In this document: positions 1 through 63,328 of the stretch, in pieces | Position numbering within the stretch: position 1 is the stretch's first letter | Layout of the letters: the number at the start of each line of letters is the position of its first letter | Assembly: GCA_001871015.1 (NCBI GenBank) | Contig: MNUO01000005.1 | Location: forward strand, 1 to 63,328 | Reading direction: 5' to 3' | Origin: Candidatus Desantisbacteria bacterium CG1_02_38_46 | GTDB lineage: Bacteria; Desantisbacteria; UBA1551; UBA1559 | Length of the DNA: 63,328 nt | Notes under the pieces: model-generated | Databases searched by the model: none | Seen by the model: only the letters and a program-made list of their open reading frames with translations | Told to the model about the DNA's origin: nothing | Position numbers and translations under genes: made by a program

Positions 1-2
1 CC

Positions 3-572
3 CAGAAACTTCTCCAGATAATTGCAAGCGAGACCAGGCATTTAGATGAGTATATCACTCGTTTTTTGACCTACGCACGCGTAGAAACAGGAAATTTTGT
101 CAATTGTAACCTCAATAAGATTTTAGATGAAACGCTCTCTATGCTTAGCGGACCCATATCTAAGAGGGTAAAGATAACAAAAGTTGTTCCTCCTGATCTT
201 TTTATAAATGTGGACCCTGCACAGACGAAACAGGTTTTTATGAACTTGCTCCTCAATGGAATTCAAGCGATGTCTGATGGAGGAGAGTTGAGGATATCCG
301 CTCGAATTGTTAAAGTTGATAACCCAAACCCTCGCCAGAACAAGATTGAAGAAATAGTTATTGAGTTTACTGACAGTGGTTTGGGTATTTCTTCAGATAA
401 TATACCCAAAATTTTTGAGCCATTTTATACCACTAAAGAAGATGGAACCGGATTAGGGTTAGCAATTATCAAGCGTATCGTGGAAGGCCATAAAGGAAGG
501 ATTGAGGTTCGCAGTGAATTAGGGAAGGGTAGTTCTTTTACCATTTTCCTTCCTCAAGAAAAGCGGAGTTAA
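3..572 (+). CDS. Sensor histidine kinase, C-terminal part (5' end outside window)
   Basis: Frame is open from base 3. Upstream of the TTG at 66 it reads QKLLQIIASETRHLDEYITRFLTYAR (HisKA-like). HATPase_c-like motifs follow (LLLNGIQAM, DSGLGI, GTGLGLAI). The stop lies 2 nt before the response regulator. Confidence 0.85.
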   Translation, partial: QKLLQIIASETRHLDEYITRFLTYARVETGNFVNCNLNKILDETLSMLSGPISKRVKITKVVPPDLFINVDPAQTKQVFMNLLLNGIQAMSDGGELRISARIVKVDNPNPRQNKIEEIVIEFTDSGLGISSDNIPKIFEPFYTTKEDGTGLGLAIIKRIVEGHKGRIEVRSELGKGSSFTIFLPQEKRS

Positions 573-574
573 AA

Positions 575-1978
575 ATGAAGGGAAGCATTCTTATAATGGA
601 TGACGATGAAGGTATTCGAAATTCCCTTTCAGTAATGTTAGAGAAGGAGGGATATCAGGTTTTTGTTTCAGAAAACGGAAAGAAAGGCGTAGAAGTCGTT
701 GCAAAGGAAGGGGTGGATGTGGCCATTGCTGATTTGAATATGCCTGAGATGGACGGGTTGGAATCTATGAGGGAAATATTAAAGATAAAACCCGATACCA
801 TTGTAATAATCCTTACGATTCAACCAACTATCAAAACCGCTGTTCAGGCTATGAAAAAAGGGGCATATGATTATATAGCAAAAGATGCCAACCGTTTCAA
901 TTTTGAAGAAATGTCACTTATAATAGAGAGGGGGTTGAAAGAGAGAAGGATTCAGGACGAAAACATTTACTTGCGCGAGGAACTCAAGAAAAAATCCGAT
1001 TTCTTCAATATTGTTGGAAATAGCTCTGAAATAAAGGGTGTATTGAGTTCTGTGAAAAAGATGGCTAATACTGATTCAATGGTTCTCATTCAGGGAGAGA
1101 GTGGAACAGGAAAGGAACTTTTTGCACAGGCAATTCATTACAGCGGAAAAAGGGCTGAATTTCCATTTGTTACTATCAATTGCAGTGCTCTTCCGGAAAC
1201 GCTATTGGAGAGCGAGTTATTCGGACATGAGAAGGGCGCTTACACGGGTGCAACGGAAACGAAAAAGGGACTTTTTGAAGTAGCTGACAGGGGAACAATT
1301 TTCCTGGATGAAATCGGGGAGACACCCTTATCTATACAGGTGAAAATTTTAAGAGTTCTGGAAGAAAAGGAATTCAGAAGAGTGGGTGGTACCAGGGACA
1401 TAAAGGTGGATGTTAGAGTAGTTGTTGCAACCAATAAGGATTTACAAGGTCTTATGAAGGAAAGAAAATTCAGGGAGGATCTTTACTATCGTCTGAATGT
1501 CATTCCAATTTATTTGTGTCCATTACGGGAAAAAAAGGAAGATATACCGTTGCTGATCAGGTATTTTATAGAGAAGTATAACAAAATTTTACATAAGAGG
1601 ATTAAGGGAATAGAGGATGAAGCTGTTCGATTGCTCTCGGAATATCATTGGCCAGGGAATGTCAGAGAGCTGGGAAATCTGATTGAACGGGTTATTGCAT
1701 TAGCTGACGAGGAGAAAGAGATAATTGCCATGACGGATCTGCCTTCTGAGATCCGCAAAGGGGACGCTTCTATTTTGGACAATCAAGAACTTGCCACAGC
1801 CCGAGGAGATATGGATTTCAAAGTGCTTGTGAACGAGTTTGAAAAAAAGATTATCAATGAAACGATGGCAAAGGTCAAAAAGAAAAAAGAGGCGGCTAAA
1901 TTATTAAATTTGAATCCTCGCATCCTGCGTTACCTTATTAAAAAACATGGTCTTGAAAATGAAAGTCCACCTTGCTAA
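575..1978 (+). CDS. Sigma-54-dependent response regulator (NtrC family)
   Basis: N-terminal receiver domain (ADLNMPEMDG). AAA+ domain with Walker A GESGTGKE, a GAYTGA variant of the GAFTGA loop, and Walker B FLDEIGE. C-terminal Fis-type HTH (AAKLLNLNPRILRYLIKK). Confidence 0.9.
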   Translation: MKGSILIMDDDEGIRNSLSVMLEKEGYQVFVSENGKKGVEVVAKEGVDVAIADLNMPEMDGLESMREILKIKPDTIVIILTIQPTIKTAVQAMKKGAYDYIAKDANRFNFEEMSLIIERGLKERRIQDENIYLREELKKKSDFFNIVGNSSEIKGVLSSVKKMANTDSMVLIQGESGTGKELFAQAIHYSGKRAEFPFVTINCSALPETLLESELFGHEKGAYTGATETKKGLFEVADRGTIFLDEIGETPLSIQVKILRVLEEKEFRRVGGTRDIKVDVRVVVATNKDLQGLMKERKFREDLYYRLNVIPIYLCPLREKKEDIPLLIRYFIEKYNKILHKRIKGIEDEAVRLLSEYHWPGNVRELGNLIERVIALADEEKEIIAMTDLPSEIRKGDASILDNQELATARGDMDFKVLVNEFEKKIINETMAKVKKKKEAAKLLNLNPRILRYLIKKHGLENESPPC

Positions 1979-2540
1979 TTGGTTTACAGCATCCCGTATA
2001 TTTTTATCCTTCCCAATTTTTTTCCTTTTAATCAGCGGTATCCCCCATTACAGAACCTTTTCCGCAATCCTTTTCTGTTTGGCTGGATTGACAGATTACC
2101 TCGATGGAAAGATAGCACGAATACAGGGAGGGGGTACTCCATTCGGAAAGTTCTTTGACCCTCTTGCAGATAAGGTATTGGTGATTCTGGTTTTGACAGG
2201 ACTAATAATTCTTGAGGAAGTCCAGTTGTGGATGGTTCTTTTAATAGCGATAAGGGAGCTCTTAGTGACACTTTTAAGGGTGGGCAATGTTGAGAAATTT
2301 TCACCGACAATTCTTGCTAAATCAAAGACTGCATTTCAAATGTTTGGAATTGCCATTATATTATTTATACCTTGCCTCGCCTCGATGTTACATCAGGGCG
2401 GGCCTCTTTTGAAATTAGAGACTCAGCATAACCTTACTTATTTAATAATGATGATTATCTTGTTGGTTACAATTATTTCTGGCGTTCAATATGTGTTTGT
2501 GCAAATAGAACCACAGAAACAAGGAAAGAGGCACAATTGA
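1947..2540 (+). CDS. pgsA: CDP-alcohol phosphatidyltransferase (PgsA-like)
   Basis: Motif DGKIAR-x8-G-x3-DPLADK and several hydrophobic helices. ATG at 1959 is an alternative start. Overlaps the end of the regulator gene. Confidence 0.8.
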   Translation: MVLKMKVHLANWFTASRIFLSFPIFFLLISGIPHYRTFSAILFCLAGLTDYLDGKIARIQGGGTPFGKFFDPLADKVLVILVLTGLIILEEVQLWMVLLIAIRELLVTLLRVGNVEKFSPTILAKSKTAFQMFGIAIILFIPCLASMLHQGGPLLKLETQHNLTYLIMMIILLVTIISGVQYVFVQIEPQKQGKRHN

Positions 2541-3007
2541 GAAAGAAAAAATATTATTTTGATACAAGTATATTCAACTTTATGTTTGCCGATGATGCTC
2601 AGGATAAAAAAGAAATCACAGAAAGACTTTTTGAAATTTTACCAGACCAAGCTGAAGGAATTTTTATCTCCGAGGAAGTTACAAGAGAAATAGGTAGGGC
2701 ATCCCAACCAAGGAAATCCCAGATGGAGGATTTAGTGCGCAAAACTTCCCCTCAAATATTAGAGACTAACTTAGAGGTAGAAACATTGGCTGACAGATAC
2801 ATAAGAGAGGGGATAATACCTGAAAAATATCGTGGGGATGCCATCCATATTGCAACGGCAGTAATAAACGAAATAGATGTAATTGTAAGTTGGAATTTTC
2901 AGCATATTGTTAAACTAAAAACAAGGACAGAAGTGAATGGAGTAAGCAAATTATTGGACTATTCTGAAATAGAAATCTGTTCACCTCAGGAGGTGATTGA
3001 GCCATGA
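2537..3007 (+). CDS. PIN-domain protein (VapC-like putative toxin)
   Basis: Acidic PIN positions are present (YYFDTS, ISEEV, GDAIHIATA, SWNFQH). The TTG start overlaps the pgsA stop (TTGA). Confidence 0.65.
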   Translation: MRKKKYYFDTSIFNFMFADDAQDKKEITERLFEILPDQAEGIFISEEVTREIGRASQPRKSQMEDLVRKTSPQILETNLEVETLADRYIREGIIPEKYRGDAIHIATAVINEIDVIVSWNFQHIVKLKTRTEVNGVSKLLDYSEIEICSPQEVIEP

Positions 3008-3183
3008 AAGAGCCAAAAGCAATGAGAGAGATTCATGAAATAATGGAAAAGATTTATGAAGAAGAGAAATACCTGACTCCTGAAGAGAGGGTCAAAAGAA
3101 TCCACGAAGAGTCTGGGAAATTCCTTAAGGAAGCAGGTTTAAAGTTAAAACGCCACGAAAAGAAGATTCTGCAGAAGGTATAG
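3004..3183 (+). CDS. Small hypothetical protein (59 aa), candidate partner of the PIN protein
   Basis: ORF below the track cutoff. Its ATG overlaps the PIN stop (ATGA). Charged helical sequence MKEPKAMREIHEIMEKIYEEEKYLTPEERVKRIHEES...; stop TAG at 3181-3183. Confidence 0.4.
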   Translation: MKEPKAMREIHEIMEKIYEEEKYLTPEERVKRIHEESGKFLKEAGLKLKRHEKKILQKV

Positions 3184-3204
3184 ATTACAACATCAAAGGC
3201 AAAA

Positions 3205-3414
3205 ATGAGGATAACTTACGATTCAGAAGTAGATGTTTTATATATTCACTTCATAGAGGCCACAGTAACAACAAAGCACGTTACTGAGGGTGTTGCAGTT
3301 GACTATGACTCAGAAGGACGTATTGCAGGCGTCGAAATACTTGATGCAGTAAAGAAATTTGGCGATGACAAAGATGTATTCAGAAAAGTGACCCTTGAGG
3401 ATGTAGCATTGTAA
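3205..3414 (+). CDS. DUF2283-family small protein
   Basis: MRITYDSEVDVLYIHF ... GRIAGVEILDA pattern is typical of DUF2283. A second family member lies at 45475-45786. Confidence 0.7.
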   Translation: MRITYDSEVDVLYIHFIEATVTTKHVTEGVAVDYDSEGRIAGVEILDAVKKFGDDKDVFRKVTLEDVAL

Positions 3415-3434
3415 ACGCGATGATGAAAATAAAA

Positions 3435-3460
3435 GGTGTCAGGTCTTGAATTGTGAATTG
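3435..3460. repeat. Family-B repeat, left half only (GGTGTCAGGTCTTGAATTGTGA...)
   Basis: Shares GGTGTCAGGTCTTGA with 30794, 36915 and 43217, and shares ...CAGGTCTTGAATTGTGA with 40189-40223. The right arm is missing. Confidence 0.7.
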
Positions 3461-3477
3461 TTTTAAATAAGGAAGGT

Positions 3478-4713
3478 ATGAAAGCAGCGCTTATAGTAAT
3501 TGGGAATGAGATTTTAATCGGAGATACTGTTGATACAAATGCTGCATATCTCGGAAAGAAGTTAAGTCATATCGGAGTAGAGGTTGTATTTAAATCGACT
3601 GTTCCTGATAAAGTTGAAGATATAAAGGAATCGTTTAAAACAGCATTGAACCGGGCAAAGATTGTAATAATAGTTGGAGGGTTAGGTCCTACAAGGGATG
3701 ATGTAACCAGGGAAGCAGTTTCGGATTTATTGAAAAAGAAACTCAAGTTTCACCGTAGATTGTTCAGGAATATTGAATCTTTTTTTCAAAAAAGAGGAGT
3801 TGAAATTCCATCAATCAGTATTAAACAGGCATTTTTACCTGCAGGAGCAAAAGAATTAAAAAATACTGTTGGAACAGCACCTGGTTTTTTGCTCAAATAC
3901 AGAAACAAATTGATTATTGTATTGCCAGGTCCTCCAAGAGAAATGAAACCAATGTTTGAAAAAATAATCCCCACATTAGAAGAAAAATTAAGAAATTCAC
4001 CTATTGTTATTCGCAAGATTTTAAGGACTTATGGAATTGGCGAGTCATCTATAGAAGAAGGGTTAAACGATATAAAAAATACGAGGGAATTTGAAATTGG
4101 ATTTCAGGCACACCCTGGGTATGTTGATATAAAATTGTGTGCAAGAGCAAGAAATAAAAATTTAGCAAATAAAATTATAAGTAAATTTGAGTCCAAAATT
4201 TTTAAAAGATTTAAAAATTATATTTTTAGTAGAAAAGATGAAAATCTTGAGGAAATTGTTGGAAATTATTTGAGGAAAAAAGGACAAACATTGTCAATTG
4301 CTGAATCCTGCAGCGGAGGATTAATTTCAAATTTGATTACAAATATACCGGGAGCATCCGATTATTTTAAATGTAGCGTGATAAGTTATAGTAATGAAAT
4401 GAAGAGGAAAATTCTCAATGTGCCTGCAAAATTTTTGAAGAAATATGGAGCGGTAAGCAGTTCTGTAGCTGGGAGGATGGCTGAAGAAATAAGAACTTTG
4501 ACAAATACGGACATAGGACTTGGTATAACCGGTATTGCAGGCCCTTCAGGAGGGACAAAGAATAAACCTGTAGGTTTGGTTTACATCGCACTATCAACGC
4601 ATAAGGGAACAACTGTTGAAAAATTCAATTTTTATGGTGAAAGGACACAGATAAAGGAAAAAGTCGCTCTCACCGCCTTCTCCTTATTATTAAAATATTT
4701 TTTGAGTAGGTAG
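3478..4713 (+). CDS. cinA: CinA-family protein (MoCF-like domain plus nicotinamide-nucleotide amidase domain)
   Basis: N-terminus KAALIVIGNEILIGDTVDTNAAYL and GGLGPTRDDVT. C-terminal ESCSGGL ... GITGIAGPSGGT motifs. Confidence 0.9.
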   Translation: MKAALIVIGNEILIGDTVDTNAAYLGKKLSHIGVEVVFKSTVPDKVEDIKESFKTALNRAKIVIIVGGLGPTRDDVTREAVSDLLKKKLKFHRRLFRNIESFFQKRGVEIPSISIKQAFLPAGAKELKNTVGTAPGFLLKYRNKLIIVLPGPPREMKPMFEKIIPTLEEKLRNSPIVIRKILRTYGIGESSIEEGLNDIKNTREFEIGFQAHPGYVDIKLCARARNKNLANKIISKFESKIFKRFKNYIFSRKDENLEEIVGNYLRKKGQTLSIAESCSGGLISNLITNIPGASDYFKCSVISYSNEMKRKILNVPAKFLKKYGAVSSSVAGRMAEEIRTLTNTDIGLGITGIAGPSGGTKNKPVGLVYIALSTHKGTTVEKFNFYGERTQIKEKVALTAFSLLLKYFLSR

Positions 4714-4831
4714 TAATTTGTAAGTAAGTATTAAACAAAATACAAAAGAAGGTTTAGAAAAAAACTTAACTTTAATTCAAATATCAATATAATGAACATA
4801 GGTTCAATATTCTGAACATAGAGAGAAAATT

Positions 4832-5701
4832 ATGGATGAAGTGTTAATTGTTACAAATACTCAAAAGGTTTTAGACTTTCTAGTCCAAAATCCTGGAAAA
4901 CAATTCTTAGCAAAAGAAATTCAAATGATTAAAAAGCTAATTTTTATTTTAATTTCAGTTGTGGTTTTTTCTACTTCAGCGTTCGCAGCAGAAACATTTC
5001 GTCTTAAAGACGGGACAATAATATCAGGAAACATTATTAGTGTAACCGAAGATACTATAACAATAAAAACCAAGGAGGACATGGTAGATATTAATCGTAG
5101 CGATATATTAATATTATCTAAAGAATTTGAGAATCTTCTAAATGTCGCTGGGAATATAGACAAATGGTCAGATGTATGGGAACGAATTGATGCTGTAAGA
5201 AAAATATCTGAATTAGGCGATACGACTGTTATCCCCTACCTTATAAAAATTCAAACTCAAATACCTATGCTAAGAGATGAAATTATTGTAGCAATAGAAA
5301 AAATTTCGTCCCGTTACAAAGTAAGTACTCCTAAAATTGAAAAAGAAGTTTTGCTACGCCGAGTAACTATAATTGAAACCGAGCCTATTAAAGCTATAAA
5401 TAACATTCTTCTTTTTAAAATGGAAAGGCGGGACCCCGCGATTGCCTGTTTATTATCTATGGCTACATTTGGTGGCGGGCAGATTTATAATTATCAACCG
5501 CACAAAGCGGTTATTGCATATTTAATAAGTGGTGTTAGTCTCTTAGCAACGTTTTCCAATAATCAATTTGGAATTCTTTTAGGTGCAATAGGTCTTTTTG
5601 GAACAGGGGTGTGGAGCGCTTTTGATTCCTATAATTCTGCTGTAGACATAAATGAAGAATTAGAATATAAATATAAAATAGGGGTAAAATTTAGGTATTA
5701 A
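4832..5701 (+). CDS. Hypothetical secreted/membrane protein
   Basis: Signal-peptide-like MIKKLIFILISVVVFSTSAFA starts at the internal ATG 4925, a plausible true start. HEAT-like segment and C-terminal hydrophobic helices. Confidence 0.5.
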   Translation: MDEVLIVTNTQKVLDFLVQNPGKQFLAKEIQMIKKLIFILISVVVFSTSAFAAETFRLKDGTIISGNIISVTEDTITIKTKEDMVDINRSDILILSKEFENLLNVAGNIDKWSDVWERIDAVRKISELGDTTVIPYLIKIQTQIPMLRDEIIVAIEKISSRYKVSTPKIEKEVLLRRVTIIETEPIKAINNILLFKMERRDPAIACLLSMATFGGGQIYNYQPHKAVIAYLISGVSLLATFSNNQFGILLGAIGLFGTGVWSAFDSYNSAVDINEELEYKYKIGVKFRY

Positions 5702-5739
5702 AGATGTTATTTATAATTTTTGAAAGGAGAAATGTGAGG

Positions 5740-7170
5740 ATGGTCAATTTTAAAAAATTAACAATCTTCTTGATAATCTGTTCATTACTTTTCCTGGGAA
5801 GTTCTTGCAAGATGAAAAGTAAAAAAGAGTGGACAACACCTCAAAGGATAACACCGCCAACTCCGGTAATTGACCTTCAGAGTGCTTTTGTACAGGTATC
5901 TGAAAATATAAAACCAGCGGTAGTAAATATTTCAGCGACAAGAATTGAAAAGAGTAGAGCACTTTCTTTCAAATTTCGTTCACCTTTCAGCGGAGACCCA
6001 CTTGAAGAATTTTTTAAACATTTCTTTCCTCCGGAGTGGGAAACCAGAAAATCTCGCAGCGTTGGTTCTGGAGTAATCATTGATTCGCGAGGATATGTGC
6101 TTACAAATTATCATGTGATTGAGAGAGCAAAAGATGTTCAAGTTACAATAGGTGATGGCAGAGAGAGAAAGATATATAAGGGGGTGGTTGTTGGAACCGA
6201 TCCGCGCACCGACATTTCAGTTATTAAAATTGAAGGACAGAATAAATTTCCAGTTGCGCTGTTAGGTAATTCAGACAAGATAAAAGTTGGAGAATGGGCA
6301 ATTGCAATCGGAAGTCCTTTTGGATTAGAACACACGGTTACCGTAGGTGTAATAAGTGCAAAGCGACAGAATGTTTCGATTGAAAATCGGAATTATGAGG
6401 ATTTAATTCAGACCGATGCTTCAATAAATCCTGGAAATAGCGGTGGTCCACTGATAAACATATATGGAGAAGTCATGGGGATAAATGTAGCAATTTTTAC
6501 TCCAACCGGCGGTTTTGTAGGAGTTGGTTTTGCAATTCCAATAAATAAAGCAAAAGAGGTTTTAGCCGACCTTATTAAACATGGAAAAGTGGTCAGGGGA
6601 TACCTCGGAATAAAAATTCAGGAAATAACGCAGGAACTTGCAAAATCATTCAATGTTCCTGAAAGTAAGAGAGGAGTACTTGTAAGCGATGTCCTCCCTG
6701 GTAGTCCAGGAGAAAAAGGGGGGTTAAAAAGAGGCGATGTTATTATTCAGTTCAATGAAAAGGATATTAAGGAACCGGCGGATTTACAGCGCGCTACAGG
6801 CAAAACACCTCCTGGTTTGACTGTCCACGTCAAAGTCATCCGTGCAAACAAAGAAATACTCCTTCGGATAAAGTTAGGGTCTGCTTCAGGCGGAGAAGAA
6901 TCCAGGGAATCACCCCAAGAAGCAAAGATCTCACGATTAGGCTTGATTCTTCAGAACCACAGTGAAGGGGTCCTTGTTGTGAAGGTTGAGGATGGTAGTA
7001 TTGCCCAGAATGCAGGGATAATGGAGGGAGATATAATTGTAGAGATAAATAAGCAGGCAGTCAGGAATGTTTCTGATTTTGAGAAAGCTGTGAGACTGTC
7101 AGGTAAAAATATACTCTTTTTTATAAAAAGAGGAAACGCAGCAGTTTATATCGCGGTCAGATTGGAATGA
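5740..7170 (+). CDS. htrA: HtrA/DegP-family serine protease with two PDZ-like regions
   Basis: Trypsin-like triad context (TNYHV, DISVIK, GNSGGPL), then PDZ-like segments (GYLGIKIQ, GDIIVEINK). The ORF opens at 5704; ATG 5740 precedes the hydrophobic N-terminus. Confidence 0.88.
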   Translation: MVNFKKLTIFLIICSLLFLGSSCKMKSKKEWTTPQRITPPTPVIDLQSAFVQVSENIKPAVVNISATRIEKSRALSFKFRSPFSGDPLEEFFKHFFPPEWETRKSRSVGSGVIIDSRGYVLTNYHVIERAKDVQVTIGDGRERKIYKGVVVGTDPRTDISVIKIEGQNKFPVALLGNSDKIKVGEWAIAIGSPFGLEHTVTVGVISAKRQNVSIENRNYEDLIQTDASINPGNSGGPLINIYGEVMGINVAIFTPTGGFVGVGFAIPINKAKEVLADLIKHGKVVRGYLGIKIQEITQELAKSFNVPESKRGVLVSDVLPGSPGEKGGLKRGDVIIQFNEKDIKEPADLQRATGKTPPGLTVHVKVIRANKEILLRIKLGSASGGEESRESPQEAKISRLGLILQNHSEGVLVVKVEDGSIAQNAGIMEGDIIVEINKQAVRNVSDFEKAVRLSGKNILFFIKRGNAAVYIAVRLE

Positions 7171-7189
7171 AAGAAGTTGCAGGTGAAAG

Positions 7190-7777
7190 GTGAAAAGAAA
7201 AAATTTTAAAAAAGAAATTAGAGAGAAATTGTTGAAAATGCGAAGAAGGCAATCTAAAGAGGAAAGAAAAAAGAAAAGTTTGGTAATATGGAAAAAATTG
7301 AAGGCACTACCGGAATTTATAGAAGCGAAGACAGTGATGTTCTACCTTTCTACTCCAGATGAAGTTGATACAGAGAGAATGGTCAAAGAATCCATTAAGA
7401 TTGGCAGGAGAATTGTAGTTCCTGTGTCTGAAGTCAAGGAGAAAAAAATGACATTGTCAATTCTGAAGGATTACGGTAGAGAATTGGGAATTGGAGCGTT
7501 TAACATTCCAGAACCAGAGAAGAAATACATAAGAAAAATTTCTTCTAAAGATATTGATTTAGTGATAATTCCTGGAGTTGGATTTGACGAAAAGTGCGGG
7601 CGACTTGGCTTTGGTAAAGGATTTTATGACCATTTTCTGAGGAATCTTCCAGTGGGTGTGCCACGTATAGCACTGGCTTATGATTTTCAAGTTATTGCAG
7701 TGCTGCCCCTGGAAGAACATGATGTTAAGGTTAGCAAGATTATTACGGAAAGACGAATAATCATCACGAAAGAATAG
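7190..7777 (+). CDS. 5-formyltetrahydrofolate cyclo-ligase
   Basis: Conserved [25 protein letters not shown] block. GTG start lies behind AGGTGAAAGG. Confidence 0.85.
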
Positions 7778-7793
7778 AGGGAGGGCGATTAAT

Positions 7794-9329
7794 ATGACAA
7801 ACACTCTGATTGTTACAATGGGTGCCCTTTTCCTTGTTGGCTTTGGAATCGGGTATATCTATCGTAGATATGTTGCAAAAATTAAATTTAAATCTGCTGA
7901 AGAAGATGCTCAAAAAATTATTTCTGATGCAAAAAAGCAGATAGAAATTCAGAAAAAAGAGGTGTTTCTTGAATCAAAAGAAAAATTGCAAAAGGAAAAG
8001 GATGAATTTGAAAAGGAAAGCAAGTCTCAGAAAATAGAACTGCAACATTTAGAATCCAGGCTCATTACCAGGGAAGAAAGCCTTGACCGCAAGGTGGAAA
8101 TTCTTGAGAAGAAGGAAAAAGAAATATTGTTGCGGGAGAGAGTAGTAAGTGAAAAAGAAAAAGAGCTGGAACGTGTCCAGGAAGAACAGAGAAAGGACCT
8201 TCAGAGGATAGCCGGCCTTACTGTTGAGGAAGCAAAGAAAATGCTGTTAGTCAGTTTAGAGAGTAAGGTTCGTCGAGAGGCAAATGGAATAATCAAGGAT
8301 ATTGAAACAAAGGCGCGTGAAACTGCAGACAAAAAAGCCAAGGAAATTATAGGGTTGGCAATACAGCGCAACGCTGTGGAACAGACCACAGAAATGAGTG
8401 TGTCTGTGGTTCAGGTGCCGGATGAAATGAAAGGCAGGGTTATTGGACGGGAAGGCCGAAATATCCGGGCAATTGAAGCTGCAACAGGAATTGACCTCAT
8501 AATTGATGACACCCCTGGCGTAATTGTGCTTTCAGGATTTGACCCCACGAGAAGAGAAGTTGCACGTTTAACCCTGGAAAAACTTATTGCCGACGGCAGG
8601 ATTCAGCCGACCAGGATTGAGGAAACTGTAGAAAAGGTGCGTCAGGAATTAGAAAATTCAATAAAAGAAGAGGGAGAAAAAGCATCTCTTGAATTGGGTA
8701 TACAAAATCTCCATCCAGAAGAAATAAAATTGGTAGGGCGTCTCAAGTACCGCACAAGTTATGGACAGAATGTTCTGCAGCATAGTAAGGAGGTTGCATA
8801 TCTGGCCGGGATGATGGCATCAGAACTTGGAGCAAACGTCTCTGTTGTAAAAAGAGCGGGTTTACTCCATGATATTGGTAAGGCCGTGGACCATGAAGTG
8901 GAGGGTACGCATGTCCAGATTGCACTGGAATTAGCCAGAAAATTCAAGGAGCAAGAATCTGTTATCCACGCAATCGCATGCCATCATGAAGATGAAGAAC
9001 CAAAGACTGTTGAGGCAGTTCTTGTTCAGGTGGCGGATGCAATTTCCGCTTCTCGGCCAGGCGTTAGAAAAGAAACTCTTGAATCCTATATGAAAAGGTT
9101 AAATAATCTGGAGCAAGTTGCCCAGGGATTTCCTGGTATTGAAAAAGCTTATGCTATTCAGGCGGGAAGAGAAGTCCGCGTTATAGTCATTCCAGAGATA
9201 GTAAATGACCAGAGAACTTCTCAGTTAGCAAAGGAAATTGCAGAAAAGATTGAGAGCGAACTTCAATATCCCGGGCAGATAAAAGTAACGGTCGTACGGG
9301 AAACAAGAGTTACTGAATACGCTAAATAA
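7794..9329 (+). CDS. rny: Ribonuclease Y
   Basis: N-terminal membrane helix, long coiled coil, KH domain ([15 protein letters not shown]), HD domain ([12 protein letters not shown]). Confidence 0.95.
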
Positions 9330-10099
9330 TGAAAATTTTATTTATCGGAGATATTTTTGGCCAGCCTGGAAGAAATGTAGTTTCGCAAATGCTTCCCCAG
9401 TTGCGAGATGAACTTAAAATTGACCTGATAATAGCCAATGGTGAGAATGCTGCTGGAGGAATGGGTATTACACAGGAAATTGCACAGGAATTATTTTTAT
9501 CCGGAATCCATGTTATCACCTCCGGCAACCATGTGTGGAAAGAAAAGAAGATTGTTGATTTTCTAAAAATTGAGCCCAGATTATTGCGGCCATTGAACTA
9601 TCCACCGGATGTGCCTGGTAATGGCAGTATTATTATTGAATCGAACAAAATAAAAGCAGGCATTGTAAATCTGATGGGAAGGACATTTCTTTCTGAGATA
9701 GATTGTCCATTTCGAACAGGCATGAAAGAAATCGAAAGAATTAGAGAAGAAACTTCTGTAATAATTGTTGATATGCACGGTGAAGCCACTTCAGAAAAAT
9801 CTGCAATGGGATGGCTCCTCGATGGAACGGTTAGTGCAGTGGTCGGTACCCATACTCATGTTCAGACTGCTGATGAGAGGATTTTGCCCTGCGGAACTGC
9901 GTTCATTACAGATGTAGGAATGACCGGTCCCAGGGATTCGGTGATTGGAATAAAAAGAGATATTGCCATAAGGAGATTCCTGACACAGATTCCTATTCGA
10001 TTTGAAGTGGCAAAAGGTGAAGCACAATTTAATGCAGTTCTGATTGAAGTGGATTCTATTTCAGGCAAGGCAGTATCAATCAAGCGCATTCAGAGATAA
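9329..10099 (+). CDS. ymdB: YmdB-like metallophosphoesterase (TIGR00282 type)
   Basis: [15 protein letters not shown] ... IANGENAAGGMGIT ... TSGNHVW ... GTHTHVQTADERIL. TAATG overlap with rny, the gene pair also known from Bacillus. Confidence 0.88.
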   Translation: MKILFIGDIFGQPGRNVVSQMLPQLRDELKIDLIIANGENAAGGMGITQEIAQELFLSGIHVITSGNHVWKEKKIVDFLKIEPRLLRPLNYPPDVPGNGSIIIESNKIKAGIVNLMGRTFLSEIDCPFRTGMKEIERIREETSVIIVDMHGEATSEKSAMGWLLDGTVSAVVGTHTHVQTADERILPCGTAFITDVGMTGPRDSVIGIKRDIAIRRFLTQIPIRFEVAKGEAQFNAVLIEVDSISGKAVSIKRIQR

Positions 10100-10159
10100 A
10101 CCAATCCAGAGCCAAAACTACACCACTGGTGAGAGAATTATCGAGGTAAAATAAATATT

Positions 10160-10330
10160 ATGCAAAAAAGGAATAGACCTAAATTAGATGAGGAGATATT
10201 TCAAACTTATCAACGAACCATCTGGCAGCATTTTTCCCCGGCACAGCGGTTACATCATTCATGGATCCTTAGGAAACAACTTAAAAATATAAGGAAAATT
10301 CATGATGCAAAACTTTTTCCGCACACTTGA
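10160..10330 (+). CDS. Small basic hypothetical protein (56 aa)
   Basis: ORF below the track cutoff: MQKRNRPKLDEEIFQTYQRTIWQHFSPAQRLHHSWILRKQLKNIRKIHDAKLFPHT. Overlaps the start of the next gene by 29 nt in another frame. Confidence 0.35.
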   Translation: MQKRNRPKLDEEIFQTYQRTIWQHFSPAQRLHHSWILRKQLKNIRKIHDAKLFPHT

Positions 10331-11114
10331 TTTGTTTGGTGTGCAATATATGATTATAAGTGGTCAAGCTGCAATTTTATATGGTGCTGCTACGTTTTCT
10401 GAAGATATTGATTTGTGGGTTGCACCAGAAAAAGAAAACTGGGAAAAACTAATGAAATTGCTTAGAAAATTTGCTGGCAGGGTATACAAATTAACCCCAC
10501 CTATTACACTTGAACTTATTCTGAAAGGACACGGATTTCATTTTGAATTTCCACCAACAAAAAGGGAGCAATTGTCGTGGTTTCTGGATGTATTAGGAAT
10601 TTTACCACGGCTATCAACCTTTGATATTTCATGGCAAAAAGCTATTTCTATGAAAGCCTGCTTGGGAAAAATAAAAGTAATAGGATTACGTGCTCTTGTT
10701 GAAATAAAAAAAACGAGGCGATTGGAAGATTATCCAGTAATTTCTAATCTTGTGCGTGTTGAGTACGAAAAACTAAGTACTAAAAAAATAAGTTTAAAGG
10801 ATTGGGAATGGATTTTGACTAACAGTTATAATCTGGATGATATTCTTTATTATTTTGAAAGACACAGAGCATCGCGCGAAGTTGCCAGATTTCTTCAACG
10901 TCCCTGTTTATCATATTGTTTAAAATTTATTGATAGTCAGCAAAAAAAAGAAAAATATTTTAAATTAGCTTCAAAAAAAATAGCGCTGGAAATAGAAGAA
11001 TCTCGTCATAGAGATCGGCAGTACTGGGCACCAATACTCACAGAACTTAGAGAATTGAAAGAAAATGGAAAATTGCTTCCACAGGGAAGTACTCCGCCAG
11101 ATAGAATATTATAG
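10302..11114 (+). CDS. Nucleotidyltransferase-fold hypothetical protein
   Basis: N-terminal SGQAAILYGAATFSEDIDLWV fits the minimal nucleotidyltransferase pattern G[SG]-x(n)-DxD. I do not recognise the remainder. Confidence 0.45.
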   Translation: MMQNFFRTLDLFGVQYMIISGQAAILYGAATFSEDIDLWVAPEKENWEKLMKLLRKFAGRVYKLTPPITLELILKGHGFHFEFPPTKREQLSWFLDVLGILPRLSTFDISWQKAISMKACLGKIKVIGLRALVEIKKTRRLEDYPVISNLVRVEYEKLSTKKISLKDWEWILTNSYNLDDILYYFERHRASREVARFLQRPCLSYCLKFIDSQQKKEKYFKLASKKIALEIEESRHRDRQYWAPILTELRELKENGKLLPQGSTPPDRIL

Positions 11115-11125
11115 AAAGAACTCCA

Positions 11126-11953
11126 ATGGGATATAAAATTCTAAAAAAAGAAATTTTGGCACCAGGAATAAAATCATTTGAGATTTCTGCGCCATTGGTA
11201 TCTAACAAATTTAAACCAGGGCAATTTCTTGTTCTGCGTCTCCATGAAAAGGCAGAAAGAATTCCCCTGACCATAGTTGATGCTGAACCGTCAAGCGGGA
11301 GTGTGAAGATTGTTTTTCAGGAAATAGGAAAAAGTACAATAGAGATTGCAAAGTTAAATGAAAATGACGAAATTATGGATGTTCTTGGACCACTTGGAAA
11401 AGAAAGTGAGATTGAATTATACGGGGAGGTTCTTGGCATAGCAGGAGGTGTTGGTGCTGCACCTGTATATCCAATTCTTAAGAGTCTGAAGAAAATAGGA
11501 AACAGAATCACTACAATTTTGGGTGCGAAATCCAGAGAGCTATTGATAATGGAAGAGGAGCTGAGCGGAATAAGTGATAAATTGCTAATTACCACTGACG
11601 ATGGGTCTAAAGGAGAAAAAGGTTTTGTTACCACACCTTTAAAACTGATGTTTGAACAGGGTTTTTGTCCACAAATTGTCTGGGCAATTGGACCTTTAAT
11701 TATGATGAAAAATGTGTGCGCTGTAACAAAGTCTTTTGGGATAAAAACAATTGTTAGTTTAAACCCGATTATGCTCGATGGAACAGGAATGTGTGGATGT
11801 TGTCGTGTATCCATAGGAAATAAGACTAAATTCACCTGTGTGGACGGTCCCGAATTTGACGGGCATCTTGTGGACTTTAATGAGTTGATATTGCGAAATA
11901 ACCGTTTTATTGAAGAAGAAAAAATTTCTCTGGAAAGATATAATAATGAATAA
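11126..11953 (+). CDS. nfnA: FAD/NAD-binding ferredoxin-NADP reductase-like subunit with PyrK-type 2Fe-2S (NfnA-like)
   Basis: PGQFLVLRL...RIPLTI FAD-binding pattern, GIAGGVGAAPV NAD-binding loop, C-terminal cluster GMCGCCRV...FTCVDGPEF. Overlaps the next gene. Confidence 0.7.
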   Translation: MGYKILKKEILAPGIKSFEISAPLVSNKFKPGQFLVLRLHEKAERIPLTIVDAEPSSGSVKIVFQEIGKSTIEIAKLNENDEIMDVLGPLGKESEIELYGEVLGIAGGVGAAPVYPILKSLKKIGNRITTILGAKSRELLIMEEELSGISDKLLITTDDGSKGEKGFVTTPLKLMFEQGFCPQIVWAIGPLIMMKNVCAVTKSFGIKTIVSLNPIMLDGTGMCGCCRVSIGNKTKFTCVDGPEFDGHLVDFNELILRNNRFIEEEKISLERYNNE

Positions 11954-13358
11954 AAGACAACAGATGCCCAGGCAGGATCCTGCTGAAAGGATTCACAATT
12001 TTAATGAGGTTGCGCTGGGATATACTGAAGAACAGGCAGTTCGGGAGGCAGAGAGGTGTATTCAGTGCAAGAAGGCGCCATGTAAAGCTGGTTGTCCTGT
12101 CGAGATTGATATTCCATCTTTCATTAAAGCAATCAAAGAGAAAAATTTTGCTTGTGCTATTGAGATAATCAAGGAAAAAAATAACCTTCCTGCTGTATGT
12201 GGAAGGGTGTGTCCTCAGGAAATGCAGTGTGAAAAGGTTTGTACGTTAGGGAAAAAACTTGAGCCTGTAGCAATAGGTAGATTGGAAAGGTTTGTCGCAG
12301 ACTGGCAATTAGAGAAAAAAGGGGACAGTCCCCGACCCGCCTCGGCGGGTGCCCCGACGACTTCGTCCGTAAATAGTAACAGTCCCAGGGTGGCGGTGAT
12401 AGGTTCTGGTCCAGCTGGCTTAACCTGCGCTGCTGATTTGGCAAAGATGGGCTACAAAGTAACAATTTTTGAATCTTTGCATAATACAGGTGGTGTACTT
12501 AGATATGGCATTCCTGAATTTCGTATGCCAAAACATATACTTGATGCAGAAATTAATTATATTAAGTCACTGGGTGTGGAAATAATGGTCAACACACTTG
12601 TAGGGGAAAGCATTACTTTAAAAGACATGCTGGAAAATGAATATAAGGCAATTTTTATAGGTACAGGTGCAGGACTCCCTTATTTTATGGGTATAAAAGG
12701 AGAAAATTTAAACGGTGTTTATTCTGCAAATGAATTTCTGACAAGAGTAAATTTGATGAAGGCGTATGAATTTCCTCAATATGATACACCGCTGAAAATT
12801 GGCAACAGGGTTGCGGTAATCGGTGCAGGGAATGTTAGCATGGATTCTGCTCGCGTCTCTTTGCGATTAGGTGCAAAAGAGGTCTGGATTGTGTACAGGC
12901 GTTCTGAGATAGAGATGCCGGCAAGGATTGAGGAAATTGAGAATGCGAGGGAAGAAGGGGTCAGATTTAATCTGCTAACGTTGCCAGTAGAAATTGTTGA
13001 CGACGAAAGAAACTGGGTGAAAGCAATGAAATGTATAAAAATGAAATTAGGTGAACCCGACCAAAGTGGAAGGAGAAGACCTATTCCAATTGAGGGGTCA
13101 GAGTTTACTATGGAAATTGATACTGTAATAGTAGCAATAGGGCAGGGACCAAATCCGCTCTTACCAATGAAAACGCAGGGTTTAAAAATTGGTAAACATG
13201 GAAACATAATTGCAAAGTCTCTTACAGGTGAGACTTCTATAAAAGGAGTTTTTGCTGGGGGTGACATTGTTTCCGGAGCTGCAACTGTGATTGAGGCAAT
13301 GGGTGCTGGAAAAAGGGCAGCCAGAGCAATTGACGAGTATCTTAAAAAAGAGAAATAA
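11946..13358 (+). CDS. nfnB: GltD/NfnB-like NADPH-dependent oxidoreductase (two 4Fe-4S sites plus FAD/NAD domains)
   Basis: CIQCKKAPCKAGCP and CGRVCPQEMQCEKVC cluster motifs. VAVIGSGPAGL and VAVIGAGNVSMD dinucleotide folds. ATG 11946 chosen (the ORF opens at 11910). Confidence 0.75.
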   Translation: MNKRQQMPRQDPAERIHNFNEVALGYTEEQAVREAERCIQCKKAPCKAGCPVEIDIPSFIKAIKEKNFACAIEIIKEKNNLPAVCGRVCPQEMQCEKVCTLGKKLEPVAIGRLERFVADWQLEKKGDSPRPASAGAPTTSSVNSNSPRVAVIGSGPAGLTCAADLAKMGYKVTIFESLHNTGGVLRYGIPEFRMPKHILDAEINYIKSLGVEIMVNTLVGESITLKDMLENEYKAIFIGTGAGLPYFMGIKGENLNGVYSANEFLTRVNLMKAYEFPQYDTPLKIGNRVAVIGAGNVSMDSARVSLRLGAKEVWIVYRRSEIEMPARIEEIENAREEGVRFNLLTLPVEIVDDERNWVKAMKCIKMKLGEPDQSGRRRPIPIEGSEFTMEIDTVIVAIGQGPNPLLPMKTQGLKIGKHGNIIAKSLTGETSIKGVFAGGDIVSGAATVIEAMGAGKRAARAIDEYLKKEK

Positions 13359-13359
13359 A

Positions 13360-14838
13360 ATGGAAAAAATGAAGTGCAACACAATTTATAATATGGATTG
13401 CATAGAAGGGATGAAATTGATTCCAGACAATACAATTAACCTTGTTATAACTGATCCTCCATTTGCAATAGATTTTAAGGCGAAGAGAAGTAATTATAAT
13501 AGAACAGCATCGAGAGTTTTAGAGGGTTATAAAGAAATTCCTAAGGAAGAATATTATTCTTTTGCTTTAAATTGGATAAAAGAGGTCTATAGGGTATCAA
13601 AAGAATCAGGCAGTATGTATGTTTTCTCCGGATGGAATAATCTAAAAGATATTTTAATGGCTCTTGATGAAGTAGGATTTATTACCGTTAACCATATAGT
13701 TTGGAAATATCAATTTGGCGTAGTAACAAAAAGAAAATTTGTTTCATCTCATTACCACTGTCTTTATGTATGCAAGAACGATGAAAAAAGGAAATTTTTT
13801 CCTTACTCGCGATATAACAAAGAGGAAAGAGGTGAAAATAATGGTAGTTTACATTATAGGGATAAAGAAGATGTTTGGGTGATTAATAGAGAGTATTGGA
13901 ATGGAGATGTAAAGACTCCCACTAAACTTCCTGCTGAGTTGATAAAGAAAATATTAGAATATTCTAGCGAAGAGGGTGATGTTGTTATGGATCCTTTTCT
14001 TGGTTCAGGGCAAGTGGCGGTAGTGAGCAAAATGCTTAATAGACAATATATTGGATTCGAAATTGTAAAAGAATATTATGATTTTGCTCGCGAAAGATTA
14101 CAAAAGAACCTGTATAGAATTAAGGAAGAAGAAAAAATTAGTCAAATGTCTTTATTTGATTTTAATTCAGGTAGGGGGTGGAATAAAATGAGTTTTCTGG
14201 ATAATGCTAAAAGAATCGCAAAAGAGTTGAAACATATTCCCAAATTGTGGAATGGTAAAAAGGCTATTTTGGAAATGAAAAAGGATGACTACAATCAATG
14301 GCAGCAAATGGAATGGATGGGTTTTTATTTTCAGTTTTTATGTGAGAAATATTTAAAAAGTATTATGGAGATTCCCGGCCCTAAATACGGAAATGTTAAA
14401 TTTGATAGTTTTAAAAATATTCCTTGGGATTTTAAGGCGCATGCTATGAATACAAGTAGTCATCAAATCATTGTAAATGACAGTAAAGCAACCGCAGGGG
14501 GAATTAAGGATTATAGAGAGGTTGGCCTTATCCTTGCTATTGGAGAAGTGTTATATAATGATGAAAATAGAACTTTTCAAAAATGGCATGAATCCTTAAA
14601 GGGTGGGAAATCTCAATATGAAATTGAAAGAATAAAAAGGGGTGCATGGTCAAGATTGAGAAAAGTTTCGTTTGTTTTAAAGCAAATTTCCTTCATAAAA
14701 ATTACAGATAAGACTCTTGTTAAATGTGGTTCATTTCAAAGTGATTTTAGAAATTCAAATGGCAGACCGAGAAGAGCAAAAGTATTAATAGATTTAGAAA
14801 AAATAAACGAAGAGTTAATTTATTTTGTTGAATTTTGA
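13360..14838 (+). CDS. Beta-class N6/N4 DNA methyltransferase fused to a C-terminal PD-(D/E)XK-like domain (putative single-chain R-M)
   Basis: Motif IV LVITDPPF near the N-terminus and motif I VVMDPFLGSGQ about 200 aa later (beta order). C-terminal 216 aa carry E...FD-x9-DFK. ATG 13360 lies 1 nt after the nfnB stop (the ORF opens at 13291). Confidence 0.7.
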   Translation: MEKMKCNTIYNMDCIEGMKLIPDNTINLVITDPPFAIDFKAKRSNYNRTASRVLEGYKEIPKEEYYSFALNWIKEVYRVSKESGSMYVFSGWNNLKDILMALDEVGFITVNHIVWKYQFGVVTKRKFVSSHYHCLYVCKNDEKRKFFPYSRYNKEERGENNGSLHYRDKEDVWVINREYWNGDVKTPTKLPAELIKKILEYSSEEGDVVMDPFLGSGQVAVVSKMLNRQYIGFEIVKEYYDFARERLQKNLYRIKEEEKISQMSLFDFNSGRGWNKMSFLDNAKRIAKELKHIPKLWNGKKAILEMKKDDYNQWQQMEWMGFYFQFLCEKYLKSIMEIPGPKYGNVKFDSFKNIPWDFKAHAMNTSSHQIIVNDSKATAGGIKDYREVGLILAIGEVLYNDENRTFQKWHESLKGGKSQYEIERIKRGAWSRLRKVSFVLKQISFIKITDKTLVKCGSFQSDFRNSNGRPRRAKVLIDLEKINEELIYFVEF

Positions 14839-14849
14839 AAGGGGGTTTA

Positions 14850-16124
14850 ATGGAAGTTAAGGCGCGCGTGATAAAAATGGCACGGGATGCAAAAGATGCA
14901 TCTAAAATTTTGGCAGGATTATCAGCCAGATTAAAAGACGAAGCTCTAAGACATATGGCTGACTCTATAGAAAAAAGAACTGAGGAAATTTTAAAAGAAA
15001 ATAAAAAAGACCTGATGGTTGCAGAGGAGAAGAATTTAAGCAGGCCAATGCTTGAGAGGTTAACTCTGAATATCGACAAGGTTAAAGAAATGGCGCAGGG
15101 GTTAAGAAAAGTGGCAAGCATTGATGATCCAGTTGGGGAAATCGTGGCTGGATGGAAAAGACCAAATGGTCTGCAGATTTTGAAGATCAGAATTCCGCTT
15201 GGACTGGTTGGCATTATTTATGAATCCCGTCCTGATGTTACTGCTGATTCAATAGGCCTATGTGTGAAGTCAGGCAATAGTGTTTTACTTAGAGGGGGGA
15301 GTGAATCGCTCAATTCAAATATCATAATTGCACACACCCTTGCCAGGGCGAGTGAGGAAAAAGGCATTCCAAAAAACTGTATCCAGATAGTTGAGACTTC
15401 GGATCGCGAAGGTGTAGAGATAATGTTTAAATTAAATGAATATATTGATGTTTTAATTCCTCGAGGCGGTGCCGAATTAATAAATCTGGTCAAAAGCGAG
15501 TCAGAAGTCCCGGTTATTGAAACAGGGATAGGAAATTGCCATCTCTATGTGGATAAGGATGCAGATTTAAAAATGGCAATTGAAATTTGTTTGAATGCCA
15601 AGGTGCAACGTCCAGGTGTGTGCAATGCCATAGAGACGCTTCTTGTGCACAAGGACATTGCGAATAAATATCTTCCTCAGGTTTATGAAAAACTCAGGGG
15701 TTATGGAGTAGAAATAAGAGGATGTATTGATACTCGCAGGATTCTAAAAGGATCTGCGAGAAAACGCATAATTAAAAAGGCGACCGAAGAAGATTGGTAT
15801 AATGAATTTCTTGATTTAATACTTGCAGTAAAGGTAGTAGATACACTTCAAGAGGCAATTGAGCATATCAGCCGGTACGGCTCAAAACATTCTGAGGCTA
15901 TTATTACCAATAATTATCTAACTGCACAGGAATTTTTACGTCAGGTGGACGCTGCAGTAGTATATGTAAATGCTTCAACCCGATTTACAGATGGCGGCGA
16001 GTTTGGTATGGGTTCTGAAATCGGTATTTCCACACAGAAATTACATGCACGTGGTCCAATGGGACTAAGGGAACTTACTACAACAAAATACATTATATTC
16101 GGGAATGGACAGGTAAGACAATGA
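14850..16124 (+). CDS. proA: Gamma-glutamyl phosphate reductase
   Basis: Aldehyde dehydrogenase fold with GIIYESRPDVT, NAKVQRPGVCNAIETLLVH and STRFTDGGEFG. ATG sits behind GGGGG. The ORF opens at 14835. Confidence 0.92.
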   Translation: MEVKARVIKMARDAKDASKILAGLSARLKDEALRHMADSIEKRTEEILKENKKDLMVAEEKNLSRPMLERLTLNIDKVKEMAQGLRKVASIDDPVGEIVAGWKRPNGLQILKIRIPLGLVGIIYESRPDVTADSIGLCVKSGNSVLLRGGSESLNSNIIIAHTLARASEEKGIPKNCIQIVETSDREGVEIMFKLNEYIDVLIPRGGAELINLVKSESEVPVIETGIGNCHLYVDKDADLKMAIEICLNAKVQRPGVCNAIETLLVHKDIANKYLPQVYEKLRGYGVEIRGCIDTRRILKGSARKRIIKKATEEDWYNEFLDLILAVKVVDTLQEAIEHISRYGSKHSEAIITNNYLTAQEFLRQVDAAVVYVNASTRFTDGGEFGMGSEIGISTQKLHARGPMGLRELTTTKYIIFGNGQVRQ

Positions 16125-16699
16125 ATAAAATTGGGTTGCTGGGCGGAACATTTAACCCAATTCACCGCGGGCATTTAAGGATTGCCGAAAGGGTGGCGAA
16201 TGTTCTTGGCCTGAAAAAGGTAATTTTTATTCCATCTGCGCATCCACCACATAAAAAGGAGAGCAATCTACCTTCTCCACAGGATAGATTTGAAATGGTG
16301 AATCTTGCTATAAAAAATAACCCTTGCTTTTCCATTTCTGACATAGAATTAAAACGAAAAGGAAAATCCTGGACAATTGATACAGTGCGTATTATTAAAA
16401 AACTTTATCCTGAATCTCAAATCTATTTCATTATCGGGGCAGATACTGTACCCGAAATTCCCACATGGAAAAATTATAAGAAATTGCTAAAGAGCTGCAG
16501 GTTTGTTGTGGTCAATCGTCCGGGATACACAGATGCAGAATATCCCGACTATACTAAAAATTTTATTAAAGTTAAGATGCGTGGGGTAGATATAGCTTCA
16601 ACTGAAATTAGAGAGAGGATTAAAAATGGGAAAACAATTAAGGCTCTTGTTCCAGTAAAAGTAGAAAAATATATCAAAGAGAAAGGAATCTATAAATGA
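16121..16699 (+). CDS. nadD: Nicotinate-nucleotide adenylyltransferase
   Basis: [15 protein letters not shown] (HxGH) and IGADT...ISSTEIR-like ASTEIRERI motifs. ATGA overlaps on both sides. Confidence 0.92.
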
Positions 16700-18411
16700 A
16701 AGAGGGCAGGATTATCAAAGTTTCAGGACCTTTAGTGGTTGCAGATAAAATGGAAGGGGCAAAGATGTATGATGTGGTCAGGGTTGGCATTCCCCGATTG
16801 ATTGGTGAAATTATTGAGTTAAGAGCTGACCATGCTTCAATTCAGGTTTACGAGGAGACAACCGGGATTGGTCCTGGTGAGCCGGTATTTTTAACTGATG
16901 AACCACTTTGCGTGGAATTAGGTCCGGGGTTGATTGGTTCTATTTATGATGGAATTCAGCGTCCGTTAGATATTCTCAGAGAGAAAACAGGCGATTACAT
17001 TGTTCGTGGCGTGGAGGCAGATGCATTAAACCGCAAGAAAAAGTGGGAATTTAAAAGTAAAGCAAAGAAGAATGAAAAAATCGGACAGGGAGATATATTG
17101 GGTGAAGTTCAGGAAACATCAGTGGTTACCCATCGAGTTTTACTCCCACCTGGCATTGAAGGAGTGGTGGAGGAAATAAGTGATGGGAAATTTTCAGTTG
17201 ATGATGTTATTGCAAAAGTCAGGTTGAAAAATGGAGGCAGGGAGAATATTACAATGGTGCAGAGGTGGCCTGTGAGAAAGGACAGGCCATGTAAAGAAAA
17301 AATATCACCTGTTGTTCCCCTTGTGACCGGTCAGCGGGTAATAGATACTTTCTTTCCAGTGACAAAGGGTGGAGTGGCTTGTATTCCTGGACCATTTGGG
17401 TCTGGAAAAACTGTGGTGCTCCACGAGATTGCCAAGTGGGCTGATGCAGATATCATTGTTTATGTTGGATGCGGGGAACGTGGAAACGAGATGACTGATG
17501 TTTTAATTGAATTTCCTAAACTTTGCGACCCACGGACAGGCAAATCTTTAATGGAAAGAAGTATACTTATAGCCAATACCTCTAATATGCCTGTTGCCGC
17601 TAGAGAAGCCTCAGTATATACAGGAATTACCCTGGCAGAATATTATAGAGATATGGGTTACGATGTTGCTTTAATGGCTGATTCCACATCAAGGTGGGCT
17701 GAGGCATTAAGAGAAATTTCAGGAAGGCTTGAAGAGATGCCTGGCGAAGAGGGTTATCCTGCATATTTAGGGATGCGCGTTGCTCAATTTTATGAGCGGG
17801 CAGGAAGAGTGGTAACACTGGGAAAGTTGCAAAATCCTTCTAATGATGGAAAGACAGGTTCTTTATCTGTGGTTGGAGCGGTTTCCCCACCAGGTGGCGA
17901 TCTATCTGATGCTGTTGTTCAGGCAACACTTCGGGTAGTCAAGGTTTTCTGGAGTTTAGAGGATAAATTGGCATATAAAAGACATTTCCCAGCCATTAAC
18001 TGGCTTTCAAGTTATTCTCTTTATTTAGATAACATAAAGGATTTTCTAAAAACTGAAATTGGTGAGGATTTTCTTGAACTGCGCAACATGGCGATGAAAA
18101 TTTTACAGGAGGAAGACAAATTATTAGAGATAGCAAGATTGGTAGGCATTGAGTCTCTCTCTATTGAAAACAGGCTAACTCTTGAGATTGCCAGGTCTTT
18201 ACGGGAGGATTTTCTACATCAGAATGCCTTTGACCCAATAGATGTCCATTCTTCTTTATTAAAACAATACAAAATGCTTAAATTAATTATTAATTTTTAT
18301 CACGATTCGTTAGAAAAATTGAAAGCGGGAGGAGCACTGGATGAAATTCTAACATCTCCCATTCGGGATAAGCTCAGAAAATCTAAATTTCTTTCTGAAA
18401 ATGAAATTTAA
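16696..18411 (+). CDS. atpA: V-type ATP synthase subunit A
   Basis: [13 protein letters not shown] start, Walker [43 protein letters not shown]. Confidence 0.95.
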
Positions 18412-18441
18412 GTGGGTGATAAAAGAATTTCCAATTGAAAA

Positions 18442-19833
18442 ATGGAAACAAGTAGACATTTAAAAGAATTTATTAACCAGGATGAATCTGAAGCTTTAGA
18501 ATTTAAAGAATCTTTACAATTAAAAGATGAAATTGGGAAGACGATATCTGCTTTCTCAAATTCTAAAGGAGGAAATATCCTTGTTGGAATTTCTGATAAA
18601 AGAAAAATTAAAGGAGTTCAAGTTGGCAAAAGGACAATTATGGAATTGGCAGAATATATAAAGAGAAATACTGATCCACAAATTTTTCCTGAGATAAAAA
18701 TTCACAAACTTGATGAAAAAGAAATAATTTTTATAATTACTAAAGAGTCTCGAGAAAAACCTGTATTTTTCAAAAATTATGTTTATAAAAGAGTTGGGAA
18801 TACAAATCAAAGAATATCTTCTTCAGAAATAAGGAAATTAGCGAAAGAGATTAAGGAGAAGGTTTACTGGGATGAGCAAATCTGTGAAGAAGCGGATTTA
18901 GATGATATTGAGTGGAACTTTGTAAAAGAAGTTTTTATTCCACTTTATGAAAAAGTTTCTGAAAAAAGAATTGTTGGTAAACCCATAGATTTATTAAAGT
19001 CTTTGAATTGTATAATCGATGATAAGCCAACTAACGCGGGGATACTACTTTTTGGTGAAGAACCACAAAAATTCTTCAGGAGTGCATATGTTGCATTAGC
19101 AAGATATAAAGGTAAAGACGTTGATATTGAAAGATTAGATTACAAGGAGTTTACTGGTAATTTATTCAGACAGATTGACCAATGCAATGCCTATATAATT
19201 GAGCACATTGCTGTAATGTCAAAACTCCAGCCAGGTGAAATCAGGCGCGAAGACATACCAGAGTATGGGAAATTTTCTATCAGAGAATTGATTACTAATG
19301 CTGTGTGCCATAGAAACTACGAGGATTGGGGAAGCAAGGTGATAATAAAAATGTTTACTGATAGAATAGAATTTTACAATCGAGGTGGCTTACCAGAAGG
19401 AATAACTCCTAGAAATATTGTTACAGAACAATATTCAAGGAATCCTACCATTGCAAGAATTTTGGCAAAAGTTGAATACATTGAAGAACTTGGGGAAGGA
19501 TGGGATAAAATAATAAAAGAGCATAAGATGCACTCCTTAAAACCAAAACCGCCACTGATAAAAGCAAATAAATTCAGTGTGCTTGTTACTATCTTTTCAA
19601 CAAAAGATAAATTTGAAGAAAAAATATTTATTAAACTCAATGAACGCCAAAGAAAAGCTCTTGAATATGTAAAAAAGGAAGGGCACATTACCAATACTGA
19701 CTACAGGAAAATATTCCCTGGAATTACAGATAGAACAGTTCTCAACGATTTAAAGGATCTGGTAACTAAGGGTGTATTGAAAAGAATTGGGAAGACTAAG
19801 GGTGCATATTATATGTTGAGAATTCCGAAATAA
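18442..19833 (+). CDS. AlbA_2 (Schlafen-like) / HATPase_c_4 / winged-helix protein (RecG-like putative DNA-binding regulator)
   Basis: ESEALEFKESL ... SAFSNSKGGNILVGI (AlbA_2). RELITNAVCHRNYE ... SRNPTIARIL ... ELGEGWDKI. C-terminal wHTH (RQRKALEYVKKEGHITNTDY). Confidence 0.75.
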   Translation: METSRHLKEFINQDESEALEFKESLQLKDEIGKTISAFSNSKGGNILVGISDKRKIKGVQVGKRTIMELAEYIKRNTDPQIFPEIKIHKLDEKEIIFIITKESREKPVFFKNYVYKRVGNTNQRISSSEIRKLAKEIKEKVYWDEQICEEADLDDIEWNFVKEVFIPLYEKVSEKRIVGKPIDLLKSLNCIIDDKPTNAGILLFGEEPQKFFRSAYVALARYKGKDVDIERLDYKEFTGNLFRQIDQCNAYIIEHIAVMSKLQPGEIRREDIPEYGKFSIRELITNAVCHRNYEDWGSKVIIKMFTDRIEFYNRGGLPEGITPRNIVTEQYSRNPTIARILAKVEYIEELGEGWDKIIKEHKMHSLKPKPPLIKANKFSVLVTIFSTKDKFEEKIFIKLNERQRKALEYVKKEGHITNTDYRKIFPGITDRTVLNDLKDLVTKGVLKRIGKTKGAYYMLRIPK

Positions 19834-19853
19834 TTCCGAAATAATTCCGAAAT
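19821..19853. repeat. Tandem 11-mer AATTCCGAAAT x3
   Basis: Three exact direct copies. The stop codon of the preceding gene (19831-19833) lies inside them. Confidence 0.9.
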
Positions 19854-19963
19854 AATAATTATAGAGTATATAAAGTGATTTAAAAACTCGGCACACCGAC
19901 TTGGCATGATGTTTCTAATATTTGTGGCGTTAGGAATTTTCTAAAACATACAGGGAGGGAAAG

Positions 19964-21358
19964 TTGTTAAAAGAATATTTGACAGTGTCCTCTATTGCCG
20001 GACCACTGGTGCTGGTAAAAAATATAGAGGAAGTAAAATATGGGGAATTAGCGGAAATTGAATCTATAACAGGTGAAATCAGAAGGGGCAGGGTACTGGA
20101 GGTTTCCAGTGATGTAGCACTTGTTCAATTATTTGAAGAATCCCGGGGACTTGATATCTTTAAGAGTAAGGTAAGGTTTCTGGGGAAAGGTATAGAATTA
20201 GGTGTTTCACCGGATATGTTAGGCAGGATATTTGATGGTCTGGGTAAGCCTATTGACGCAAGCCCCAGACCGATTTCGGAAAAATATATAGATGTGAATG
20301 GTTCTCCTATTAATCCATTTGCCCGTGATTACCCTGATGAATTTATTCAAACCGGTATATCAGCCATTGATGGAATGAACCCAATTGTCCGGGGTCAGAA
20401 ATTGCCAATTTTTTCAGGCACCGGCTTACCACACAATCGACTGGCAGCACAGATTGCACGTCAATCTCGCGTTCTTCCGGGTACCACGCCTAAAGGCGGC
20501 GGGGTGCAGGAAAAATTTGGCGTTGTATTTGGTGCAATGGGAATTACTTTCGAAGAAGCGTCATTTTTCATATCACAATTTCGGGAAACCGGTGCAATTG
20601 AAAGAGCAGTGCTTTTTATCAATCTGGCTGATGACCCGGCAATTGAAAGGATTGCAACACCCCGGCTGGCATTGACTACAGCAGAATACTTTGCATTTGA
20701 AAAAAATATGCATATACTTGTAATTCTTACGGATATGACCAATTATGCCGAGGCATTGAGGGAAGTTTCTGCTGCCCGCAAAGAGATTCCTGGCAGACGT
20801 GGTTACCCCGGTTACTTATATACTGACCTTGCGACAATGTATGAAAGAGCAGGGCGTATTAAAGGTAAAACTGGCTCAATAACCCAGATACCTGTTCTTA
20901 CAATGCCTGAGGATGACAAGACTCATCCAATTCCAGACCTCACAGGATATATTACAGAAGGGCAGATTATATTGAGCCGTGAGTTGCAGAGAAGAGGGAT
21001 TTATCCTCCAATTGATGTCATGCCTTCACTTTCAAGATTGAAAGACAAAGGAATTGGTCCAGATAAAACCAGGGAGGACCATGCGGATTTGCTCAATCAA
21101 TTATTTGCCTGCTATGCTCGCGGCAGGGAAGCAAAGGAACTTGCAGTTATACTCGGGGAAGAATCATTATCAGAGATGGATAAAGTATATTTGAAATTTT
21201 CAGATTCCTTTGAAGAAAAATTTATCCAGCAGGCTGAATTTGAAAAGAGGGATGTGTTAGAGACTCTTGATTTAGGCTGGAAGTTATTGTCAGCGTTCCC
21301 GGCAAGTGAACTCTCCCGTGTGCATGAGGAATATATCCAGAAATACCTTAAAAAATAG
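19964..21358 (+). CDS. atpB: V-type ATP synthase subunit B
   Basis: [14 protein letters not shown] start, [40 protein letters not shown] start behind GGGAGGG. Confidence 0.95.
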
Positions 21359-21371
21359 ACGAGGAACTGAA

Positions 21372-21992
21372 ATGATTATGGCAGTGAATCCGACACGAAT
21401 GGAATTATTGCGATTGAGGAAAAGATTGATGCTCGCTCGCAGGGGACATAAACTGCTCAGGGATAAACAGGATGAACTGCTGCGCCACTTTTTAAGCTTA
21501 ATTAAGAGATGGAAGGACGCAAGGGAAGGCGTAGAGAATGGATTGGTTCAGGGTTTTGGGCTTTTTCTAAGAGCATTTCTCGTTATACCCGGATATGTTT
21601 TGTATGAATCCTGCATAAGGCCTGGCGTAGAGACAGTTCTTTCTTGCTCGAGCAGGCAAATAACCAGTGTTCGCCTGCCCCAATTCTCTATAGAGGTTAA
21701 AGGTGACCCAATTGCGTATGGATTTGTTAATACAACTTTCTCACTTGATAAGGCAATTTTATCATACTTAAATTTGTTTCAGGACTTAATAAAATTAGCA
21801 GAATTGGAAAAAGCAGTGATTTTACTGGCTGAGGAAATAAAGAAGACGAGACGGCGCGTGAATGCCCTTGAGTATGTCCTTATACCTAATCTTGAAGAAA
21901 CCATAAAATATATCTTCATGAAATTAGAGGAGTTCGAAAGAGGAAACCTCGTTCGATTAATGAAAGTTAAGGAAATTGTGAGAGCACATTAA
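21372..21992 (+). CDS. atpD: V-type ATP synthase subunit D
   Basis: NPTRMELLRLRKRLMLARRGHKLLRDKQDEL and C-terminal RRRVNALEYVLIPNLEETIKYI. ATG behind GAGGAA (the ORF opens at 21306). Confidence 0.9.
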   Translation: MIMAVNPTRMELLRLRKRLMLARRGHKLLRDKQDELLRHFLSLIKRWKDAREGVENGLVQGFGLFLRAFLVIPGYVLYESCIRPGVETVLSCSSRQITSVRLPQFSIEVKGDPIAYGFVNTTFSLDKAILSYLNLFQDLIKLAELEKAVILLAEEIKKTRRRVNALEYVLIPNLEETIKYIFMKLEEFERGNLVRLMKVKEIVRAH

Positions 21993-23384
21993 ATGAAATT
22001 CAAAGATTTACTTTACACCCTACACTTCGTCCTTTATGCTATTTTGATTGCAGGGTGCGCAACAACTAAAATTGCAAGAAAACCACAGGAATACGATTAC
22101 CGTGCATACCTTCACTATAGCATAGGGGCGGTGCGGGAATGCGAGGGATTAATTGATGAGGCAATTGCTGAATATGAGAAGGCATTGCTATACGCATCCC
22201 AGGAGACTCTTATTCACCAGTATTTAGGAATTCTCTATGATAAGAAGGGATTCAAGGATAAGGCATTTGAGGAATTTAAAAAATCAATAGAGGTTGAACC
22301 AGATAATCCGAGAGCACATTTTATTCTTGGGAATTTCTTTCAGAATGAAGAAAAGTGGAAGGAAGCAGAAAAAGAGTTTAAAAAAGTTATTAAGTTATCT
22401 CCCGAATATGTAGAGGCATATTTTTCATTGGGAACTATCTATACTCATCTGGAAAAATACAGAAATGCAGTAGAGAATTATAACAAGGTGACCTTGATTG
22501 TTCCAGATAATCCAATCCCATATTATAATTTAGGTTTTTGCTATACAAAATTAAACGATAATCAAAAAGCTGTTTCCTGTTACAAAAAGGCAGCACAGCT
22601 GGACCCTAAATGGGCATCTCCGTATTTCAATCTGGGCATTCTATATGAGGCCAACGGTGATACACAAAGCGCTCTAAAGTCATGGGAGAGATTCATAGAT
22701 TTAAATCCGAAGGACCCAGAGCCTTATTTAAGAATTGGTTATCTATACTTTCAGATAAATATGTATGACAGGGCCATCATCTATATGAAAAGAGCGTTAA
22801 ATATGGATCCCAAAAGGGAAAAATTATTCCCTCAAGTTTATTTTCTTTTAGGAATTGCTTATACTAACTTGCATCAAAACAAGGAGGCAATTGAGGTTTA
22901 TAATAAGTTCTTAGAATTAGAACCCAAAAATGAAATTGTCCGTTATAATCTAAGTGCCCTGCACGATAAAGAGGGGCATTTTGAAGATGCAGTAAATGGA
23001 TTCAGATATTTAATTAAAATCAATCCAAAATGTGCGGATGCATTGAATTATTTAGGGTATATATTTGCTGAGAAAGGAGATAACCTCAAGGAGGCGGAAG
23101 AACTAATTAAAAGTGCGCTCAAGATAGAACCAAACAACGGATATTTTATTGATAGTCTTGGATGGGTTTACTTTAAAATGGGGCTTTATAAGGAAGCTTT
23201 AAGAGAGTTGAAGAGAGCAGTCCGATTTACCCCTAATGACCCCATTATCTATGACCATTTAGGTGATGCTTACATCAAAAATGGAATGGAGAGAGAGGCT
23301 ATTTCCTCCTGGCAAAAATCACTCCAGTTGCAGAAGGACAATGAGGAAATAAGAAAGAAGATTCGAGAGTGGCAAGGGGAGTGA
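21993..23384 (+). CDS. TPR-repeat lipoprotein
   Basis: Lipobox-like LIAGC after a hydrophobic N-terminus, then many 34-aa TPR-like repeats (A..Y..AL..DP...A). Confidence 0.7.
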   Translation: MKFKDLLYTLHFVLYAILIAGCATTKIARKPQEYDYRAYLHYSIGAVRECEGLIDEAIAEYEKALLYASQETLIHQYLGILYDKKGFKDKAFEEFKKSIEVEPDNPRAHFILGNFFQNEEKWKEAEKEFKKVIKLSPEYVEAYFSLGTIYTHLEKYRNAVENYNKVTLIVPDNPIPYYNLGFCYTKLNDNQKAVSCYKKAAQLDPKWASPYFNLGILYEANGDTQSALKSWERFIDLNPKDPEPYLRIGYLYFQINMYDRAIIYMKRALNMDPKREKLFPQVYFLLGIAYTNLHQNKEAIEVYNKFLELEPKNEIVRYNLSALHDKEGHFEDAVNGFRYLIKINPKCADALNYLGYIFAEKGDNLKEAEELIKSALKIEPNNGYFIDSLGWVYFKMGLYKEALRELKRAVRFTPNDPIIYDHLGDAYIKNGMEREAISSWQKSLQLQKDNEEIRKKIREWQGE

Positions 23385-23411
23385 ACGAGATTACTGGAGA
23401 GTGAAAATCAT

Positions 23412-23440
23412 TTGACAAATTTATAAAACTGTGTTATAAT
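23412..23440 (+). promoter_or_regulatory. Consensus sigma-70-type promoter (TTGACA-17 nt-TATAAT)
   Basis: TTGACA at 23412-23417 and TATAAT at 23435-23440 with an exact 17-nt spacer, 84 nt upstream of the ATG at 23524. Confidence 0.7.
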
Positions 23441-23446
23441 TATGCA

Positions 23447-23510
23447 ATATCAGGACTAAAGTCCTGAGTTACATAGTCAGATGTGTAACTCAAACCTTTA
23501 GGTTTGATAT
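23447..23510. repeat. Two family-A hairpin units in inverted arrangement
   Basis: ATATCAGGACTAAAGTCCTGAGTTAC (23447-23472) and GTAACTCAAACCTTTAGGTTTGATAT (23485-23510). Both stems are fully paired but have different sequences. Confidence 0.9.
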
Positions 23511-23523
23511 TAGGGGTAAAATA

Positions 23524-24330
23524 ATGCCTGAAGACAAAGTAAAAGAATATACTGAAGAATCACTGAACAGATTGAATCTCTCAATTGATGCCAAGGTATT
23601 GCTGCAGAAGATTAACTATAAGCCTGAGGCCGTAGAGATTATAGAAGATAAATTGAGGGCTTTTTGTCCAGTTCATAAAGACAAGAACTTCAGAACTCTG
23701 ATGGTGGATTTGAAGAGTAATCATTTCAAATGTCATTATCTCCAGTGTGAGGGATATAAAGGTGGAAATTTGCTTTATCTTTATAGTATAGCACAGAAAT
23801 GCAATCTTGGTGAGTCAGCACTTTTCTGGAGCAAAACATTAAATGTTCCATTAGAGGAAATAAAAGCTCCGGAGGAAGAAAAGATTGAAGCTGTTCCTGC
23901 TCCTGCTGCGGCAAAGGCAGGGGTTGAGGAGGACCATTTTGCTAAGGGAGTTTCATTCTATACGAGGAACTTGCTCGGGGAGGCAATAAAGGAATTTGAA
24001 CTTGTCCTTCAAGAAACGCCAGTTAAGGAACTCGAAGTGCGGAATATGTTAGGGCTTTGTTTTATGAAACAGGGAAGTCACGAAAAGGCAGTTGAAGAAT
24101 TTAAGAAGGGATTGGAATGTAAGGGTAGAGAGGAAAAAGAATACAAAGGTCTTAAGTATAACCTGGGCCGTGTATATGAAGCATCCGGTAAGATGAAAGA
24201 ATCCCTGGAAATATTCAAGGCGATTTATGAACAGGACCCAAAATATCAAGATATTGAACAAAGGATGAAGAAGCTTGAAGCTGTTGAGGGTGCACCAGCA
24301 CCCCGCAAAATTAAAATCTCATACGTATAG
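23524..24330 (+). CDS. CHC2-like zinc-finger / TPR protein (MshN-like position)
   Basis: N-terminal CPVHKDKNFRTLMV-x9-CHYLQCEGYKGGNLLYLY resembles the DnaG-type CHC2 finger. The C-terminal half has TPR-like repeats. Confidence 0.55.
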   Translation: MPEDKVKEYTEESLNRLNLSIDAKVLLQKINYKPEAVEIIEDKLRAFCPVHKDKNFRTLMVDLKSNHFKCHYLQCEGYKGGNLLYLYSIAQKCNLGESALFWSKTLNVPLEEIKAPEEEKIEAVPAPAAAKAGVEEDHFAKGVSFYTRNLLGEAIKEFELVLQETPVKELEVRNMLGLCFMKQGSHEKAVEEFKKGLECKGREEKEYKGLKYNLGRVYEASGKMKESLEIFKAIYEQDPKYQDIEQRMKKLEAVEGAPAPRKIKISYV

Positions 24331-24351
24331 GTGTCAGGTCGCCCTGACACC
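24330..24351. repeat. Minimal family-B hairpin GGTGTCAGG-TCGC-CCTGACACC
   Basis: Perfect 9-bp stem that fills the whole spacer between TAG (24328-24330) and ATG 24352. Confidence 0.85.
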
Positions 24352-25254
24352 ATGGAGAAGAAAATGGATTATTTGGAATTTTATCACCTCAAAGAAATTC
24401 CATTTGCTAATGCTCCTGATTTGCGTTTCTATTATGACGGTTATCAGTATGGATATACTGAAGAAAGAATTATTCATGTGATTGACCAGATGGGCGGATT
24501 GGCAGTTATTATAGGTGGAATGGGAATGGGTAAAAGTATTCTTGCGCGCCATCTGCTTGAGAGCCTGACTGGTAAAGGTATCGAATATGAATGCGGACTG
24601 ATGATCATTGTCCATACTGCAATAACTGCAAGCTGGTTATTAAAAAAAATTGCTATTCAGCTTGGCGTCACAGACCCTGCAGATGAAAAAGTTAACCTTA
24701 TAACTCAACTATTTAACCGACTTATAGAAATTCAGGAAGAAGGAAGAAAAGCAGTTGTGTTAATAGATGAAGCAAATATGCTGCAAACAAGGGAAATAAT
24801 GGAAGAGTTTCGCGGTTTATTAAACCTTGAGGTTCCCGGAAAGAAATTGGTCACATTTGTATTCTTCGGCATGCCTGAACTTGATGAGTATCTTAAATTG
24901 GATGAGCCTCTTCGTCAGCGTGTGGCATTGCGCATAGCGCTCAAACAATTTTCAGAAGAAGCTACAAAAGAATATATCCTGCACAGGTTGAAGAGAGCGA
25001 ATTCAGAAAAGAGTATGTCTGTATTTCCCGAGGATGTTCTTAAATTGATTCACATCTATTCTAAAGGCACACCCAGATTGGTCAATACCATTTGTGATAA
25101 CGCATTGTTAGAAGGTTTTCTTAAAAGAGAAGAGAAGATTACTCCCCAGATAATAGAGCAAGTAAGTGGAGAGTTGATGCTAAAGGAGTTATTACCCGAA
25201 GAAATTCAAGACAGAAAACCAAAGAAGGAAACAAAAATATCTCCAGTAGGATGA
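24352..25254 (+). CDS. ExeA/GspA/MshM-like AAA+ ATPase
   Basis: YLEFYHLKEIPFANAPDLRFYY N-terminus, Walker A GGMGMGKS, Walker B VLIDEAN, GTPRLVNTICDNALL. A GTG at 24331 is an alternative start. Confidence 0.8.
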   Translation: MEKKMDYLEFYHLKEIPFANAPDLRFYYDGYQYGYTEERIIHVIDQMGGLAVIIGGMGMGKSILARHLLESLTGKGIEYECGLMIIVHTAITASWLLKKIAIQLGVTDPADEKVNLITQLFNRLIEIQEEGRKAVVLIDEANMLQTREIMEEFRGLLNLEVPGKKLVTFVFFGMPELDEYLKLDEPLRQRVALRIALKQFSEEATKEYILHRLKRANSEKSMSVFPEDVLKLIHIYSKGTPRLVNTICDNALLEGFLKREEKITPQIIEQVSGELMLKELLPEEIQDRKPKKETKISPVG

Positions 25255-25257
25255 CCT

Positions 25258-26967
25258 ATGATTAAGAAGAGATTTGGTGAAATTCTAACAGAAAAGAAAA
25301 TTATTACTGATGACCAGTTGAAAACCGCCCTGGATATTCAGAAGAAAGAGGGCGGAACCCTCGGGCAAACTCTTGTCAGGCTTGGTTATGTTCCTGAAGA
25401 TGTAATGAGCCGGGAACTAAGTGAATTCTATGGTATTCCCTACCTGAAACTGAGCGATTATGAAATTGACTCTACTGCTCTTTCAGTGATTCCTGAGGAA
25501 GTTGTGCGCAAATACAGCGTTCTTCCACTTGATAAAATTGGTAAAACTCTCACTGTGGCAATTTCAGACTTCAATAATGTTATAGTGTTAGATGAATTGC
25601 GTGCAGTTACGGGTTGCCAGGTAATTCCTCTTGCAGCAAGCTCGCAAGAAATTACTGCAGCTATAGATAAATATTACAAGAAAGATTCGCTTGAAGACGC
25701 TATAAAAGATATGAACGAAGAAGAGCAAAAATTGGAGGTTACAACCAGTGAAGAAGAGAAATTCAAGACTACAGAGCTTCAGGCACAAGCAGAAGATGCG
25801 CCGGCAGTGAAATTAGTAAGCTTCATCATTATGCAGGCAATTGATGACCGTGCAAGTGATATACATATCGAACCATATGAAGATGAGCTGCGTATTCGCT
25901 TAAGAATTGACGGTGTGCTCTATGAAATTAATCCACAACCTCCCAAGAAGATGCATAAAGCAATTGTTTCGCGTATAAAAATCTTAGCAAACCTTGACAT
26001 TGCTGAACAAAGGCTTGCTCAGGATGGACGTCTTAGAGTTAAGGCAAGGGATAAAATCATGGATTTACGTATATCAACACTTCCAACAATTTTTGGAGAA
26101 AAAGTAGTTATGAGGATACTGGATAAGACAATTCTTGGTTATGATTTTAAACAACTCGGCGTGGAACCCGAGGATGTTGGTAGATTTGAAGAAGCAATGG
26201 ATGTTCCATATGGAATGATACTTGTAACCGGCCCAACGAGTTGTGGTAAAACTACAACTCTTTACACGATATTAAATCAACTCAATTCTTCCCGCGATAA
26301 CCTGATTACTGTTGAGGACCCTGTGGAATATCAAATAAGGGGAATAAACCAGATGCAGGTCAGACCTGACATCGGGCTTACATGGGAAATAGGATTGCGT
26401 GCAATATTGCGTCAGGACCCTGATACCATAATGATAGGAGAGATCAGAGACCTGGAGTCCGTAGAAATGGCTATTAAATCTGCTTTAACAGGACATCTGG
26501 TTCTGTCCACTATTCATACAAATAGTGCTTGTGCTACAATTAGCCGCCTCATAAATATGGGTGCAGAACCATTTCTTATCACAGCTTCTCTGGTGTTAGT
26601 AGTTTCGCAGAGATTAATCCGCAATGTTTGTCCACAGTGCAAGGAGGCTTTCAAGCCCCTCAAGGAATTCTTAGACAGGGCAAACATAACAGGCGCTGAG
26701 GCAAAAAATATAATGTTCTATCGTGGAACAGGATGTGATTATTGTAGAAATTCTGGATATCGTGGTCGGGCAGCAATTTTTGAAGTCCTTACGCTTAACA
26801 GGCATTTAAAAGAGTTAATTCTTGAGGGTGCTACTCCTCCTGTTCTTGAAGAAGCAGCTAAAAAGGAACTCGGTTTCCGCACAATGGGTGAAATTGCTAT
26901 ATCCAAAGCCAGGAAGGGCATAACTACTCTCGAAGAGGCATTGAGCTTGACTATTGCGGAGGAATGA
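25258..26967 (+). CDS. PilB/GspE/MshE-family secretion ATPase, copy 1
   Basis: T2SSE N-domain, Walker A GPTSCGKTT, VEDPVEY, GEIRD, HLVLSTIHTN, tetracysteine CPQC...CDYC. Confidence 0.9.
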   Translation: MIKKRFGEILTEKKIITDDQLKTALDIQKKEGGTLGQTLVRLGYVPEDVMSRELSEFYGIPYLKLSDYEIDSTALSVIPEEVVRKYSVLPLDKIGKTLTVAISDFNNVIVLDELRAVTGCQVIPLAASSQEITAAIDKYYKKDSLEDAIKDMNEEEQKLEVTTSEEEKFKTTELQAQAEDAPAVKLVSFIIMQAIDDRASDIHIEPYEDELRIRLRIDGVLYEINPQPPKKMHKAIVSRIKILANLDIAEQRLAQDGRLRVKARDKIMDLRISTLPTIFGEKVVMRILDKTILGYDFKQLGVEPEDVGRFEEAMDVPYGMILVTGPTSCGKTTTLYTILNQLNSSRDNLITVEDPVEYQIRGINQMQVRPDIGLTWEIGLRAILRQDPDTIMIGEIRDLESVEMAIKSALTGHLVLSTIHTNSACATISRLINMGAEPFLITASLVLVVSQRLIRNVCPQCKEAFKPLKEFLDRANITGAEAKNIMFYRGTGCDYCRNSGYRGRAAIFEVLTLNRHLKELILEGATPPVLEEAAKKELGFRTMGEIAISKARKGITTLEEALSLTIAEE

Positions 26968-28685
26968 TGCCAGTCAAAAAAAAGTTTGGTGAGTTTTTAA
27001 CTGAATCTAAAGTAATTACTGATGGGCAACTAAAAAGCGGACTTCAGAATCAGAAAAAAGAGGGAGGAACCCTGGGACAGGCACTAATAAGATTAGGTTT
27101 TGTTTCCGAAGAAGACATGAACAAGTACCTGAGCGATTACTATGGTGTTTCCTATGTTGACATTAAGCAATATGAAATAGACCCACAAGTTCTGGCTCTA
27201 ATTCCAGAACAGATTGTACGTAAGTACAAGGTTATTCCACTGGACAAGATGAACAACAACCTTACCATTGTTACCGCAGATTTGACCAATGTATTTATAT
27301 TTGATGAGCTCAGAGTAATAACCGGTTGCGATATTACTTCTCTTCTTACCAGTGAGTCTGAAATTAATTCTGCAATTGAAAGATATTATGGAAAGAAGGT
27401 TGGTTTTGAAGAGATGATAAAGGAGATAAGCAAGGAAGGAGAAGACATTGAGATTCACAAGGAAGAAGAAAAGGGTGTAGATGCTTCTCAGTTACAAGTT
27501 GCTGTGGAAGGTGCCCCTGTGGTTAAATTAGTAAACTTCATCATTATGCAGGCAATTGATGACCGTGCAAGCGATATACATCTTGAGCCCTATGAGAAAG
27601 ATTTCCGCCTTCGTTATAGAATTGATGGAGTGCTTTATGAAATAAACCCTCCTCCTCCAAAGGCACTGCAGAATCCTATTATTGCCCGCATTAAGGTGCT
27701 TTCGAATCTCGACATTGCTGAAACAAGACTTCCCCAGGATGGGCGTATAAGGGTAAAGACCAAGACTAAAATTGTTGACCTGCGCGTATCAACATTCCCT
27801 ACAATATTCGGCGAAAAAGTAGTTATGAGGTTGTTAGATAAATCAAACCTTGCGCTCGATTTAAAACAGCTGGGATTTGAAAAGCAAGAATTAGACAAAT
27901 TCGATAACGTAATATCACAACCTTATGGAATGATTCTTATAACCGGACCTACAGGCAGTGGTAAGAGCACTACACTCTACTCAGTTTTAACAAAACTTAA
28001 TACAACAAGGGATAACATTGTGACAGTTGAGGACCCTGTGGAATATCAGGTAAGAGGTATAAACCAGGTTCAGGCCCATGCTGAAATCGGACTTACATTT
28101 GCTATGGGCTTGCGCGCAATTTTAAGACAGGACCCAAATGTAGTGATGGTGGGAGAAATTCGGGATCAGGAAACAGCAGAAATTGCAATTAAAGCAGCTC
28201 TTACAGGACATCTGGTACTTTCAACTCTTCACACCAACGATTCCTGCGGAGCAATTACCCGTCTAATTGACATTGGAATTGAACCTTTTCTTGTTTCAAG
28301 TGCGCTTACTTTAATTGCTGCACAGAGGTTGTTGCGTCGTATATGTCAGCAATGCAAGGAATCATATGCTCCTTCTGCAAAGACACTGGAAGATATGGGT
28401 ATAACTCCAAAATTAGGTGAACAAATTGTCTTCTACAGGGGAACAGGATGTGAATTATGCAAGAATACAGGATTCCGCGGAAGAACTGCAATTTACGAAA
28501 TTCTTACGCTTAACAAACATTTAAAAGAACTCATTGTAAAAAGAGCCAACACAATGGTGCTTCTAGAGGTTGCAAAAAAAGAAACTGGATTACGTACGCT
28601 CAGGGAATCCGCCATAATAAAAGTCAGGGATGGAATTACCACTGTTGAGGAAGCAATTGGCGTTACTATGGAAGGCGGTCTTTAA
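26964..28685 (+). CDS. PilB/GspE/MshE-family secretion ATPase, copy 2
   Basis: Collinear paralogue of the preceding gene. Walker A GPTGSGKST, VEDPVEY, GEIRD, HLVLSTLHTN, CQQC...CELC. ATGATG overlap with copy 1. Confidence 0.9.
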   Translation: MMPVKKKFGEFLTESKVITDGQLKSGLQNQKKEGGTLGQALIRLGFVSEEDMNKYLSDYYGVSYVDIKQYEIDPQVLALIPEQIVRKYKVIPLDKMNNNLTIVTADLTNVFIFDELRVITGCDITSLLTSESEINSAIERYYGKKVGFEEMIKEISKEGEDIEIHKEEEKGVDASQLQVAVEGAPVVKLVNFIIMQAIDDRASDIHLEPYEKDFRLRYRIDGVLYEINPPPPKALQNPIIARIKVLSNLDIAETRLPQDGRIRVKTKTKIVDLRVSTFPTIFGEKVVMRLLDKSNLALDLKQLGFEKQELDKFDNVISQPYGMILITGPTGSGKSTTLYSVLTKLNTTRDNIVTVEDPVEYQVRGINQVQAHAEIGLTFAMGLRAILRQDPNVVMVGEIRDQETAEIAIKAALTGHLVLSTLHTNDSCGAITRLIDIGIEPFLVSSALTLIAAQRLLRRICQQCKESYAPSAKTLEDMGITPKLGEQIVFYRGTGCELCKNTGFRGRTAIYEILTLNKHLKELIVKRANTMVLLEVAKKETGLRTLRESAIIKVRDGITTVEEAIGVTMEGGL

Positions 28686-28707
28686 ATACGGATGATTAGA
28701 TGATTGG

Positions 28708-30681
28708 ATGAAGATGATTAAGTGTAGCGGCATGGTTTGTTCCTGCTTTGCTTTGTTTTCTATTTTTTTATTTTTGAAAATGAGTTTACCTTTTTGTGCT
28801 ATTGCTCAGCTCTCGGAATCTGTAGTTAGTAAAACAGAGATTGAATCAGAAGTTCATCCAATATATTGTGAGGCGGATTACCTTGAATATGATAGAGAGC
28901 AGGGTGTCGTAGAAGGAAGTGGCAATGTTGGAATAAAATATGAAAATATAGGAATTTATTCTGACCATATAAAAGTTAACTTTAAAATTAACGAAATCAT
29001 GGCAAGCGGTAATATATCTTTTATTTCACAAAGTGGAAAAATTATGGGCGATTCAATTACTTACAATATGACTACAAAAAAAGGTGAAGTTTATAATGCT
29101 TCTACTTTTTCTCCTCCATTATACTACCGCGGAAAAGTAATAAATAAAATTTCAGATGATAAAATTGAGGTCAATAAAGGTTTATTTACAACATGTGATT
29201 TAGAAACTCCACATTACAGCTTGAGGGCAGGCCGCATAAACATAGAAATAGATAAGATGGTGACTGCTTCGAATATAACTATTTATGCGGGACCGATTCC
29301 TGTATTTTATTTTCCTTTTCTTGTATTTCCTTTAAAAGAAGGTGCTGTATCATGGTTTTTCCCTACAATAGGACACAGTCAGGAAAAAGGAATTTATGTA
29401 AAAGCAGGCTATAATTATTCGCCTATTCCTTTTTTGTATGGAAGTATTTTTTTTGAATACATGCAAAAAAAGGGGATGGGGGTAGGTTCAGAATATGAAT
29501 ATAAAAGTAAAAAGTGGGGAGGTGCTTCCTCGCTCTATTATGTGAGACAGGGTGATGCCAACCGCTATAAAATAAATCTTAAAGCACAGCCTTCAAACTC
29601 TAATTCTTTTTTCTACACTTACTTTGTAAATGATACAGGTTTTGACAGGGAATTCGGACCTTATTTTAGTTCTCCTTCAAACTGGGTTAAGAAGAGATGG
29701 ACAACATATATTTCTGCTTCCTGTAAATTGTCTAGAAGTCCTGTTAATACAAAATTTGACATAAAGGCTGAAGAGTCAAAAGAAGGTTTTATTTTGGCTT
29801 TTCCAAAGTTTAAACTTTACACATACCCGTTTAAAATAAGGAGTTTTCCTGTCCATACAGACTGGTCCAGCAGTATAGGAAATTATTTTTTTAACAGAGA
29901 GAATTATTTTTTATTTAATAACAATATAGGTTTTACTCCAGAATCTTTAAAAATTTTACCTGGATTAAGTCTTGGTTCCAGGTTAAATCTTCAAGGAGTT
30001 TACTGCAGTATAAATGGTTTAACGCCAGGATATAAATTTACTATTGGACCCAGACTGTGTCCGAATAGAAATTTCCTCCTTCTGGTTAGTTATAATTTAG
30101 ATTCTGAAATAGATGAAGATACATATACTTCAAAACATAATCCCGAACAATATGTAAGGATACTTACTTCCTACACGGGAAAATTTGTTGAATATGATTT
30201 AAGCGGAAATTATGATTTAGGAGATTCAAGTGATTTTGCAGAAAGATTTAAAAAAATAAGATTCGACATAAGCGTTAATTCCCCGAGAGGTTTCAATTTT
30301 TTTAGTTCTACAAAATATAATGTCCTGTGTCCCGGAACTGTCCAGAATGTTTCCTATGTTCGCGCAAATAAAGATAATTGGGCAATCCAATTTGGCAGCC
30401 AGTATTCTGGTTTTACTGCAGGCACGAATGTTAATACAACACCACTTTTCGATTTAACCGGTGAAGTTAACGCCACATTTAAAAAATATAAATTTATCTT
30501 TTCTACCAGTTATGATTTAGTTGAAAAAAAATTCAGGGAACGTGATTATATAATTACAAGGGATTTACACTGCTGGGAGGCCTCTATTATCTATAGAGAG
30601 TTGAGGCCCGAAATTTGGTTTCAGTTTAGTATAAAGGCATTTCCGGGGATAGGTGCGCGATTCCACCCCAAGATCTTTTAA
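28708..30681 (+). CDS. lptD: LptD/OstA-like outer-membrane protein
   Basis: Signal peptide; OstA-like N-domain (GSGNVGIKYENIGIYSDHIKV ... ASGNISF ... GDSITYNM); long Tyr/Gly/Asn-rich beta-strand region ending in Phe. Confidence 0.55.
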   Translation: MKMIKCSGMVCSCFALFSIFLFLKMSLPFCAIAQLSESVVSKTEIESEVHPIYCEADYLEYDREQGVVEGSGNVGIKYENIGIYSDHIKVNFKINEIMASGNISFISQSGKIMGDSITYNMTTKKGEVYNASTFSPPLYYRGKVINKISDDKIEVNKGLFTTCDLETPHYSLRAGRINIEIDKMVTASNITIYAGPIPVFYFPFLVFPLKEGAVSWFFPTIGHSQEKGIYVKAGYNYSPIPFLYGSIFFEYMQKKGMGVGSEYEYKSKKWGGASSLYYVRQGDANRYKINLKAQPSNSNSFFYTYFVNDTGFDREFGPYFSSPSNWVKKRWTTYISASCKLSRSPVNTKFDIKAEESKEGFILAFPKFKLYTYPFKIRSFPVHTDWSSSIGNYFFNRENYFLFNNNIGFTPESLKILPGLSLGSRLNLQGVYCSINGLTPGYKFTIGPRLCPNRNFLLLVSYNLDSEIDEDTYTSKHNPEQYVRILTSYTGKFVEYDLSGNYDLGDSSDFAERFKKIRFDISVNSPRGFNFFSSTKYNVLCPGTVQNVSYVRANKDNWAIQFGSQYSGFTAGTNVNTTPLFDLTGEVNATFKKYKFIFSTSYDLVEKKFRERDYIITRDLHCWEASIIYRELRPEIWFQFSIKAFPGIGARFHPKIF

Positions 30682-30711
30682 TTATATAGAGCGTCATAAA
30701 TAATTACGTAT

Positions 30712-30779
30712 TGTAGTGGTCGAGCTTGCTCGACTTGTAGTGGTCGAGCTTGCTCGACTTCTGGCAGAGTAAACTCTGC
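30712..30779. repeat. Two family-C units plus a variant hairpin
   Basis: TGTAGTGGTCGAGCTTGCTCGACT at 30712-30735 and 30736-30759, then GCAGAGTAAACTCTGC (30764-30779). Confidence 0.9.
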
Positions 30780-30793
30780 ACTTCCCGCATATA

Positions 30794-30822
30794 GGTGTCA
30801 GGTCTTGACAAATGACAAATAT
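30794..30822. repeat. Family-B element, left 29 nt only
   Basis: GGTGTCAGGTCTTGACAAATGACAAATAT is identical to the first 29 nt of the 69-nt element at 36915 and then diverges. Confidence 0.85.
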
Positions 30823-30834
30823 TTTGGAGGTTAG

Positions 30835-31896
30835 ATGAAAGCATTGATTTTAAGTGGGGGGAAAGGTTCTAGATTGCGTCCCATTACTCATACATCAGCA
30901 AAACAGTTAATCCCGATTGCAAATAAACCAATTTTATTCTATGGGTTAGAAGCAATAAGAGATGCAGGAATTGTGGATGTTGGAGTTATTGTCGGGGAAA
31001 CAGGGAATGAAATAAAGGAAGCACTCGGGAATGGTTCGGCATGGGGGCTTAAATTAACTTATATTGAACAAGAATCACCGCTGGGTCTTGCACATGCAGT
31101 GAAGATTGCGCGGGGTTATTTAAAAAAGGAACCATTCGTTATGTTTCTCGGTGACAATCTTATAAAAGATGGTATTGTTCCTTTTGTTGAGGAATTCAAG
31201 AAAAATAAGCCCAATGCCCTTGTTTTACTGGCAAGGGTTAAAAATCCACAGGATTTTGGTGTAGCACAATTAAAGGGAGGAAAGGTAATAAACTTAGAGG
31301 AAAAACCTAAGAAACCAAAGACCAATCTTGCGCTGGTAGGTGTCTACCTTTTTGACCATACTATTTTTGAGGCAATCAGACATATAAAACCTTCCTGGCG
31401 CAATGAACTGGAAATTACCGACGCAATTTCATATTTAATTCATCATGGCTATGAAGTTCACTCGCACATTATTAATGGCTGGTGGAAGGACACCGGAAAA
31501 CTTGAAGATTTACTTGAGGCAAACCGTATAATGCTCGATACCCTGCAATCCCAGGTCAAAGGCAGGGTTAGCAAAGATTCCCGTCTGTATGGAAAGGTGA
31601 TAATTGAAAAGAAAGCTTCAATAGTCCATAGTGTAATTCGGGGTCCAGCAACAATTGGCGAAAATACCCGCATCATTAGTTCATATATCGGACCTTTTAC
31701 TTCTGTGTATCACGATGCAGTTATTGAGAACAGCGAGATTGAACACAGTATTATCCTTGAAGAAAGCAAAATAGAAAATATTGGAAGAATTGAGGATAGC
31801 TTGATTGGAAAAAGTGTGGTAGTTTGCAGACATCCTCGTAAACCCCAGGCTTACCGTTTTATGCTTGGTGATAGTAGTCAAGTAGGTATTATTTAA
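30835..31896 (+). CDS. Glucose-1-phosphate thymidylyltransferase-like sugar nucleotidyltransferase (long form with left-handed beta-helix tail)
   Basis: MKALILSGGKGSRLRPITHTSAKQLIPIANKP signature. C-terminal hexapeptide-like repeats. Confidence 0.8.
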   Translation: MKALILSGGKGSRLRPITHTSAKQLIPIANKPILFYGLEAIRDAGIVDVGVIVGETGNEIKEALGNGSAWGLKLTYIEQESPLGLAHAVKIARGYLKKEPFVMFLGDNLIKDGIVPFVEEFKKNKPNALVLLARVKNPQDFGVAQLKGGKVINLEEKPKKPKTNLALVGVYLFDHTIFEAIRHIKPSWRNELEITDAISYLIHHGYEVHSHIINGWWKDTGKLEDLLEANRIMLDTLQSQVKGRVSKDSRLYGKVIIEKKASIVHSVIRGPATIGENTRIISSYIGPFTSVYHDAVIENSEIEHSIILEESKIENIGRIEDSLIGKSVVVCRHPRKPQAYRFMLGDSSQVGII

Positions 31897-31935
31897 ATTG
31901 GCGGGGAGATGGGTACCCGCCGCAAGGAGGTTAGA

Positions 31936-33237
31936 ATGAAAAGGGTAGTTTTGGTTTTGTTGGTTGGTTGCTTTATCCTTTCGTGTGGAACAGGATGGGC
32001 AGGCAAGCCCGAAGAAACAGGCAAGCCCGAAGAAACAGGTAAGCCTGAAAAAACAGGTAAGGCGTTAGGAAAAGAGAAACATTTTTCAATGGGGGGCTCA
32101 ATTGGTGCAGTTGGTTTAAACGGACAGATGTATTACCGAATTGCGCTTCAGCCAGTGCTAAAGTTCGGCAAGCTCAAAGCTGGTTTAAATCTGAAGCTGG
32201 ATTGGAATGATACTGAGGGCATAAAACCTTATACTGTAGAAGACTGGGTTAATTTGGTTCTTTTTATTCAGTGGGCAGAAAAGGGTGAAAAGCCTCTGTA
32301 TTTCAGACTTGGGGATCTTCAATCTGCTACACTTGGACATGGTTTCATTGTCAACAGGTATTCAAACATGACACCTAAGGCATACAATAATGGCTGGCGT
32401 AATATCGGTTTGGAGTTTGACCTGAATATGGATAAATGGGGATTTGAATCAATCTTTAACAATATTCTTGGCCCGAATTTATGTGGCATAAGAGGTTATG
32501 TAAAACCTCTAAAACTTGCTGATTCTGAAATTCCTATTTTGAATGAACTTGCGCTGGGAGTAAGTTATGCTACAGATGTTGAAACAGGAGTATATGTTGA
32601 CACATACACAAATCTCCCAGAAAAAAATGTGCAGATTATTGGAGCGGATCTGGATCTGCCCATTCTTGATGGATGGCTAATCTATTTCTTTGATATTGCA
32701 CATATATTAAACCATGGAGATGGTTGGGCTACAGGATTTATGGGCGGAAAAGATTTCAATTTCTTATCTCTTGCTTACAAATTTGAATACCGCAATTTAG
32801 GTTCTGATTTTCTTCCCAGATTTTTTGACAATTACTATGAATTCAGCAAACCAAAACTTGTGCAATCACCCAGCGATGTAAGATATAATGGTTGGTACGG
32901 AGAATTAAATTTCAGTATTTTAAAGGCAGTCGGGATACTTATTTCCTATGAAGATTCCTTTAAAGGTGCGTCAAAAATTGAGGGTAATCCAAGACTGCAC
33001 GGAACTTTAATTTTAAACGAGAATCTATTTGCGATAACAAATCAGCGAATTTCAGTATCCGCAGAGTATGACCATAAAAATTTTGATAGAGGTAGGGCTG
33101 AAGACATCGCGATTCAGGGTAAATTTTTATATGGTGTCTCGCAAAACGTTGACATAATTTATGTTTACACTCAAAGATATACTTCAGATGGCAATCCGAT
33201 CAGGTCTACTTCTATTGAAACGAAGCTACATTTCTAA
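31936..33237 (+). CDS. Hypothetical outer-membrane beta-barrel protein with GKPEET repeats
   Basis: ATG behind AAGGAGG (the ORF opens at 31909). Signal/lipobox-like LVGCFILSCG, GKPEETGKPEETGKPEKTGK, alternating-hydrophobic strands, C-terminal ...KLHF. Confidence 0.5.
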   Translation: MKRVVLVLLVGCFILSCGTGWAGKPEETGKPEETGKPEKTGKALGKEKHFSMGGSIGAVGLNGQMYYRIALQPVLKFGKLKAGLNLKLDWNDTEGIKPYTVEDWVNLVLFIQWAEKGEKPLYFRLGDLQSATLGHGFIVNRYSNMTPKAYNNGWRNIGLEFDLNMDKWGFESIFNNILGPNLCGIRGYVKPLKLADSEIPILNELALGVSYATDVETGVYVDTYTNLPEKNVQIIGADLDLPILDGWLIYFFDIAHILNHGDGWATGFMGGKDFNFLSLAYKFEYRNLGSDFLPRFFDNYYEFSKPKLVQSPSDVRYNGWYGELNFSILKAVGILISYEDSFKGASKIEGNPRLHGTLILNENLFAITNQRISVSAEYDHKNFDRGRAEDIAIQGKFLYGVSQNVDIIYVYTQRYTSDGNPIRSTSIETKLHF

Positions 33238-33315
33238 ATGTAACTCAGGACTTTAGTCCTGACATGTAACTCAGGACTTTAGTCCTGACATGTAACTCAG
33301 GACTTTAGTCCTGAC
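33238..33315. repeat. Three exact tandem family-A units (26 nt each)
   Basis: ATGTAACTCAGGACTTTAGTCCTGAC x3 starts directly after the stop codon. A further ACACAC/GTGTGT hairpin lies at 33326-33344. Confidence 0.95.
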
Positions 33316-33377
33316 ATTTTGAGTTACACACTTTCTCGGTGTGTCTCTGTGCCTTCGTGGTTGAAAAGTGAGGATTT

Positions 33378-34430
33378 ATGGATATTAATGAGATTTTGAG
33401 AGAAGCAATTAAGAAGGGTGCGTCTGATATTCATATGTGTGTGGGATTGCCGCCGATGTTCCGCATAAGCGGTGAATTGATTCCATTCGGTAATGTGAAT
33501 TTGACACAGGAAGAAAACAGGAAATTGATATATAACATACTCACGACACAACAAGCAAAAAAGTTTGAGGAAGAATATGAAATAGACCTTTCCTATGGTA
33601 TTCCAGAAGGACGTTTCCGGATTAATGTATACATGGATATTGGCGGAGTATCCGCGGCATTGAGGATCATTCCGGCTGTAGTTCCTACTATGGAAGAAAT
33701 TGGTATGCCGGAGATAGCGTATAAGTTTGCAAGATTACCAAGAGGATTGGTGCTTGTTACCGGACCTACAGGCAGTGGAAAATCCACGAGTCTGGCAGCA
33801 ATAATTAATCTGATTAATATAGAGAGGAACTGCCATATTATTACTATTGAAGACCCTATTGAATTCATCTATCAGAGGAGAAAAGCGATTATCAATCAGA
33901 GGGAATTGAACTTTCATACGAAGTCTTTTTCCCTGGCATTGAAATATGCTCTTCGCCAGGACCCCGACGTGCTCCTCGTAGGTGAGATGCGAGACCTGGA
34001 AACAATTGCTGCTGCTGTGACCCTTGCAGAGACAGGCCATCTTGTTTTTTCAACGCTTCACACCATTGATGCAGCTCAGACCGTTGACCGTATAATTGAT
34101 GTTTTTCCAGCATATCAACAGCAGCAGATAAGAGCCCAATTATCGATGGCATTAGAGGGCGTGATATCTCAGCAATTACTTGGCCGAGTTGGTGGAGGAC
34201 GCGTTGCAGCAAGAGAAGTAATGATTGTAAATACAGCTATCAGCAATTTGATTCGAGAGGGAAAAACACATCAGATTTACAGCGCCATACAAACGAATGT
34301 GGGTATTGGAATGAAAACAATGGAACAATCTCTTAAGGAAATTTACGATAAGGGTTTAATATCCTATGACGAGGCTATTTCCAAATCCAGCAATCCTGAC
34401 GAGATGAGAAGGTTGATAGGAGGTGCTTAA
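33378..34430 (+). CDS. pilT: Type IV pilus retraction ATPase PilT
   Basis: ASDIHM, Walker A GPTGSGKST, IEDPIEF, GEMRD, GHLVFSTLHT, AIxNLIREGK-type motif (AISNLIREGKTHQIYS). Confidence 0.9.
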   Translation: MDINEILREAIKKGASDIHMCVGLPPMFRISGELIPFGNVNLTQEENRKLIYNILTTQQAKKFEEEYEIDLSYGIPEGRFRINVYMDIGGVSAALRIIPAVVPTMEEIGMPEIAYKFARLPRGLVLVTGPTGSGKSTSLAAIINLINIERNCHIITIEDPIEFIYQRRKAIINQRELNFHTKSFSLALKYALRQDPDVLLVGEMRDLETIAAAVTLAETGHLVFSTLHTIDAAQTVDRIIDVFPAYQQQQIRAQLSMALEGVISQQLLGRVGGGRVAAREVMIVNTAISNLIREGKTHQIYSAIQTNVGIGMKTMEQSLKEIYDKGLISYDEAISKSSNPDEMRRLIGGA

Positions 34431-35333
34431 ATGCAATTAATACTTGAAGCACTTACAACTGAAGAAAAGGAAAAAATTTTGAAAATTTCTGACAAAAAAT
34501 CCTATAAAGAAGGAGAGGTAATTGTCCATGAGGGTACACCAGGAGAGGAATTTTATATTCTAAAATCCGGGGAAATAATTATCACCAAGGGAATTGAGGG
34601 AAAGGAAGACAAGACTTTATCTATCCTTGAGCAGGGAGATTTTTTTGGAGAGATGTCTTTGCTTGATGGGGGACCGCATTCTGCAAATGCCACAGCATTG
34701 AAAAACGTGGAAGTCTTAAGCATAAAACGCGAGCTATTTGAAAATATGCTTAAGACCGACTATCAAACGGCTTCGCGATTTTTATTTGCAGTTATCAAAG
34801 TCATGAGTGAGCGCTTGAGAGCTACCAACGAAGAGCTGGTTGCTCTTTATAATGCGGGCAGAATTATAGGTTCATCTCTTAAATTAAAGGAACTCCTTTC
34901 GCAAACGCTTAGATTGCTGATGGATGCAACAGATTCTTCATGCGGGATATTTTTATTAATAAATGAATTTACAGGGGGATTAGAGATAGGGGAATCAAAC
35001 GGGATAAATGAAATTAATAAAGAATTAGCAGCAGAATTGCTTAAGGAACCGCTGGGTACAATAGTAAATGATGTCCTTGGAAATGATAAATTTAAAGGGA
35101 AAATAAATTCTACCAATGAAATTTCTTCATTCATAGCCAGTTCTTTAAAAGTAAAGGAGAAACCTGTTGGAATAATAGTATTGGGTAAAGAATCCAAAGA
35201 TGGTTTTACGAGGGGAAAACTCAACTTACTAATAGCAGTAGCGAACCAGATAGCAACAGCGGTTGAAAATGCTCATTTCAATGAGGAAGTAGCAGCACGT
35301 AAAAAATTAAGGCAGGTTTATATAAAATATTAA
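34431..35333 (+). CDS. Cyclic-nucleotide-binding domain plus GAF-like domain protein
   Basis: cNMP-binding signature GDFFGEMSLLDGGPHSANATA. The C-terminal half is GAF-like by layout. The ATG directly abuts the pilT stop. Confidence 0.65.
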   Translation: MQLILEALTTEEKEKILKISDKKSYKEGEVIVHEGTPGEEFYILKSGEIIITKGIEGKEDKTLSILEQGDFFGEMSLLDGGPHSANATALKNVEVLSIKRELFENMLKTDYQTASRFLFAVIKVMSERLRATNEELVALYNAGRIIGSSLKLKELLSQTLRLLMDATDSSCGIFLLINEFTGGLEIGESNGINEINKELAAELLKEPLGTIVNDVLGNDKFKGKINSTNEISSFIASSLKVKEKPVGIIVLGKESKDGFTRGKLNLLIAVANQIATAVENAHFNEEVAARKKLRQVYIKY

Positions 35334-35404
35334 ACAAAAAGGGGACAGGCTACTTTAATGCATGAAAAAAGCAAAGCAGTTTCTTAATAAAAAAGGAGAA
35401 TAAA

Positions 35405-35992
35405 GTGGTTAAGGTCGGTTTTATTGGATGTGGGGGAATGGCTGGAGTGCATCTGGATAAACTGAAACAGATAGAAGATGTGCAGATAGTGGGTTTATGT
35501 GATATAATAGAAGAAAAGGCAAGGGTGTACAATCAGAAATATGGTGGCAATGTATATACTGACCACAGGGTGATGCTTGATAGGGAAAAAAGTGTTCATT
35601 CTCTCGGATACAGGGGTTTGCTGACAGATATACCGGAAAATGATGTTGACGATGCTTCATCGGCTAACCTTAAGTTTAAAAGCGGAGCCGTTGGCAATTT
35701 TTCAACCACATGTATTCTAAATCCAGGAGTAGGTATGGGACTTGAAATTGCTCTTAAACACATGATGATAAAGGCAGATTCTTCTGGTTACAGTATTATC
35801 AGCGAGCAGCCCCAGGAGGTTAAGGCTACAAATGACTACCTGCTGGATATAGAAAAGTCATTCATAGAGGCAATAAAAACAGGTGACCGTTCTAAGATAA
35901 AATGTAATTATGAGGACGGAATGAAAACTCTTGAAGTAACTCTCGCAGTAAATGAATCAATAAAGACAGGGAAGACCATTCATTTAAAGTAA
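35405..35992 (+). pseudogene. Gfo/Idh/MocA-family oxidoreductase remnant (internally deleted)
   Basis: Only 195 aa. The Rossmann start VKVGFIGCGGMAG...YTDHRVMLDREK jumps straight to C-terminal-domain-like sequence, and no EKP motif is present. The intact family member at 44187-45359 is 390 aa. The stop codon lies inside a repeat unit. Confidence 0.55.
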
Positions 35993-36108
35993 CTCAAACC
36001 TTTAGGTTTGATATCAGGACTAAAGTCCTGAGTTACGTAACTCAGACCTTTAGGTTTGATATCAGGACTAAAGTCCTGAGTTACGTAACTCAGACCTTCA
36101 GGTCTGAT
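35989..36108. repeat. Five abutting 24-nt family-A units in alternating orientation
   Basis: Units at 35989, 36013, 36037, 36061 and 36085: forward, reverse, forward, reverse, forward. Followed by TTTTT. Confidence 0.95.
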
Positions 36109-36175
36109 TTTTCTTGAAGTTATAAGTATAATATTAAAATCTTGGACTTCGTCCAAGAACCTTAAGGAGACGCAG

Positions 36176-36910
36176 ATGGAGCCGAAGCATAAGTCATCGT
36201 CAAGACCTACTCGGCAGCTACAGAACTTCAAAAATATTCCAGTTAAAGACTGGCCTGTTGATGATCGCCCCCGAGAGAAATTGTTGAAATGGGGTGAACA
36301 CACACTTTCTGATGCCGAATTGATAGCGATTCTTATCCGCACCGGTACAAGGGGAATAAGTGCCATTGACCTTGGAAGAAGAATTCTGCAGAAGTTTAAG
36401 ACTTTTCGTCAGATGAGTCATACAGATATTTCTCAGTGGCGGGAAATTGTGGGATTGGGTAATACCAAAATTTGTCAGATAAAAGCAGCAATAGAAATTG
36501 GCAGGAGATTTATTACAGAGGAAAGAAAAAAAGAAGGACCGGTAAAGTCTTCCAGGGAAGTAGCAGATTTAATGATGCCAAGATTAAGGGATTTAAAAAA
36601 GGAAGTATTTAAAATTTTACTCCTTGATGGGCAGAACAATGTGAATAATGTGGTTGAGATGGATGAGGGGACGGTTACTCAGGCTACACCATCAATCCGG
36701 GAGATAATTTCAAGAGCATTGCAAGATTTTGCTGCTGCAATTGTTGCTGTGCACAATCATCCTTCGGGTGATCCGCATCCCAGTGAAGGAGATAAAGAAT
36801 TTACCAGAGAGCTCGTTAGTGCTGGCGAGATTATGCAAATAAAAGTTCTTGACCATATTATAATAGGTGACAACAAGTATTTCAGCTTTGCAGACGAAGG
36901 TCTTTTGTAA
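36176..36910 (+). CDS. radC: RadC-family JAB/MPN-domain protein
   Basis: SDAELIAILIRTG helix-hairpin-helix-like N-terminus and HNHPSGDPHPSEGD JAMM-like motif. Confidence 0.88.
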   Translation: MEPKHKSSSRPTRQLQNFKNIPVKDWPVDDRPREKLLKWGEHTLSDAELIAILIRTGTRGISAIDLGRRILQKFKTFRQMSHTDISQWREIVGLGNTKICQIKAAIEIGRRFITEERKKEGPVKSSREVADLMMPRLRDLKKEVFKILLLDGQNNVNNVVEMDEGTVTQATPSIREIISRALQDFAAAIVAVHNHPSGDPHPSEGDKEFTRELVSAGEIMQIKVLDHIIIGDNKYFSFADEGLL

Positions 36911-36914
36911 AGAT

Positions 36915-36983
36915 GGTGTCAGGTCTTGACAAATGACAAATATCAGGACTAAAGTCCTGAGTTACATGTCAAGACCTGACACC
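36915..36983 (+). mobile_element. 69-nt MITE-like element: 17-bp terminal inverted repeats (family B) enclosing one family-A hairpin
   Basis: GGTGTCAGGTCTTGACA...TGTCAAGACCTGACACC. By manual comparison it is the exact reverse complement of 43217-43285. Confidence 0.8.
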
Positions 36984-37003
36984 AGGAAAAAAGGAGGGTT
37001 AAA

Positions 37004-37150
37004 ATGGCAGAGGGAAGATGTATGAAGTGTAAGAAGCAGGTGGAGATTAAGGACGGAAAGGAATTGGTGATGAAGAACGGAATGAAAGCTATCCAGGGTG
37101 TTTGCCCGGATTGCGGAACAAAGGTTTTTAGAATTTTGGGGAAAAAATAA
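37004..37150 (+). CDS. Small zinc-ribbon protein (DUF5679-like, 48 aa)
   Basis: ORF below the track cutoff, behind AAGGAGGG: MAEGRCMKCKKQVEIKDGKELVMKNGMKAIQGVCPDCGTKVFRILGKK with CxxC...CxxC. Confidence 0.65.
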   Translation: MAEGRCMKCKKQVEIKDGKELVMKNGMKAIQGVCPDCGTKVFRILGKK

Positions 37151-37165
37151 ATAATATAGGGGGTT

Positions 37166-38390
37166 ATGGAAAACAATAAATTTTTCAGGAGGAACTTTAC
37201 TCTTAATATTCTTTGGGAGGCGACCTGGGGTCTGGGTTCAGGATTTGTTGTTCCTGCGACTATTCTTGTTATTTTCCTTACTCATTTTACTTCTTCAAAA
37301 ATGGTCATAGGATTACTTTTTACTATTCCTGTAATAAGTAGTGCAATTGCTCCCATTTTTTCTGCTTATTACTGGTCGCCTCACCCTTAAGAAAAAGATA
37401 TTACTATATTTGCATTTGGCCTATCTCGCTTGTTGGCTGGCGCTTGCAATATTTGCTTTCTTTTCTGCAAGGCTTAATCCGAGGTATGCACTTTTTATAT
37501 TTTTCTTTTTTTATGGATTGTCGAGTTTCATTATTGGAATAATTATTCCTCCATACTTTGATTATATTGGGAAAGTAATACCCAGGAATCGCGGAATTTA
37601 TTTTGGCATTGCTTTATCATCCAGCGCTGGATTGGCTATCATCGGTGCTTTGTTAGCGAGTCGAGCCCTCGATAATTTTTCATTTCCAGCCAGCTACGCA
37701 GTGTGCTTCTCAGCTTCTTTCTTAATACAATTTTTATCATTAATATTTTTTATTTTTAACGTTGAACATGATAATTCAGCGGGTTCATCGTTAACTGATG
37801 CGAGATTTAAATTTAGCAGTTATCTGCATACTCTTTTTAGGATTTTAAAAGAAGATAAAAGTTATTTTAATTTACTCCTTGTGCAAATAATTATTAGCTT
37901 TGGAGCAATGTCTTATTCTTTTTATACAGTATATGCAAACTCCATATTAAGTCTTAGTGGTAATCTTTTGGGGCGCCTGACAATCATGCTTGTCCTGGGA
38001 CAAGTTGTTGCCGGCATTATTCTTGGAGTTGTAGGTGATATTCAAGGACACCGCTTTTCTTTGGGTATTGCAATTCTGTGTGGGATTGGTTCAGCAATCA
38101 TAGCAATTTTTGGAAGATCAATTGGTTCCTTCCAGGCAATTTTCTTTCTTGCAGGTATTTCATTAACATCAAGCTATATTGAAATCACTAATTTAACATT
38201 AGAGGTGGCAACTATTGATGAGAGGTCTTCATATGCTGCATTGAATTCAACCCTTGTAGGACCTTTTGCTGCAATTGCTCCGTTGTTAGGAGGAATTCTT
38301 ATTTGCAATATTTCCTACACTTTCGTATTTGGACTTACTGCAGTCGTGCTGATTATAGGTTTCCTGATGGTGTTGTTTTTAAAGTGGTAA
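37166..38390 (+). pseudogene. MFS-type transporter interrupted by a frameshift at a T6 run
   Basis: ORFs 37166-37390 and 37341-38390 are both polytopic and contiguous. Shifting frame at TTTTTT (37356-37361) joins ...SSAIAPIF to LLITGRLTLKKK. Confidence 0.6.
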
Positions 38391-38400
38391 AAGGATAAAA

Positions 38401-40203
38401 ATGGAGAAAAAAAGAAAAATTTTGATTGCTATTTCTGTTATTTGCTCGAGCTGCATTGCAGCATATTTAATTTATAATTTAGCTGGTGGTGGTCCCCGTG
38501 CATATCTGAGAAAAGCAGATGCACTGCTGAAGGAAAAGCGATACGAGGAAGCAATCAATTTCTATAACCTCGCCCTGGAGAAAAAACCTAAATTTCCTGA
38601 AGCTCTTATTGGTATAGGGTCTGCCATTGATGCTATTGGCAGGCCCAGGGAAGCAATTAATTACTTTGATGAAGCAATCGAGATTAATCCAGGACTTGCA
38701 AAAGCGTGGAATTATAAAGGAAGTGCTCTGTACAGTCTTGGAAAATTGAATGAATCACTCCAGTGTTATGAAGAGGCATTGCGAATTGACCCTAAATATG
38801 GCAGCCCATGGGCAAACAAGGCTTCAATTCTAAGGGTACTTAAAAAATATGATGAGGCAAAAATATGTCTTGACAATTATATCAGACTTAAGGCAAATAG
38901 ACTGAAATTTGAAATTACCGTACTATCAATAGAAGAAACCATTAAAAGAATTTCGCCCTTAATTGAAAGGGTGACAGGACTTCATTACAAAAAAGAGGTG
39001 AAGGTTAAATTTATTGCTCCTCACGAGATGGAGGAACTTGCAAAAAGAGATTTGCTCAGGCAATCACTGTCCGAACTCTATTCTGCTGTTATTTTCACAA
39101 GATATGATGTTACGGACAAAATTCTTTATATTGTGCCGGATAATTTCCAGATGGATATTGTATTGTTGAAGATTGGCAAATCAAGAATTAAGCCACTTTT
39201 AGATTTGCTGGTGGGGCATGAATTGGTGCACGCCCTTCAAGACCAGCACTTCAATATTGGAACAAAAATGCTGACAATTAAGGATGTTGAGGAAAAACAA
39301 ATTTTTGATTGTATAATGGAGGGACATGCAGTTTCTACAATTGAGCAGGTTTCAGAGAAGATGGGGCTGAGTAAGGACATCGCTAGATTGAGTGCAAGGG
39401 TTTCAGCAGGAGATTTTCGTGAGAACTCTCCATTTGATAGGATGGCAACACAATATGTCACTTCTTTGTTCAACCAGACTTATTTAAAAGGTGCAGCGTT
39501 TGTCAGATTTATTCATGCAAAAGAGGGCAACCAGGGCATTGCGAGGTTGTTCAACAATCTTCCAAAAAAGTTGTCCATCGTAGTGCGGCCGCAGACTTAT
39601 TACGAGAAACTTCCAAAGGAAATAGATTATTCAAAGGTGTTTGGTGTAATTGAAAATGTAATACCGGATACAGGCTGGCAGAAACATGGTATGCCACTGC
39701 AGGAAATTTCACTCAGGAGTGGACTGTCAGCATGGGTATCTTCAAAGAAACTTGAAGAAGCTCTTGCCGGTTTTGAAGAGGGTTTTCTGCTCACATTTAT
39801 GAAGGGAGGGGAATCATTAATTTCCGCAGCGATTATCAGGTTTGGGAGCAATAAAGAAACAGATAATTTTTTTGAAGTTAATAATGGATCAGTGAAGAGC
39901 CAGTGGAATATGATTAAAAGGTCCCCGGGCATGAGTATTACAATCCTGCAGAACAAAAAATTTTCAATACTTCTGGCAAGAAAAGCAATTATAAAAGAAG
40001 CTGAGATTATGCGGTCTTCCGGCCAGAAAATGCACACATTGAATATTATTGCGGCATTTGAAAATTTTATCATTGATATTTCTTTCATAAACTGCAAAAT
40101 TGACGAAGCGGGTACCCACGAAGTGGGTGCAAAGAAAGTTATTTCCAGGATTTTAGAAAAATTAAATCAGGAATTAAAGGAGAAAAAAGGTATCAGGTCT
40201 TGA
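38401..40203 (+). CDS. TPR-repeat protein with C-terminal HExxH putative metallopeptidase region
   Basis: N-terminal membrane helix, TPR-like repeats (residues ~40-170), HELVHALQDQH motif. The stop codon lies inside a family-B hairpin. Confidence 0.5.
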   Translation: MEKKRKILIAISVICSSCIAAYLIYNLAGGGPRAYLRKADALLKEKRYEEAINFYNLALEKKPKFPEALIGIGSAIDAIGRPREAINYFDEAIEINPGLAKAWNYKGSALYSLGKLNESLQCYEEALRIDPKYGSPWANKASILRVLKKYDEAKICLDNYIRLKANRLKFEITVLSIEETIKRISPLIERVTGLHYKKEVKVKFIAPHEMEELAKRDLLRQSLSELYSAVIFTRYDVTDKILYIVPDNFQMDIVLLKIGKSRIKPLLDLLVGHELVHALQDQHFNIGTKMLTIKDVEEKQIFDCIMEGHAVSTIEQVSEKMGLSKDIARLSARVSAGDFRENSPFDRMATQYVTSLFNQTYLKGAAFVRFIHAKEGNQGIARLFNNLPKKLSIVVRPQTYYEKLPKEIDYSKVFGVIENVIPDTGWQKHGMPLQEISLRSGLSAWVSSKKLEEALAGFEEGFLLTFMKGGESLISAAIIRFGSNKETDNFFEVNNGSVKSQWNMIKRSPGMSITILQNKKFSILLARKAIIKEAEIMRSSGQKMHTLNIIAAFENFIIDISFINCKIDEAGTHEVGAKKVISRILEKLNQELKEKKGIRS

Positions 40204-40223
40204 ATTGTGACAAGACCTGGCAC
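40189..40223. repeat. Short family-B hairpin GGTATCAGGTCTTG-AATTGTGA-CAAGACCTGGCAC
   Basis: 9-bp stem CAGGTCTTG/CAAGACCTG (40194-40202 / 40211-40219). Overlaps the TGA at 40201-40203. Confidence 0.85.
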
Positions 40224-40236
40224 ATGGAGAATTGGC

Positions 40237-40635
40237 ATGAAAAGAGATAAAATTATTTTGAAGGGAATGACTTTTTATGGTTATCATGGCGTATCCAAAG
40301 CGGAGAGAAAAACAGGTCAGAGATTCTACATGGACATAGAGATGACCCTGGATTTGGGAGAGGCAGGCAAGACAGATAAATTATCAAAGACTATTGACTA
40401 CACGCAGGTTTACTCTCTTATAAAAGAAATACAATCTAAGAAGAAATATCATCTTATGGAATCACTGGCTGAGGATATTGCAAATGCTGCACTTGATAAG
40501 TTTGACAGATTAAACGAAGTTACTGTAAAAGTAAGGAAGCCCCACGCGCCAATTGGGGGGTTGATGGAATATGTAGAAGTGGAGATTAATAGATTGAAAA
40601 AGCAGCAAGAACCGTGGCGCTCGAGAGTGAGATAA
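40237..40635 (+). CDS. folB: Dihydroneopterin aldolase
   Basis: IILKGMTFYGYHGVSKAERKTGQRFYMDIEM and DYTQVY motifs. The ORF opens at 40207 inside the repeat; ATG 40237 chosen. Confidence 0.85.
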   Translation: MKRDKIILKGMTFYGYHGVSKAERKTGQRFYMDIEMTLDLGEAGKTDKLSKTIDYTQVYSLIKEIQSKKKYHLMESLAEDIANAALDKFDRLNEVTVKVRKPHAPIGGLMEYVEVEINRLKKQQEPWRSRVR

Positions 40636-40642
40636 AATACCG

Positions 40643-40665
40643 TGTAGTGGTCGAGCTTGCTCGAC
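40643..40665. repeat. Solo family-C unit
   Basis: TGTAGTGGTCGAGCTTGCTCGAC lies between the folB stop and the fhs ribosome-binding site (GAGGAGG). Confidence 0.9.
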
Positions 40666-40681
40666 ATACAGAGGAGGCAAG

Positions 40682-42376
40682 GTGCTAAGTGATCTGGAAA
40701 TAGCCCAAAGGGCAAAGATGAAACCGGTGTTGGAGATTGCAAGAGATATTGGAATTGAGGAAGATGAGCTGGAATTGTATGGCAAGTACAAAGCAAAGGT
40801 AACGCTTGAAATCTTGAAAAGATTGGAGAGTAAACCTCAGGGCAAGTATATTGATGTGACTGCGATTACTCCAACTCCTTTGGGAGAGGGGAAAACTGTC
40901 ACAACGATTGGTCTGTCTCAGGGTTTGAATAAAATTGGTAAGAAAGTTATTACGACCATCAGACAGCCATCTCTGGGTCCTGTTTTCGGGATAAAAGGAG
41001 GGGCAGCAGGAGGTGGCTATTCCCAGGTTCTGCCAATGGAGGATTTTAACCTTCATCTAACAGGCGATACTCATGCAGTAAGCCTTGCACACAATCTCTG
41101 TGCTGCATTTCTCGACAACTCAGTTTTAAAAGGCAACAAGTTAAATATTGACCCATTAAGTATCACATGGCGGCGCATCATTGATGTGAGCGACAGGTTC
41201 TTAAGAAACATTATCGTAGGGCTGGGTGGGAAAGAAGATGGATTTCCCAGACAAACAGGATTTGATATTTCAGTTTCATCAGAGGTAATGGCTATACTTG
41301 CTCTCACTACAGATTTGTTCGATATGCGCAAACGCCTTGGTAGAATTTTACTTGCTGCAACATATGATGGCAAGCCAGTAACTGCTGAAGATATCCAGGT
41401 TGCGGGTTCCATGGCTGTGTTAATGAAAGATGCAATTAAGCCCAATCTTTTGCAGACAACAGAGAATACACCCTGTTTTGTTCATGCAGGTCCATTTGCG
41501 AATATAGCTCATGGTAATTCATCAATAATTGCAGACAGGGTTGGGCTTAAACTTGCAGATTATGTCGTTACTGAAAGCGGTTTTGGTGCAGATTGTGGTA
41601 TGGAAAAGTTTATGAATATCAAATGCCGGTATAGCGGACTTATACCAAACTGTGTAGTAATAGTTTGCACAGTGCGGGCACTGAAGATGCACAGTGGCAA
41701 ATTTCAAGTTATTGCAGGTCGTCCCTTAGATGAAGGATTGGTTAAAGAGAATTTGCAGGTGCTTGATGAAGGAATCTGTAACCTGCAGAGGCAGATTGAA
41801 AATGCAAAATTATTTGGTGTGCCGGTTGTCGTGGCAATAAATAAATTCACCACAGATACAGACAAAGAAATTGAGTTAATCCACAAACGTGCTCTTGAGT
41901 CTGGTGCTGAGGATGCAGTTTTGAGCGAAGTTTGGGAAAAGGGTGGGGAAGGTGGGAAAGAACTTGCAAAAGCAGTTGTAAAGGCATGCGAAAAACACTC
42001 TAAGTTCCAATTCCTTTATCCGCTTGATATTTCCATCAAAGAGAAAATTGAAGCAATAGCCACTAAAATCTACGCAGCCGAAGGTGTTTCTTACGCACCG
42101 CTTGCAGAAGAAAAAATAAAACTCTACACGAAATTTGGTTTTGACAAATTTCCAATATGTATGGCGAAGACTCATCTTTCACTTTCACATGAGCCTTCAT
42201 GGAAAGGCGTGCCGAAGGATTACATCCTTCCAGTCAGGGATATCCGGGCATCAATTGGTGCAGGATTTTTATACCCATTGTGTGGAGAAATGCGCACAAT
42301 GCCAGGACTTCCAACAACTCCAGCAGGTACAAAAGTAGATATTGATAAAGACGGAAAAGTAGTCGGGCTGTTCTAA
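40682..42376 (+). CDS. fhs: Formate--tetrahydrofolate ligase
   Basis: LSDLEIAQ start, TPTPLGEGKTVTTIGL, GPVFGIKGGAAGGGY, THLSLSHEP. Confidence 0.95.
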   Translation: MLSDLEIAQRAKMKPVLEIARDIGIEEDELELYGKYKAKVTLEILKRLESKPQGKYIDVTAITPTPLGEGKTVTTIGLSQGLNKIGKKVITTIRQPSLGPVFGIKGGAAGGGYSQVLPMEDFNLHLTGDTHAVSLAHNLCAAFLDNSVLKGNKLNIDPLSITWRRIIDVSDRFLRNIIVGLGGKEDGFPRQTGFDISVSSEVMAILALTTDLFDMRKRLGRILLAATYDGKPVTAEDIQVAGSMAVLMKDAIKPNLLQTTENTPCFVHAGPFANIAHGNSSIIADRVGLKLADYVVTESGFGADCGMEKFMNIKCRYSGLIPNCVVIVCTVRALKMHSGKFQVIAGRPLDEGLVKENLQVLDEGICNLQRQIENAKLFGVPVVVAINKFTTDTDKEIELIHKRALESGAEDAVLSEVWEKGGEGGKELAKAVVKACEKHSKFQFLYPLDISIKEKIEAIATKIYAAEGVSYAPLAEEKIKLYTKFGFDKFPICMAKTHLSLSHEPSWKGVPKDYILPVRDIRASIGAGFLYPLCGEMRTMPGLPTTPAGTKVDIDKDGKVVGLF

Positions 42377-42382
42377 TTGTAC

Positions 42383-42578
42383 TGTAGTGGTCGAGTTTAC
42401 TCGACTTGTAGTGGTCGAGATTGTTCGACAATTGTAGTGGTCGAGTTTACTCGACTTGTAGTGGTCGAGTTTACTCGACTTGTAGTGGTCGAGCTTGTTC
42501 GACAATTGTAGTGGTCGAGTTTACTCGACTTGTAGTGGTCGAGTTTACTCGACTTGTAGTGGTCGAGTTTACTCGACT
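42383..42578 (+). repeat. Tandem array of 8 family-C hairpin units (24 or 26 nt) plus a partial ninth
   Basis: Units start at 42383, 42407, 42433, 42457, 42481, 42507, 42531 and 42555, all head-to-tail. There are no spacers. Confidence 0.95.
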
Positions 42579-42591
42579 TGTAGAGGTGAAA

Positions 42592-43215
42592 ATGTTGTAT
42601 ATTGAAAGTTCAATTAAAAAGTATCTGGAAGATTTATCAGCAAAATTGCCAGCTCCTGGAGGCGGGAGTGTCGCAGCTCTCGTTGGAGCGCTGGCTGCAG
42701 GCTTGGGTTCAATGGTGTGCAACTTTACCATCGGGAATGAAAAATTTGCATCACAAGAAGAAACTAAAGGAGTGTTGTCGATGGTAGCAGGGTTACAGGA
42801 AGAATTATGTAAATTGGTGGATGAAGATACAAAGGTTTATGGAAAAGTAAATCTTGCATACAGGTTACCTAAGAATACTGAAGAAGAAAAAGTTCGTCGT
42901 GCTCTCGCAATTCAGAAAGCATTGAAGCAAGCAATCCCTGTGCCGATGCGGATTGCTCAGGTTTCTTATCAATTGTTGGAAACTTCACTCCAATTGTTAG
43001 AAATTGGCAATCCAATGTTGATTACTGATACAGGGATGGTAGCAATTCTGGCGTATGCAGCACTTGAAAGTGCGCGTTTGAATGTTGAGATTAACCTGTC
43101 CAGTATAACAGATGAAGAATTTGTTAAGCAAAAGCGAGCAGTATTAAATCCTTTGATGGAAAAGGGCAAAGCAATAAAGGATGAAGTAGTAAAGAAGGTA
43201 GAAGAAAAAATATAA
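42592..43215 (+). CDS. fchA: Cyclodeaminase/cyclohydrolase-family protein (FchA/FTCD C-terminal type)
   Basis: LSAKLPAPGGGSVAALVGALAAGLGSMV signature. ATG 42592 sits behind GAGGTGA. The longer ORF from 42421 merely translates the repeat array. Confidence 0.8.
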   Translation: MLYIESSIKKYLEDLSAKLPAPGGGSVAALVGALAAGLGSMVCNFTIGNEKFASQEETKGVLSMVAGLQEELCKLVDEDTKVYGKVNLAYRLPKNTEEEKVRRALAIQKALKQAIPVPMRIAQVSYQLLETSLQLLEIGNPMLITDTGMVAILAYAALESARLNVEINLSSITDEEFVKQKRAVLNPLMEKGKAIKDEVVKKVEEKI

Positions 43216-43216
43216 T

Positions 43217-43285
43217 GGTGTCAGGTCTTGACATGTAACTCAGGACTTTAGTCCTGATATTTGTCATTTGTCAAGACCTGACACC
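43217..43285 (-). mobile_element. Second copy of the 69-nt MITE-like element, inverted
   Basis: Exact reverse complement of 36915-36983. Sits between the fchA stop and the folD ribosome-binding site. Confidence 0.8.
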
Positions 43286-43301
43286 AGATTGGGAGGGTAG
43301 A

Positions 43302-44162
43302 ATGGCTGCACAGTTATTGGACGGAAATGTTGTTGCACAGGGGATTAAGGATGCTGTTGCAAAGGAGATTGAGGCATTGAAAGCAAGAGGAATCACACCT
43401 AACCTTGCAGCAGTGCAAGTTGGAGACAATCCTGAATCAAAAATGTATATAGGTATGCAGAAGAAGAATTGTGAGTCAATGGGAATAACTTATAATCTGC
43501 GTCCACTGCCAACAGACACAGCTGAATCAGGATTAATTCAGTATATTGAAAAGTTGAATGAAGATAAAAATGTTAATGGCATTATTCTTCAGATGCCTTT
43601 ACCTCAGGGAATTAACCCTCGCAATATTCAAAGGGTTATATCGCCGCGCAAGGATATAGAAGGTGTTAATCCTGCCAATATGGGAATGCTTTTCTATGGG
43701 AGTCAAAAAATAGGTCCCTGCACAGCCCTGTCAGTTATGGAATTATTAAAATCAACCGGAGAAAATCTTAAAGGCAGGGAAGCTGTTGTGGTAGGACACA
43801 GCGAGATTGTAGGAAAACCAGTTGCAATACTGCTTCTTCAATGGCTTATGGATTCTCCCACTGTAACGGTTTGTCATATTGCTACCAGAGACCTTGAACT
43901 TCATGTCCGAAGAGCTGATATTCTCATTTCTGCAGTTGGGAAACCCGGTTTGATAAAAAGTGAATGGATAAAAGAAGGTTCGATAATTGTTTTGGTCGGA
44001 ATAAAGAGAATGCCTGATGGAACTGCTCATGGCGATGTTGATTTTGAACAAGCCTCAGCAAAGGCTTCATGGATTACACCTGTGAAGGGTGGCGTTGGAC
44101 CTGTGACTACCGCGATTCTTTTAAGGAACACGCTTGAAGTTACAAAACGACAGTTGGAATAG
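43302..44162 (+). CDS. folD: Bifunctional methylene-THF dehydrogenase / methenyl-THF cyclohydrolase
   Basis: LDGNVVAQ start, VGDNPESKMY, DIEGVNPANMG, VVGHSEIVGKP, GGVGPVTTAILLRNT. Confidence 0.95.
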   Translation: MAAQLLDGNVVAQGIKDAVAKEIEALKARGITPNLAAVQVGDNPESKMYIGMQKKNCESMGITYNLRPLPTDTAESGLIQYIEKLNEDKNVNGIILQMPLPQGINPRNIQRVISPRKDIEGVNPANMGMLFYGSQKIGPCTALSVMELLKSTGENLKGREAVVVGHSEIVGKPVAILLLQWLMDSPTVTVCHIATRDLELHVRRADILISAVGKPGLIKSEWIKEGSIIVLVGIKRMPDGTAHGDVDFEQASAKASWITPVKGGVGPVTTAILLRNTLEVTKRQLE

Positions 44163-44186
44163 TGACAGCCCCTTAGGAGGAAGATA

Positions 44187-45359
44187 ATGGCTAAAAAAGT
44201 GAATGTAGCTTTAATCGGTTATAAGTTTATGGGAAAGGCGCACAGTCGGGCATATCGGGATGCAGATATGTTTTTCAGTCCAGATGCCCAGCCTGTGCTT
44301 AAAGTTTTATGTGGACGCAACCAGACAGATGTAAAAGCAGCAGCTGCAAAATTTGGCTGGCAGGAATATGAAACATCCTGGGAAAAAGTAGTTGTGCGAG
44401 AGGATATCGATTTAATTGATATTTCCACTCCGCCAGGAATGCACGCGCCAATAGCAATAGCGGCAGCAAAAGCAGGAAAACATATATTCTGTGAAAAGCC
44501 ACTTGCATTAACATTGATAGATGGAAAAGCTATGTTAGACGCAGCAAACAAGGCCGGCGTTAAACACATGATTGGTTTTAATTATCGAAGAGTGCCAGCA
44601 ATTGTACTTGCAAAGAAATTGCTCGAAAAAGGGAAGATTGGAAGAATATACCATTTTCGTGCAGTATATCTACAGGATTGGATTGTTGACCCGGATTTCC
44701 CGCTGAACTGGAGATTGGAAAAAGAACAGGCGGGTTCTGGTGCATTAAGTGACCTCGGTGCACATTTAATTGACCTGTGCCGTTTTCTAATTGGTGAAGA
44801 AGTTGGTGAAATTGAAAGCGTTGTAGGTATTACAGAAACTTTTGTTAAAGAAAGACCCAGGTCAATCACAAGTGATGGAGTTACAAGCGTAACAAAAGCA
44901 GAAGGGAAGGGGAAAGTTACTGTTGACGATGCTGCGATTTTCCTGGCAAGATTTACAAAAGTGGATACTCTTGCTTCTTTTGAAGCAACCCGATTTGCAA
45001 ACGGACACAAGAATACAAATTGCATTGAGATAAACGGAAGTGAAGGAAGCTTAATATTCAACCTTGAGAGATTAAATGAATTGCAGTTTTTCTCAAGGAA
45101 AGACCCTGACTATGCGAGAGGATTTAAAACAATTCTCGTAACAGAACCCAATCATCCTTATATTGCTGGCTGGTGGCCACCAGGGCACACGATCGGCTGG
45201 GAGCATACTTTTGTCCATGAAGTTTATGACCTGATGAATTGTATTGCCAGGAATAAACCAGCTGAACCAAACTTTCTTGACGGATATAAATGTCAGTTAG
45301 TTTTAGATACTGTTGAACGTTCTATCCAGGAAGGAAAGTGGGTTAAAGTTGGGAGTTGA
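44187..45359 (+). CDS. Gfo/Idh/MocA-family oxidoreductase
   Basis: VALIGYKFMGKAHS Rossmann start, HIFCEKPLA (EKP motif), full-length C-terminal domain. Confidence 0.8.
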   Translation: MAKKVNVALIGYKFMGKAHSRAYRDADMFFSPDAQPVLKVLCGRNQTDVKAAAAKFGWQEYETSWEKVVVREDIDLIDISTPPGMHAPIAIAAAKAGKHIFCEKPLALTLIDGKAMLDAANKAGVKHMIGFNYRRVPAIVLAKKLLEKGKIGRIYHFRAVYLQDWIVDPDFPLNWRLEKEQAGSGALSDLGAHLIDLCRFLIGEEVGEIESVVGITETFVKERPRSITSDGVTSVTKAEGKGKVTVDDAAIFLARFTKVDTLASFEATRFANGHKNTNCIEINGSEGSLIFNLERLNELQFFSRKDPDYARGFKTILVTEPNHPYIAGWWPPGHTIGWEHTFVHEVYDLMNCIARNKPAEPNFLDGYKCQLVLDTVERSIQEGKWVKVGS

Positions 45360-45474
45360 AAGTAATGTATTATCTGAAACACGATTTTATCCCTGTGGGA
45401 TACCAGAAAGACCACTTTTTTGCAGGTGTGGACGAAATAATTCTGGACAGATTTTTGAAATGAGAGGTAATATT

Positions 45475-45786
45475 ATGGCCAAAATAGCGATAGCGGAGAA
45501 TGTTATATCTGAAATCTATGAAGCGACTCCTCATTTATTGAAGTTTCCTGAAACAAAAATGTGCATAGATTATGATAAAGAAGCAGATACGCTTTATATT
45601 AGTTTCAGACGACCTCAGAAAGCGACTGAGTCAGTTATGCTAAAAGATAAAGGATTGCTTGTGCGGTATAAAGATAACCAACTCGTTGGAATAACTGTGT
45701 TAGATGCTTCAAAGAAAATACATAGAACAGAAATAAAAATTGAGGAACCGAAGGTCACATATAAAATCCACAAAAGAAAGAAATAG
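45475..45786 (+). CDS. DUF2283-family protein
   Basis: IDYDKEADTLYISF ... QLVGITVLDAS pattern. ATG behind GAGAGG; the ORF opens at 45313 with an implausible extension. Confidence 0.6.
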   Translation: MAKIAIAENVISEIYEATPHLLKFPETKMCIDYDKEADTLYISFRRPQKATESVMLKDKGLLVRYKDNQLVGITVLDASKKIHRTEIKIEEPKVTYKIHKRKK

Positions 45787-45794
45787 GGTGAACT

Positions 45795-47351
45795 ATGGTT
45801 AAATTATATGATACGACATTAAGAGATGGGGCACAAGGGGAGGGGGTTTCATTTTCCCTCGAGGATAAATTGAAGGTTACAAAAAAACTTGACAGTCTGG
45901 GGATTCATTATATTGAGGGTGGATGGCCCGGTTCAAACCCCAAAGACATTAGTTTTTTTCAGAAAGTAAAGTCCTTGCACCTTAAAAATTCAACAATTGT
46001 CAGTTTTGGCAGCACCAGAAAACCACATAAAAAAGCAGAAGATGACCTAAATTTGCAAATGCTTATCCGCAGTGGCACAGATACCGTAACTATTTTTGGC
46101 AAATCCTGGATTCTGCATGTCAAGAATGTGCTAAAAACAACTCCAGAGGAAAATTTGAAAATGATTTCTGACTCAATTACTTTCCTAAAAACAAAGGTAA
46201 CAGAAGTTTTTTATGACGCTGAACATTTCTTTGATGGATATAAAAACAACCCTGATTATGCAATCAAAACTTTGAAGGAAGCCCAGGATGCCGGTGCTAA
46301 TCTGATTGTTCTCTGTGATACTAACGGCGGCACAATGCCAGACGAAGTTAAAAATATAATAAAGGAAGTAAGAAGAGTAATAAAAGGAGCTCTGGGCATC
46401 CATACTCATAATGATGCTGAAATGGCCGTGGCTAACACTATTGTAGCAGTGAAGGAAGGTGCTACTCAGGTCCAGGGAACAATTAACGGCTACGGTGAGA
46501 GATGCGGCAATGCTAATCTTTGCTCCATTATTCCTAATCTTAAATTCAAATTAGGTATTGACTGTCTTCCTGATAAATCACTATCAATGCTTGCCGAAGT
46601 TTCCCACTATGTTGCAGAGATAGCCAATCTTATTCCACAGGCAAACCAACCCTATGTAGGAATGAGTGCTTTCGCTCACAAGGGAGGAGTGCATATTGAT
46701 GCAATTCAAAAGCATCCTTTGAGCTATGAACACATCTCACCTGAGAAAGTCGGAAACAGACGCAGAATTCTTGTCTCGGAGCTATCCGGGAAAAGCAGCA
46801 TTCTATACAAAGCAGAAGAGCTTGGTCTTGACCTTAAGAAAGATGAAGAAAAAATAAAGAAAGTCCTGAAAACACTTAAGAATCTTGAACACCAGGGTTA
46901 TCAATTTGAAGGTGCGGAGGGTTCATTCGAACTGTTAGTGAAAAAAATTGTCGGGCGATACAAAAAAACTTTTAATCTTAAAGGCTTCAGAATTGTCGTA
47001 GAAAAACGGGATGGCAAAATGGTTTCTGAAGCAACAATCAGATTGACTGTAAAAGGTAAAGAGGAACATACAGCAGCGTTGGGCGATGGCCCGGTGAATG
47101 CACTTGACAATGCATTGCGAAAAGCTCTGGAGGAGTTCTATCCAGTGCTTAAAGAAATGCACCTGACAGATTACAAAGTTCGTATTTTAAATCCTGAAAC
47201 CGGAACAAAGGCGGTGACGCGTGTACTTATTGAATCCAGCGATAAAAAAAATACCTGGGGAACAGTGGGAGTATCAGAAAATATTATTGAAGCGTCCTGG
47301 AAGGCATTGGTAGATAGCATTGAATTTAAACTGTCGAAGGAAAAAAAATGA
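45795..47351 (+). CDS. cimA: Citramalate synthase (IPMS/homocitrate synthase family with LeuA-type regulatory domain)
   Basis: [45 protein letters not shown]; about 518 aa. Confidence 0.8.
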
Positions 47352-47427
47352 AAGATTGAAATACAATCCTGCTATGAACTATTTTTCGAGTAAAAATAGT
47401 GTCTGTCCCTATTTTGGGGAGGAAGAA

Positions 47428-50400
47428 ATGGCTGAAAATATCAAAAAGGGATTCAAGAACCCTGGAAAGGAATTCAGGGGAGCACCATTCTGGTCCTGGA
47501 ACGATGACCTGGAGGATAAGGAACTGGTCAGGCAGATTAAGGAGATGGACGAAAAAGGGTGGGGTGGATTCTTTATGCATTCCCGCATAGGGCTTATTAC
47601 TCCCTATCTTTCAAAAGAATGGATGGATAGAATAAAAACCTGCGTGCGCGAGGCAAAAAAGAGAGGAATGAGTGCGTGGCTTTATGATGAAGACCGCTGG
47701 CCAAGCGGATTTGCTGGCGGAATTGTTCCTGCAAAAGGACAGGAATACCGTATAAAAGGGCTGGAGTGTACTATTGTCCAAACGGATCCCCCTGGGAAAG
47801 GAGAACAGGTAAGCGCAAAAATGATTTATGATAGGAACAGTCCATGGTATAACAATTATTCGTATCCGGACACAATGAATCCAAAGGCAGTGAATGCTTT
47901 CATAGAAAGTACCTACGAAGCATATTACAAAGAAGTAGGTAGCGAGTTTGGGAAATCAGTACCCGGTATTTTTACTGATGAACCAAATTACTTCCGATTT
48001 CAACCATTTAGACTGCTTGATGAAAAGAAGAAGGTTTGTATAATTCCCTGGACAGATGATTTTCCTAAATACTTCCACGGGAAAAAGGGATATGAAATAA
48101 TGGAAAAACTTCCTTTGCTCTTCATTGAAAAAGAAGGTTTTGAAAAGGTGCGATACGATTACTGGGAGACTGCTACAGACCTTTTTCTTGAGGTTTATTC
48201 AAAAGGTCTTTATGGCTGGTGCGAGGAACACAATTTGCGTTACACTGGACATTATTTGTGTGAAGATACTTTTAATAGTCAGATTCTTTGCATTGGAGCA
48301 GCAATGCCACATTATGAATATATGCATGTGCCTGGGATTGACCACCTCTGTCGTAATATAGGAAATATTATGACGCCAAAACAATGTTCAAGCGTTGCGC
48401 ATCAACTCGGTAAGGAGAGGGTGCTCTCTGAAACCTATGGTTGTAGTGGGCAGAATTTTTCATTTGTTGGCAGGAAGTGGATAGGGGACTGGGAGTTTGT
48501 GTTAGGAATTAATTTTTTAAATCATCACCTTTCTCTTTATTCAATGAAGGGGTGTCGCAAGCGCGATTATCCACCAAATATTTATTACCAGCAACCCTGG
48601 TGGAAATACAATAATGTAATAGAAGATTATTTCACACGGCTCTCTTATATACTTACAAGAGGAAAACACAAATGTGATATTCTGGTTATTCATACCATCG
48701 GGAGTGCATGGGCAGCATATAAAAGTTCAGATACAAAAACCTGCGACGATTTCAGTGATGCTTTTGACCGATTAAGTCTGGATTTATGTGCAATTCAAAG
48801 AGATTATGACTATGGAGATGAAAAACTTATGGAGAAGTATGCCAGACTTGCCTGGGTAGAAGTGCAGGGAGAAGGTACATTTAAAAAAAGGCTACCAAGA
48901 ATTCAGGTGGGTGAATCTGTATATGAAGTTGTTATAATTCCTCCTGCATTGACATTAAGAAAAAATACCTTCAGGTTGCTCAAAAATTTTGTAGATGCTG
49001 GAGGTAAAGTTGTTGCAGTTGAACCCATTCCTACAATGGTAGATTGCCAGGATTCTTCTGATTTAAAGGAGTTTATTAGCAGTATTAAAGTAATTCCAGC
49101 TAACAGAGACAGTATTAAAGTAGTATTAGATGAAATATTGGAGCCGCAAGTAATACTTACTAACAGGAAAAAAGCAGGGGTTTCGGCTATTTATTACCAG
49201 TACAGAGTTGCAGGTGATAGAGATATCTATTTCTTTTGCAATACTGACCAGGAAAAGGAGTACAACACTGTAGTAAAACTAAAATCATCAGGAAAAGTTG
49301 AGGAGTGGGATTTGTTTACTGGTAATATCAGGGAAATTCCCTTTCAGAAAAGTAGCGGCCCCACCGCTTGTCTGCAACAAGCAGACGGCGGGGCAAGTAA
49401 AGGTAAGCACATTCAGATTGAACTGAATTTTCCTCCTGCCGGTTCCCATCTTATTACCATAGAAAGAGGTAAGACTTCTTTGAAACAAATTTTAGAGAAG
49501 ATAATTCCACATTTAGACAGAAAGATAAAAGAAACAAAAATCAGATTTAGTGACGAATGGGGATACGAAAGAAAAGATGTGAACGCCCTTACTCTGGATT
49601 ACTGCAGATACAGGATTGGCAATGAAACAAAATGGAGTGGTATGACTCCAATCTGGAAGGTGCAGAGGATGGCAGAAGAAAAAATCAATCAGAAAGAATG
49701 TAGCACTGCGATTTATCGCACAAATACTCAAAAAGTCAAAGTTGAAATGCAACTAAATTTCCAGATAGACTATGAATTGCAGGAAAAATCAAGGATATTC
49801 CTGGTGCTGGAAAATCCAACAATTTATAAAATAAAGATAAATGGCAAGACCGTAGATTATCAGGATATTGGATACTGGCTGGACATTTCCTTCAAAAAAA
49901 TTAACATCCTGCCTTTTGTAAAAAAGGGTGAAAATATAATTGAATTATCCTGTCAGTTTAAGAGTCCAATGAAACCCAATACGATGATTTATGTAAAAGA
50001 TGGTGTAGAACTTGAATCCTGTTATATTGTTGGTGACTTCGGAGTAGAACACAGAGACCGCAAGGAGTTTAAACTAATTCCAGAAAGAGAAAAATTATTG
50101 ACTGGTGATTTAGTTGACCAGGGTTATCCGTTCTTTACCGGAACCATTGCGCTGAGCCAGACAGTAAATATAAATAAGGAAAAGGGCAGGAGATATAATT
50201 TTGAATTTAACAGGTTAAATGCAATTGTTACACATGTGTTTATAAACGGCAAATCTGCCGGTTTAATGATTTTTCCTCCTTTTAAATTGGATGTGACAAA
50301 TTTACTTAAGAATGGGGAGAATAAAATTACCCTTGAACTGGTTCACAGCTTGCACAATCTGTTAGGTCCGCATCACAAACAAGGGGAATTGCTCAGCGTT

Positions 50401-50487
50401 GGCCCAGGAGATTTCACTGACGAAGGTGGTTGGAGTGGCGCAAACTGGCACAATGATTACTTTTTTGTAAAATATGGCATTGAATAA
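47428..50487 (+). CDS. Large glycoside-hydrolase-like protein
   Basis: FRGAPFWSWNDDL...GWGGFFMHSR...WLYDEDRWPSGFAGG N-terminal pattern, as seen in glycosyl-hydrolase-like proteins. ATG behind GGGGAGGAAG. The ORF opens at 47320. Confidence 0.55.
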   Translation: MAENIKKGFKNPGKEFRGAPFWSWNDDLEDKELVRQIKEMDEKGWGGFFMHSRIGLITPYLSKEWMDRIKTCVREAKKRGMSAWLYDEDRWPSGFAGGIVPAKGQEYRIKGLECTIVQTDPPGKGEQVSAKMIYDRNSPWYNNYSYPDTMNPKAVNAFIESTYEAYYKEVGSEFGKSVPGIFTDEPNYFRFQPFRLLDEKKKVCIIPWTDDFPKYFHGKKGYEIMEKLPLLFIEKEGFEKVRYDYWETATDLFLEVYSKGLYGWCEEHNLRYTGHYLCEDTFNSQILCIGAAMPHYEYMHVPGIDHLCRNIGNIMTPKQCSSVAHQLGKERVLSETYGCSGQNFSFVGRKWIGDWEFVLGINFLNHHLSLYSMKGCRKRDYPPNIYYQQPWWKYNNVIEDYFTRLSYILTRGKHKCDILVIHTIGSAWAAYKSSDTKTCDDFSDAFDRLSLDLCAIQRDYDYGDEKLMEKYARLAWVEVQGEGTFKKRLPRIQVGESVYEVVIIPPALTLRKNTFRLLKNFVDAGGKVVAVEPIPTMVDCQDSSDLKEFISSIKVIPANRDSIKVVLDEILEPQVILTNRKKAGVSAIYYQYRVAGDRDIYFFCNTDQEKEYNTVVKLKSSGKVEEWDLFTGNIREIPFQKSSGPTACLQQADGGASKGKHIQIELNFPPAGSHLITIERGKTSLKQILEKIIPHLDRKIKETKIRFSDEWGYERKDVNALTLDYCRYRIGNETKWSGMTPIWKVQRMAEEKINQKECSTAIYRTNTQKVKVEMQLNFQIDYELQEKSRIFLVLENPTIYKIKINGKTVDYQDIGYWLDISFKKINILPFVKKGENIIELSCQFKSPMKPNTMIYVKDGVELESCYIVGDFGVEHRDRKEFKLIPEREKLLTGDLVDQGYPFFTGTIALSQTVNINKEKGRRYNFEFNRLNAIVTHVFINGKSAGLMIFPPFKLDVTNLLKNGENKITLELVHSLHNLLGPHHKQGELLSVGPGDFTDEGGWSGANWHNDYFFVKYGIE

Positions 50488-51646
50488 AGAAATTTTCTTT
50501 TATGTTGCTTCATTTCTTGCAGATGTGGGAATAGGTATATTAATTATAGCAGTTCCCCTTGTAGCTATAAAAACAGGCGCAAGTCCTTTTGCATTAGGGC
50601 TTATTGGTTTTTTCTTTTCTCTTTTCTATTTTTCTCTTTCTTACTTATTTGGACGAGTTGCAGACAAGAAAGGTTCGTTTGCCCTTACAATTACAGGATG
50701 CGTTATTGTTTTATTTGTGTCACCTATTTTTCTTTTTTCAGTTCCCATTGTCTATATTTTTGTCCTTATGGGATTAATGGGAGCTGGAATGGCAATGTTC
50801 TGGTCTCCCATTGAAGCATGGATTGCAAAAGTATCGGATAATTTACCTAAGTCATTGGGATACTTCAATATTTCCTGGTGTGCAGGTATTTCGGTAGGCT
50901 CTCTTATGGGTGGAGTTCTTTTTGAAATAAATTGGCGCCTTCCTTTCATATTTACTGCATTATTCTCTTTGATTACAATATTTTTCTTATATTATTGTCC
51001 CAGGGCTTTATTGACGCCCATTCTTCAGAATGTAATAGAAAAAAAGACGGATAAACTTGAGAATCCTTTTATTTTAGTTGCATGGATTGGAAATTTCATC
51101 GCCTGGTTCGGCATTGGAACAATAAGGTATTTATTTCCTAAACTCGCTGTAAGTTTAGGTATTACGCCTTTTATCCTTGGTGTATTAATGTTTCTTCTGA
51201 CTGGAATTCAGGCTTTTATTTCATACGTATTGGGGCGTATTTCTAAATGGCACGATCGTTTTAATTTTCTTATTTTTGCGCAGATATTAATGGGCATTGG
51301 TTTTCTAATTCCCTATTTCGCAAGTTCTACTTTAATGTTTTTTTGTGCATTTACGCTGATAGGTGTTGGAATAGGCGTTGTTTATTTTTTCAGTATTTAT
51401 TATAGTCTTGCAGCAGGACATTCCATGGGTGAGAGGGGTGGAGTACATGAAGCACTGGTGGGATTGGGAGGATTGGTTGGTCCATTAATGGGAGGTATAG
51501 TCGCTCAGAATTTTAATATCAGAGCGCCCTTTTTATTGTGCACTATGATGATGTTAGGCGGAATAGTCATTGAAAAAATTATTATGAAAAATAGGGACAG
51601 CGACCATTTTATAATGGACGAGCAGAAAACTGCAAATATTTCTTGA
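50474..51646 (+). CDS. MFS-type transporter
   Basis: About 12 hydrophobic helices and a GRVADKKG loop motif. Overlaps the end of the hydrolase-like gene. Confidence 0.7.
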   Translation: MALNKEIFFYVASFLADVGIGILIIAVPLVAIKTGASPFALGLIGFFFSLFYFSLSYLFGRVADKKGSFALTITGCVIVLFVSPIFLFSVPIVYIFVLMGLMGAGMAMFWSPIEAWIAKVSDNLPKSLGYFNISWCAGISVGSLMGGVLFEINWRLPFIFTALFSLITIFFLYYCPRALLTPILQNVIEKKTDKLENPFILVAWIGNFIAWFGIGTIRYLFPKLAVSLGITPFILGVLMFLLTGIQAFISYVLGRISKWHDRFNFLIFAQILMGIGFLIPYFASSTLMFFCAFTLIGVGIGVVYFFSIYYSLAAGHSMGERGGVHEALVGLGGLVGPLMGGIVAQNFNIRAPFLLCTMMMLGGIVIEKIIMKNRDSDHFIMDEQKTANIS

Positions 51647-51671
51647 CTTTTCCGACGAAGTGTGATATAAT
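51643..51671 (+). promoter_or_regulatory. Near-consensus sigma-70-type promoter (TTGACT-17 nt-TATAAT)
   Basis: TTGACT at 51643-51648 (overlapping the MFS stop), TATAAT at 51666-51671, 17-nt spacer, 50 nt upstream of the HEPN gene. Confidence 0.6.
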
Positions 51672-51721
51672 TATAATAAATCAAGCCTCTACAATTTGAT
51701 GTTAGCTAAATAGTTACAAAT

Positions 51722-52114
51722 ATGAAATTTGATATAGAAAAAACAATATCTTATTGGCTTGAAGGATCAAAGTATGACTTGAGTGTTGCCGAAGCTCTCT
51801 ATGAAAAAGAGAAATATCCTTACGCTTTATTTATTGGACACCTATCATTGGAGAAATTATTAAAAGCACTTGTTGTTAAAGAGACTAAAAACCATGCACC
51901 AATTACTCATTCTCTTCCCTTGCTTGCAGAAAAGACGGGGTTAGAAATTCCAGAATCGATCACTATTAAACTTAGAAAATTTATGGAATTTTACTTTGAA
52001 CCCAGATACCCCAGAGAACGAAAAACTTTCTATATTAAATGTACCAAAAAATATACAAAAGAAAAATTAGATGAAATTAAGGAAGTGTACAAATGGTTAA
52101 AAAAAAAGTTATAA
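51722..52114 (+). CDS. HEPN-domain protein
   Basis: Size and helical pattern (WLEGSKYDLSVAEALYEKEKYPYALFIGHLSLEKLLKAL ... HSL..LAE) are typical of HEPN partners of minimal nucleotidyltransferases. Confidence 0.65.
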   Translation: MKFDIEKTISYWLEGSKYDLSVAEALYEKEKYPYALFIGHLSLEKLLKALVVKETKNHAPITHSLPLLAEKTGLEIPESITIKLRKFMEFYFEPRYPRERKTFYIKCTKKYTKEKLDEIKEVYKWLKKKL

Positions 52115-52413
52115 AAATCATAAAAGAGTTTGTAGGAGCAGTCAAAAAAGAAGGGATTAGGGTAGACAAAGTAATACTTTATGGTTCATATGCCAAGGGG
52201 AAAGAAAGAGAAGACAGTGATATCGATGTGGCTATTATCTCAAAAGATTTTGGGAAAGATACAGTAGAAGAGGGAGAGAAATTATTTGTAATTGCGGGAG
52301 ATGTTAATCCCCGTATAGAACCTCTTCCTATTTCTTTTAATTCTTACAAAAAAGACCTCTGGGTTCCCCTTATTTATGAAATTCGTAAAAAAGGAGTAGA
52401 GTTATTAGTATAA
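52093..52413 (+). CDS. Minimal nucleotidyltransferase (MNT)
   Basis: ILYGSYAKGKEREDSDIDVAIIS (GS-x10-DxD). 22-nt overlap with the HEPN gene. Confidence 0.75.
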   Translation: MVKKKVIKIIKEFVGAVKKEGIRVDKVILYGSYAKGKEREDSDIDVAIISKDFGKDTVEEGEKLFVIAGDVNPRIEPLPISFNSYKKDLWVPLIYEIRKKGVELLV

Positions 52414-52521
52414 AATACGGGATGCCGCATTAAAAAATCGGAAATGGGGACGGGTACCAACCGGGGTACCCACCCGGAGGGTGGGTCGGGTAAGGATGGG
52501 GTAAATCGAAAGGAGAAATGG

Positions 52522-53412
52522 ATGAAGAAATTTTTAGTTGCTGTAGTGGTTATGGGGTTGAGTTTTTGTATTTATACAGGGGCAGTGGACGCAGCCGGGG
52601 CAAAATCAGGGAGTAAAACAAAAGAGAAAGTTGAGCCATGGGTTGCGAAAATTAATAATAAAGTAATAACCCTTGAGGAGTTCAATGGCAAATGGGACAG
52701 TATTCCTCCTCAGTATAAATACCAATACGGGTTATTTGGAGAAGATGGAAAAGAAAAATTGCTGGACACACTTATCAAAAATGAACTATTATACCAGGAA
52801 GCAGTTAGAAGGAAATTGGATAAGAAGGACGATGTTCGTCAGAGGGTTGAAGATTTAAAAAGACAGGTTATCGCTGAGGAACTTTTACGGGAGGAAATGA
52901 AAAAAATTGAAGTTAATGACACGGATGCAATTAACTATTACAATATGCATAGTGAAGAATTCGGTGAACCAGAAAAAGTCAGAGTGCGACATATACTTGC
53001 AAAAAGTGAAACAGAAGCACAATCTATAGCAGAAAAATTGAGCAAAGGAGAAGATTTTGCTAAATTAGCCCAGGAATATTCCATTGACCCTGGCACAAAA
53101 GATAAAGGTGGCGAACTTGGTTTTTTTGGCAGGGGACAGATGGTGCCTGAGTTTGAAGAAGCAGCATTTGCGTTGAAAATAGGTGAGAGAAGCAAACCTG
53201 TAAGCACGCCATATGGGTTCCATATCATTGAACTTGAAGAAAGGAAAGAGTCCACCAAAAAAACATATGAAGAAGTAAAAGAAGAAGCAAGGAATGCGAT
53301 ACTGCAGGAAAAACAGAGAAATCAGTTTGAAAAAATAATTAATACTCTCTACGGTTCGGCAAAAATTGAAAAGAAGATGGAATTATTGAAAACAGAGGAG
53401 AAGAAAAAGTGA
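52522..53412 (+). CDS. Parvulin-type peptidyl-prolyl isomerase (PrsA/SurA-like)
   Basis: ATG behind AAAGGAG with a signal peptide. Rotamase block VRHILAK...GGELGFFGRGQMVPEFEEAAF...TPYGFHII. The ORF opens at 52444 in a GC-rich leader. Confidence 0.8.
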   Translation: MKKFLVAVVVMGLSFCIYTGAVDAAGAKSGSKTKEKVEPWVAKINNKVITLEEFNGKWDSIPPQYKYQYGLFGEDGKEKLLDTLIKNELLYQEAVRRKLDKKDDVRQRVEDLKRQVIAEELLREEMKKIEVNDTDAINYYNMHSEEFGEPEKVRVRHILAKSETEAQSIAEKLSKGEDFAKLAQEYSIDPGTKDKGGELGFFGRGQMVPEFEEAAFALKIGERSKPVSTPYGFHIIELEERKESTKKTYEEVKEEARNAILQEKQRNQFEKIINTLYGSAKIEKKMELLKTEEKKK

Positions 53413-54035
53413 AAAAGACTATTATTTTTATGTCTTTTGTATTTTGTCTTCTGTCATTTGTTATCTGTCATCTGGCATCTGGCGAAGCAAATGTAATAGA
53501 GCGTATTGTTGTCAGGGTGAATGATGAAGTGATATTTCAAAGTGAATTTGAAGATTATGTGCGGATTGTTCGGGCCCAGACAGGTCTTACGGAAAAGGGG
53601 GATGAAGTAAAAAAGAAAATACTGGACCAGTTGATTGAAGAAAAAATTTTCCTGCAAGAAATTGAAAAAGAAGGGATAGAGGTAGAAGAAGACGAAATAA
53701 AAATAGCACTTCAGAACCTGAAGGATAAATTTCCTACAAAGGAGGAATTCAACAGAGAACTAATAAAACAGGGGCTTACAGTAATTGAATTGCAGGATAA
53801 CCTGAGGAAACAATTGAAAATTCTAAAATTGATTGAGAAAAATGTGAAGAGAAAAATTCAGGTGACAAGCAAAGAAGTGAAGGAATATTATTTTCAACAA
53901 AAGGATAAAATTAAAAAGAGCGAGGAGGAAGCAGGAGACGAAATAAGAAATTTACTTTTCGATAGAAAGTTTAATGACATTTTTACGAAGTGGGTGGAGA
54001 AATTAAAGAAGGATGCAGTCATCGAGATTAAATAA
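53409..54035 (+). CDS. SurA N-terminal-domain chaperone-like protein
   Basis: Signal peptide, then IERIVVRVNDEVIFQSEFED... helical chaperone-like module. No rotamase domain. Confidence 0.6.
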   Translation: MKKTIIFMSFVFCLLSFVICHLASGEANVIERIVVRVNDEVIFQSEFEDYVRIVRAQTGLTEKGDEVKKKILDQLIEEKIFLQEIEKEGIEVEEDEIKIALQNLKDKFPTKEEFNRELIKQGLTVIELQDNLRKQLKILKLIEKNVKRKIQVTSKEVKEYYFQQKDKIKKSEEEAGDEIRNLLFDRKFNDIFTKWVEKLKKDAVIEIK

Positions 54036-54052
54036 GGAAGGTAACAGTCAGA

Positions 54053-55054
54053 ATGGAAAAACCAATAATTGGTATTACAATGGGTGATGCTGCTGGCATA
54101 GGTCCGGAGGTAATTGCCAGAGCTATGTCTGATAGAACAATTTACAAGGTTTGTTGTCCACTTGTTATTGGTAATCCCCAGGTTATGGAAGAAGCATTTA
54201 AGATAGTCAAGAAAAAAGGGAAAGTCCACTCCATTAAAAAAATACCTGATGCACAATTTCGATATAATAATATAGATGTATTAGTTTTACCAGATGCAAA
54301 AATAGACAACCTCGTAAAGGGACAAATTAACATTTCAGCAGCCAGGGCATCAGTTTTTTATATAAAAGAGGCGACCACGCTTGCCATGAAGAAGGATTTG
54401 TCTGCGATAGTCACAGGTCCTATAAATAAAATGGCGATAAGGAAAGCTGGTTTCTATTTTGATGGACATACTGAGTTCCTCGCACAGATGACAAATACCC
54501 GGCGATATGCAATGATGTTTATAGGAGGAGGTCTTTATGTGGTGCTTGTGACTACACATCTTCCTCTTAAGAGGATAGGAAACTTTATCATACGGGAAAA
54601 AGTGCTGAAGATTATAAAATTGACCAGTGAAATTATGGAAACATATTTTAAAATTAAAAATCCCAAAATTGGTGTTGGGGGATTGAACCCACATGCTGGA
54701 GAATCAGGTGTATTCGGACAGGAGGAAATCAAGGAAATTACACCTGCTATAAATGAGGCAAGAGAGAAAGGCATAAATGCAGTGGGACCTATTTCTCCTG
54801 ATATACTTTTTTTTAAAGCAAAGAAGAAAGAATTTGATGTCGTGATTGCAATGTATCATGACCAGGGATTGATTCCCATAAAGATGATAGATTTTGAAAA
54901 GACGGTGAATCTTACTATAGGATTGCCGTTTATTCGAACATCGGTTGACCATGGTGTTGCATATGATATTGCTGGCAAAGGAATAGCCAGTCATCTCAGT
55001 ATGGTGCAGGCAATTAAGTTAGCGGCAAAATTGTCCACCGTGAAATTTTCTTGA
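54053..55054 (+). CDS. pdxA: 4-hydroxythreonine-4-phosphate dehydrogenase
   Basis: IGITMGDAAGIGPE, GHTEFLA, NPHAGESGVFG, YHDQGLIP, RTSVDHG. Confidence 0.92.
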   Translation: MEKPIIGITMGDAAGIGPEVIARAMSDRTIYKVCCPLVIGNPQVMEEAFKIVKKKGKVHSIKKIPDAQFRYNNIDVLVLPDAKIDNLVKGQINISAARASVFYIKEATTLAMKKDLSAIVTGPINKMAIRKAGFYFDGHTEFLAQMTNTRRYAMMFIGGGLYVVLVTTHLPLKRIGNFIIREKVLKIIKLTSEIMETYFKIKNPKIGVGGLNPHAGESGVFGQEEIKEITPAINEAREKGINAVGPISPDILFFKAKKKEFDVVIAMYHDQGLIPIKMIDFEKTVNLTIGLPFIRTSVDHGVAYDIAGKGIASHLSMVQAIKLAAKLSTVKFS

Positions 55055-55956
55055 AAAAATCCGCAGCGATGAACTCCTTACTTCAAATTACAAAGTTGCT
55101 TTTACATAAGCAGGGGATAAGAGTAAGGAAATATTTGGGACAGAATTTTCTTATTGATGAGGAAGTGTTACACAAGATAATTGAAGCTGTAAATTTATCT
55201 CCAGATGATTTTGTCCTGGAGATTGGAGCGGGACCGGGTATTTTAACAAAGGAGATTGCTAAAAGAGTAAAAAGAGTCATTGCTATTGAGCTTGACCAGA
55301 ATTTAATCAAAACATTAAGGGAAAATTTAAAGAATTACCCCGGCGTGGAAATAATAAAAGGGGATGTGCTCAGGTTGAATCTTAAATCCCTTTTTCCAGC
55401 AAATATCCCTGTTAAGATAATCGCCAATCTTCCTTATTATATTACCACTCCAATAATTATGCATCTTTTAGAGCAGAAATTCCCACCTTTTACGAGGTTA
55501 GTTATTATGGTTCAAAAGGAAGTGGGATTAAGGATTGTTGCTTCTCCCAAATCCGCAGACTCTGGAGTACTTTCAGTTATCCTGCAATACTATTCTAAAC
55601 CGGAATTAATCTCTATTGTGCCACGGAAAGCTTTTTTTCCTTCACCGAAGGTAGATTCTGCTATTGTGAGATTGACCATACGGAAAAACCCACCTGTCCA
55701 AGTAGTAAATGAAAACTTATTTTTTAAGGTAGTTAGAGCTTCTTTCAGTCATCGTCGCAAGACTCTAACAAATTCATTATTAAAGAGCCAGTTGGGACTT
55801 GATAAAGAAAAAATTACACAGTTGTTAGCAGATGCTCATATAGAGCCTGATTTGAGAGCACAATCTTTAAGTTTACAGAATTTTGCTCACCTGGCAAATA
55901 CATTGATAAAAACCACAGGGGCACAGAGACATCGATATTGTAACTCAGGACTTTAG
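55051..55956 (+). CDS. rsmA: 16S rRNA (adenine1518/1519-N6)-dimethyltransferase
   Basis: KYLGQNFLIDE, LEIGAGPGILT, ANLPYYITTPI. ATG 55069 is an alternative start. The last 6 codons and the stop lie inside a family-A repeat. Confidence 0.9.
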   Translation: MKKSAAMNSLLQITKLLLHKQGIRVRKYLGQNFLIDEEVLHKIIEAVNLSPDDFVLEIGAGPGILTKEIAKRVKRVIAIELDQNLIKTLRENLKNYPGVEIIKGDVLRLNLKSLFPANIPVKIIANLPYYITTPIIMHLLEQKFPPFTRLVIMVQKEVGLRIVASPKSADSGVLSVILQYYSKPELISIVPRKAFFPSPKVDSAIVRLTIRKNPPVQVVNENLFFKVVRASFSHRRKTLTNSLLKSQLGLDKEKITQLLADAHIEPDLRAQSLSLQNFAHLANTLIKTTGAQRHRYCNSGL

Positions 55957-56061
55957 TTTTGATATGTAACTCAGGACTTTAGTCCTGATATCAAAACTAA
56001 AGTTTTGAGTTACAACTTTCTCTATATCAAAACTAAAGTTTTGAGTTACAACTTTCTCTAT
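55940..56061. repeat. Four family-A units, including a 36-nt direct duplication
   Basis: Forward units at 55940 and 55966; reverse units at 55990 and 56026. ATCAAAACTAAAGTTTTGAGTTACAACTTTCTCTAT occurs twice in tandem (55990-56025, 56026-56061). Confidence 0.95.
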
Positions 56062-56089
56062 GACTCCGTGGTTATGCGGGAGGTATTTC

Positions 56090-58669
56090 ATGAAAGCAGT
56101 GATTATGGCTGGTGGTTTCGGGACTCGACTTCGTCCGCTTACCTGCACTATTCCAAAACCTCTGGTACCAATGCTCAATAATCCAATAATGGAACATATA
56201 GTGAGATTATTGAGGAGATATAATTTTAAAGATATTATTATGCTTCTGCATTACCAGGGGGAAATTATTAAGGACTATTTTGAAGACGGCAAGGATATGG
56301 GCGTTAAAATTTCATATGTAGAAGAAGAGGAGGACCTTGGAACCGCAGGGAGTGTAAAAAATGCCCAGAAGTTTTTAACAGAACCATTTTTAGTAATAAG
56401 CGGAGATATAATTACTGACTTTGACCTTTCAAAAATTGTTGATTTTCATAATGGGAAAAAATCTCCACTTACCATAACCCTTACACGGGTGAAGAATCCC
56501 CTTGAATTCGGGATTGTGCTCACAAAAAAAAATGGAAGGATAGATAGATTCTTAGAAAAGCCCAGCTGGGGCGAAGTTTTCAGTGATACAATTAACACAG
56601 GGATATATGTTATTCAGCCCGAAGTTTTAGAATACATCCCGAAGAGTAAGGAATTTGATTTTAGTAAAAATTTATTTCCTCTGCTGATGGAAAAAGGTTT
56701 CCAGCTTTTTGGATATATAGCCAGCGGATACTGGCGCGACATAGGAAATATACCGGAATATCGCCTCGCACATTATGAAGCTTTACGAAAGGATATAAAA
56801 ATTGACCTTCCCGGTGTAAAATTGGGCGAAGTAGGCTCTGCCGAAAGTAGGCACTCTGCCAAAAGTAGGCACTCTGGAAGTGGAAGTGCAAGAGGCGAAA
56901 AAAATATCTGGTCAGGCAAGGAAACCATAATCGACCCTGCAGCAATCCTGAAAGGAACTGTGGTTATAGGGGACAATTGCGAGCTCAAAGGAAATGTAGA
57001 AATCTCTGATGCTGTTATCGGGAATAACTGTACTGTTGAAGATGGCGCCATCGTTAATAAATGTATCATATGGAATAATACATTGATTGGTAAGGGTGCG
57101 CATCTGAAAGAGAATGTTGTTGGAAAGAACTGTAAAATTGGGGATAAGGTTTTTATGGAAGAAGGAGCTATCATCGGAGATGACTGCCGCATCGGCGATG
57201 CCAGCCTCATCAGACAGGCAGTAAAAATTTGGCCTCATAAGGTTGTAGAGAAAGAGGCAATTGTTTCTTCAAGTCTTGTCTGGGGAGAAAAGTGGTCCAA
57301 ATCTCTCTTCGGTGCCTATGGAGTTACAGGGCTATCAAACACCGAGGTTACACCGGAATTTTCGGCTAAATTAGGCGCTGCATACGGTGCAACAATGGAA
57401 AAAGGCTCTTCTGTGATTACAAGTCGTGACAGCCATCGTTCATCCAGAATGATTAAACGCTCGTTTATTGCAGGATTGCTCTCCAGCGGGATAAATGTGG
57501 ACGATATAAGAGATATGCCTCTTCCAGTGGTCAGATACACTTTGCGGACTTCAAGAGAATATTGTGGTGGAATACATGTCCGAATGTCTCCTTATGACCC
57601 TCTGCTGATGGATATAAAGTTTCTTGATTCTTCAGGAATGGATATATCTTCAGGTAAGGAAAAATCTATTGAACGGCTTTTTTTCCGAGAGGATTTCAGA
57701 AGGGCGAACATAGAGGAGACGGGAAGTTTAGAAGTACCCTCCCGTATAGTTGAATACTATCGGGAAGGATTTCTGTCATTACTCGATACAGAATCAATAA
57801 AGAAAAGGAAGTTTAAAATAGTTATGGATTATGGTTTTTCAAGTGCAGCAAATATTTTTCCTTCAATTGTTGGGGAATTAGGTTGTGAAGTTATAGCACT
57901 GAATGCGTATACGAACGATAAAAAGGGAGCCAAGACCCTCGAAGAATTCAATAATTCTATTAAACAGTTATCCAACATTGTTGTAACATTGAAGGCAGAT
58001 ATTGGATTTCTGCTCGATACCGGTGCTGAGAAAATTTTCTTAGTTGATGAAGATGGTAGTATCCTGCCCGGAGATTTATCACTTGCTCTAATTTCTTTAT
58101 TAGTATTGAAGAGTCATTCGAATCCCAGAATCGCTGTACCTGTAACTGCCTCTTATGTAATTGAAAAGATGGCTGGTGAATATAATGCTTTAGTTTTGCG
58201 GACCAAAACTAATCCTTGTTCAATGATGGCAGTAGGTAGCTTGAAGGAAGTTGATTTTATAGGGGAAATTAAGGGGGGGTATATCTTCCCGCTGTTTCAG
58301 TCTGCTTTTGATGCAATGTTCTCCATTGGTAAAATTCTCGAATTGATTGCCAGAACCGGTATTCCTCTGAATCAACTTATCCCTTTGATTCCAAAAATTT
58401 GTATGGTCAGAGAACATGTATTCTGTCCATGGGAAACGAAAGGCAAAATTATGCGTCTTTTAATTGATGATACAAAAGATAAAAACAGGGAACTGATTGA
58501 AGGAATAAAGGTTTATGAAGAAGAAAAAAATAGTACACCCTGGGTTATTATTATACCTGATGAGGACCGCGCATTATTCCATGTGAATGCCGAGGCACAG
58601 ACTATAGAAGAAGCACAGGAATTGGCACGAAAATATGTTAGCAAAATTAAGGAGTGGCAAGGCGAATAA
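56090..58669 (+). CDS. Bifunctional sugar-1-phosphate nucleotidyltransferase / phosphohexomutase (mannose-1-P guanylyltransferase + PMM/PGM type)
   Basis: MKAVIMAGGFGTRLRPLT start, hexapeptide beta-helix middle, C-terminal PGM/PMM-like domains (ITSRDSHRSS region). ATG behind GGGAGG. The ORF opens at 56060. Confidence 0.75.
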   Translation: MKAVIMAGGFGTRLRPLTCTIPKPLVPMLNNPIMEHIVRLLRRYNFKDIIMLLHYQGEIIKDYFEDGKDMGVKISYVEEEEDLGTAGSVKNAQKFLTEPFLVISGDIITDFDLSKIVDFHNGKKSPLTITLTRVKNPLEFGIVLTKKNGRIDRFLEKPSWGEVFSDTINTGIYVIQPEVLEYIPKSKEFDFSKNLFPLLMEKGFQLFGYIASGYWRDIGNIPEYRLAHYEALRKDIKIDLPGVKLGEVGSAESRHSAKSRHSGSGSARGEKNIWSGKETIIDPAAILKGTVVIGDNCELKGNVEISDAVIGNNCTVEDGAIVNKCIIWNNTLIGKGAHLKENVVGKNCKIGDKVFMEEGAIIGDDCRIGDASLIRQAVKIWPHKVVEKEAIVSSSLVWGEKWSKSLFGAYGVTGLSNTEVTPEFSAKLGAAYGATMEKGSSVITSRDSHRSSRMIKRSFIAGLLSSGINVDDIRDMPLPVVRYTLRTSREYCGGIHVRMSPYDPLLMDIKFLDSSGMDISSGKEKSIERLFFREDFRRANIEETGSLEVPSRIVEYYREGFLSLLDTESIKKRKFKIVMDYGFSSAANIFPSIVGELGCEVIALNAYTNDKKGAKTLEEFNNSIKQLSNIVVTLKADIGFLLDTGAEKIFLVDEDGSILPGDLSLALISLLVLKSHSNPRIAVPVTASYVIEKMAGEYNALVLRTKTNPCSMMAVGSLKEVDFIGEIKGGYIFPLFQSAFDAMFSIGKILELIARTGIPLNQLIPLIPKICMVREHVFCPWETKGKIMRLLIDDTKDKNRELIEGIKVYEEEKNSTPWVIIIPDEDRALFHVNAEAQTIEEAQELARKYVSKIKEWQGE

Positions 58670-58671
58670 AA

Positions 58672-59640
58672 ATGGAACTGAGAGAAGATACAAGGTATAC
58701 ATATGCTGTGGCGAGAATCAGGGCATTAGAGACTCGTAGTCTTAATCTTGAAAAGATTCAAAGAATTGTTGATGCTGGCGATGCATCAACTGCCTGGCGG
58801 GAGACCGCGGGCTGGCATCTTTTACCAAAGGGTGAACTAAGCCCCGAGAATACCCAGACCGACCTGGAGAAATTTCTAATTGAGGAAATAAGATGTACAA
58901 ACAATTTATTCTCGTCTTTATCGAATGACCCTGAGTTGACCAATCTTTTTTTCTTGAAATATGATTTTCATAATTTGAAAATTTTGTTGAAAATATCTCC
59001 AGAATCTCTGGATGGAATGGTTAACCTCGGGTTAGTTCCTATCGAAAAATTAAAAGAATCGGTAATAGAGAGGAATTTCAGAGAATTACCTAAATTATTG
59101 CAGGAATCTATCAGAGAAATTCTAGAGCTAGTAAAAATTGACACCAATTTGCTTTATGGACGTCTGGATATGGTTGATATTATCCTTGATAAAAAAATGT
59201 TTGATTTAATTTTCAGAACGTTAAAAAGACATCCTGCTCCATCCTGTTCTTTCCTGAATATGCTTTTTCAAACTGAAGTTGATATCTGCAATCTAAATAT
59301 TTGCAGGCGTTTTAAACGCCTTCGCAGGAACAGAGATTTTTTGAATGAAGCTTTGTTACCGGGGGGAAAATTAGCTCTAAAATTTCTCCTGGAGAAATAC
59401 GAAAATAATGAATATGCTCCACTGAATGAATTTATAAACTTTCAAATCGCAACTTTCAAATTGCAGCTTAATAATCTCTACGAGTCCACTATTTATACTG
59501 CATTTGGATTGGAGCCGCTGGTTGCATTTTTGAAGAAAAGGGAAAAAGATGCGAAGATGATAAGAATGATAATCCTCGCCAAACTTCAGGGTTTGGCGCC
59601 AAAAGCCATATGGGGAGAAATTAATACAATCAATGAATAA
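58672..59640 (+). CDS. atpC: V-type ATP synthase subunit C
   Basis: YTYAVARIRALETRSL start and length are typical of the V/A-type C (d-like) subunit. Followed by subunit F with overlap. Confidence 0.75.
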   Translation: MELREDTRYTYAVARIRALETRSLNLEKIQRIVDAGDASTAWRETAGWHLLPKGELSPENTQTDLEKFLIEEIRCTNNLFSSLSNDPELTNLFFLKYDFHNLKILLKISPESLDGMVNLGLVPIEKLKESVIERNFRELPKLLQESIREILELVKIDTNLLYGRLDMVDIILDKKMFDLIFRTLKRHPAPSCSFLNMLFQTEVDICNLNICRRFKRLRRNRDFLNEALLPGGKLALKFLLEKYENNEYAPLNEFINFQIATFKLQLNNLYESTIYTAFGLEPLVAFLKKREKDAKMIRMIILAKLQGLAPKAIWGEINTINE

Positions 59641-59938
59641 GGTTGCAGTTATAGGTGTAGAATCTTCGGTATTGGTATTTAAATTCCTGAATGTTGATGT
59701 ATTTCCAGTTAAAGATGCGAGAGGGTGCGTGGAAGTGTTAAGAAAAATTATTGGGAAATATTCAATCATCTTCATAGATGAACTTTTTATTGATGAGGCA
59801 AGTTCTCTTATAAGTGAATCTGACAGGGATATTGCTATGACGATAATCCCATTACCTTTGCAGGGAAGGTCCTCAGGGAACGCAGTAAAAAGAATCAAAG
59901 ATTTTATTAGAAAAGCAATGGGTATTTCTGTATCCTGA
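59633..59938 (+). CDS. atpF: V-type ATP synthase subunit F
   Basis: 101 aa. KVAVIGVESSVLVFKFLNVDVFPV ... IIFIDE ... IIPLP pattern. Confidence 0.75.
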   Translation: MNKVAVIGVESSVLVFKFLNVDVFPVKDARGCVEVLRKIIGKYSIIFIDELFIDEASSLISESDRDIAMTIIPLPLQGRSSGNAVKRIKDFIRKAMGISVS

Positions 59939-60000
59939 TCCCGAAGGGATGGCTTCGCTACTATTATGAACAATTTTTATATCAAATTTTCATTTTTTTC

Positions 60001-60028
60001 TTGCAATTTTTTAAAAATACATTATAAT
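60001..60028 (+). promoter_or_regulatory. Sigma-70-type promoter (TTGCAA-16 nt-TATAAT)
   Basis: TTGCAA at 60001-60006 and TATAAT at 60023-60028, in an AT-rich spacer 53 nt upstream of the small ORF. Confidence 0.55.
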
Positions 60029-60080
60029 ATAAATTGTAGTAAAATGTTATTGTTCAGATTAAAAAAAGGGGGTGAGGAGA

Positions 60081-60215
60081 ATGGGAGAGGTTATTATGAA
60101 GAGTGCGGTAAAGAGAGAGAAGGGCTATATGTATTATGTGGACGGGAAAGGAAATCTTTGCCGCGCAAAGATGGCCCGTGGCGGAAAGAAAAAGAAAAAG
60201 AAAAAGAAAAGATAA
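60081..60215 (+). CDS. Small highly basic protein (44 aa) with poly-lysine tail
   Basis: ATG behind GGGGGTGAGGAG: MGEVIMKSAVKREKGYMYYVDGKGNLCRAKMARGGKKKKKKKKR. Preferred over the 100-aa ORF 59966-60268 in another frame. Confidence 0.6.
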   Translation: MGEVIMKSAVKREKGYMYYVDGKGNLCRAKMARGGKKKKKKKKR

Positions 60216-60250
60216 TTGTAAGTGGCACAGGAGAAAAGGTGGTTTTGAAT

Positions 60251-60288
60251 AGGGTTGGTATTTCGTAATGGGTACCAACCCTATTTTT
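60251..60288 (+). terminator. Intrinsic terminator
   Basis: 10-bp stem AGGGTTGGTA/TACCAACCCT (60251-60260 / 60273-60282), 12-nt loop, then ATTTTT. Confidence 0.7.
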
Positions 60289-60346
60289 ATAGAAACGATT
60301 AATGTGTTGTAACTCAAACCTTCTCGAAGAGTCCGATTGAAATAAT

Positions 60347-60448
60347 ATCAGGGCTAAAGTCCTGAGTTACATATCAGGGCTAAAGCCCTGAGTTACATAT
60401 CAGGGCTAAAGCCCTGAGTTACATATCAGGACTAAAGTCCTGAGTTAC
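60347..60448. repeat. Four tandem 26-nt-period family-A units (reverse orientation)
   Basis: Units at 60347, 60373, 60399 and 60425. Stems are GGGC/GTCC (one G-T), GGGC/GCCC twice, and GGAC/GTCC. A degenerate unit lies at 60309. Confidence 0.95.
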
Positions 60449-60457
60449 ATAAATAAA

Positions 60458-60940
60458 ATGAACTGGTTGGATATAATTATCGTTGTGGGTTTAATCATTA
60501 ATGTCGTCATCAGTCTCAAGAGGGGACTGGTCAGGGAATTGTTCTCGGTGATGGGGATAATCCTCGGTGTTGTAATATCTAGCAGGTTTTACCAGGAACT
60601 TAACTGGTTTTCAGGACTAATAAAAAACCCTGGCATTGTGAAGGTTCTTTCTTTTATCTTGATTTTTCTTGGCGTGGCAATAATAGTAAACCTCACAGGG
60701 CTGGTATTGAATAAAATTTTTAAATGGTCGGCACTTGGAATGCTTGACCATCTGGGTGGTTTTATCTTTGGTTTCATAAAGGGAATTATGATAACTGGAA
60801 TAGTTCTTTTTTTGCTTGCAAAGTTTCCACCGATGTCTGAGATTATAAATAAATCTCCAGTTGCATCTGCAATTTTACGATTTGTGAATAATATAATAAC
60901 CTTAATCTGGAATAAACCCGAAATTACAGAATATATCTAA
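60458..60940 (+). CDS. cvpA: CvpA-family membrane protein
   Basis: MNWLDIIIVVGLIINVVISLKRGLVRELFS start and four hydrophobic helices. Confidence 0.8.
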   Translation: MNWLDIIIVVGLIINVVISLKRGLVRELFSVMGIILGVVISSRFYQELNWFSGLIKNPGIVKVLSFILIFLGVAIIVNLTGLVLNKIFKWSALGMLDHLGGFIFGFIKGIMITGIVLFLLAKFPPMSEIINKSPVASAILRFVNNIITLIWNKPEITEYI

Positions 60941-60946
60941 AACAAA

Positions 60947-61612
60947 ATGAACAAAAAGAAAAATTTTTTCAAGACCGCAGAAGGGTTTGTTTTTATACTT
61001 GGAATAGTAGTTTTTATTTCAGGCTTTTTTATTCTTTATCCTGTGATTCAGGTTAACTGGAAAGGTATGCTGATGATGTTAATAACAGGCATTGCTGGTG
61101 GAAAAGGAGTTAGCATACCAGTTGGACTTGGAAAATCTTTACCGGAGTGGTTAGTATTTGTTGTTGCCGCATTGCAGGATATAGTTGCTGTTTTCTGGTT
61201 TTACCCATTCATAGTTCTTTTTAAAAATAAAGTTATTAAAGGAAAATTAATAGGCAATATAGTACAAAATGCCCAGTATACTGTAGATAAACACAAAAAT
61301 TGGCTGAAGCCATTTGGCGTGCTGGGCATTGGTTTTTTCGTGTGGATTCCACTCACCATGACAGGTCCCATCGTGGGTTCTGTATTTGGCCTCCTGCTTG
61401 GAATGAGTACGCCAGCTATTATGATTACTGTAACCGTTGCTGGTGTATTAAGCGCATTATGCTGGACTTATCTGTTTGATTTTATGTTTACCTGGGCAAG
61501 CAATGTAAATAAATATTTTCCTGCAATTGCCGTTATTGTTATCTTGGCGTTACTTTTGATTATTCGTCTTGAGGAAATATATAGAAAAAGAAAGTATGGT
61601 GAAACAGAATGA
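60947..61612 (+). CDS. Polytopic membrane protein (possibly small multidrug-export-like family)
   Basis: Five to six hydrophobic helices. The family assignment is tentative. Confidence 0.4.
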   Translation: MNKKKNFFKTAEGFVFILGIVVFISGFFILYPVIQVNWKGMLMMLITGIAGGKGVSIPVGLGKSLPEWLVFVVAALQDIVAVFWFYPFIVLFKNKVIKGKLIGNIVQNAQYTVDKHKNWLKPFGVLGIGFFVWIPLTMTGPIVGSVFGLLLGMSTPAIMITVTVAGVLSALCWTYLFDFMFTWASNVNKYFPAIAVIVILALLLIIRLEEIYRKRKYGETE

Positions 61613-62907
61613 AAAAGAAATTTATTTTTCTATTCTTTATTCTATACTCTTTTTCGGTGCATGCCGGGATAAAAAATGTTAAGTTTGACAATGGCTTAAC
61701 AGTATTGCTCAAAGAGGACCACAGGTTAAAAATTGTCTCAATTCAACTCTGGGTTAAAGTTGGCTCCAGAAATGAGGATACCACAACTTCTGGCATCTCG
61801 CATCTGATAGAGCACATGGTTTTTAAAGGTACGCAGAATTACCCCTGTGAAGTAATCCAGGACGAGGTGGAAAAAAGAGGGGGCGTGATCAATGCAGGGA
61901 CATCCCGGGACTTCACATATTTTTATGTTACACTACCCACAGGTCAGAATAACCTGTCCATTGGTCTGGATATTCTATTTCAAATGATGAGAAAAGCATT
62001 ATTTCCGGAAGATGAATTAGACAGGGAAAAATTTGTGATTGCTGAGGAAATAAACCGTAGGTGGGATAACCACCAGAGTTATCTCTGGGATTTGTTCAAT
62101 TCTGTACTTTACTCCTGTCATCCGTATTCTCAACCGGTATTAGGTACATCAGAATCAATTCGCCATATTTCAAAAGAGGACATTCTAAATTATTACAACA
62201 AGTTCTATGTGCCGGCGAATTGTACACTTGTGGTTGTAGGAGATTTTAAAGAAAGAGACATAATTATACTTACTCAGAGGATATTTGGCGGGGAAAGATT
62301 TTTCCAACCATCAAAGACCGTAGATGAAACAAAAGTAGAACCTATCGCAAGAAAGAATTTAGAAATTGAAAGACCTGTCCATCAGGCGTATTTAATATTT
62401 GGTACAGCAGGTCCTGATGCAGTAGATGACGATTGTTATTCAATGGATATTCTCTCTTATATTCTTGGAAAAGGAAGATATTCACGTCTCTACCGAAAAT
62501 TACGAGAAGAAAAAAGATTGGTGTGGAGTGTGGATTGCTCGTTTTTAACGCAAAAAGAAAAAGGGCCCTTTTACATCTCGATAGAATGTAATCCAGACAA
62601 AATTCCATTGGTCAAAGAAATTATATTTCAGGAACTGAAAAGAATTTCTAATGAGTTGGTCAGCGATGATGAAATTAAAAGAGCAAAGTCAATGTTTGAG
62701 ACAGGATATTTATTAGATGTCGAGACTTATTCTGGAGAGGCATTTAATCTGGGTTATTATCAAACAATAGGTTCATACAAGATTGCACTTGAATATTTAG
62801 GTAAAATCCTGAAGGTTACTTCAAGGAGTATGCAGAGAGTGGCAAGAAAATACTTCAATCCCCAGAATTTTATCAGTGTTATGATTATGCCACCTGGAGA
62901 AAAATAA
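61609..62907 (+). CDS. M16-family zinc peptidase
   Basis: HxxEH motif (SHLIEHMVFKGT), a downstream Glu, and a signal peptide. Confidence 0.85.
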   Translation: MKKKFIFLFFILYSFSVHAGIKNVKFDNGLTVLLKEDHRLKIVSIQLWVKVGSRNEDTTTSGISHLIEHMVFKGTQNYPCEVIQDEVEKRGGVINAGTSRDFTYFYVTLPTGQNNLSIGLDILFQMMRKALFPEDELDREKFVIAEEINRRWDNHQSYLWDLFNSVLYSCHPYSQPVLGTSESIRHISKEDILNYYNKFYVPANCTLVVVGDFKERDIIILTQRIFGGERFFQPSKTVDETKVEPIARKNLEIERPVHQAYLIFGTAGPDAVDDDCYSMDILSYILGKGRYSRLYRKLREEKRLVWSVDCSFLTQKEKGPFYISIECNPDKIPLVKEIIFQELKRISNELVSDDEIKRAKSMFETGYLLDVETYSGEAFNLGYYQTIGSYKIALEYLGKILKVTSRSMQRVARKYFNPQNFISVMIMPPGEK

Positions 62908-62927
62908 ATATGAAGAAATTGAAAAAT

Positions 62928-63014
62928 GTAACTCAGGGCTTTAGCCCTGATATGAGCATGCAGAATGTAACTCAGGGCTTTAGCCCTGATATCAAACCTA
63001 AAGGTTTGAATTAC
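62928..63014. repeat. Three family-A units
   Basis: Forward units at 62928-62951 and 62967-62990 (stem TCAGGGC/GCCCTGA). Reverse unit at 62991-63014 (TCAAACC/GGTTTGA, flank GAATTAC). Confidence 0.9.
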
Positions 63015-63328
63015 TCCAGTGATTTTTGTGGATTCAGTAACAGATTATTTCTTTGTATCTTCCTGTCTTTGTGGTTTTTTATATTGAATTTTGTAGTTAT
63101 AAGTCCGGTTTACGCTATGGCAGGTAGCAATTCTATCCATGAAACTATTTTAAACAATGGACTAACCATTATATATAAGCAAAACCGGGCAAGCCAGATG
63201 GTAATAATGGATATGTTCATAAAAGGTGGAATTTTTTATGAAGACGAAGATAAATCCGGGATTACAAATCTGGTTGGGAAATTATTGTTAAAGGGAACTA
63301 TTAACCGCAGCGCTGAAGAAATTTCTAG
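63006..63328 (+). CDS. Second M16-family peptidase-like protein (3' end outside window)
   Basis: The frame is open from ATG 62910 to the window end. Signal-peptide-like RLFLCIFLSLWFFILNFVVISPVYA, then TILNNGLTIIYKQN...GITNLVGKLLLKGT (no HxxEH, inactive-subunit-like). The start is uncertain: TTG 63006, or ATG 62910/62952/62958 through the repeats. Confidence 0.6.
   Translation, partial: MNYSSDFCGFSNRLFLCIFLSLWFFILNFVVISPVYAMAGSNSIHETILNNGLTIIYKQNRASQMVIMDMFIKGGIFYEDEDKSGITNLVGKLLLKGTINRSAEEIS

Follow-up and report, generated by a model that had tools for sequence, protein, structure and literature searches.

A five-unit hairpin array upstream of radC in Candidatus Desantisbacteria as a probable BIME-like cluster of a GTAAC-tagged, RAYT-associated REP family

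The window analysed here is a contig of 63,328 nt (MNUO01000005.1, contig C131) from the fragmented MAG of Candidatus Desantisbacteria bacterium CG1_02_38_46, which comprises 1.73 Mb in 133 contigs, with 38% G+C and 87.8% completeness. Between the remnant of an oxidoreductase gene and radC it carries an array of short hairpins (Table 1), which occupies most of the 183-nt spacer between the two genes, and the question raised by this locus is whether the array is a device of the transcript, shaped in place, or a cluster of dispersed repeat DNA. The sequence-only reading had described five abutting units in strict alternation, and both the coordinates and the zero gaps are reproduced: five 24-nt units run forward, reverse, forward, reverse and forward, with inter-unit gaps of 0, 0, 0 and 0, reading GTAACTCAAACCTTTAGGTTTGAT / ATCAGGACTAAAGTCCTGAGTTAC / GTAACTCAGACCTTTAGGTTTGAT / ATCAGGACTAAAGTCCTGAGTTAC / GTAACTCAGACCTTCAGGTCTGAT, followed by TTTTCTTGAAG. 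In each unit, GTAAC is followed by a 7-bp stem with a TTYA loop and by one further base. The three forward stems are also as originally read, including the G·T pair of the middle stem and the TTCA loop of the last one; the difference in stem type between the reverse and the forward units had been underplayed.

Table 1. Coordinates of the array units and of neighbouring features in the window
Feature	Position	Strand	Description
Direct array	33240..33315		three GGA-type units, 26-nt period
Upstream gene, Gfo/Idh/MocA-like oxidoreductase remnant	35405..35992	+	195 aa
Minus-strand ORF	35980..36366	-	128 aa; spans the array and the start of radC
REP unit 1	35989..36012	+	class C, subtype AAC-T: GTAAC TCAAACC TTTA GGTTTGA T
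REP unit 2	36013..36036	-	class R, subtype GGA (TCAGGAC/GTCCTGA), which predominates in the genome
REP unit 3	36037..36060	+	one G·T pair in TCAGACC/GGTTTGA; a rare hybrid, found three times in the genome
REP unit 4	36061..36084	-	class R, subtype GGA, identical to unit 2
REP unit 5	36085..36108	+	class C, subtype GAC-C (TCAGACC TTCA GGTCTGA)
Tail TTTTTCTTGA	36108..36117	+	supplies the T-run and a TTGA -35-like box
Hairpin	36140..36158		single-copy, in no repeat family
Downstream gene radC	36176..36910	+	RadC-like JAB domain; co-directional with the upstream gene
Palindromic element	36915..36983		69 nt; has a GGA-type unit (36942..36965) inside, with longer inverted arms (GGTGTCAGGTCTTGACA...) on either side; combines two repeat families
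MFS transporter gene	37166..38390		split into 74 aa + 349 aa in the window and most sister contigs
GTAG-tagged REP family	42383..42578		second repeat family of the genome

The oxidoreductase ORF does end, as had been noted, at a TAA (35990-35992) inside the GTAAC head of unit 1. A weak Pfam match of its C-domain extends to profile position 217 of 218, so that the gene is short through internal loss and not through a 3' cut by the repeat. The internal arrangement of the array, as given by a repeat finder, is that of a 48-nt tandem duplication, in which units 1-2 (35989-36036) and units 3-4 (36037-84) are 98% identical, the three forward 24-mers are spaced 48 nt apart and the abutting inverted arms are 75-79% complementary. 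Unit 3 differs from unit 1 by a single A-to-G change, which followed the duplication of the 48-nt dimer and produced the G·T pair. Units 3-5 and the tail resemble a recurrent 72-nt composite of AAC-T(+), GGA(-) and GAC-C(+), followed by TTTTTCTTGA, which recurs at C61:18726 and in C76 around position 23400; the GAC-C subtype is the usual closing unit of arrays. The unit patterns match the window 8 and 16 times when 0.00 matches are expected in shuffles, and the 146-nt array stretch folds as RNA with -60.4 kcal/mol (z = -8.6), which together exclude a chance origin.

The array is one of many. The core pattern GTAACTCA-NNN-C-TTNA-G-NNN-TGA, in which the two NNN are free to mismatch, has 250 exact copies in the host genome and 325 copies at three mismatches or fewer; the shuffled genome gives 20 loose matches. 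After filtering, 314 units remain, in 127 clusters that include 44 singletons, 35 doublets (25 inverted versus 10 direct) and larger arrays, the longest with 10 units. At least 90% of the units have GTAA(C) as their tag, and GTAG is confined to minority variants. High-copy, dispersed and mainly extragenic, with a 7-bp stem and a 4-nt loop in a 24-nt unit, this family has the properties of REPs, and the two unit types that alternate in orientation, in arrays of up to 10 alternating units, are those of BIMEs; with its GTAA(C) tag it falls outside the GTAG-tagged REP super-family. A second REP family that has the classical GTAG tag (GTAGTGGTCGAG TTTA CTCGAC) and the same TTTA loop coexists in the genome, in 89 copies spread over 30 contigs. 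No relevant publication was found in a literature search with the sequence of the GTAAC unit. When the whole window is compared with Rfam at gathering thresholds there is no match, and for 35900-36250 at E <= 1 only generic miRNA-precursor models are returned, with 14-33 bits against cut-offs of 58-158.

A perfect stem of seven Watson-Crick pairs is found in 237 of the 250 exact copies even though the inner triplet is variable. Genome-wide, the triplets sort into discrete, compensated types: GGA/TCC with 158 copies, AAC/GTT with 43, GAC/GTC with 39, GGG/CCC with 37, and AAA/TTT and AGG/CCT with 6 copies each. About 156 copies of the GGA-T unit, at dispersed sites, are identical. The genomes analysed together have 19 types of complementary triplet, and full pairing is seen in 641 of their 746 units. 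Among the 67 distinct units, 92.3% of the cells are paired, compared with 75.9% in shuffles (0 of 500 shuffles reach 92.3%), double-sided changes number 86, compared with 33 in shuffles, and the covariation score is 0.466, compared with at most 0.184 for slid partners. The compensation that the sequence-only reading had proposed is therefore real for the family as a whole, but not as a stepwise series recorded by the three forward units at this site. The types AAC/GTT and GAC/GTC are old subfamilies; both are present in Candidatus Desantisbacteria CG1_02_49_89 (hereafter G001), the only relative of the same order, so that their split predates the array. One-step intermediates between them are rare (GAC/GTT, 3 copies; AAC/GTC, 2 copies). 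Unit 3 is such an intermediate between two established subfamilies, and the array holds no in-place stepwise record.

The unit types fall into two classes, class R with the GGA, GGG and AGG types and class C with the AAC, GAC and AAA types, and class is tied to orientation: of the 83 direct pairs of neighbours, 82 are of a single class, and 95 of the 104 inverted pairs combine the two classes. The same rule is seen around the RAYT genes of other phyla, with C-class units on one strand and R-class units on the opposite strand. The clusters lie mostly between co-directional genes (92 of 127; only 4 are convergent and only 5 divergent), with medians of 11 nt to the stop codon upstream and 29 nt to the start codon that follows, and the orientation with respect to transcription is roughly balanced for every unit type. 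In 8 clusters, the array at 35989-36108 included, the TAA of the head serves as a stop codon. Most clusters that appear to lie inside ORFs are over-extended ORF starts or weak matches. The 24-nt unit has one open frame per strand (VTQDFSPD / IRTKVLSY), which generates spurious ORFs and extends real ones. The N-terminus of the malic-enzyme ORF in G001 is an example of such an extension.

It could be argued that the array is another kind of repeat, such as a decayed CRISPR array, a coding repeat or a MITE bounded by terminal inverted repeats, given its regular 24-nt units, the open frame on each strand and the 128-aa ORF that runs across it. The alternating orientation and the 0-nt gaps, which leave no spacers, rule out a CRISPR array. 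Copies are scattered over the genome, most of them between genes, and apart from the hairpin itself they have neither terminal inverted repeats nor target duplications. The minus-strand ORF covers the start of radC, and the open frame that the units carry accounts for it. An origin of this kind is hardly credible.

A more substantial alternative is that the array acts mainly at the RNA level, as a terminator, attenuator or 3'-end stabiliser of an oxidoreductase-radC operon, and was shaped in place by compensatory mutation. The array is in the sense orientation between co-directional genes, its transcript fold is very stable, and E. coli REPs stabilise upstream mRNA. The fold comparison that had been called for favours a mixed fold (-57.8 kcal/mol), with long-range pairing of the heads around units 3-4; five local hairpins reach -45.7 kcal/mol. 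The last hairpin had been proposed as a terminator, and it is indeed followed by TTTTT, with 36090-36112 meeting a simple terminator pattern. This T-run is not special to the site, however, and has no sense bias: T-runs follow 9 of 92 arrays in sense and 9 of 92 in antisense, and the run belongs to a fixed 10-nt tail, TTTTTCTTGA, which is found on 20 of 36 GAC-C end units and on no other type, regardless of gene orientation; some copies point towards or overlap 3' ends of genes running the other way.

The stem mismatches also bear on this alternative. As DNA, the hairpin of unit 3, with its G·T pair, is clearly less stable than the others (-1.9 kcal/mol, compared with -4.9 and -5.5), but as RNA it is near neutral (-7.6 versus -7.5 kcal/mol), and genome-wide the mismatches comprise 12 G·T, 7 A·C and 9 others, with no wobble bias on the sense strand, which is a better fit to a constraint on DNA hairpins than on RNA. 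Since the stem types represent subfamilies found throughout the genome and also in G001, the radC gene of G001 has no upstream repeat and Rfam returns nothing above threshold, a primary role in RNA is improbable.

The tail has a further property. Its sequence, TTTTTCTTGA(C), resembles an UP element followed by a -35 box (TTGAC), and at C76:23445, C77:38454 and C117:5129 a perfect TATAAT lies 16-17 nt downstream of it, facing a gene start. When all copies are compared, a -10-like hexamer is present in 7 of 11 gene-facing and 4 of 11 gene-end-facing copies, which is not a significant difference, and the tail copy of the window has no -10 hexamer at proper spacing. It is possible that some copies provide a repeat-borne promoter.

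The comparison of the same site in related DNA, which had been proposed as a check, is possible at two distances. Ten contigs from JGI, ENA and NCBI assemblies of several samples represent the same population, being 99.6-100% identical to the window, and in all ten the array is identical base for base. In G001 the gene upstream of radC is a different one, and no repeat is found there. The array thus represents an insertion specific to this lineage, and one that is stable over the time-scale of the population. Other sites of the window do vary within the population. The direct array at 33240-33315 ranges from 2 units (contig L141) to 4 (contig L149), with 3 in the window and in most of the contigs. 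The MFS transporter is one gene of 408 aa in L141, which has 2 additional bases near window position 37521; the split seen in the window is a frameshift polymorphism within the population.

The evidence that connects the repeats to a transposase comes from relatives. Contig C23 of G001 encodes two Y1 transposases of 160 aa (1740-2222 and 3766-4248), each bracketed by repeats, and in two Deltaproteobacteria loci a Y1 transposase of 155-165 aa lies between repeat clusters. Repeats are present on both sides of the RAYT gene in four Deltaproteobacteria genomes and one Gammaproteobacteria genome (G041, G042, G045, G055 and G054), and on both sides of 22 of 80 RAYT homologues in metagenomes. The flanking follows the protein clade: it is found in 22 of the 27 metagenome homologues with at least 49% identity to the G001 protein and in only 1 of the 53 below 49%. 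The flanked RAYTs score 97.9-104.7 bits on NCBIfam NF047646 (REP-associated tyrosine transposase; cut-off 80), preserve the invariant HUH histidines H71 and H73 and the catalytic Y130 in a Y-x3-NPVR motif, and have E. coli TnpA-REP (PDB entry 4ER8) as their best match among solved structures. Taken together, these observations make the link between repeat and RAYT strong at the level of the family, and with the genome-wide alternation of the two classes they bear out the likeness to BIMEs that the sequence-only reading had noticed.

The surroundings of the gene are similar in several Deltaproteobacteria / Thermodesulfobacteriota loci, which carry a cysK-like (PALP) gene, a PCYCGC-domain gene and the RAYT (L234), a PCYCGC-domain gene, the RAYT and an HtrA-like protease (L059), a PALP gene and the RAYT (L077), or the RAYT and a protease (L235). 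These gene orders suggest that the RAYT occupies one conserved site and is vertically inherited within the Deltaproteobacteria lineage.

Neither tblastn nor a genome search finds a member of the cognate RAYT clade in the host assembly, and the Y1 genes that are found there are distant (26-28% identity) and have no GTAAC units at their sides. They are a RAYT-like Y1 pseudogene with an in-frame TAA (C60:8541-8924), a 327-aa protein with Y1 and DnaA_C helix-turn-helix domains (C109:6886-7869), which scores 79.9 bits on NF047646 against the cut-off of 80, and an IS200 TnpA fragment at the end of contig C53. Among the matches listed for the 80 metagenome RAYT loci, none shares DNA with the host genome, a search of 5.8 billion proteins returns nothing between 59% and 86% identity to the G001 RAYT, and the malic-enzyme locus of G001, which bears the RAYT, has no counterpart in the host assembly. 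Two candidate clusters for a RAYT of the host lineage turned out to be loci of the Deltaproteobacteria type.

It is therefore worth considering that the units are orphan satellites in this host, moved by no transposase at present, changing in number by slippage or recombination only and perhaps bound by a host DNA-binding protein, as E. coli BIMEs are binding sites for gyrase and IHF. The assembly without a cognate RAYT is in agreement with this, as is the variation between 2, 3 and 4 units of the 33240-33315 array in near-identical contigs, which is expected from slippage, and a Thermodesulfobacteriota MAG (MFD12058, G044) carries 77 copies and yields no flanked-RAYT match at E <= 1e-5. It is possible that the latter is a second orphan REP population. 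However, the roughly 156 identical, dispersed GGA-T copies in the host, together with the rarity of the GGA subtype in G001, argue that this subtype was amplified after the two lineages split, and they point to a lineage-specific dispersal in addition to local slippage. The absence of the RAYT is also not proven, because 12% of the genome is missing and the gene is expected between repeat arrays, where a gene of 0.5 kb is easily lost in assembly or binning. Orphan satellites are thus an unlikely, though by no means negligible, description of the host population.

The reading preferred here is that the array at 35989-36108 is a BIME-like REP cluster of a RAYT-associated family, with an unpaired GTAAC tag 5' of a 7-bp/4-nt hairpin, and this is very probably correct. 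By analogy with E. coli TnpA-REP, a small HUH/Y1 RAYT would act on the tag and the hairpin in single-stranded DNA and would nick and rejoin the DNA beside the hairpin, seeding copies in intergenic spacers; catalysis, the cleavage sites and any present mobility in the host genome are proposed on this analogy. After seeding, the clusters would grow locally, and at the present site a 48-nt forward/reverse dimer was duplicated beside the common three-unit composite AAC-T(+), GGA(-), GAC-C(+) with TTTTTCTTGA. The two stem classes are maintained in opposite orientation, so that neighbours fold as separate hairpins instead of a single perfect long palindrome. Any effect on the oxidoreductase-radC transcript, as a 3' hairpin barrier or through partial termination, would be a by-product. 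Against this RAYT model count the GTAA(C) tag in place of the classical GTAG, the lack of the cognate gene in the host assembly, and the identity of the array in all ten near-identical contigs.

The family extends well beyond Desantisbacteria. The motif occurs 118 times in G001 and is absent from 39 other genomes, with 0 matches for a backwards control. A scan of species-representative genomes finds it in many phyla, often as inverted pairs, with whole-genome copy numbers of 94, 77, 72, 37 and 28 in Thermodesulfobacteriota / Deltaproteobacteria MAGs, 49, 45 and 20 in Planctomycetota (including Anammoxibacter and Scalindua), 16 in a Gammaproteobacteria MAG, 10 in Zixibacteria, and 9 each in Nitrospinota and Magasanikbacteria. 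Single matches, for example in Acidobacteriota and Saprospiraceae, are at chance level, with about 140 chance matches estimated in 596 Gb. The repeat is thus carried by at least seven phyla (Desantisbacteria, Thermodesulfobacteriota, anammox Planctomycetota, Zixibacteria, Nitrospinota, Gammaproteobacteria and, within the CPR, Magasanikbacteria), most of whose bearers are anaerobic bacteria of groundwater and sediment.

The near-invariant 16-nt core (GTAACTCA...C TTYA G...TGA) and the two-class alternation in at least seven phyla raise the possibility of a single REP-RAYT lineage, in which the RAYT would diverge at about the pace of the housekeeping protein GatB. We put this forward tentatively, as a reading with a somewhat less than even chance. 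From G001, RAYT identities are 49-56% to Deltaproteobacteria, 40-45% to Planctomycetota and 43% to Gammaproteobacteria; from the host genome, the corresponding GatB identities are 58% (47% for the stop-interrupted copy of G042), 51-52% and 46%. With identities so similar for the two proteins, deep vertical descent and old horizontal transfer are not separable. For REPIN-RAYT systems, ages of about 100-150 million years are discussed. If the single lineage were real, REP and transposase would have been conserved together over far longer times, or the system, regarded as vertically inherited, would have spread horizontally; furthermore, the densest population found, at about one unit per 6 kb, would reside in a genome that may have lost its transposase. 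Vertical inheritance of RAYTs has been reported at short range, with the long range left open (Bertels, Gallie and Rainey 2017, bioRxiv 10.1101/119735).

On the preferred reading, the array at the oxidoreductase-radC locus is selfish or domesticated repeat DNA and no dedicated regulatory device, and it is of little import locally. For annotation, the units matter through the stop codons they supply, in the 8 cases described above, and through spurious ORFs, and MAGs of this sort are probably also broken at them during assembly. Research on REPs and REPINs gains from the family a clear example in which a REP core and its RAYT clade are conserved together in several phyla, candidate phyla included, and the clear covariation together with the strict rule of class and orientation makes the proposal testable with one small protein and 24-nt oligonucleotides.

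REP/BIME-RAYT systems are a known kind of element, and the GTAAC-tagged sequence type is not yet described. In E. coli BIMEs, Y and Z REPs alternate with orientation, as the C and R stem types do here. The family also shares with the E. coli REP/BIME and TnpA-REP system the short hairpins with a conserved unpaired 5' tag, the hundreds of intergenic copies and, in the relatives, a single small HUH/Y1 transposase gene bracketed by repeats. It differs in its tag (GTAAC, whereas that of E. coli is GTAG), in its 24-nt units that often abut without a linker, in a transposase of which only about 25% can be aligned to TnpA-REP (E = 2e-7), and in the gene being missing from the host assembly.

The GTAG- and CGTC-tagged REP super-families are likewise families of tagged stem-loops, some of them common to several species and phyla, with ties to RAYT genes ('REPtrons') (Di Nocera, De Gregorio, Rocco 2013, PMC3733652). 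The present family resembles them in the tagged stem-loops, in the sharing across species and phyla and in the link to RAYTs. The string GTAA is absent from that paper, so that none of the families it describes has a GTAAC tag; it is older than the candidate-phylum genomes (Desantisbacteria, Zixibacteria and Magasanikbacteria) in which the GTAAC repeat occurs.

The comparison extends to the REPIN-RAYT systems described from Pseudomonas and Enterobacteria (Bertels and Rainey; Bertels, Gallie and Rainey 2017, bioRxiv 10.1101/119735), with which the family has in common that inverted doublets are the commonest multi-unit form, that abundant identical 'master' sequences are accompanied by rare one-step variants and, within Deltaproteobacteria, that the RAYT appears at a conserved locus. 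Unlike in REPINs, the doublet arms here differ in stem class and are only 75-79% complementary. The described REPIN sequences are lineage-specific, whereas the 16-nt REP core of the present family is kept across at least seven phyla.

Follow-up and report, generated by a model that had tools for sequence, protein, structure and literature searches.

A 69-nt repeat of Candidatus Desantisbacteria is probably a REPIN-like dimer of TIRYT element ends with a nested REP

A 69-nt sequence that is present twice, base for base identical and in opposite orientations, raises the questions of what kind of element this is, which enzyme has moved it and why it sits where it does. The two copies are located in the window, i. 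e. the whole contig MNUO01000005.1 of Candidatus Desantisbacteria bacterium CG1_02_38_46 with its 63,328 nucleotides that was analysed here. The original prediction had described them as a MITE-like element that was either mobilised recently or homogenised by gene conversion. Our work suggests, with a probability of roughly three in four, that the 69-mer is a non-autonomous, REPIN-like dimer of the terminal inverted repeats (TIRs) of a TIRYT element, that it carries a nested REP, that it was copied as a unit and that it is by now probably orphaned.

Copy 1 has the sequence GGTGTCAGGTCTTGACAAATGACAAATATCAGGACTAAAGTCCTGAGTTACATGTCAAGACCTGACACC and is composed of the modules GGTGTCAGGTCTTGACA-AATGACAAAT-ATCAGGACTAAAGTCCTGAGTTAC-A-TGTCAAGACCTGACACC (for the coordinates, see Table 1). 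Copy 2 is its exact reverse complement, as direct comparison confirmed, and an inverted-repeat search extends the match to 71 nt with 100% complementarity. The TIRs are perfect over 17 bp (GGTGTCAGGTCTTGACA), in agreement with the earlier description. Sequences that match this 17-mer with up to three mismatches occur eight times in the window, as compared to 0.02 expected from shuffled sequences. As single-stranded DNA, the 69-mer is predicted to fold into a perfect 17-bp stem around the 7-bp hairpin of the inner repeat, family A (-23.7 kcal/mol, z = -8.7), and in the context of the mRNA the hairpin reaches -46.6 to -49.6 kcal/mol. A TIR arm alone gives a 5-bp hairpin that is no better than that of a shuffled sequence (z = -1.3). 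The neighbouring genes were named by Pfam assignments, and both copies indeed separate a stop codon from the ribosome-binding site that follows (RadC/DUF5679 and fchA/folD): For copy 1, the RadC stop codon (36910) lies 4 nt before the element and the DUF5679 start codon (37004) 20 nt after it; for copy 2, the FTCD_C (fchA) stop codon (43215) precedes by 1 nt and the FolD start codon (43302) follows after 16 nt. At the gathering thresholds of Rfam, no family matched anywhere in the window. Two simple functions were discarded. A terminator was rejected since no T-run follows the 17-bp stem in either copy, and a promoter as the common function was rejected since the promoter-like sequence TTGACA-18-TAAAGT faces the downstream gene in copy 1 and is antisense in copy 2.

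Table 1. Position and setting of the 69-nt element, its modules and its relatives in the window
Feature	Position	Strand	Setting and evidence
69-nt composite element, copy 1, left module first	36915..36983	+	between the radC stop codon and the DUF5679 Shine-Dalgarno sequence; sequence, repeat search, folding
Left TIR, GGTGTCAGGTCTTGACA	36915..36931	+	same sequence as at the ends of TIRYT (Y1 transposase + DnaA_C) genes of other phyla
Inner TIR extension, AATGACAAAT, lineage-specific	36932..36941	+	second TGACA box; counterpart of WNTGACA elsewhere
Family-A REP unit, ATCAGGACTAAAGTCCTGAGTTAC	36942..36965	+	7-bp stem, 4-nt loop, GTAAC tag on the opposite strand; also flanks the RAYT gene in L140
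Right TIR, reverse complement of the left TIR	36967..36983	-	17-mer search, alignment of the copies
69-nt composite element, copy 2	43217..43285	-	between the fchA (FTCD_C) stop codon and the folD Shine-Dalgarno sequence; junction empty in relatives
Solo left module, exact (TIR + AATGACAAATAT)	30794..30822	+	12 nt 5' of the NTP-transferase start codon (30835)
Degenerate 36-nt palindromic relative, GGTATCAGGTCTTGAATTGTGACAAGACCTGGCACA	40189..40224	+	encloses the TPR gene stop codon (40201-40203); FolB start at 40237
Degenerate solo TIR, GGTGTCAGGTCTTGAAT, 2 mismatches	3435..3451	+	'AATTG' subfamily, as the elements at 40189 and in L172

The pair is real, and it is not a mere pair. Both copies are present, and identical, in eight independent assemblies deposited at NCBI (GCA_002779445.1, GCA_002785525.1, GCA_002322535.1) and ENA (ERZ27293347, ERZ27293349, ERZ27293393, ERZ27293407, ERZ909571), and single copies were found in seven more JGI/ENA contigs. 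Moreover, the 69-mer belongs to a family: A scan of JGI metagenomes with the lineage-specific 27-mer GGTGTCAGGTCTTGACAAATGACAAAT identified 45 contigs, none of which overlaps the window and all of which stem from aquifer samples that contain the population of the window. These contigs were assigned to the source lineage by the common samples, their GC content of 36-42%, the common 27-mer and the common family-A units, rather than by linkage in an assembly. After removal of duplicates, about 39 distinct sites remain in this census, which is skewed to intact copies because the exact 27-mer was used for the search. Further copies of the 69-mer, for which the original prediction had proposed to search, are present at no less than six additional unrelated sites in these same-aquifer metagenomes (L131:1871, L135:7195 (= L164:3028), L139:1 (= L165:5859), L140:4770, L145:4584 (= L157:10330) and L149:2022; L numbers denote the sequences that were compared with the window). 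They are found in both orientations, and their identity ends exactly at GGTG...CACC. In addition, identical TIRs enclose dimers of 60, 86, 93, 95, 131, 147, 166, 205 and 216 nt with zero to five family-A units, and solo left modules are numerous among the about 39 sites.

The ends of the element are sharply defined, and the TIR end is exact in 65 of the 78 distinct ends. The base just outside the TIR is an A in 53, a T in 18 and a G in 6 of 77 distinct ends. The earlier extension of the TIR to 18 bp by the flanking T/A is thus not a feature of the family, as these bases vary at the other 69-mer sites, and neither an 18-bp TIR nor a TA target is supported by the remaining sites. As had been noted for the two copies in the window, target-site duplications are absent: no direct repeat flanks any of eight copies of the 69-mer. 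According to a crude gene caller, all 26 classifiable sites are located between co-directional genes, at 17 sites the downstream start codon is at most 24 nt away, and three solo modules lie within open reading frames. A comparison of alleles by BLAST revealed that the array size differs between strains, e. g. 216 versus 179 nt; an empty allele of a 69-mer within the population was not seen in this comparison.

A candidate enzyme for these ends emerged from a scan with the exact 17-mer across one genome per species, which returned at least 102 stretches. Among the matches listed, the hosts comprise Nitrospirota, Thermodesulfovibrionales, Thermodesulfobacteriota, WOR-3, Omnitrophota, Desantisbacteria, Syntrophales, Geobacter and others. 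Given the size of the collection, we estimate that a 17-mer would match about 70 times by chance over all of it; among the matches listed, the TIR continues into the extension (T)(T/G)(T/A)GACA (WNTGACA) in 98 of 129 instances, thus indicating that the instances form one family. In L099, L077, L023, L074, L061, L071 and others of the matches listed, inverted exact 17-mers are placed ~1.0 kb apart around a single open reading frame of ~322 aa. The encoded protein contains the Pfam domains Y1_Tnp and Bac_DnaA_C (PF08299, E = 2.9e-9 and 2.2e-7), and the TIR-bounded proteins reach 71-74 bits with the NCBIfam model REP_Tyr_transpos (NF047646), below its cut-off of 80. When ten TIR-bounded proteins and one RAYT were aligned, the HUH histidines and the motif Y-x-W-S-S proved to be conserved without exception. 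Among the matches listed, every open reading frame enclosed by these TIRs is of the Y1/HUH type and none encodes a DDE transposase. The original prediction, which had named IS200/IS605 TnpA or a RAYT as candidates, was therefore right in kind, since the identical TIRs bound RAYT-like Y1 transposase genes with a DnaA_C domain.

The TIRs are intimately connected with these genes. The ATG follows 29-36 nt downstream of the left TIR, and the gene's last codons, HVKT-stop, are part of the right TIR. Read by eye, a hexamer, TAGTAT or TATATT, lies at a distance of 17 nt from the TTGACA boxes of the left TIR, and the left TIR may thus act as the -35 region of the transposase gene promoter. The proteins of L071 and L091 are only 31-33% identical to that of L099, yet they are bounded by the identical 17-mer; over the matches listed, the proteins bounded by the 17-mer range from 31 to 60% identity and come from many phyla, the invariance of the 17-mer being in part a matter of construction because the scan itself demanded it. 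A homologue that is annotated as 'transposase' and 38.5% identical is encoded on a plasmid of Legionella adelaidensis; its TIRs (GGGTCAGGCCTTGCC) match at 12 of 15 aligned bases, and one of them overlaps the 3' end of the gene. The TIRYT homologues in the plasmid collection are all distant, none exceeding 38.5% identity, and thus do not point to a vehicle for the spread across phyla. Inside single MAGs, dispersed singles and short dimers have the extended TIR in common with the resident gene (TTAGACATTA in Dive96_bin10.193, TTTGACAAAAAT in WOR-3 JZ-2), as is predicted if they proliferate from the resident element. The TIRtron copies of L022 and L099 reside within one MAG, and such elements are often decayed and present several times per genome.

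Elements of this type have been described before. RAYT-like genes bounded by TIRs were named 'TIRtrons' and their proteins 'TIRYTs', and the TIR families were reported to occur as singles, dimers and groups (Di Nocera 2013, PMC3733652). The text of that paper gives GGGGWSAS as common to most TIRYT TIRs; the start of the TIR studied here (GGTGTCAG) agrees with this consensus at seven of eight positions, the start of the variant in L172 (GGGGTCAG) at all eight, and the corresponding TIR of the Legionella plasmid reads GGGTCAGG. Most TIRYTs were later assigned to TnpA-REP subclass 2.1, with Bac_DnaA_C or helix-turn-helix tails such as HTH_23 and HTH_28, and REP-like repeats were not found near the genes of this subclass (Quentin 2018, PMC6006769). 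In the literature, the terms TIRYT and TIRtron were used in these two papers only, and our searches of the literature found neither the 17-mer as a string nor a biochemical study of TIRYT activity. With known TIRtron families, the elements studied here have in common the RAYT-like Y1 gene with a C-terminal helix-turn-helix, long TIRs (here with a start that comes close to GGGGWSAS), the overlap of one TIR with the 3' end of the gene, and the occurrence of the copies as singles, dimers and groups. They differ in that the 69-mer carries the nested REP of a second Y1 system, that one and the same 17-mer bounds such divergent proteins in many phyla, and that only remnants of the gene were found in the source lineage. 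As judged from these sequence features, the 69-mer belongs to a known and barely studied kind, the TIR repeats of TIRYTs, with a REPIN-like build. What is uncommon about it are the nested REP, the cross-phylum end that encodes the C-terminus of the transposase, and the probably orphaned state.

Of the transposase gene that would belong to the 69-mer, only ruins were found in the source lineage. As the original prediction had stated, a transposase is absent from the window, in which no Y1 protein is encoded according to tblastn. At L148:1585-2109, a remnant of a TIRtron is enclosed by the extended TIRs of the lineage itself (the 27-mer); it retains the first 14 codons (MSRPLRIEYPGALY) and a DnaA_C part of 119 aa (Bac_DnaA_C, 6.5e-9), and the catalytic domain is deleted. 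Another remnant, in L166, has suffered an additional deletion of 231 bp. Only such remnants and no intact TIRYT gene were found in ~365 kb of contigs of the lineage. When 1.84 billion cluster representatives were searched exhaustively with HMMER, the nearest full-length protein was 40% identical to the remnant, and the sole match of the 119-aa part in a word-indexed protein search was the remnant itself. The deletions and the lack of any homologue above 40% identity in this search suggest that the cognate TIRYT of the lineage is decaying; it is possible that a divergent TIRYT is encoded elsewhere in the genome.

The inner hairpin leads to a different enzyme. The gene at L140:5944-6471 encodes a RAYT of 175 aa that reaches 88.9 bits with REP_Tyr_transpos and thus exceeds the cut-off of 80. 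On one side of this gene lies GTAACTCAGGACTTTAGTCCTGA, and its other side carries two units in reverse complement; the inverted arrangement of the family-A units identifies family A as the genuine REP of this separate RAYT. The 69-mer is therefore a chimera of two repeat systems that are both linked to Y1 enzymes. As the family-A RAYT is a bona fide gene that is intact in the same samples, it might even have moved the composite, with the REP hairpin as the substrate and the TIRs as passengers. This would be in line with the decay of the cognate TIRYT and with the observation that most TIR dimers of the lineage hold one to five A units, the number of which is strain-variable. The boundaries tell otherwise, however: the identity of the copies stops at the ends of the TIRs instead of at the A unit, some dimers lack A units altogether (86 nt in L124, 95 nt in L126), many TIR modules are solo, and the other family-A arrays of the window are devoid of TIRs. 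Moreover, the 69-mer has only one REP, whereas REPIN-type mobilisation is thought to require two inverted ones. Mobilisation of the composite by the family-A RAYT thus seems improbable to us.

It is also conceivable that the host retains the element as a signal with a structural or regulatory role, for instance as a hairpin for the stabilisation or processing of mRNA, as a binding site for a protein or as an internal promoter, and that the copies are identical owing to selection or gene conversion and not to recent transposition. The fchA/folD junction, where the original prediction had suggested to look for empty sites in relatives, is informative in this respect. The spacer of 86 nt in the window corresponds to 9 nt in L170/L171 (GAGGAAGAA), 31 nt in L175, 38 nt in L176 and 40 nt in L168 (Ca. 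Desantisbacteria CG1_02_49_89, MNUP01), with which synteny is conserved and whose FolD is 81% identical to that of the window. The spacer of L173 comprises 59 nt of unrelated sequence, and L177 has a 78-nt palindromic insert that is unrelated as well. Since the junction is empty (9-40 nt) in several relatives, it has been colonised by the element and is not ancestrally occupied. The two closest relatives, both with 84% identical FolD, are divided: L175 is empty, and L172 contains a related palindrome of 29 nt (GGGGTCAGGTCTTGAATTGACCTGACCCC), the TGA of which is the stop codon of fchA. The junction may thus be a site that is used repeatedly or has been occupied for long, and the palindrome of L172 could reflect an old occupied site that later underwent conversion instead of a fresh insertion.

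A related element at the same junction in L172 is what one would expect from a host signal, and so are the placement of all 26 classifiable sites between co-directional genes, 17 of them within 24 nt of the downstream start codon, the high stability of the RNA hairpins, the promoter-like sequence inside the element, and an 86-nt element that is identical in two strains in spite of flanks that differ by ~3%. Yet several relatives do without the element at the junction, the inner content ranges from none to five hairpins, and the elements are inserted in both orientations relative to the downstream gene, so that the RNA sequence and the direction of the promoter vary between the copies. The position between stop codon and ribosome-binding site would likewise be expected from purifying selection and very short spacers. 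Finally, among the matches listed, identical TIRs bound transposase genes in many phyla, and a host signal does not explain where new sites come from. For this latter reason, a host function could at best be an addition to transposition, and we judge it unlikely to account for the element instead of transposition.

Classical MITEs originate from DDE insertion sequences and make target-site duplications. With these elements, e. g. the Correia elements of Neisseria, the 69-mer has in common that it is small, TIR-bounded, non-coding and multi-copy, with perfect TIRs, and that such elements are often co-transcribed with their neighbours. It differs in the lack of a DDE parent and of target-site duplications: the latter are missing at all eight sites, and Y1/HUH genes are the only ones between the TIRs of the matches listed. 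These two observations exclude, in our opinion with very little room for doubt, that the 69-mer is a MITE of the DDE type. The term 'MITE-like' remains adequate as far as it denotes a non-coding, TIR-bounded and multi-copy element, and with respect to origin, a REPIN-like dimer of TIRtron (TIRYT) ends is probably the more fitting term. An artefact of assembly or a chimera, the possible refutation considered in the original prediction, can be dismissed with near certainty because both copies recur with their unique flanks in the eight independent assemblies, even if contigs do break at repeats (L008 and L139 start inside an element and L019 ends inside one).

A dimer of TIRYT ends thus accounts best for the element, and its history might be pictured as follows. 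(i) The 69-mer would stem from both ends of a TIRtron, an IS-like ~1-kb unit with a single TIRYT gene (TnpA-REP subclass 2.1). It would have kept the 17-bp TIRs and, on one side, the lineage-specific inner extension. (ii) The transposase gene would have been replaced by a single REP hairpin from the separate RAYT/REP system that is present in the same metagenome samples. (iii) This unit would have been copied into the short spacers of co-directional genes, from stop codon to ribosome-binding site, without duplication of the target site. By analogy, the route would be the single-strand 'peel-and-paste' transposition of IS200/IS605-type Y1 enzymes: one strand may fold as a hairpin with the 17-bp stem, each TIR may form a small TGTCA/TGACA hairpin, and a TIRYT acting in trans might cut and rejoin the DNA at the ends of the TIRs in a similar way as IS200/IS605 and RAYT enzymes. 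In that route, the Y1 enzyme cuts single-stranded DNA beside hairpins at the ends of the element, and insertion takes place 3' of a short target motif; the missing target-site duplications and the A outside 53 of 77 ends are at most indirect hints at it. (iv) Since only deleted remnants of the cognate gene were found, the family probably represents a burst that was orphaned recently and the copies of which would persist as very stable hairpins in polycistronic mRNAs. The proposed mobilisation is well supported insofar as the 69-mer has moved as a unit, with at least eight identical copies at unrelated sites and in both orientations and with empty sites in relatives; that this happened recently we infer from the identity of the copies, given that just deleted remnants of the cognate gene were found in the source lineage.

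A comparison with other short repeats underlines the composite nature of the 69-mer. Like REPINs (Bertels & Rainey 2011, PMC3116915), it consists of two inverted transposase-flanking repeats that are separated by a short spacer and form one long hairpin, and it is non-autonomous, extragenic and devoid of target-site duplications. Unlike in REPINs, its arms are TIRs that lack a GTAG tag, REP-like character (with a GTAAC tag) is confined to the inner family-A unit, and the associated enzyme is of the longer TIRYT type that stays below the cut-off of the RAYT model. The family-A RAYT of L140 does pass this model, but its gene is flanked by A units and not by TIRs. RAYTs are typically single-copy, whereas TIRtrons are present in several, often decayed copies per genome. 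The known mosaics of REPs and stem-loops resemble the 69-mer in the fusion of degenerate REP units to unrelated stem-loops, with hundreds of repeats, and differ from it in their sequences and host lineage and by the lack of the architecture with a REP inside a TIR dimer. Enterobacterial BIMEs combine REP subtypes of one family with sites for host factors. They are likewise mosaics of short palindromic units in set orientations and variable number that reside in operon spacers; in the 69-mer, by contrast, a TIRYT element has provided the ends, and the REP of a RAYT forms the core.

It is tempting to speculate that the 17-bp TIR and the TIRYT gene represent a single uncharacterised IS-like family that spans phyla and in which the end is invariant while the enzyme diverges to ~30% identity, perhaps since the end doubles as the -35 region and as the C-terminal codons (HVKT-stop). 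In Desantisbacteria-like groundwater bacteria, miniature dimers of this family might then have fused with a RAYT-type REP and outlived their transposase, either as hairpin punctuation in the operons of the host or via cross-mobilisation by the RAYT. This scenario as a whole is tentative, and we would not bet on it. In these groundwater MAGs, elements of this kind would be the cause of many contig breaks and of many long distances from stop codon to ribosome-binding site, and the nesting of two Y1-linked repeat systems in one element bears on the origin of mosaic repeats such as BIMEs. With its cross-phylum 17-bp end, the dimers with exact boundaries and the series of decaying genes, the locus provides the TIRYT class with a well-delimited candidate substrate. 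Its main value may thus be that TIRYT activity could for the first time be tested biochemically, on a ready-made substrate.

Many spacers in the window carry 26-nt hairpin units of family A, the inner hairpin of the 69-nt element, in tandem and alternating arrays. The unit has a GTAAC tag and the stem TCAGGAC/GTCCTGA, and sub-variants with the stems TCAAACC, TCAGGGC and TCAAAAC show compensatory stem changes. In the stretch 5944-6590 of L140, a contig from a metagenome of the same aquifer, inverted family-A units lie on both sides of a RAYT gene whose product scores above the cut-off of the curated model, and family A is therefore a true REP/RAYT system of the source lineage. The family-B units, TGTAGTGGTCGAG(C/T)TT(G/A)CTCGAC with a length of 24-26 nt, are classic GTAG-tagged REPs. 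Their array in the spacer between the FTHFS gene and fchA varies in length among assemblies (in one of them, L001, the radC-to-folD coordinate offset shifts by 98 nt), and the corresponding junction of the relative L172 holds one inverted unit.

Positions of the repeat families and of the TIRtron remnant
Feature	Window	Other contigs
Family-A arrays	23447-23520, 33239-33317, 35989-36110, 55939-56060, 60345-60448, 62927-63015	
Family-B units	30712-30760, 40643-40666, 42383-42604	L172:440-465
Short 'AATTG' subfamily of TIR-like palindromes	40189-40224	L172:1102-1130
Other short palindromic repeats in relatives		L172:2005-2035, L175:1134-1184, L176:2848-2885, L177:264-341
Decaying TIRtron remnant region		L148:1585-2409, L166:6527-7158

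The window also has two neighbouring paralogues (25792-26820 and 27507-28535) that lie 1715 bp from each other and are 72-73% identical as DNA: both encode type II/IV secretion ATPases with MshEN and T2SSE domains (Pfam, in contig L011), and a third, shorter T2SSE gene has the Walker-A region in common with them (at 33744).

In MAGs that span many phyla, Y1+DnaA_C genes lie between copies of the exact 17-mer that forms the TIR of the 69-nt element (L021-L122, among the matches listed). Several of these MAGs have multiple TIRtron copies that are often internally deleted (e.g. L022 with L099, and L088; among the matches listed): the TIRtron thus behaves like an IS that decays often, and not like a single-copy domesticated RAYT. 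A decaying remnant adjoins a tRNA-Leu(AAG) gene in the same-aquifer contig L148 (2110-2191, minus strand). Three solo TIR modules, with CTGCAAACCATTTGTCATT ahead of each one, bracket this gene together with the spacer that follows. A deletion of 231 bp and a module of 38 nt distinguish L148 from the second same-aquifer contig, L166, in this region. An exhaustive HMMER search of a 1.84e9-protein library of cluster representatives with the DnaA_C part of the remnant gave a list of relatives (P0124-P0259) made up mostly of short proteins of about 100-200 aa rather than enzymes of about 320 aa; the short proteins are either truncated TIRYT remnants, which would then be widespread, or HTH proteins of TIRYT origin that stand alone.

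In the short 'AATTG' subfamily of TIR-like palindromes, the TGA within GGTCTTGA terminates the gene that lies upstream, a TPR gene in the window and fchA in L172. Thus, the element supplies the final codons of proteins of the host, in the same way as HVKT-stop is encoded by the right TIR of the TIRYT genes. Further short palindromic repeats occupy the same operon spacers in relatives, such as the GGGGCTGTCCC and GGGACAG...CTGTCCCC motifs and a 78-nt CCATAAGCTAT palindrome. Throughout the clade, spacers seem as a rule to be colonised by hairpins of different families.

Follow-up and report, generated by a model that had tools for sequence, protein, structure and literature searches.

REP elements are defined by a conserved GT(A/G)G at the 5' end and a palindrome behind it that varies in sequence, and they occur as singles, as inverted doublets (REPINs) or as clusters (BIMEs; PMC3686654, PMC3733652). 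GTAG-tagged REPs, such as the E. coli REP/BIME elements, those of Pseudomonas and the Stenotrophomonas classes SM11 (TGTAGAGTCGAGCCATGCTCGACT) and SM12 (GTAGAGTCGAGCTTGCTCGACT), are 22–26 nt long and combine an unpaired GTAG tag with a palindrome. They are high-copy and strictly extragenic, form subclasses with compensatory stem changes and are found as singles, inverted doublets or clusters (PMC3686654, PMC3733652). A RAYT has been named for SM11. In REPIN-RAYT systems, a single Y1 (HUH) gene lies between inverted REPs (Bertels and Rainey; PMC3116915, PMC5581495). REP/BIME clusters of E. coli bind IHF, gyrase and Pol I (PMC3686654), and malEFG-type internal hairpins, which lack a U-tract, protect upstream operon segments in the same organism (PMC5927463). 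In Thauera sp. MZ1T, GTAG-1 REPs together with a few flanking bases are arranged in tandem next to operon genes, and their amplification is coupled with clustering (PMC3733652). Head-to-tail arrangements of REPs, including dimers, have been reported to be rare.

Here, these systems are compared with a repeat array between fhs and fchA in Candidatus Desantisbacteria bacterium CG1_02_38_46, an uncultured, low-GC groundwater bacterium. The window, i.e., the whole stretch of DNA that was analysed (contig MNUO01000005.1), comprises 63,328 nt and carries 56 large ORFs, all on the + strand. The array is probably, at roughly four chances in five, a copy-number-variable head-to-tail cluster of selfish GTAG-type REPs and not a folate-specific device. 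The genes concerned and the repeat units, which belong to a family termed F1 in the following, are located as follows:

40207–40635, + strand: folB (PF02152), first gene of the string folB-fhs-fchA-folD
40682–42376, + strand: fhs (formate-tetrahydrofolate ligase, PF01268), stop codon TAA at 42374–42376
42383–42578, + strand: F1 (GTAG-type REP) array of eight head-to-tail units between fhs and fchA
42383–42406, 42433–42456, 42457–42480, 42507–42530, 42531–42554 and 42555–42578, + strand: A units, 24 nt each
42407–42432, + strand: B unit, 26 nt, loop ATTG
42481–42506, + strand: B' unit, 26 nt, loop CTTG
42579–42591, + strand: spacer tail TGTAGAGGTGAAA, in which a 5-nt unit-like TGTAG overlaps the fchA Shine-Dalgarno sequence GAGGTGA (42583–42589)
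42592–43215, + strand: fchA (FTCD_C/methenyl-THF cyclohydrolase family, PF04961), start codon ATG at 42592, product of 207 aa
43302–44162, + strand: folD (PF00763/PF02882)

All six copies of the A unit are identical (TGTAGTGGTCGAGTTTACTCGACT, no mismatches) and can be parsed as TGTAG-TG-GTCGAG-TTTA-CTCGAC-T. The B unit at 42407 reads TGTAGTGGTCGAG-ATTG-TTCGACAAT, and the B' unit at 42481 is the same except for its CTTG loop; they share the stem GTCGAG/TTCGAC, whose loop-closing pair is G-T, and end in a CAAT tail. The coordinates and variants given in the first-pass annotation, six 24-nt and two 26-nt units at 42383–42578, were reproduced. Tandem repeat analysis with TRF yields a period of 24 with 8.4 copies over 42383–42587 as well as a second period of 74 nt with 2.5 copies at 99% identity, corresponding to the blocks A B A, A B' A and A A; this is the same order of units that had been written as A B, A A B' and A A A. 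The earlier statement that the units make up the whole spacer needs correcting, as 6 nt (TTGTAC) before and 13 nt after the array are non-unit sequence. A search of the window found nine matches to the unit, as opposed to none in 100 dinucleotide shuffles. Isolated units fold into hairpins of 6–7 bp by RNA folding (-8.8 kcal/mol for A, about -6 for B and B') and by DNA folding (-5 for A, -3.5 to -3.9 for B and B'), which agrees with the 6-bp hairpin previously proposed for each unit. The minimum-free-energy fold of the whole spacer consists of nested unit-unit pairing and was set aside as evidence, since such a fold is a trivial outcome for identical palindromic units.

The array unit has the anatomy of a REP, with a length within 20–40 nt, an unpaired 5' GT(A/G)G and a stem-loop, and F1 as a family shares with REPs the presence of many dispersed copies that are exclusively extragenic. 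Compensatory stem changes across subclasses are seen in F1 and in a second family of the window, F2. In order to assess pairing without presupposing it, variants were selected solely on their tag and the centre of their loop, and those seen at least twice were retained. Among F1 variants, 95.8% of cells pair (slid controls 28–52%) and six of seven pairs change on both sides, the stems that occur being GTCGAG/CTCGAC, GCAGAG/CTCTGC, GCAGAC/GTCTGC and GGCGAG/CTCGCC, in addition to a C:G to T:A change, in either direction, of the loop-closing pair. The corresponding values for F2 are 96.1% of cells and three of seven pairs, and the slid controls of both tests together range from 16 to 52% paired. 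As pairing is kept across variants collected by tag and loop, in comparison with these controls, the hairpin is under constraint, which fits recognition of a folded single strand of either DNA or RNA. The idea that F1 borrowed its TTTA loop from F2 was dropped, TTTA loops being common in the partner REP of other phyla.

The array itself is neither a REPIN, because all of its units (8/8) face one way on the + strand, nor BIME-like, as it is purely head-to-tail; BIME-like arrays of F1 and F2 are found on contig L221 and at 35989–36108 of the window, respectively. It is not a CRISPR either, given that the units abut without spacers. Rfam 15 returned no match in the window at gathering score and, in 40100–43400, sub-threshold miRNA-like hairpin noise only. 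No terminator-like site is present in 42377–42591, where each stem is followed by TTGTAG, and no sigma-70-like promoter is present in the array.

Further REP units of both families are distributed over the window:

30712–30759, + strand: two F1 units head-to-tail, loop CTTG
30764–30785, - strand: inverted partner REP, GCAGAG-TAAA-CTCTGC, with a degenerate tag
33238–33317, + strand: F2 array, three units head-to-tail, period 26
35989–36108, both orientations: F2 BIME-like array, five units of alternating orientation, period 48
40643–40666, + strand: single F1 unit between folB and fhs, loop CTTG
43216–43290, + strand: composite palindrome in the fchA-folD spacer, with 18-nt inverted arms (TGGTGTCAGGTCTTGACA...) around one F2 unit (43235–43257)
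60345–60451, - strand: F2 array, four units head-to-tail

The solo copy at 40643–40666 and the double copy at 30712–30759, both noted before, were confirmed, and the latter forms a REPIN-like doublet with its inverted partner (30712–30785). F2 units follow the scheme GTAAC-TCAGGAC-TTTA-GTCCTGA with the stem variants GGGC/GCCC, AACC/GGTT, GACC/GGTC and AAAC/GTTT; they are more abundant in the window than F1, lie on both strands and also occur as singles. Altogether, 34 REP units were counted, 11 of F1 at three spacers and 23 of F2, none of which (0/34) lies inside a gene. Among spacers of at least 25 nt, 11 of 19 contain F1 or F2 (F2 alone, 8/19), and by a rough estimate REP units account for about 27% of the intergenic bases of the window. 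The first-pass annotation had not recognized the repeats as GTAG-type REPs and had also missed the second, commoner family F2 and its transposase.

Beyond the window, at least 109 loci in a set comprising one genome per species match the pattern GTAGTGGTCGAG-N4-YTCGAC, compared with about nine expected by chance (an estimate assuming uniform base composition). The loci listed belong to MAGs labelled Nitrospinae, Planctomycetes/Brocadiales, Stahlbacteria, WOR-3, Desantisbacteria, Ratteibacteria and Zixibacteria, to Stenotrophomonas and to others, and genomes that bear F1 often carry it on many contigs. Among the matches listed, 90 of 112 F1 units of these genomes have the loop CTTG, and 46 F1 units are followed by an inverted partner, GCAGAG(C/T)AA(G/A)CTCTGCCACTAC, within 45 nt, i.e., they form REPIN-like doublets. 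About 1 Mb of contigs matching the window in composition contains 115 units of the F1 superfamily, which are arranged as inverted doublets, as BIME-like arrays of doublets (L221) or as head-to-tail arrays. Three of the head-to-tail arrays, all of them antisense to the genes on either side, have linkers and periods specific to their locus:

L168: five units of 23 nt
L226: at least four units of 30 nt
L138: two units of 28 nt

The F1 arrays of the window, on the other hand, are sense to their flanking genes, so that no transcription-strand rule applies. On contig L124, chimeric F1 units with non-pairing arms are present. Taken together, locus-specific linkers, identical units and chimeras point to local tandem duplication and recombination, and not to repeated insertion or to selection for an RNA motif. 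The link to C1 metabolism implied by the first reading of the locus is not supported, in that many spacers of unrelated genes also harbour the F1 unit or related ones, in both orientations, and sister species are devoid of the array.

A metagenome scan with the F2 23-mer retrieved 115 contigs (984 kb, mean GC 0.388), and phmmer searches with E. coli RayT as query revealed ORFs for Y1 transposases on F2 contigs. One of these ORFs, at 5905–6468 of L186, has an F2 unit on the + strand just upstream and two on the - strand just downstream, and a partial copy is found on L208; the Y1 ORFs of L121 and L163 are likewise flanked by F2. The F2-flanked transposases score 88.9 (L186) and 94.2 bits against the NCBIfam model NF047646 ('REP-associated tyrosine transposase', cut-off 80) and also pass Pfam Y1_Tnp (PF01797). 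The tetranucleotide correlation of L186 and L208 with the window amounts to 0.96–0.985. These values, together with the F2 23-mer that they have in common, would fit an origin of the RAYT contigs and the window from one organism. RAYT homologues at 50–60% identity, among them those of a genome labelled Desantisbacteria and of a Brocadiaceae MAG, are all flanked by F2-type units. F2 and its RAYT clade thus constitute a canonical and widespread REP system, with a single Y1 gene between inverted REPs (L186) as in the REPIN-RAYT systems.

An F1-flanked tyrosine transposase was found neither in about 1.8 Mb of loci nor among the examined members of the RAYT clade typified by L026. With E. coli RayT and the new RAYTs as phmmer queries, the six-frame ORFs of all loci yielded only the F2-flanked genes and those of L200 and L026. 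The Y1 gene of L200, a compositionally matching contig, is pseudogenised by an in-frame stop and has no REP flanks, while that of L026 (Brocadiales) lies 930 nt from an F1 doublet and belongs to a very large clade. The four members of this clade that were examined, L026, L249, L253 and L254, carry another palindrome, GTAGGGGTTCAAAATTTTGAACCCCTAC, inside the gene and not F1. Inverted F1 pairs 300–1500 nt apart enclose only housekeeping ORFs, and clustering of ORFs that adjoin F1 in F1-rich genomes gave no recurrent transposase. F1 may represent an orphan class whose present changes are due to slippage alone; mobilisation in trans would be the alternative.

The history of the spacer can be followed in relatives that have kept the gene order. 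FchA homologues with 81% and 69% identity are encoded in the same order folB-fhs-fchA-folD, with fhs-fchA spacers of 10 nt (GGGAGAAACC) and 15 nt, respectively, and none of the three spacers of the string contains a REP in these relatives. Given sister taxa with the same gene order, short spacers and no repeat, the array appears to be a recent, lineage-specific insertion into a tightly packed and presumably co-transcribed string of genes, and to have grown by local tandem duplication. Its placement inside an operon, as originally proposed, is supported by the conserved co-oriented genes, the short spacers of the sister taxa and the lack of promoter- or terminator-like sites in the array. The first hairpin stem (42389) starts 12 nt past the fhs stop, and the fchA Shine-Dalgarno sequence lies outside the hairpins and is left unpaired. 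According to the first-pass annotation, this ribosome-binding site was supplied by a ninth, truncated unit, a claim that now looks weak: only TGTAG, or 9 of 13 positions, is shared with a real unit. The closest sister taxon, L247 (FchA homologue with 83% identity), carries a different palindromic insert and no F1 unit, and its Shine-Dalgarno region (TTGAGAGGGTAAAATG) is identical to that of the window (TGTAGAGGTGAAAATG) at 12 of 16 positions, including the core AGAGG...AAAATG. Due to its presence in L247, this core most likely existed before the array and was not derived from a unit. The TGTAG at the array edge represents at best five unit-like bases and may be edge microhomology.

Seven other public contigs encode an identical 207-aa FchA and share the flanks of the spacer with the window but differ in their strings of units:

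MAG GCA_002779445.1: A B' A A A
JGI 3300025868: A A B' A B' A A
MAG GCA_002785525.1 (L003): N gap followed by B' B' A A A, at least five units
Four megahit assemblies: A, one unit

Contigs with identical FchA accordingly contain 8, 7, 5, at least 5 or 1 units, as is characteristic of a VNTR, the one-unit form being restricted to megahit assemblies. Length polymorphism among strains, which had been suggested as a check, is thus present in the assemblies. Furthermore, Logan k=31 contigs of eight groundwater DNA runs were placed on the window. In all five runs that cover the left flank, the flanking contig extends beyond unit 1 and enters a second unit; the A-B'-A junction forms a contig of its own (65–72 nt) in four runs, at approximately the depth of the flank. 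No k-mer contig of the eight runs links both flanks via one unit, and the one-unit alleles may be assembly collapses. On the basis of these unit strings and k-mer contigs, the multi-unit array is real and its unit number is variable, eight being the count in this assembly. The proposed orthologue of the 30712 locus with three units, L164, was withdrawn as evidence for such variation, for the alignment shares only a 128-nt composite element.

Two alternatives concern the reality of the array and its status as non-coding sequence. That an assembler expanded a single unit could be argued from the four megahit assemblies with one unit and from the N gap inside the array of L003. This is very improbable, however, in view of the same B' marker in three independent assemblies with 5, 7 and at least 5 units and of the Logan contigs that reach unit 2 in five of five covered runs and join A, B' and A in four. 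Moreover, reads of about 150 nt should be able to resolve the array, given the distance of 74 nt between B and B' and a length of at most 72 nt for any stretch of identical A units. The concern that the array might collapse in other data was met by the persistence of the multi-unit form in these three assemblies and in the k-mer contigs. The repeats could also encode a repetitive N-terminal extension of FchA, as an ORF starting from the TTG at 42421 is in frame with fchA and comprises 264 aa, a public call of 246 aa exists (P0121) and the 24-nt unit lacks stop codons in two of its three frames. Nevertheless, this reading is scarcely credible. Homologues are mostly 207–213 aa long and align from the ATG at 42592, which is preceded at a distance of 2 nt by the strong Shine-Dalgarno sequence GAGGTGA; the 26-nt units shift the frame, other unit orders in the alleles alter it, and sister taxa lack the extension. 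The public fchA calls of 246 and 264 aa, which begin inside the array, are over-extensions.

Other explanations accept the array but assign it a function. It could serve as a dedicated RNA regulatory platform of the folate C1 operon, i.e., as a binding site for a specific RNA-binding protein or as an element that, through programmed processing or through mRNA stability, adjusts the Fhs:FchA stoichiometry and is tuned by unit number. The position of the array on the transcribed strand of a conserved gene string with no terminator-like site, the stability of the hairpins as RNA, a first stem placed 12 nt past the fhs stop next to an unpaired Shine-Dalgarno sequence, and the differences in unit number among strains would all suit such a platform, as would the shielding of upstream segments by internal hairpins without U-tracts in E. 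coli (PMC5927463). It is nonetheless improbable, because units also reside in unrelated spacers, including arrays antisense to their flanking genes, sister taxa run the same operon with spacers of 10–15 nt and no repeat, other arrays contain chimeric units that do not fold (L124), and no Rfam match was obtained. Slightly less probable again is an array of protein-binding sites at the DNA level, in which GTCGAG-N4-CTCGAC would act as operators or as nucleoid-protein sites that organise local supercoiling or replication. The palindromic units, which occur on both strands genome-wide, and the binding of IHF, gyrase and Pol I by E. coli BIMEs (PMC3686654) are in keeping with this proposal. On the other hand, a binding protein cannot be inferred from the sequence, the copy number is unconstrained, and relatives live without the array; in addition, the proposal concerns only a secondary use by the host and does not compete with REP identity. 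A further variant, unlikely but still the least remote of these functional readings, is a post-transcriptional valve in which the number of hairpins would set the ratio of Fhs to FchA/FolD, in combination with horizontal spread of F1 or its amplification in trans by a foreign RAYT. If the valve were real, slippage would create heritable and reversible variation of C1 flux in the population.

Among the three roles that had been offered for the array, namely differential mRNA stability, a protein-binding platform and selfish expansion, the last fits best, considering the copies in unrelated spacers, the variable unit number and the array-free relatives. The preferred reading as a cluster of selfish REPs starts from a unit made up of an unpaired 5' tag, (T)GTAGTG(G), a stem of 6–7 bp (GTCGAG/CTCGAC) and a 4-nt loop with pairable end bases. 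A single F1 unit would have inserted into the ancestral fhs-fchA spacer of about 10–15 nt, between the stop codon and the Shine-Dalgarno sequence, and would then have been amplified in place via slipped-strand mispairing or unequal recombination, the recent duplication of a 74-nt block of three units probably being part of this process. The presumed outcome is a hypervariable VNTR, which would be retained through tolerance.

In the polycistronic mRNA, transcription should read through the array, since its hairpins have no U-tract. By analogy with known operons, the hairpins could block 3'-to-5' exonucleases and thereby favour the upstream fhs segment, and they would be expected to uncouple fchA translation from that of fhs. 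The first stem, 12 nt past the stop codon, might also disturb termination; a REP within 15 nt of a stop codon reportedly does so in E. coli. An effect on mRNA stability is therefore a plausible side effect, known for such elements, while a selected, operon-specific role is unlikely, as relatives do without the array, its unit number is free to vary and units appear in either orientation elsewhere.

Compared with the systems described above, the locus falls into a known kind, the clusters of GTAG-type REPs, and provides no novel type of regulatory element. The closest published class is SM12, whose stem core (TCGAG...CTCGA) and CTTG loop are nearly those of F1. SM11 and SM12 differ from F1 mainly in the bases between tag and stem, and the F1 tag, GTAGTGG, is one base longer than that of SM12. 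F1 resembles the REPIN-RAYT systems in its inverted doublets at 30712–30785 and at many other loci. With the malE-malF intercistronic REP and other protective internal hairpins (PMC5927463), the array shares stable hairpins without U-tracts directly after the upstream stop codon, but it has eight of them in place of one or two, and its relatives manage with none. The Thauera arrays are similar in their tandem arrangement next to operon genes, yet they differ in sequence class and host, and the units here are joined through a linker of 2 nt, with a superimposed period of 74 nt. As in bacterial VNTRs and contingency loci, unit number varies between strains with identical flanking proteins; in contrast to contingency loci, the array lies neither in a coding region nor in a promoter spacer able to switch a gene on or off.

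What makes the array worthy of note is its unusually long and purely head-to-tail form, its variation from strain to strain and its host lineage, which is not proteobacterial. The reading as REPs accounts for the repeats that fill the spacers of this genome and extends REP/RAYT systems to uncultured, low-GC groundwater lineages, which, judging by the best RAYT hit, are probably close to Candidatus Desantisbacteria. On the practical side, the array is a pitfall for annotation, as gene callers extend fchA into it and assemblers break or collapse there. At the same time, its alleles with 1, 5, 7 and 8 hairpins in an otherwise identical operon represent a natural series for studying the effects of REPs on mRNA decay and translation. 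Both F1 and F2 are nearly unchanged across several phyla, whereas the REPINs of gammaproteobacteria have been described as strictly lineage-bound. In the case of F1, a sequence of 22 nt is nearly identical in MAGs of several phyla.

F2, the second REP family in the window, is commoner there than F1, the GTAG-type family to which the array units belong, and its copies lie on both strands. Each unit consists of GTAAC followed by a 7-bp stem (TCARRNC) with a TTTA or TTCA loop, where stem variants are compensatory, and units are organized both in head-to-tail arrays and in alternating (BIME-like) arrays.

F2 sites in the window (both strands)
23450-23507
33238-33317
35989-36108
36943-36965
43235-43257
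55940-56049
60348-60448
62928-63014

Outside the window, inverted F2 units enclose a Y1/HUH transposase in canonical loci of REP-associated tyrosine transposases (RAYTs), as seen at L186 5905-6589 and likewise on the public contigs L208, L121, L163, L233/L234 and L241-L243. These F2-flanked transposases score 88.9-94.2 bits against the NCBIfam model NF047646 (cut-off 80 bits). L233/L234, derived from an organism labelled Desantisbacteria with a GC content of 0.48, carry two RAYT paralogues, each with F2 arrays of its own.

Other Y1-type transposase genes were also identified. A RAYT-like clade represented by L026 yields over 7,500 matches at E<=1e-20, and all four members examined (L026, L249, L253 and L254) contain a near-perfect palindrome, GTAGGGGTTCAAAATTTTGAACCCCTAC, inside the gene, in the coding stretch that separates the HUH motif from the Tyr motif; in L249, an extra copy lies immediately upstream of the gene.

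Copies of the palindrome GTAGGGGTTCAAAATTTTGAACCCCTAC
L026 3138-3165
L249 1398-1425 and 1771-1798
L253 1864-1891
L254 1774-1801

A longer Y1-type gene is found at L200 7024-7700, on a compositionally matching contig, with a xerC/D-like integrase on one side and a DHH-family gene on the other. Its reading frame is interrupted by a TAA stop and REP flanks are absent, so this gene may be a decayed RAYT.

The 22-nt F1 sequence and its inverted partner REP recur nearly unaltered on many contigs of MAGs assigned by their labels to distant phyla (loci L008-L116). Among the matches listed, these labels are Nitrospinae, Planctomycetes/Brocadiales, Stahlbacteria, WOR-3, Zixibacteria and Desantisbacteria, F1 is also present in Stenotrophomonas, and in "bacterium Yes70-08" it belongs to a larger element present in multiple copies. 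Such near-identity across phyla could be due to horizontal spread, to deep conservation or to binning errors, any one of which could suffice. A composite of ~128 nt, made up of a 30-nt leader (TTATATAGAGCGTCATAAATAATTACGTAT), two to three F1 units and the partner REP, is common to L164 1296-1423 and window 30682-30785. The genes around the two loci differ, which indicates that the F1/partner doublet is moved or recombined as part of a larger unit.

The third repeated element of the window combines 18-nt inverted arms (TGGTGTCAGGTCTTGACA) with a TTTGTCATTTGTCA motif and is positioned immediately upstream of Shine-Dalgarno (SD) sequences; two copies enclose an F2 unit.

Copies of the third repeated element
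43216-43290, copy
36913-36985, reverse copy
30790-30820, half copy
3446-3470, half copy

Together with the F2 loop, the element creates a sigma-70-like match (TTGACA-N18-TAAAGT) at 36926-36955 on the plus strand and 43274-43245 on the minus strand. In related organisms, a ~30-nt insert (TTTTCGAAGAYCCGCCR...GGAGGGA) lies between F2-like or similar stems (L247 745-857; L233 2798-3000 and 3483-3741), and the composite repeat with this insert sits in the fhs-fchA spacer of the relative whose FchA homologue is 83% identical.

Gene callers over-extend fchA upstream into the repeat array, since the repeat unit is open in two of its three frames: the window holds a 264-aa ORF starting at TTG (42421-43215) and the public call, P0121, has 246 aa, while FchA homologues mostly have 207-213 aa. 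The 3' end of a 195-aa ORF (35405-35992) enters the BIME-like F2 array. The match of its product to the GFO_IDH_MocA N-terminal domain is limited to the first half of that domain; this gene may have been shortened by the F2 cluster.

Adjoining the composite palindrome on its downstream side, an unlisted 48-aa ORF (37004-37150) with a strong SD in front encodes two CxxC pairs (MAEGRCMKCKK...CPDCGTKVFRILGKK), and its product is probably a small zinc-ribbon protein. The MFS transporter gene at 37166-38390 is seemingly split: translation from 37166 gives a hydrophobic N-terminus and meets a stop after 74 codons, and the gene continues in a different frame in the main ORF (37341-38390), which starts at GTG. 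The cause may be a frameshift or a sequencing error, or the gene may be a pseudogene. Short repeats include a perfect 11-nt repeat, AATTCCGAAAT, at 19821-19856 (3.3 copies), spanning the end of ORF 18442-19833 and the next spacer. In ORF 31909-33237, for which Pfam gives no match, an in-frame 18-nt repeat at 32000-32061 (3.4 copies) gives rise to GKPEET repeats in the protein.
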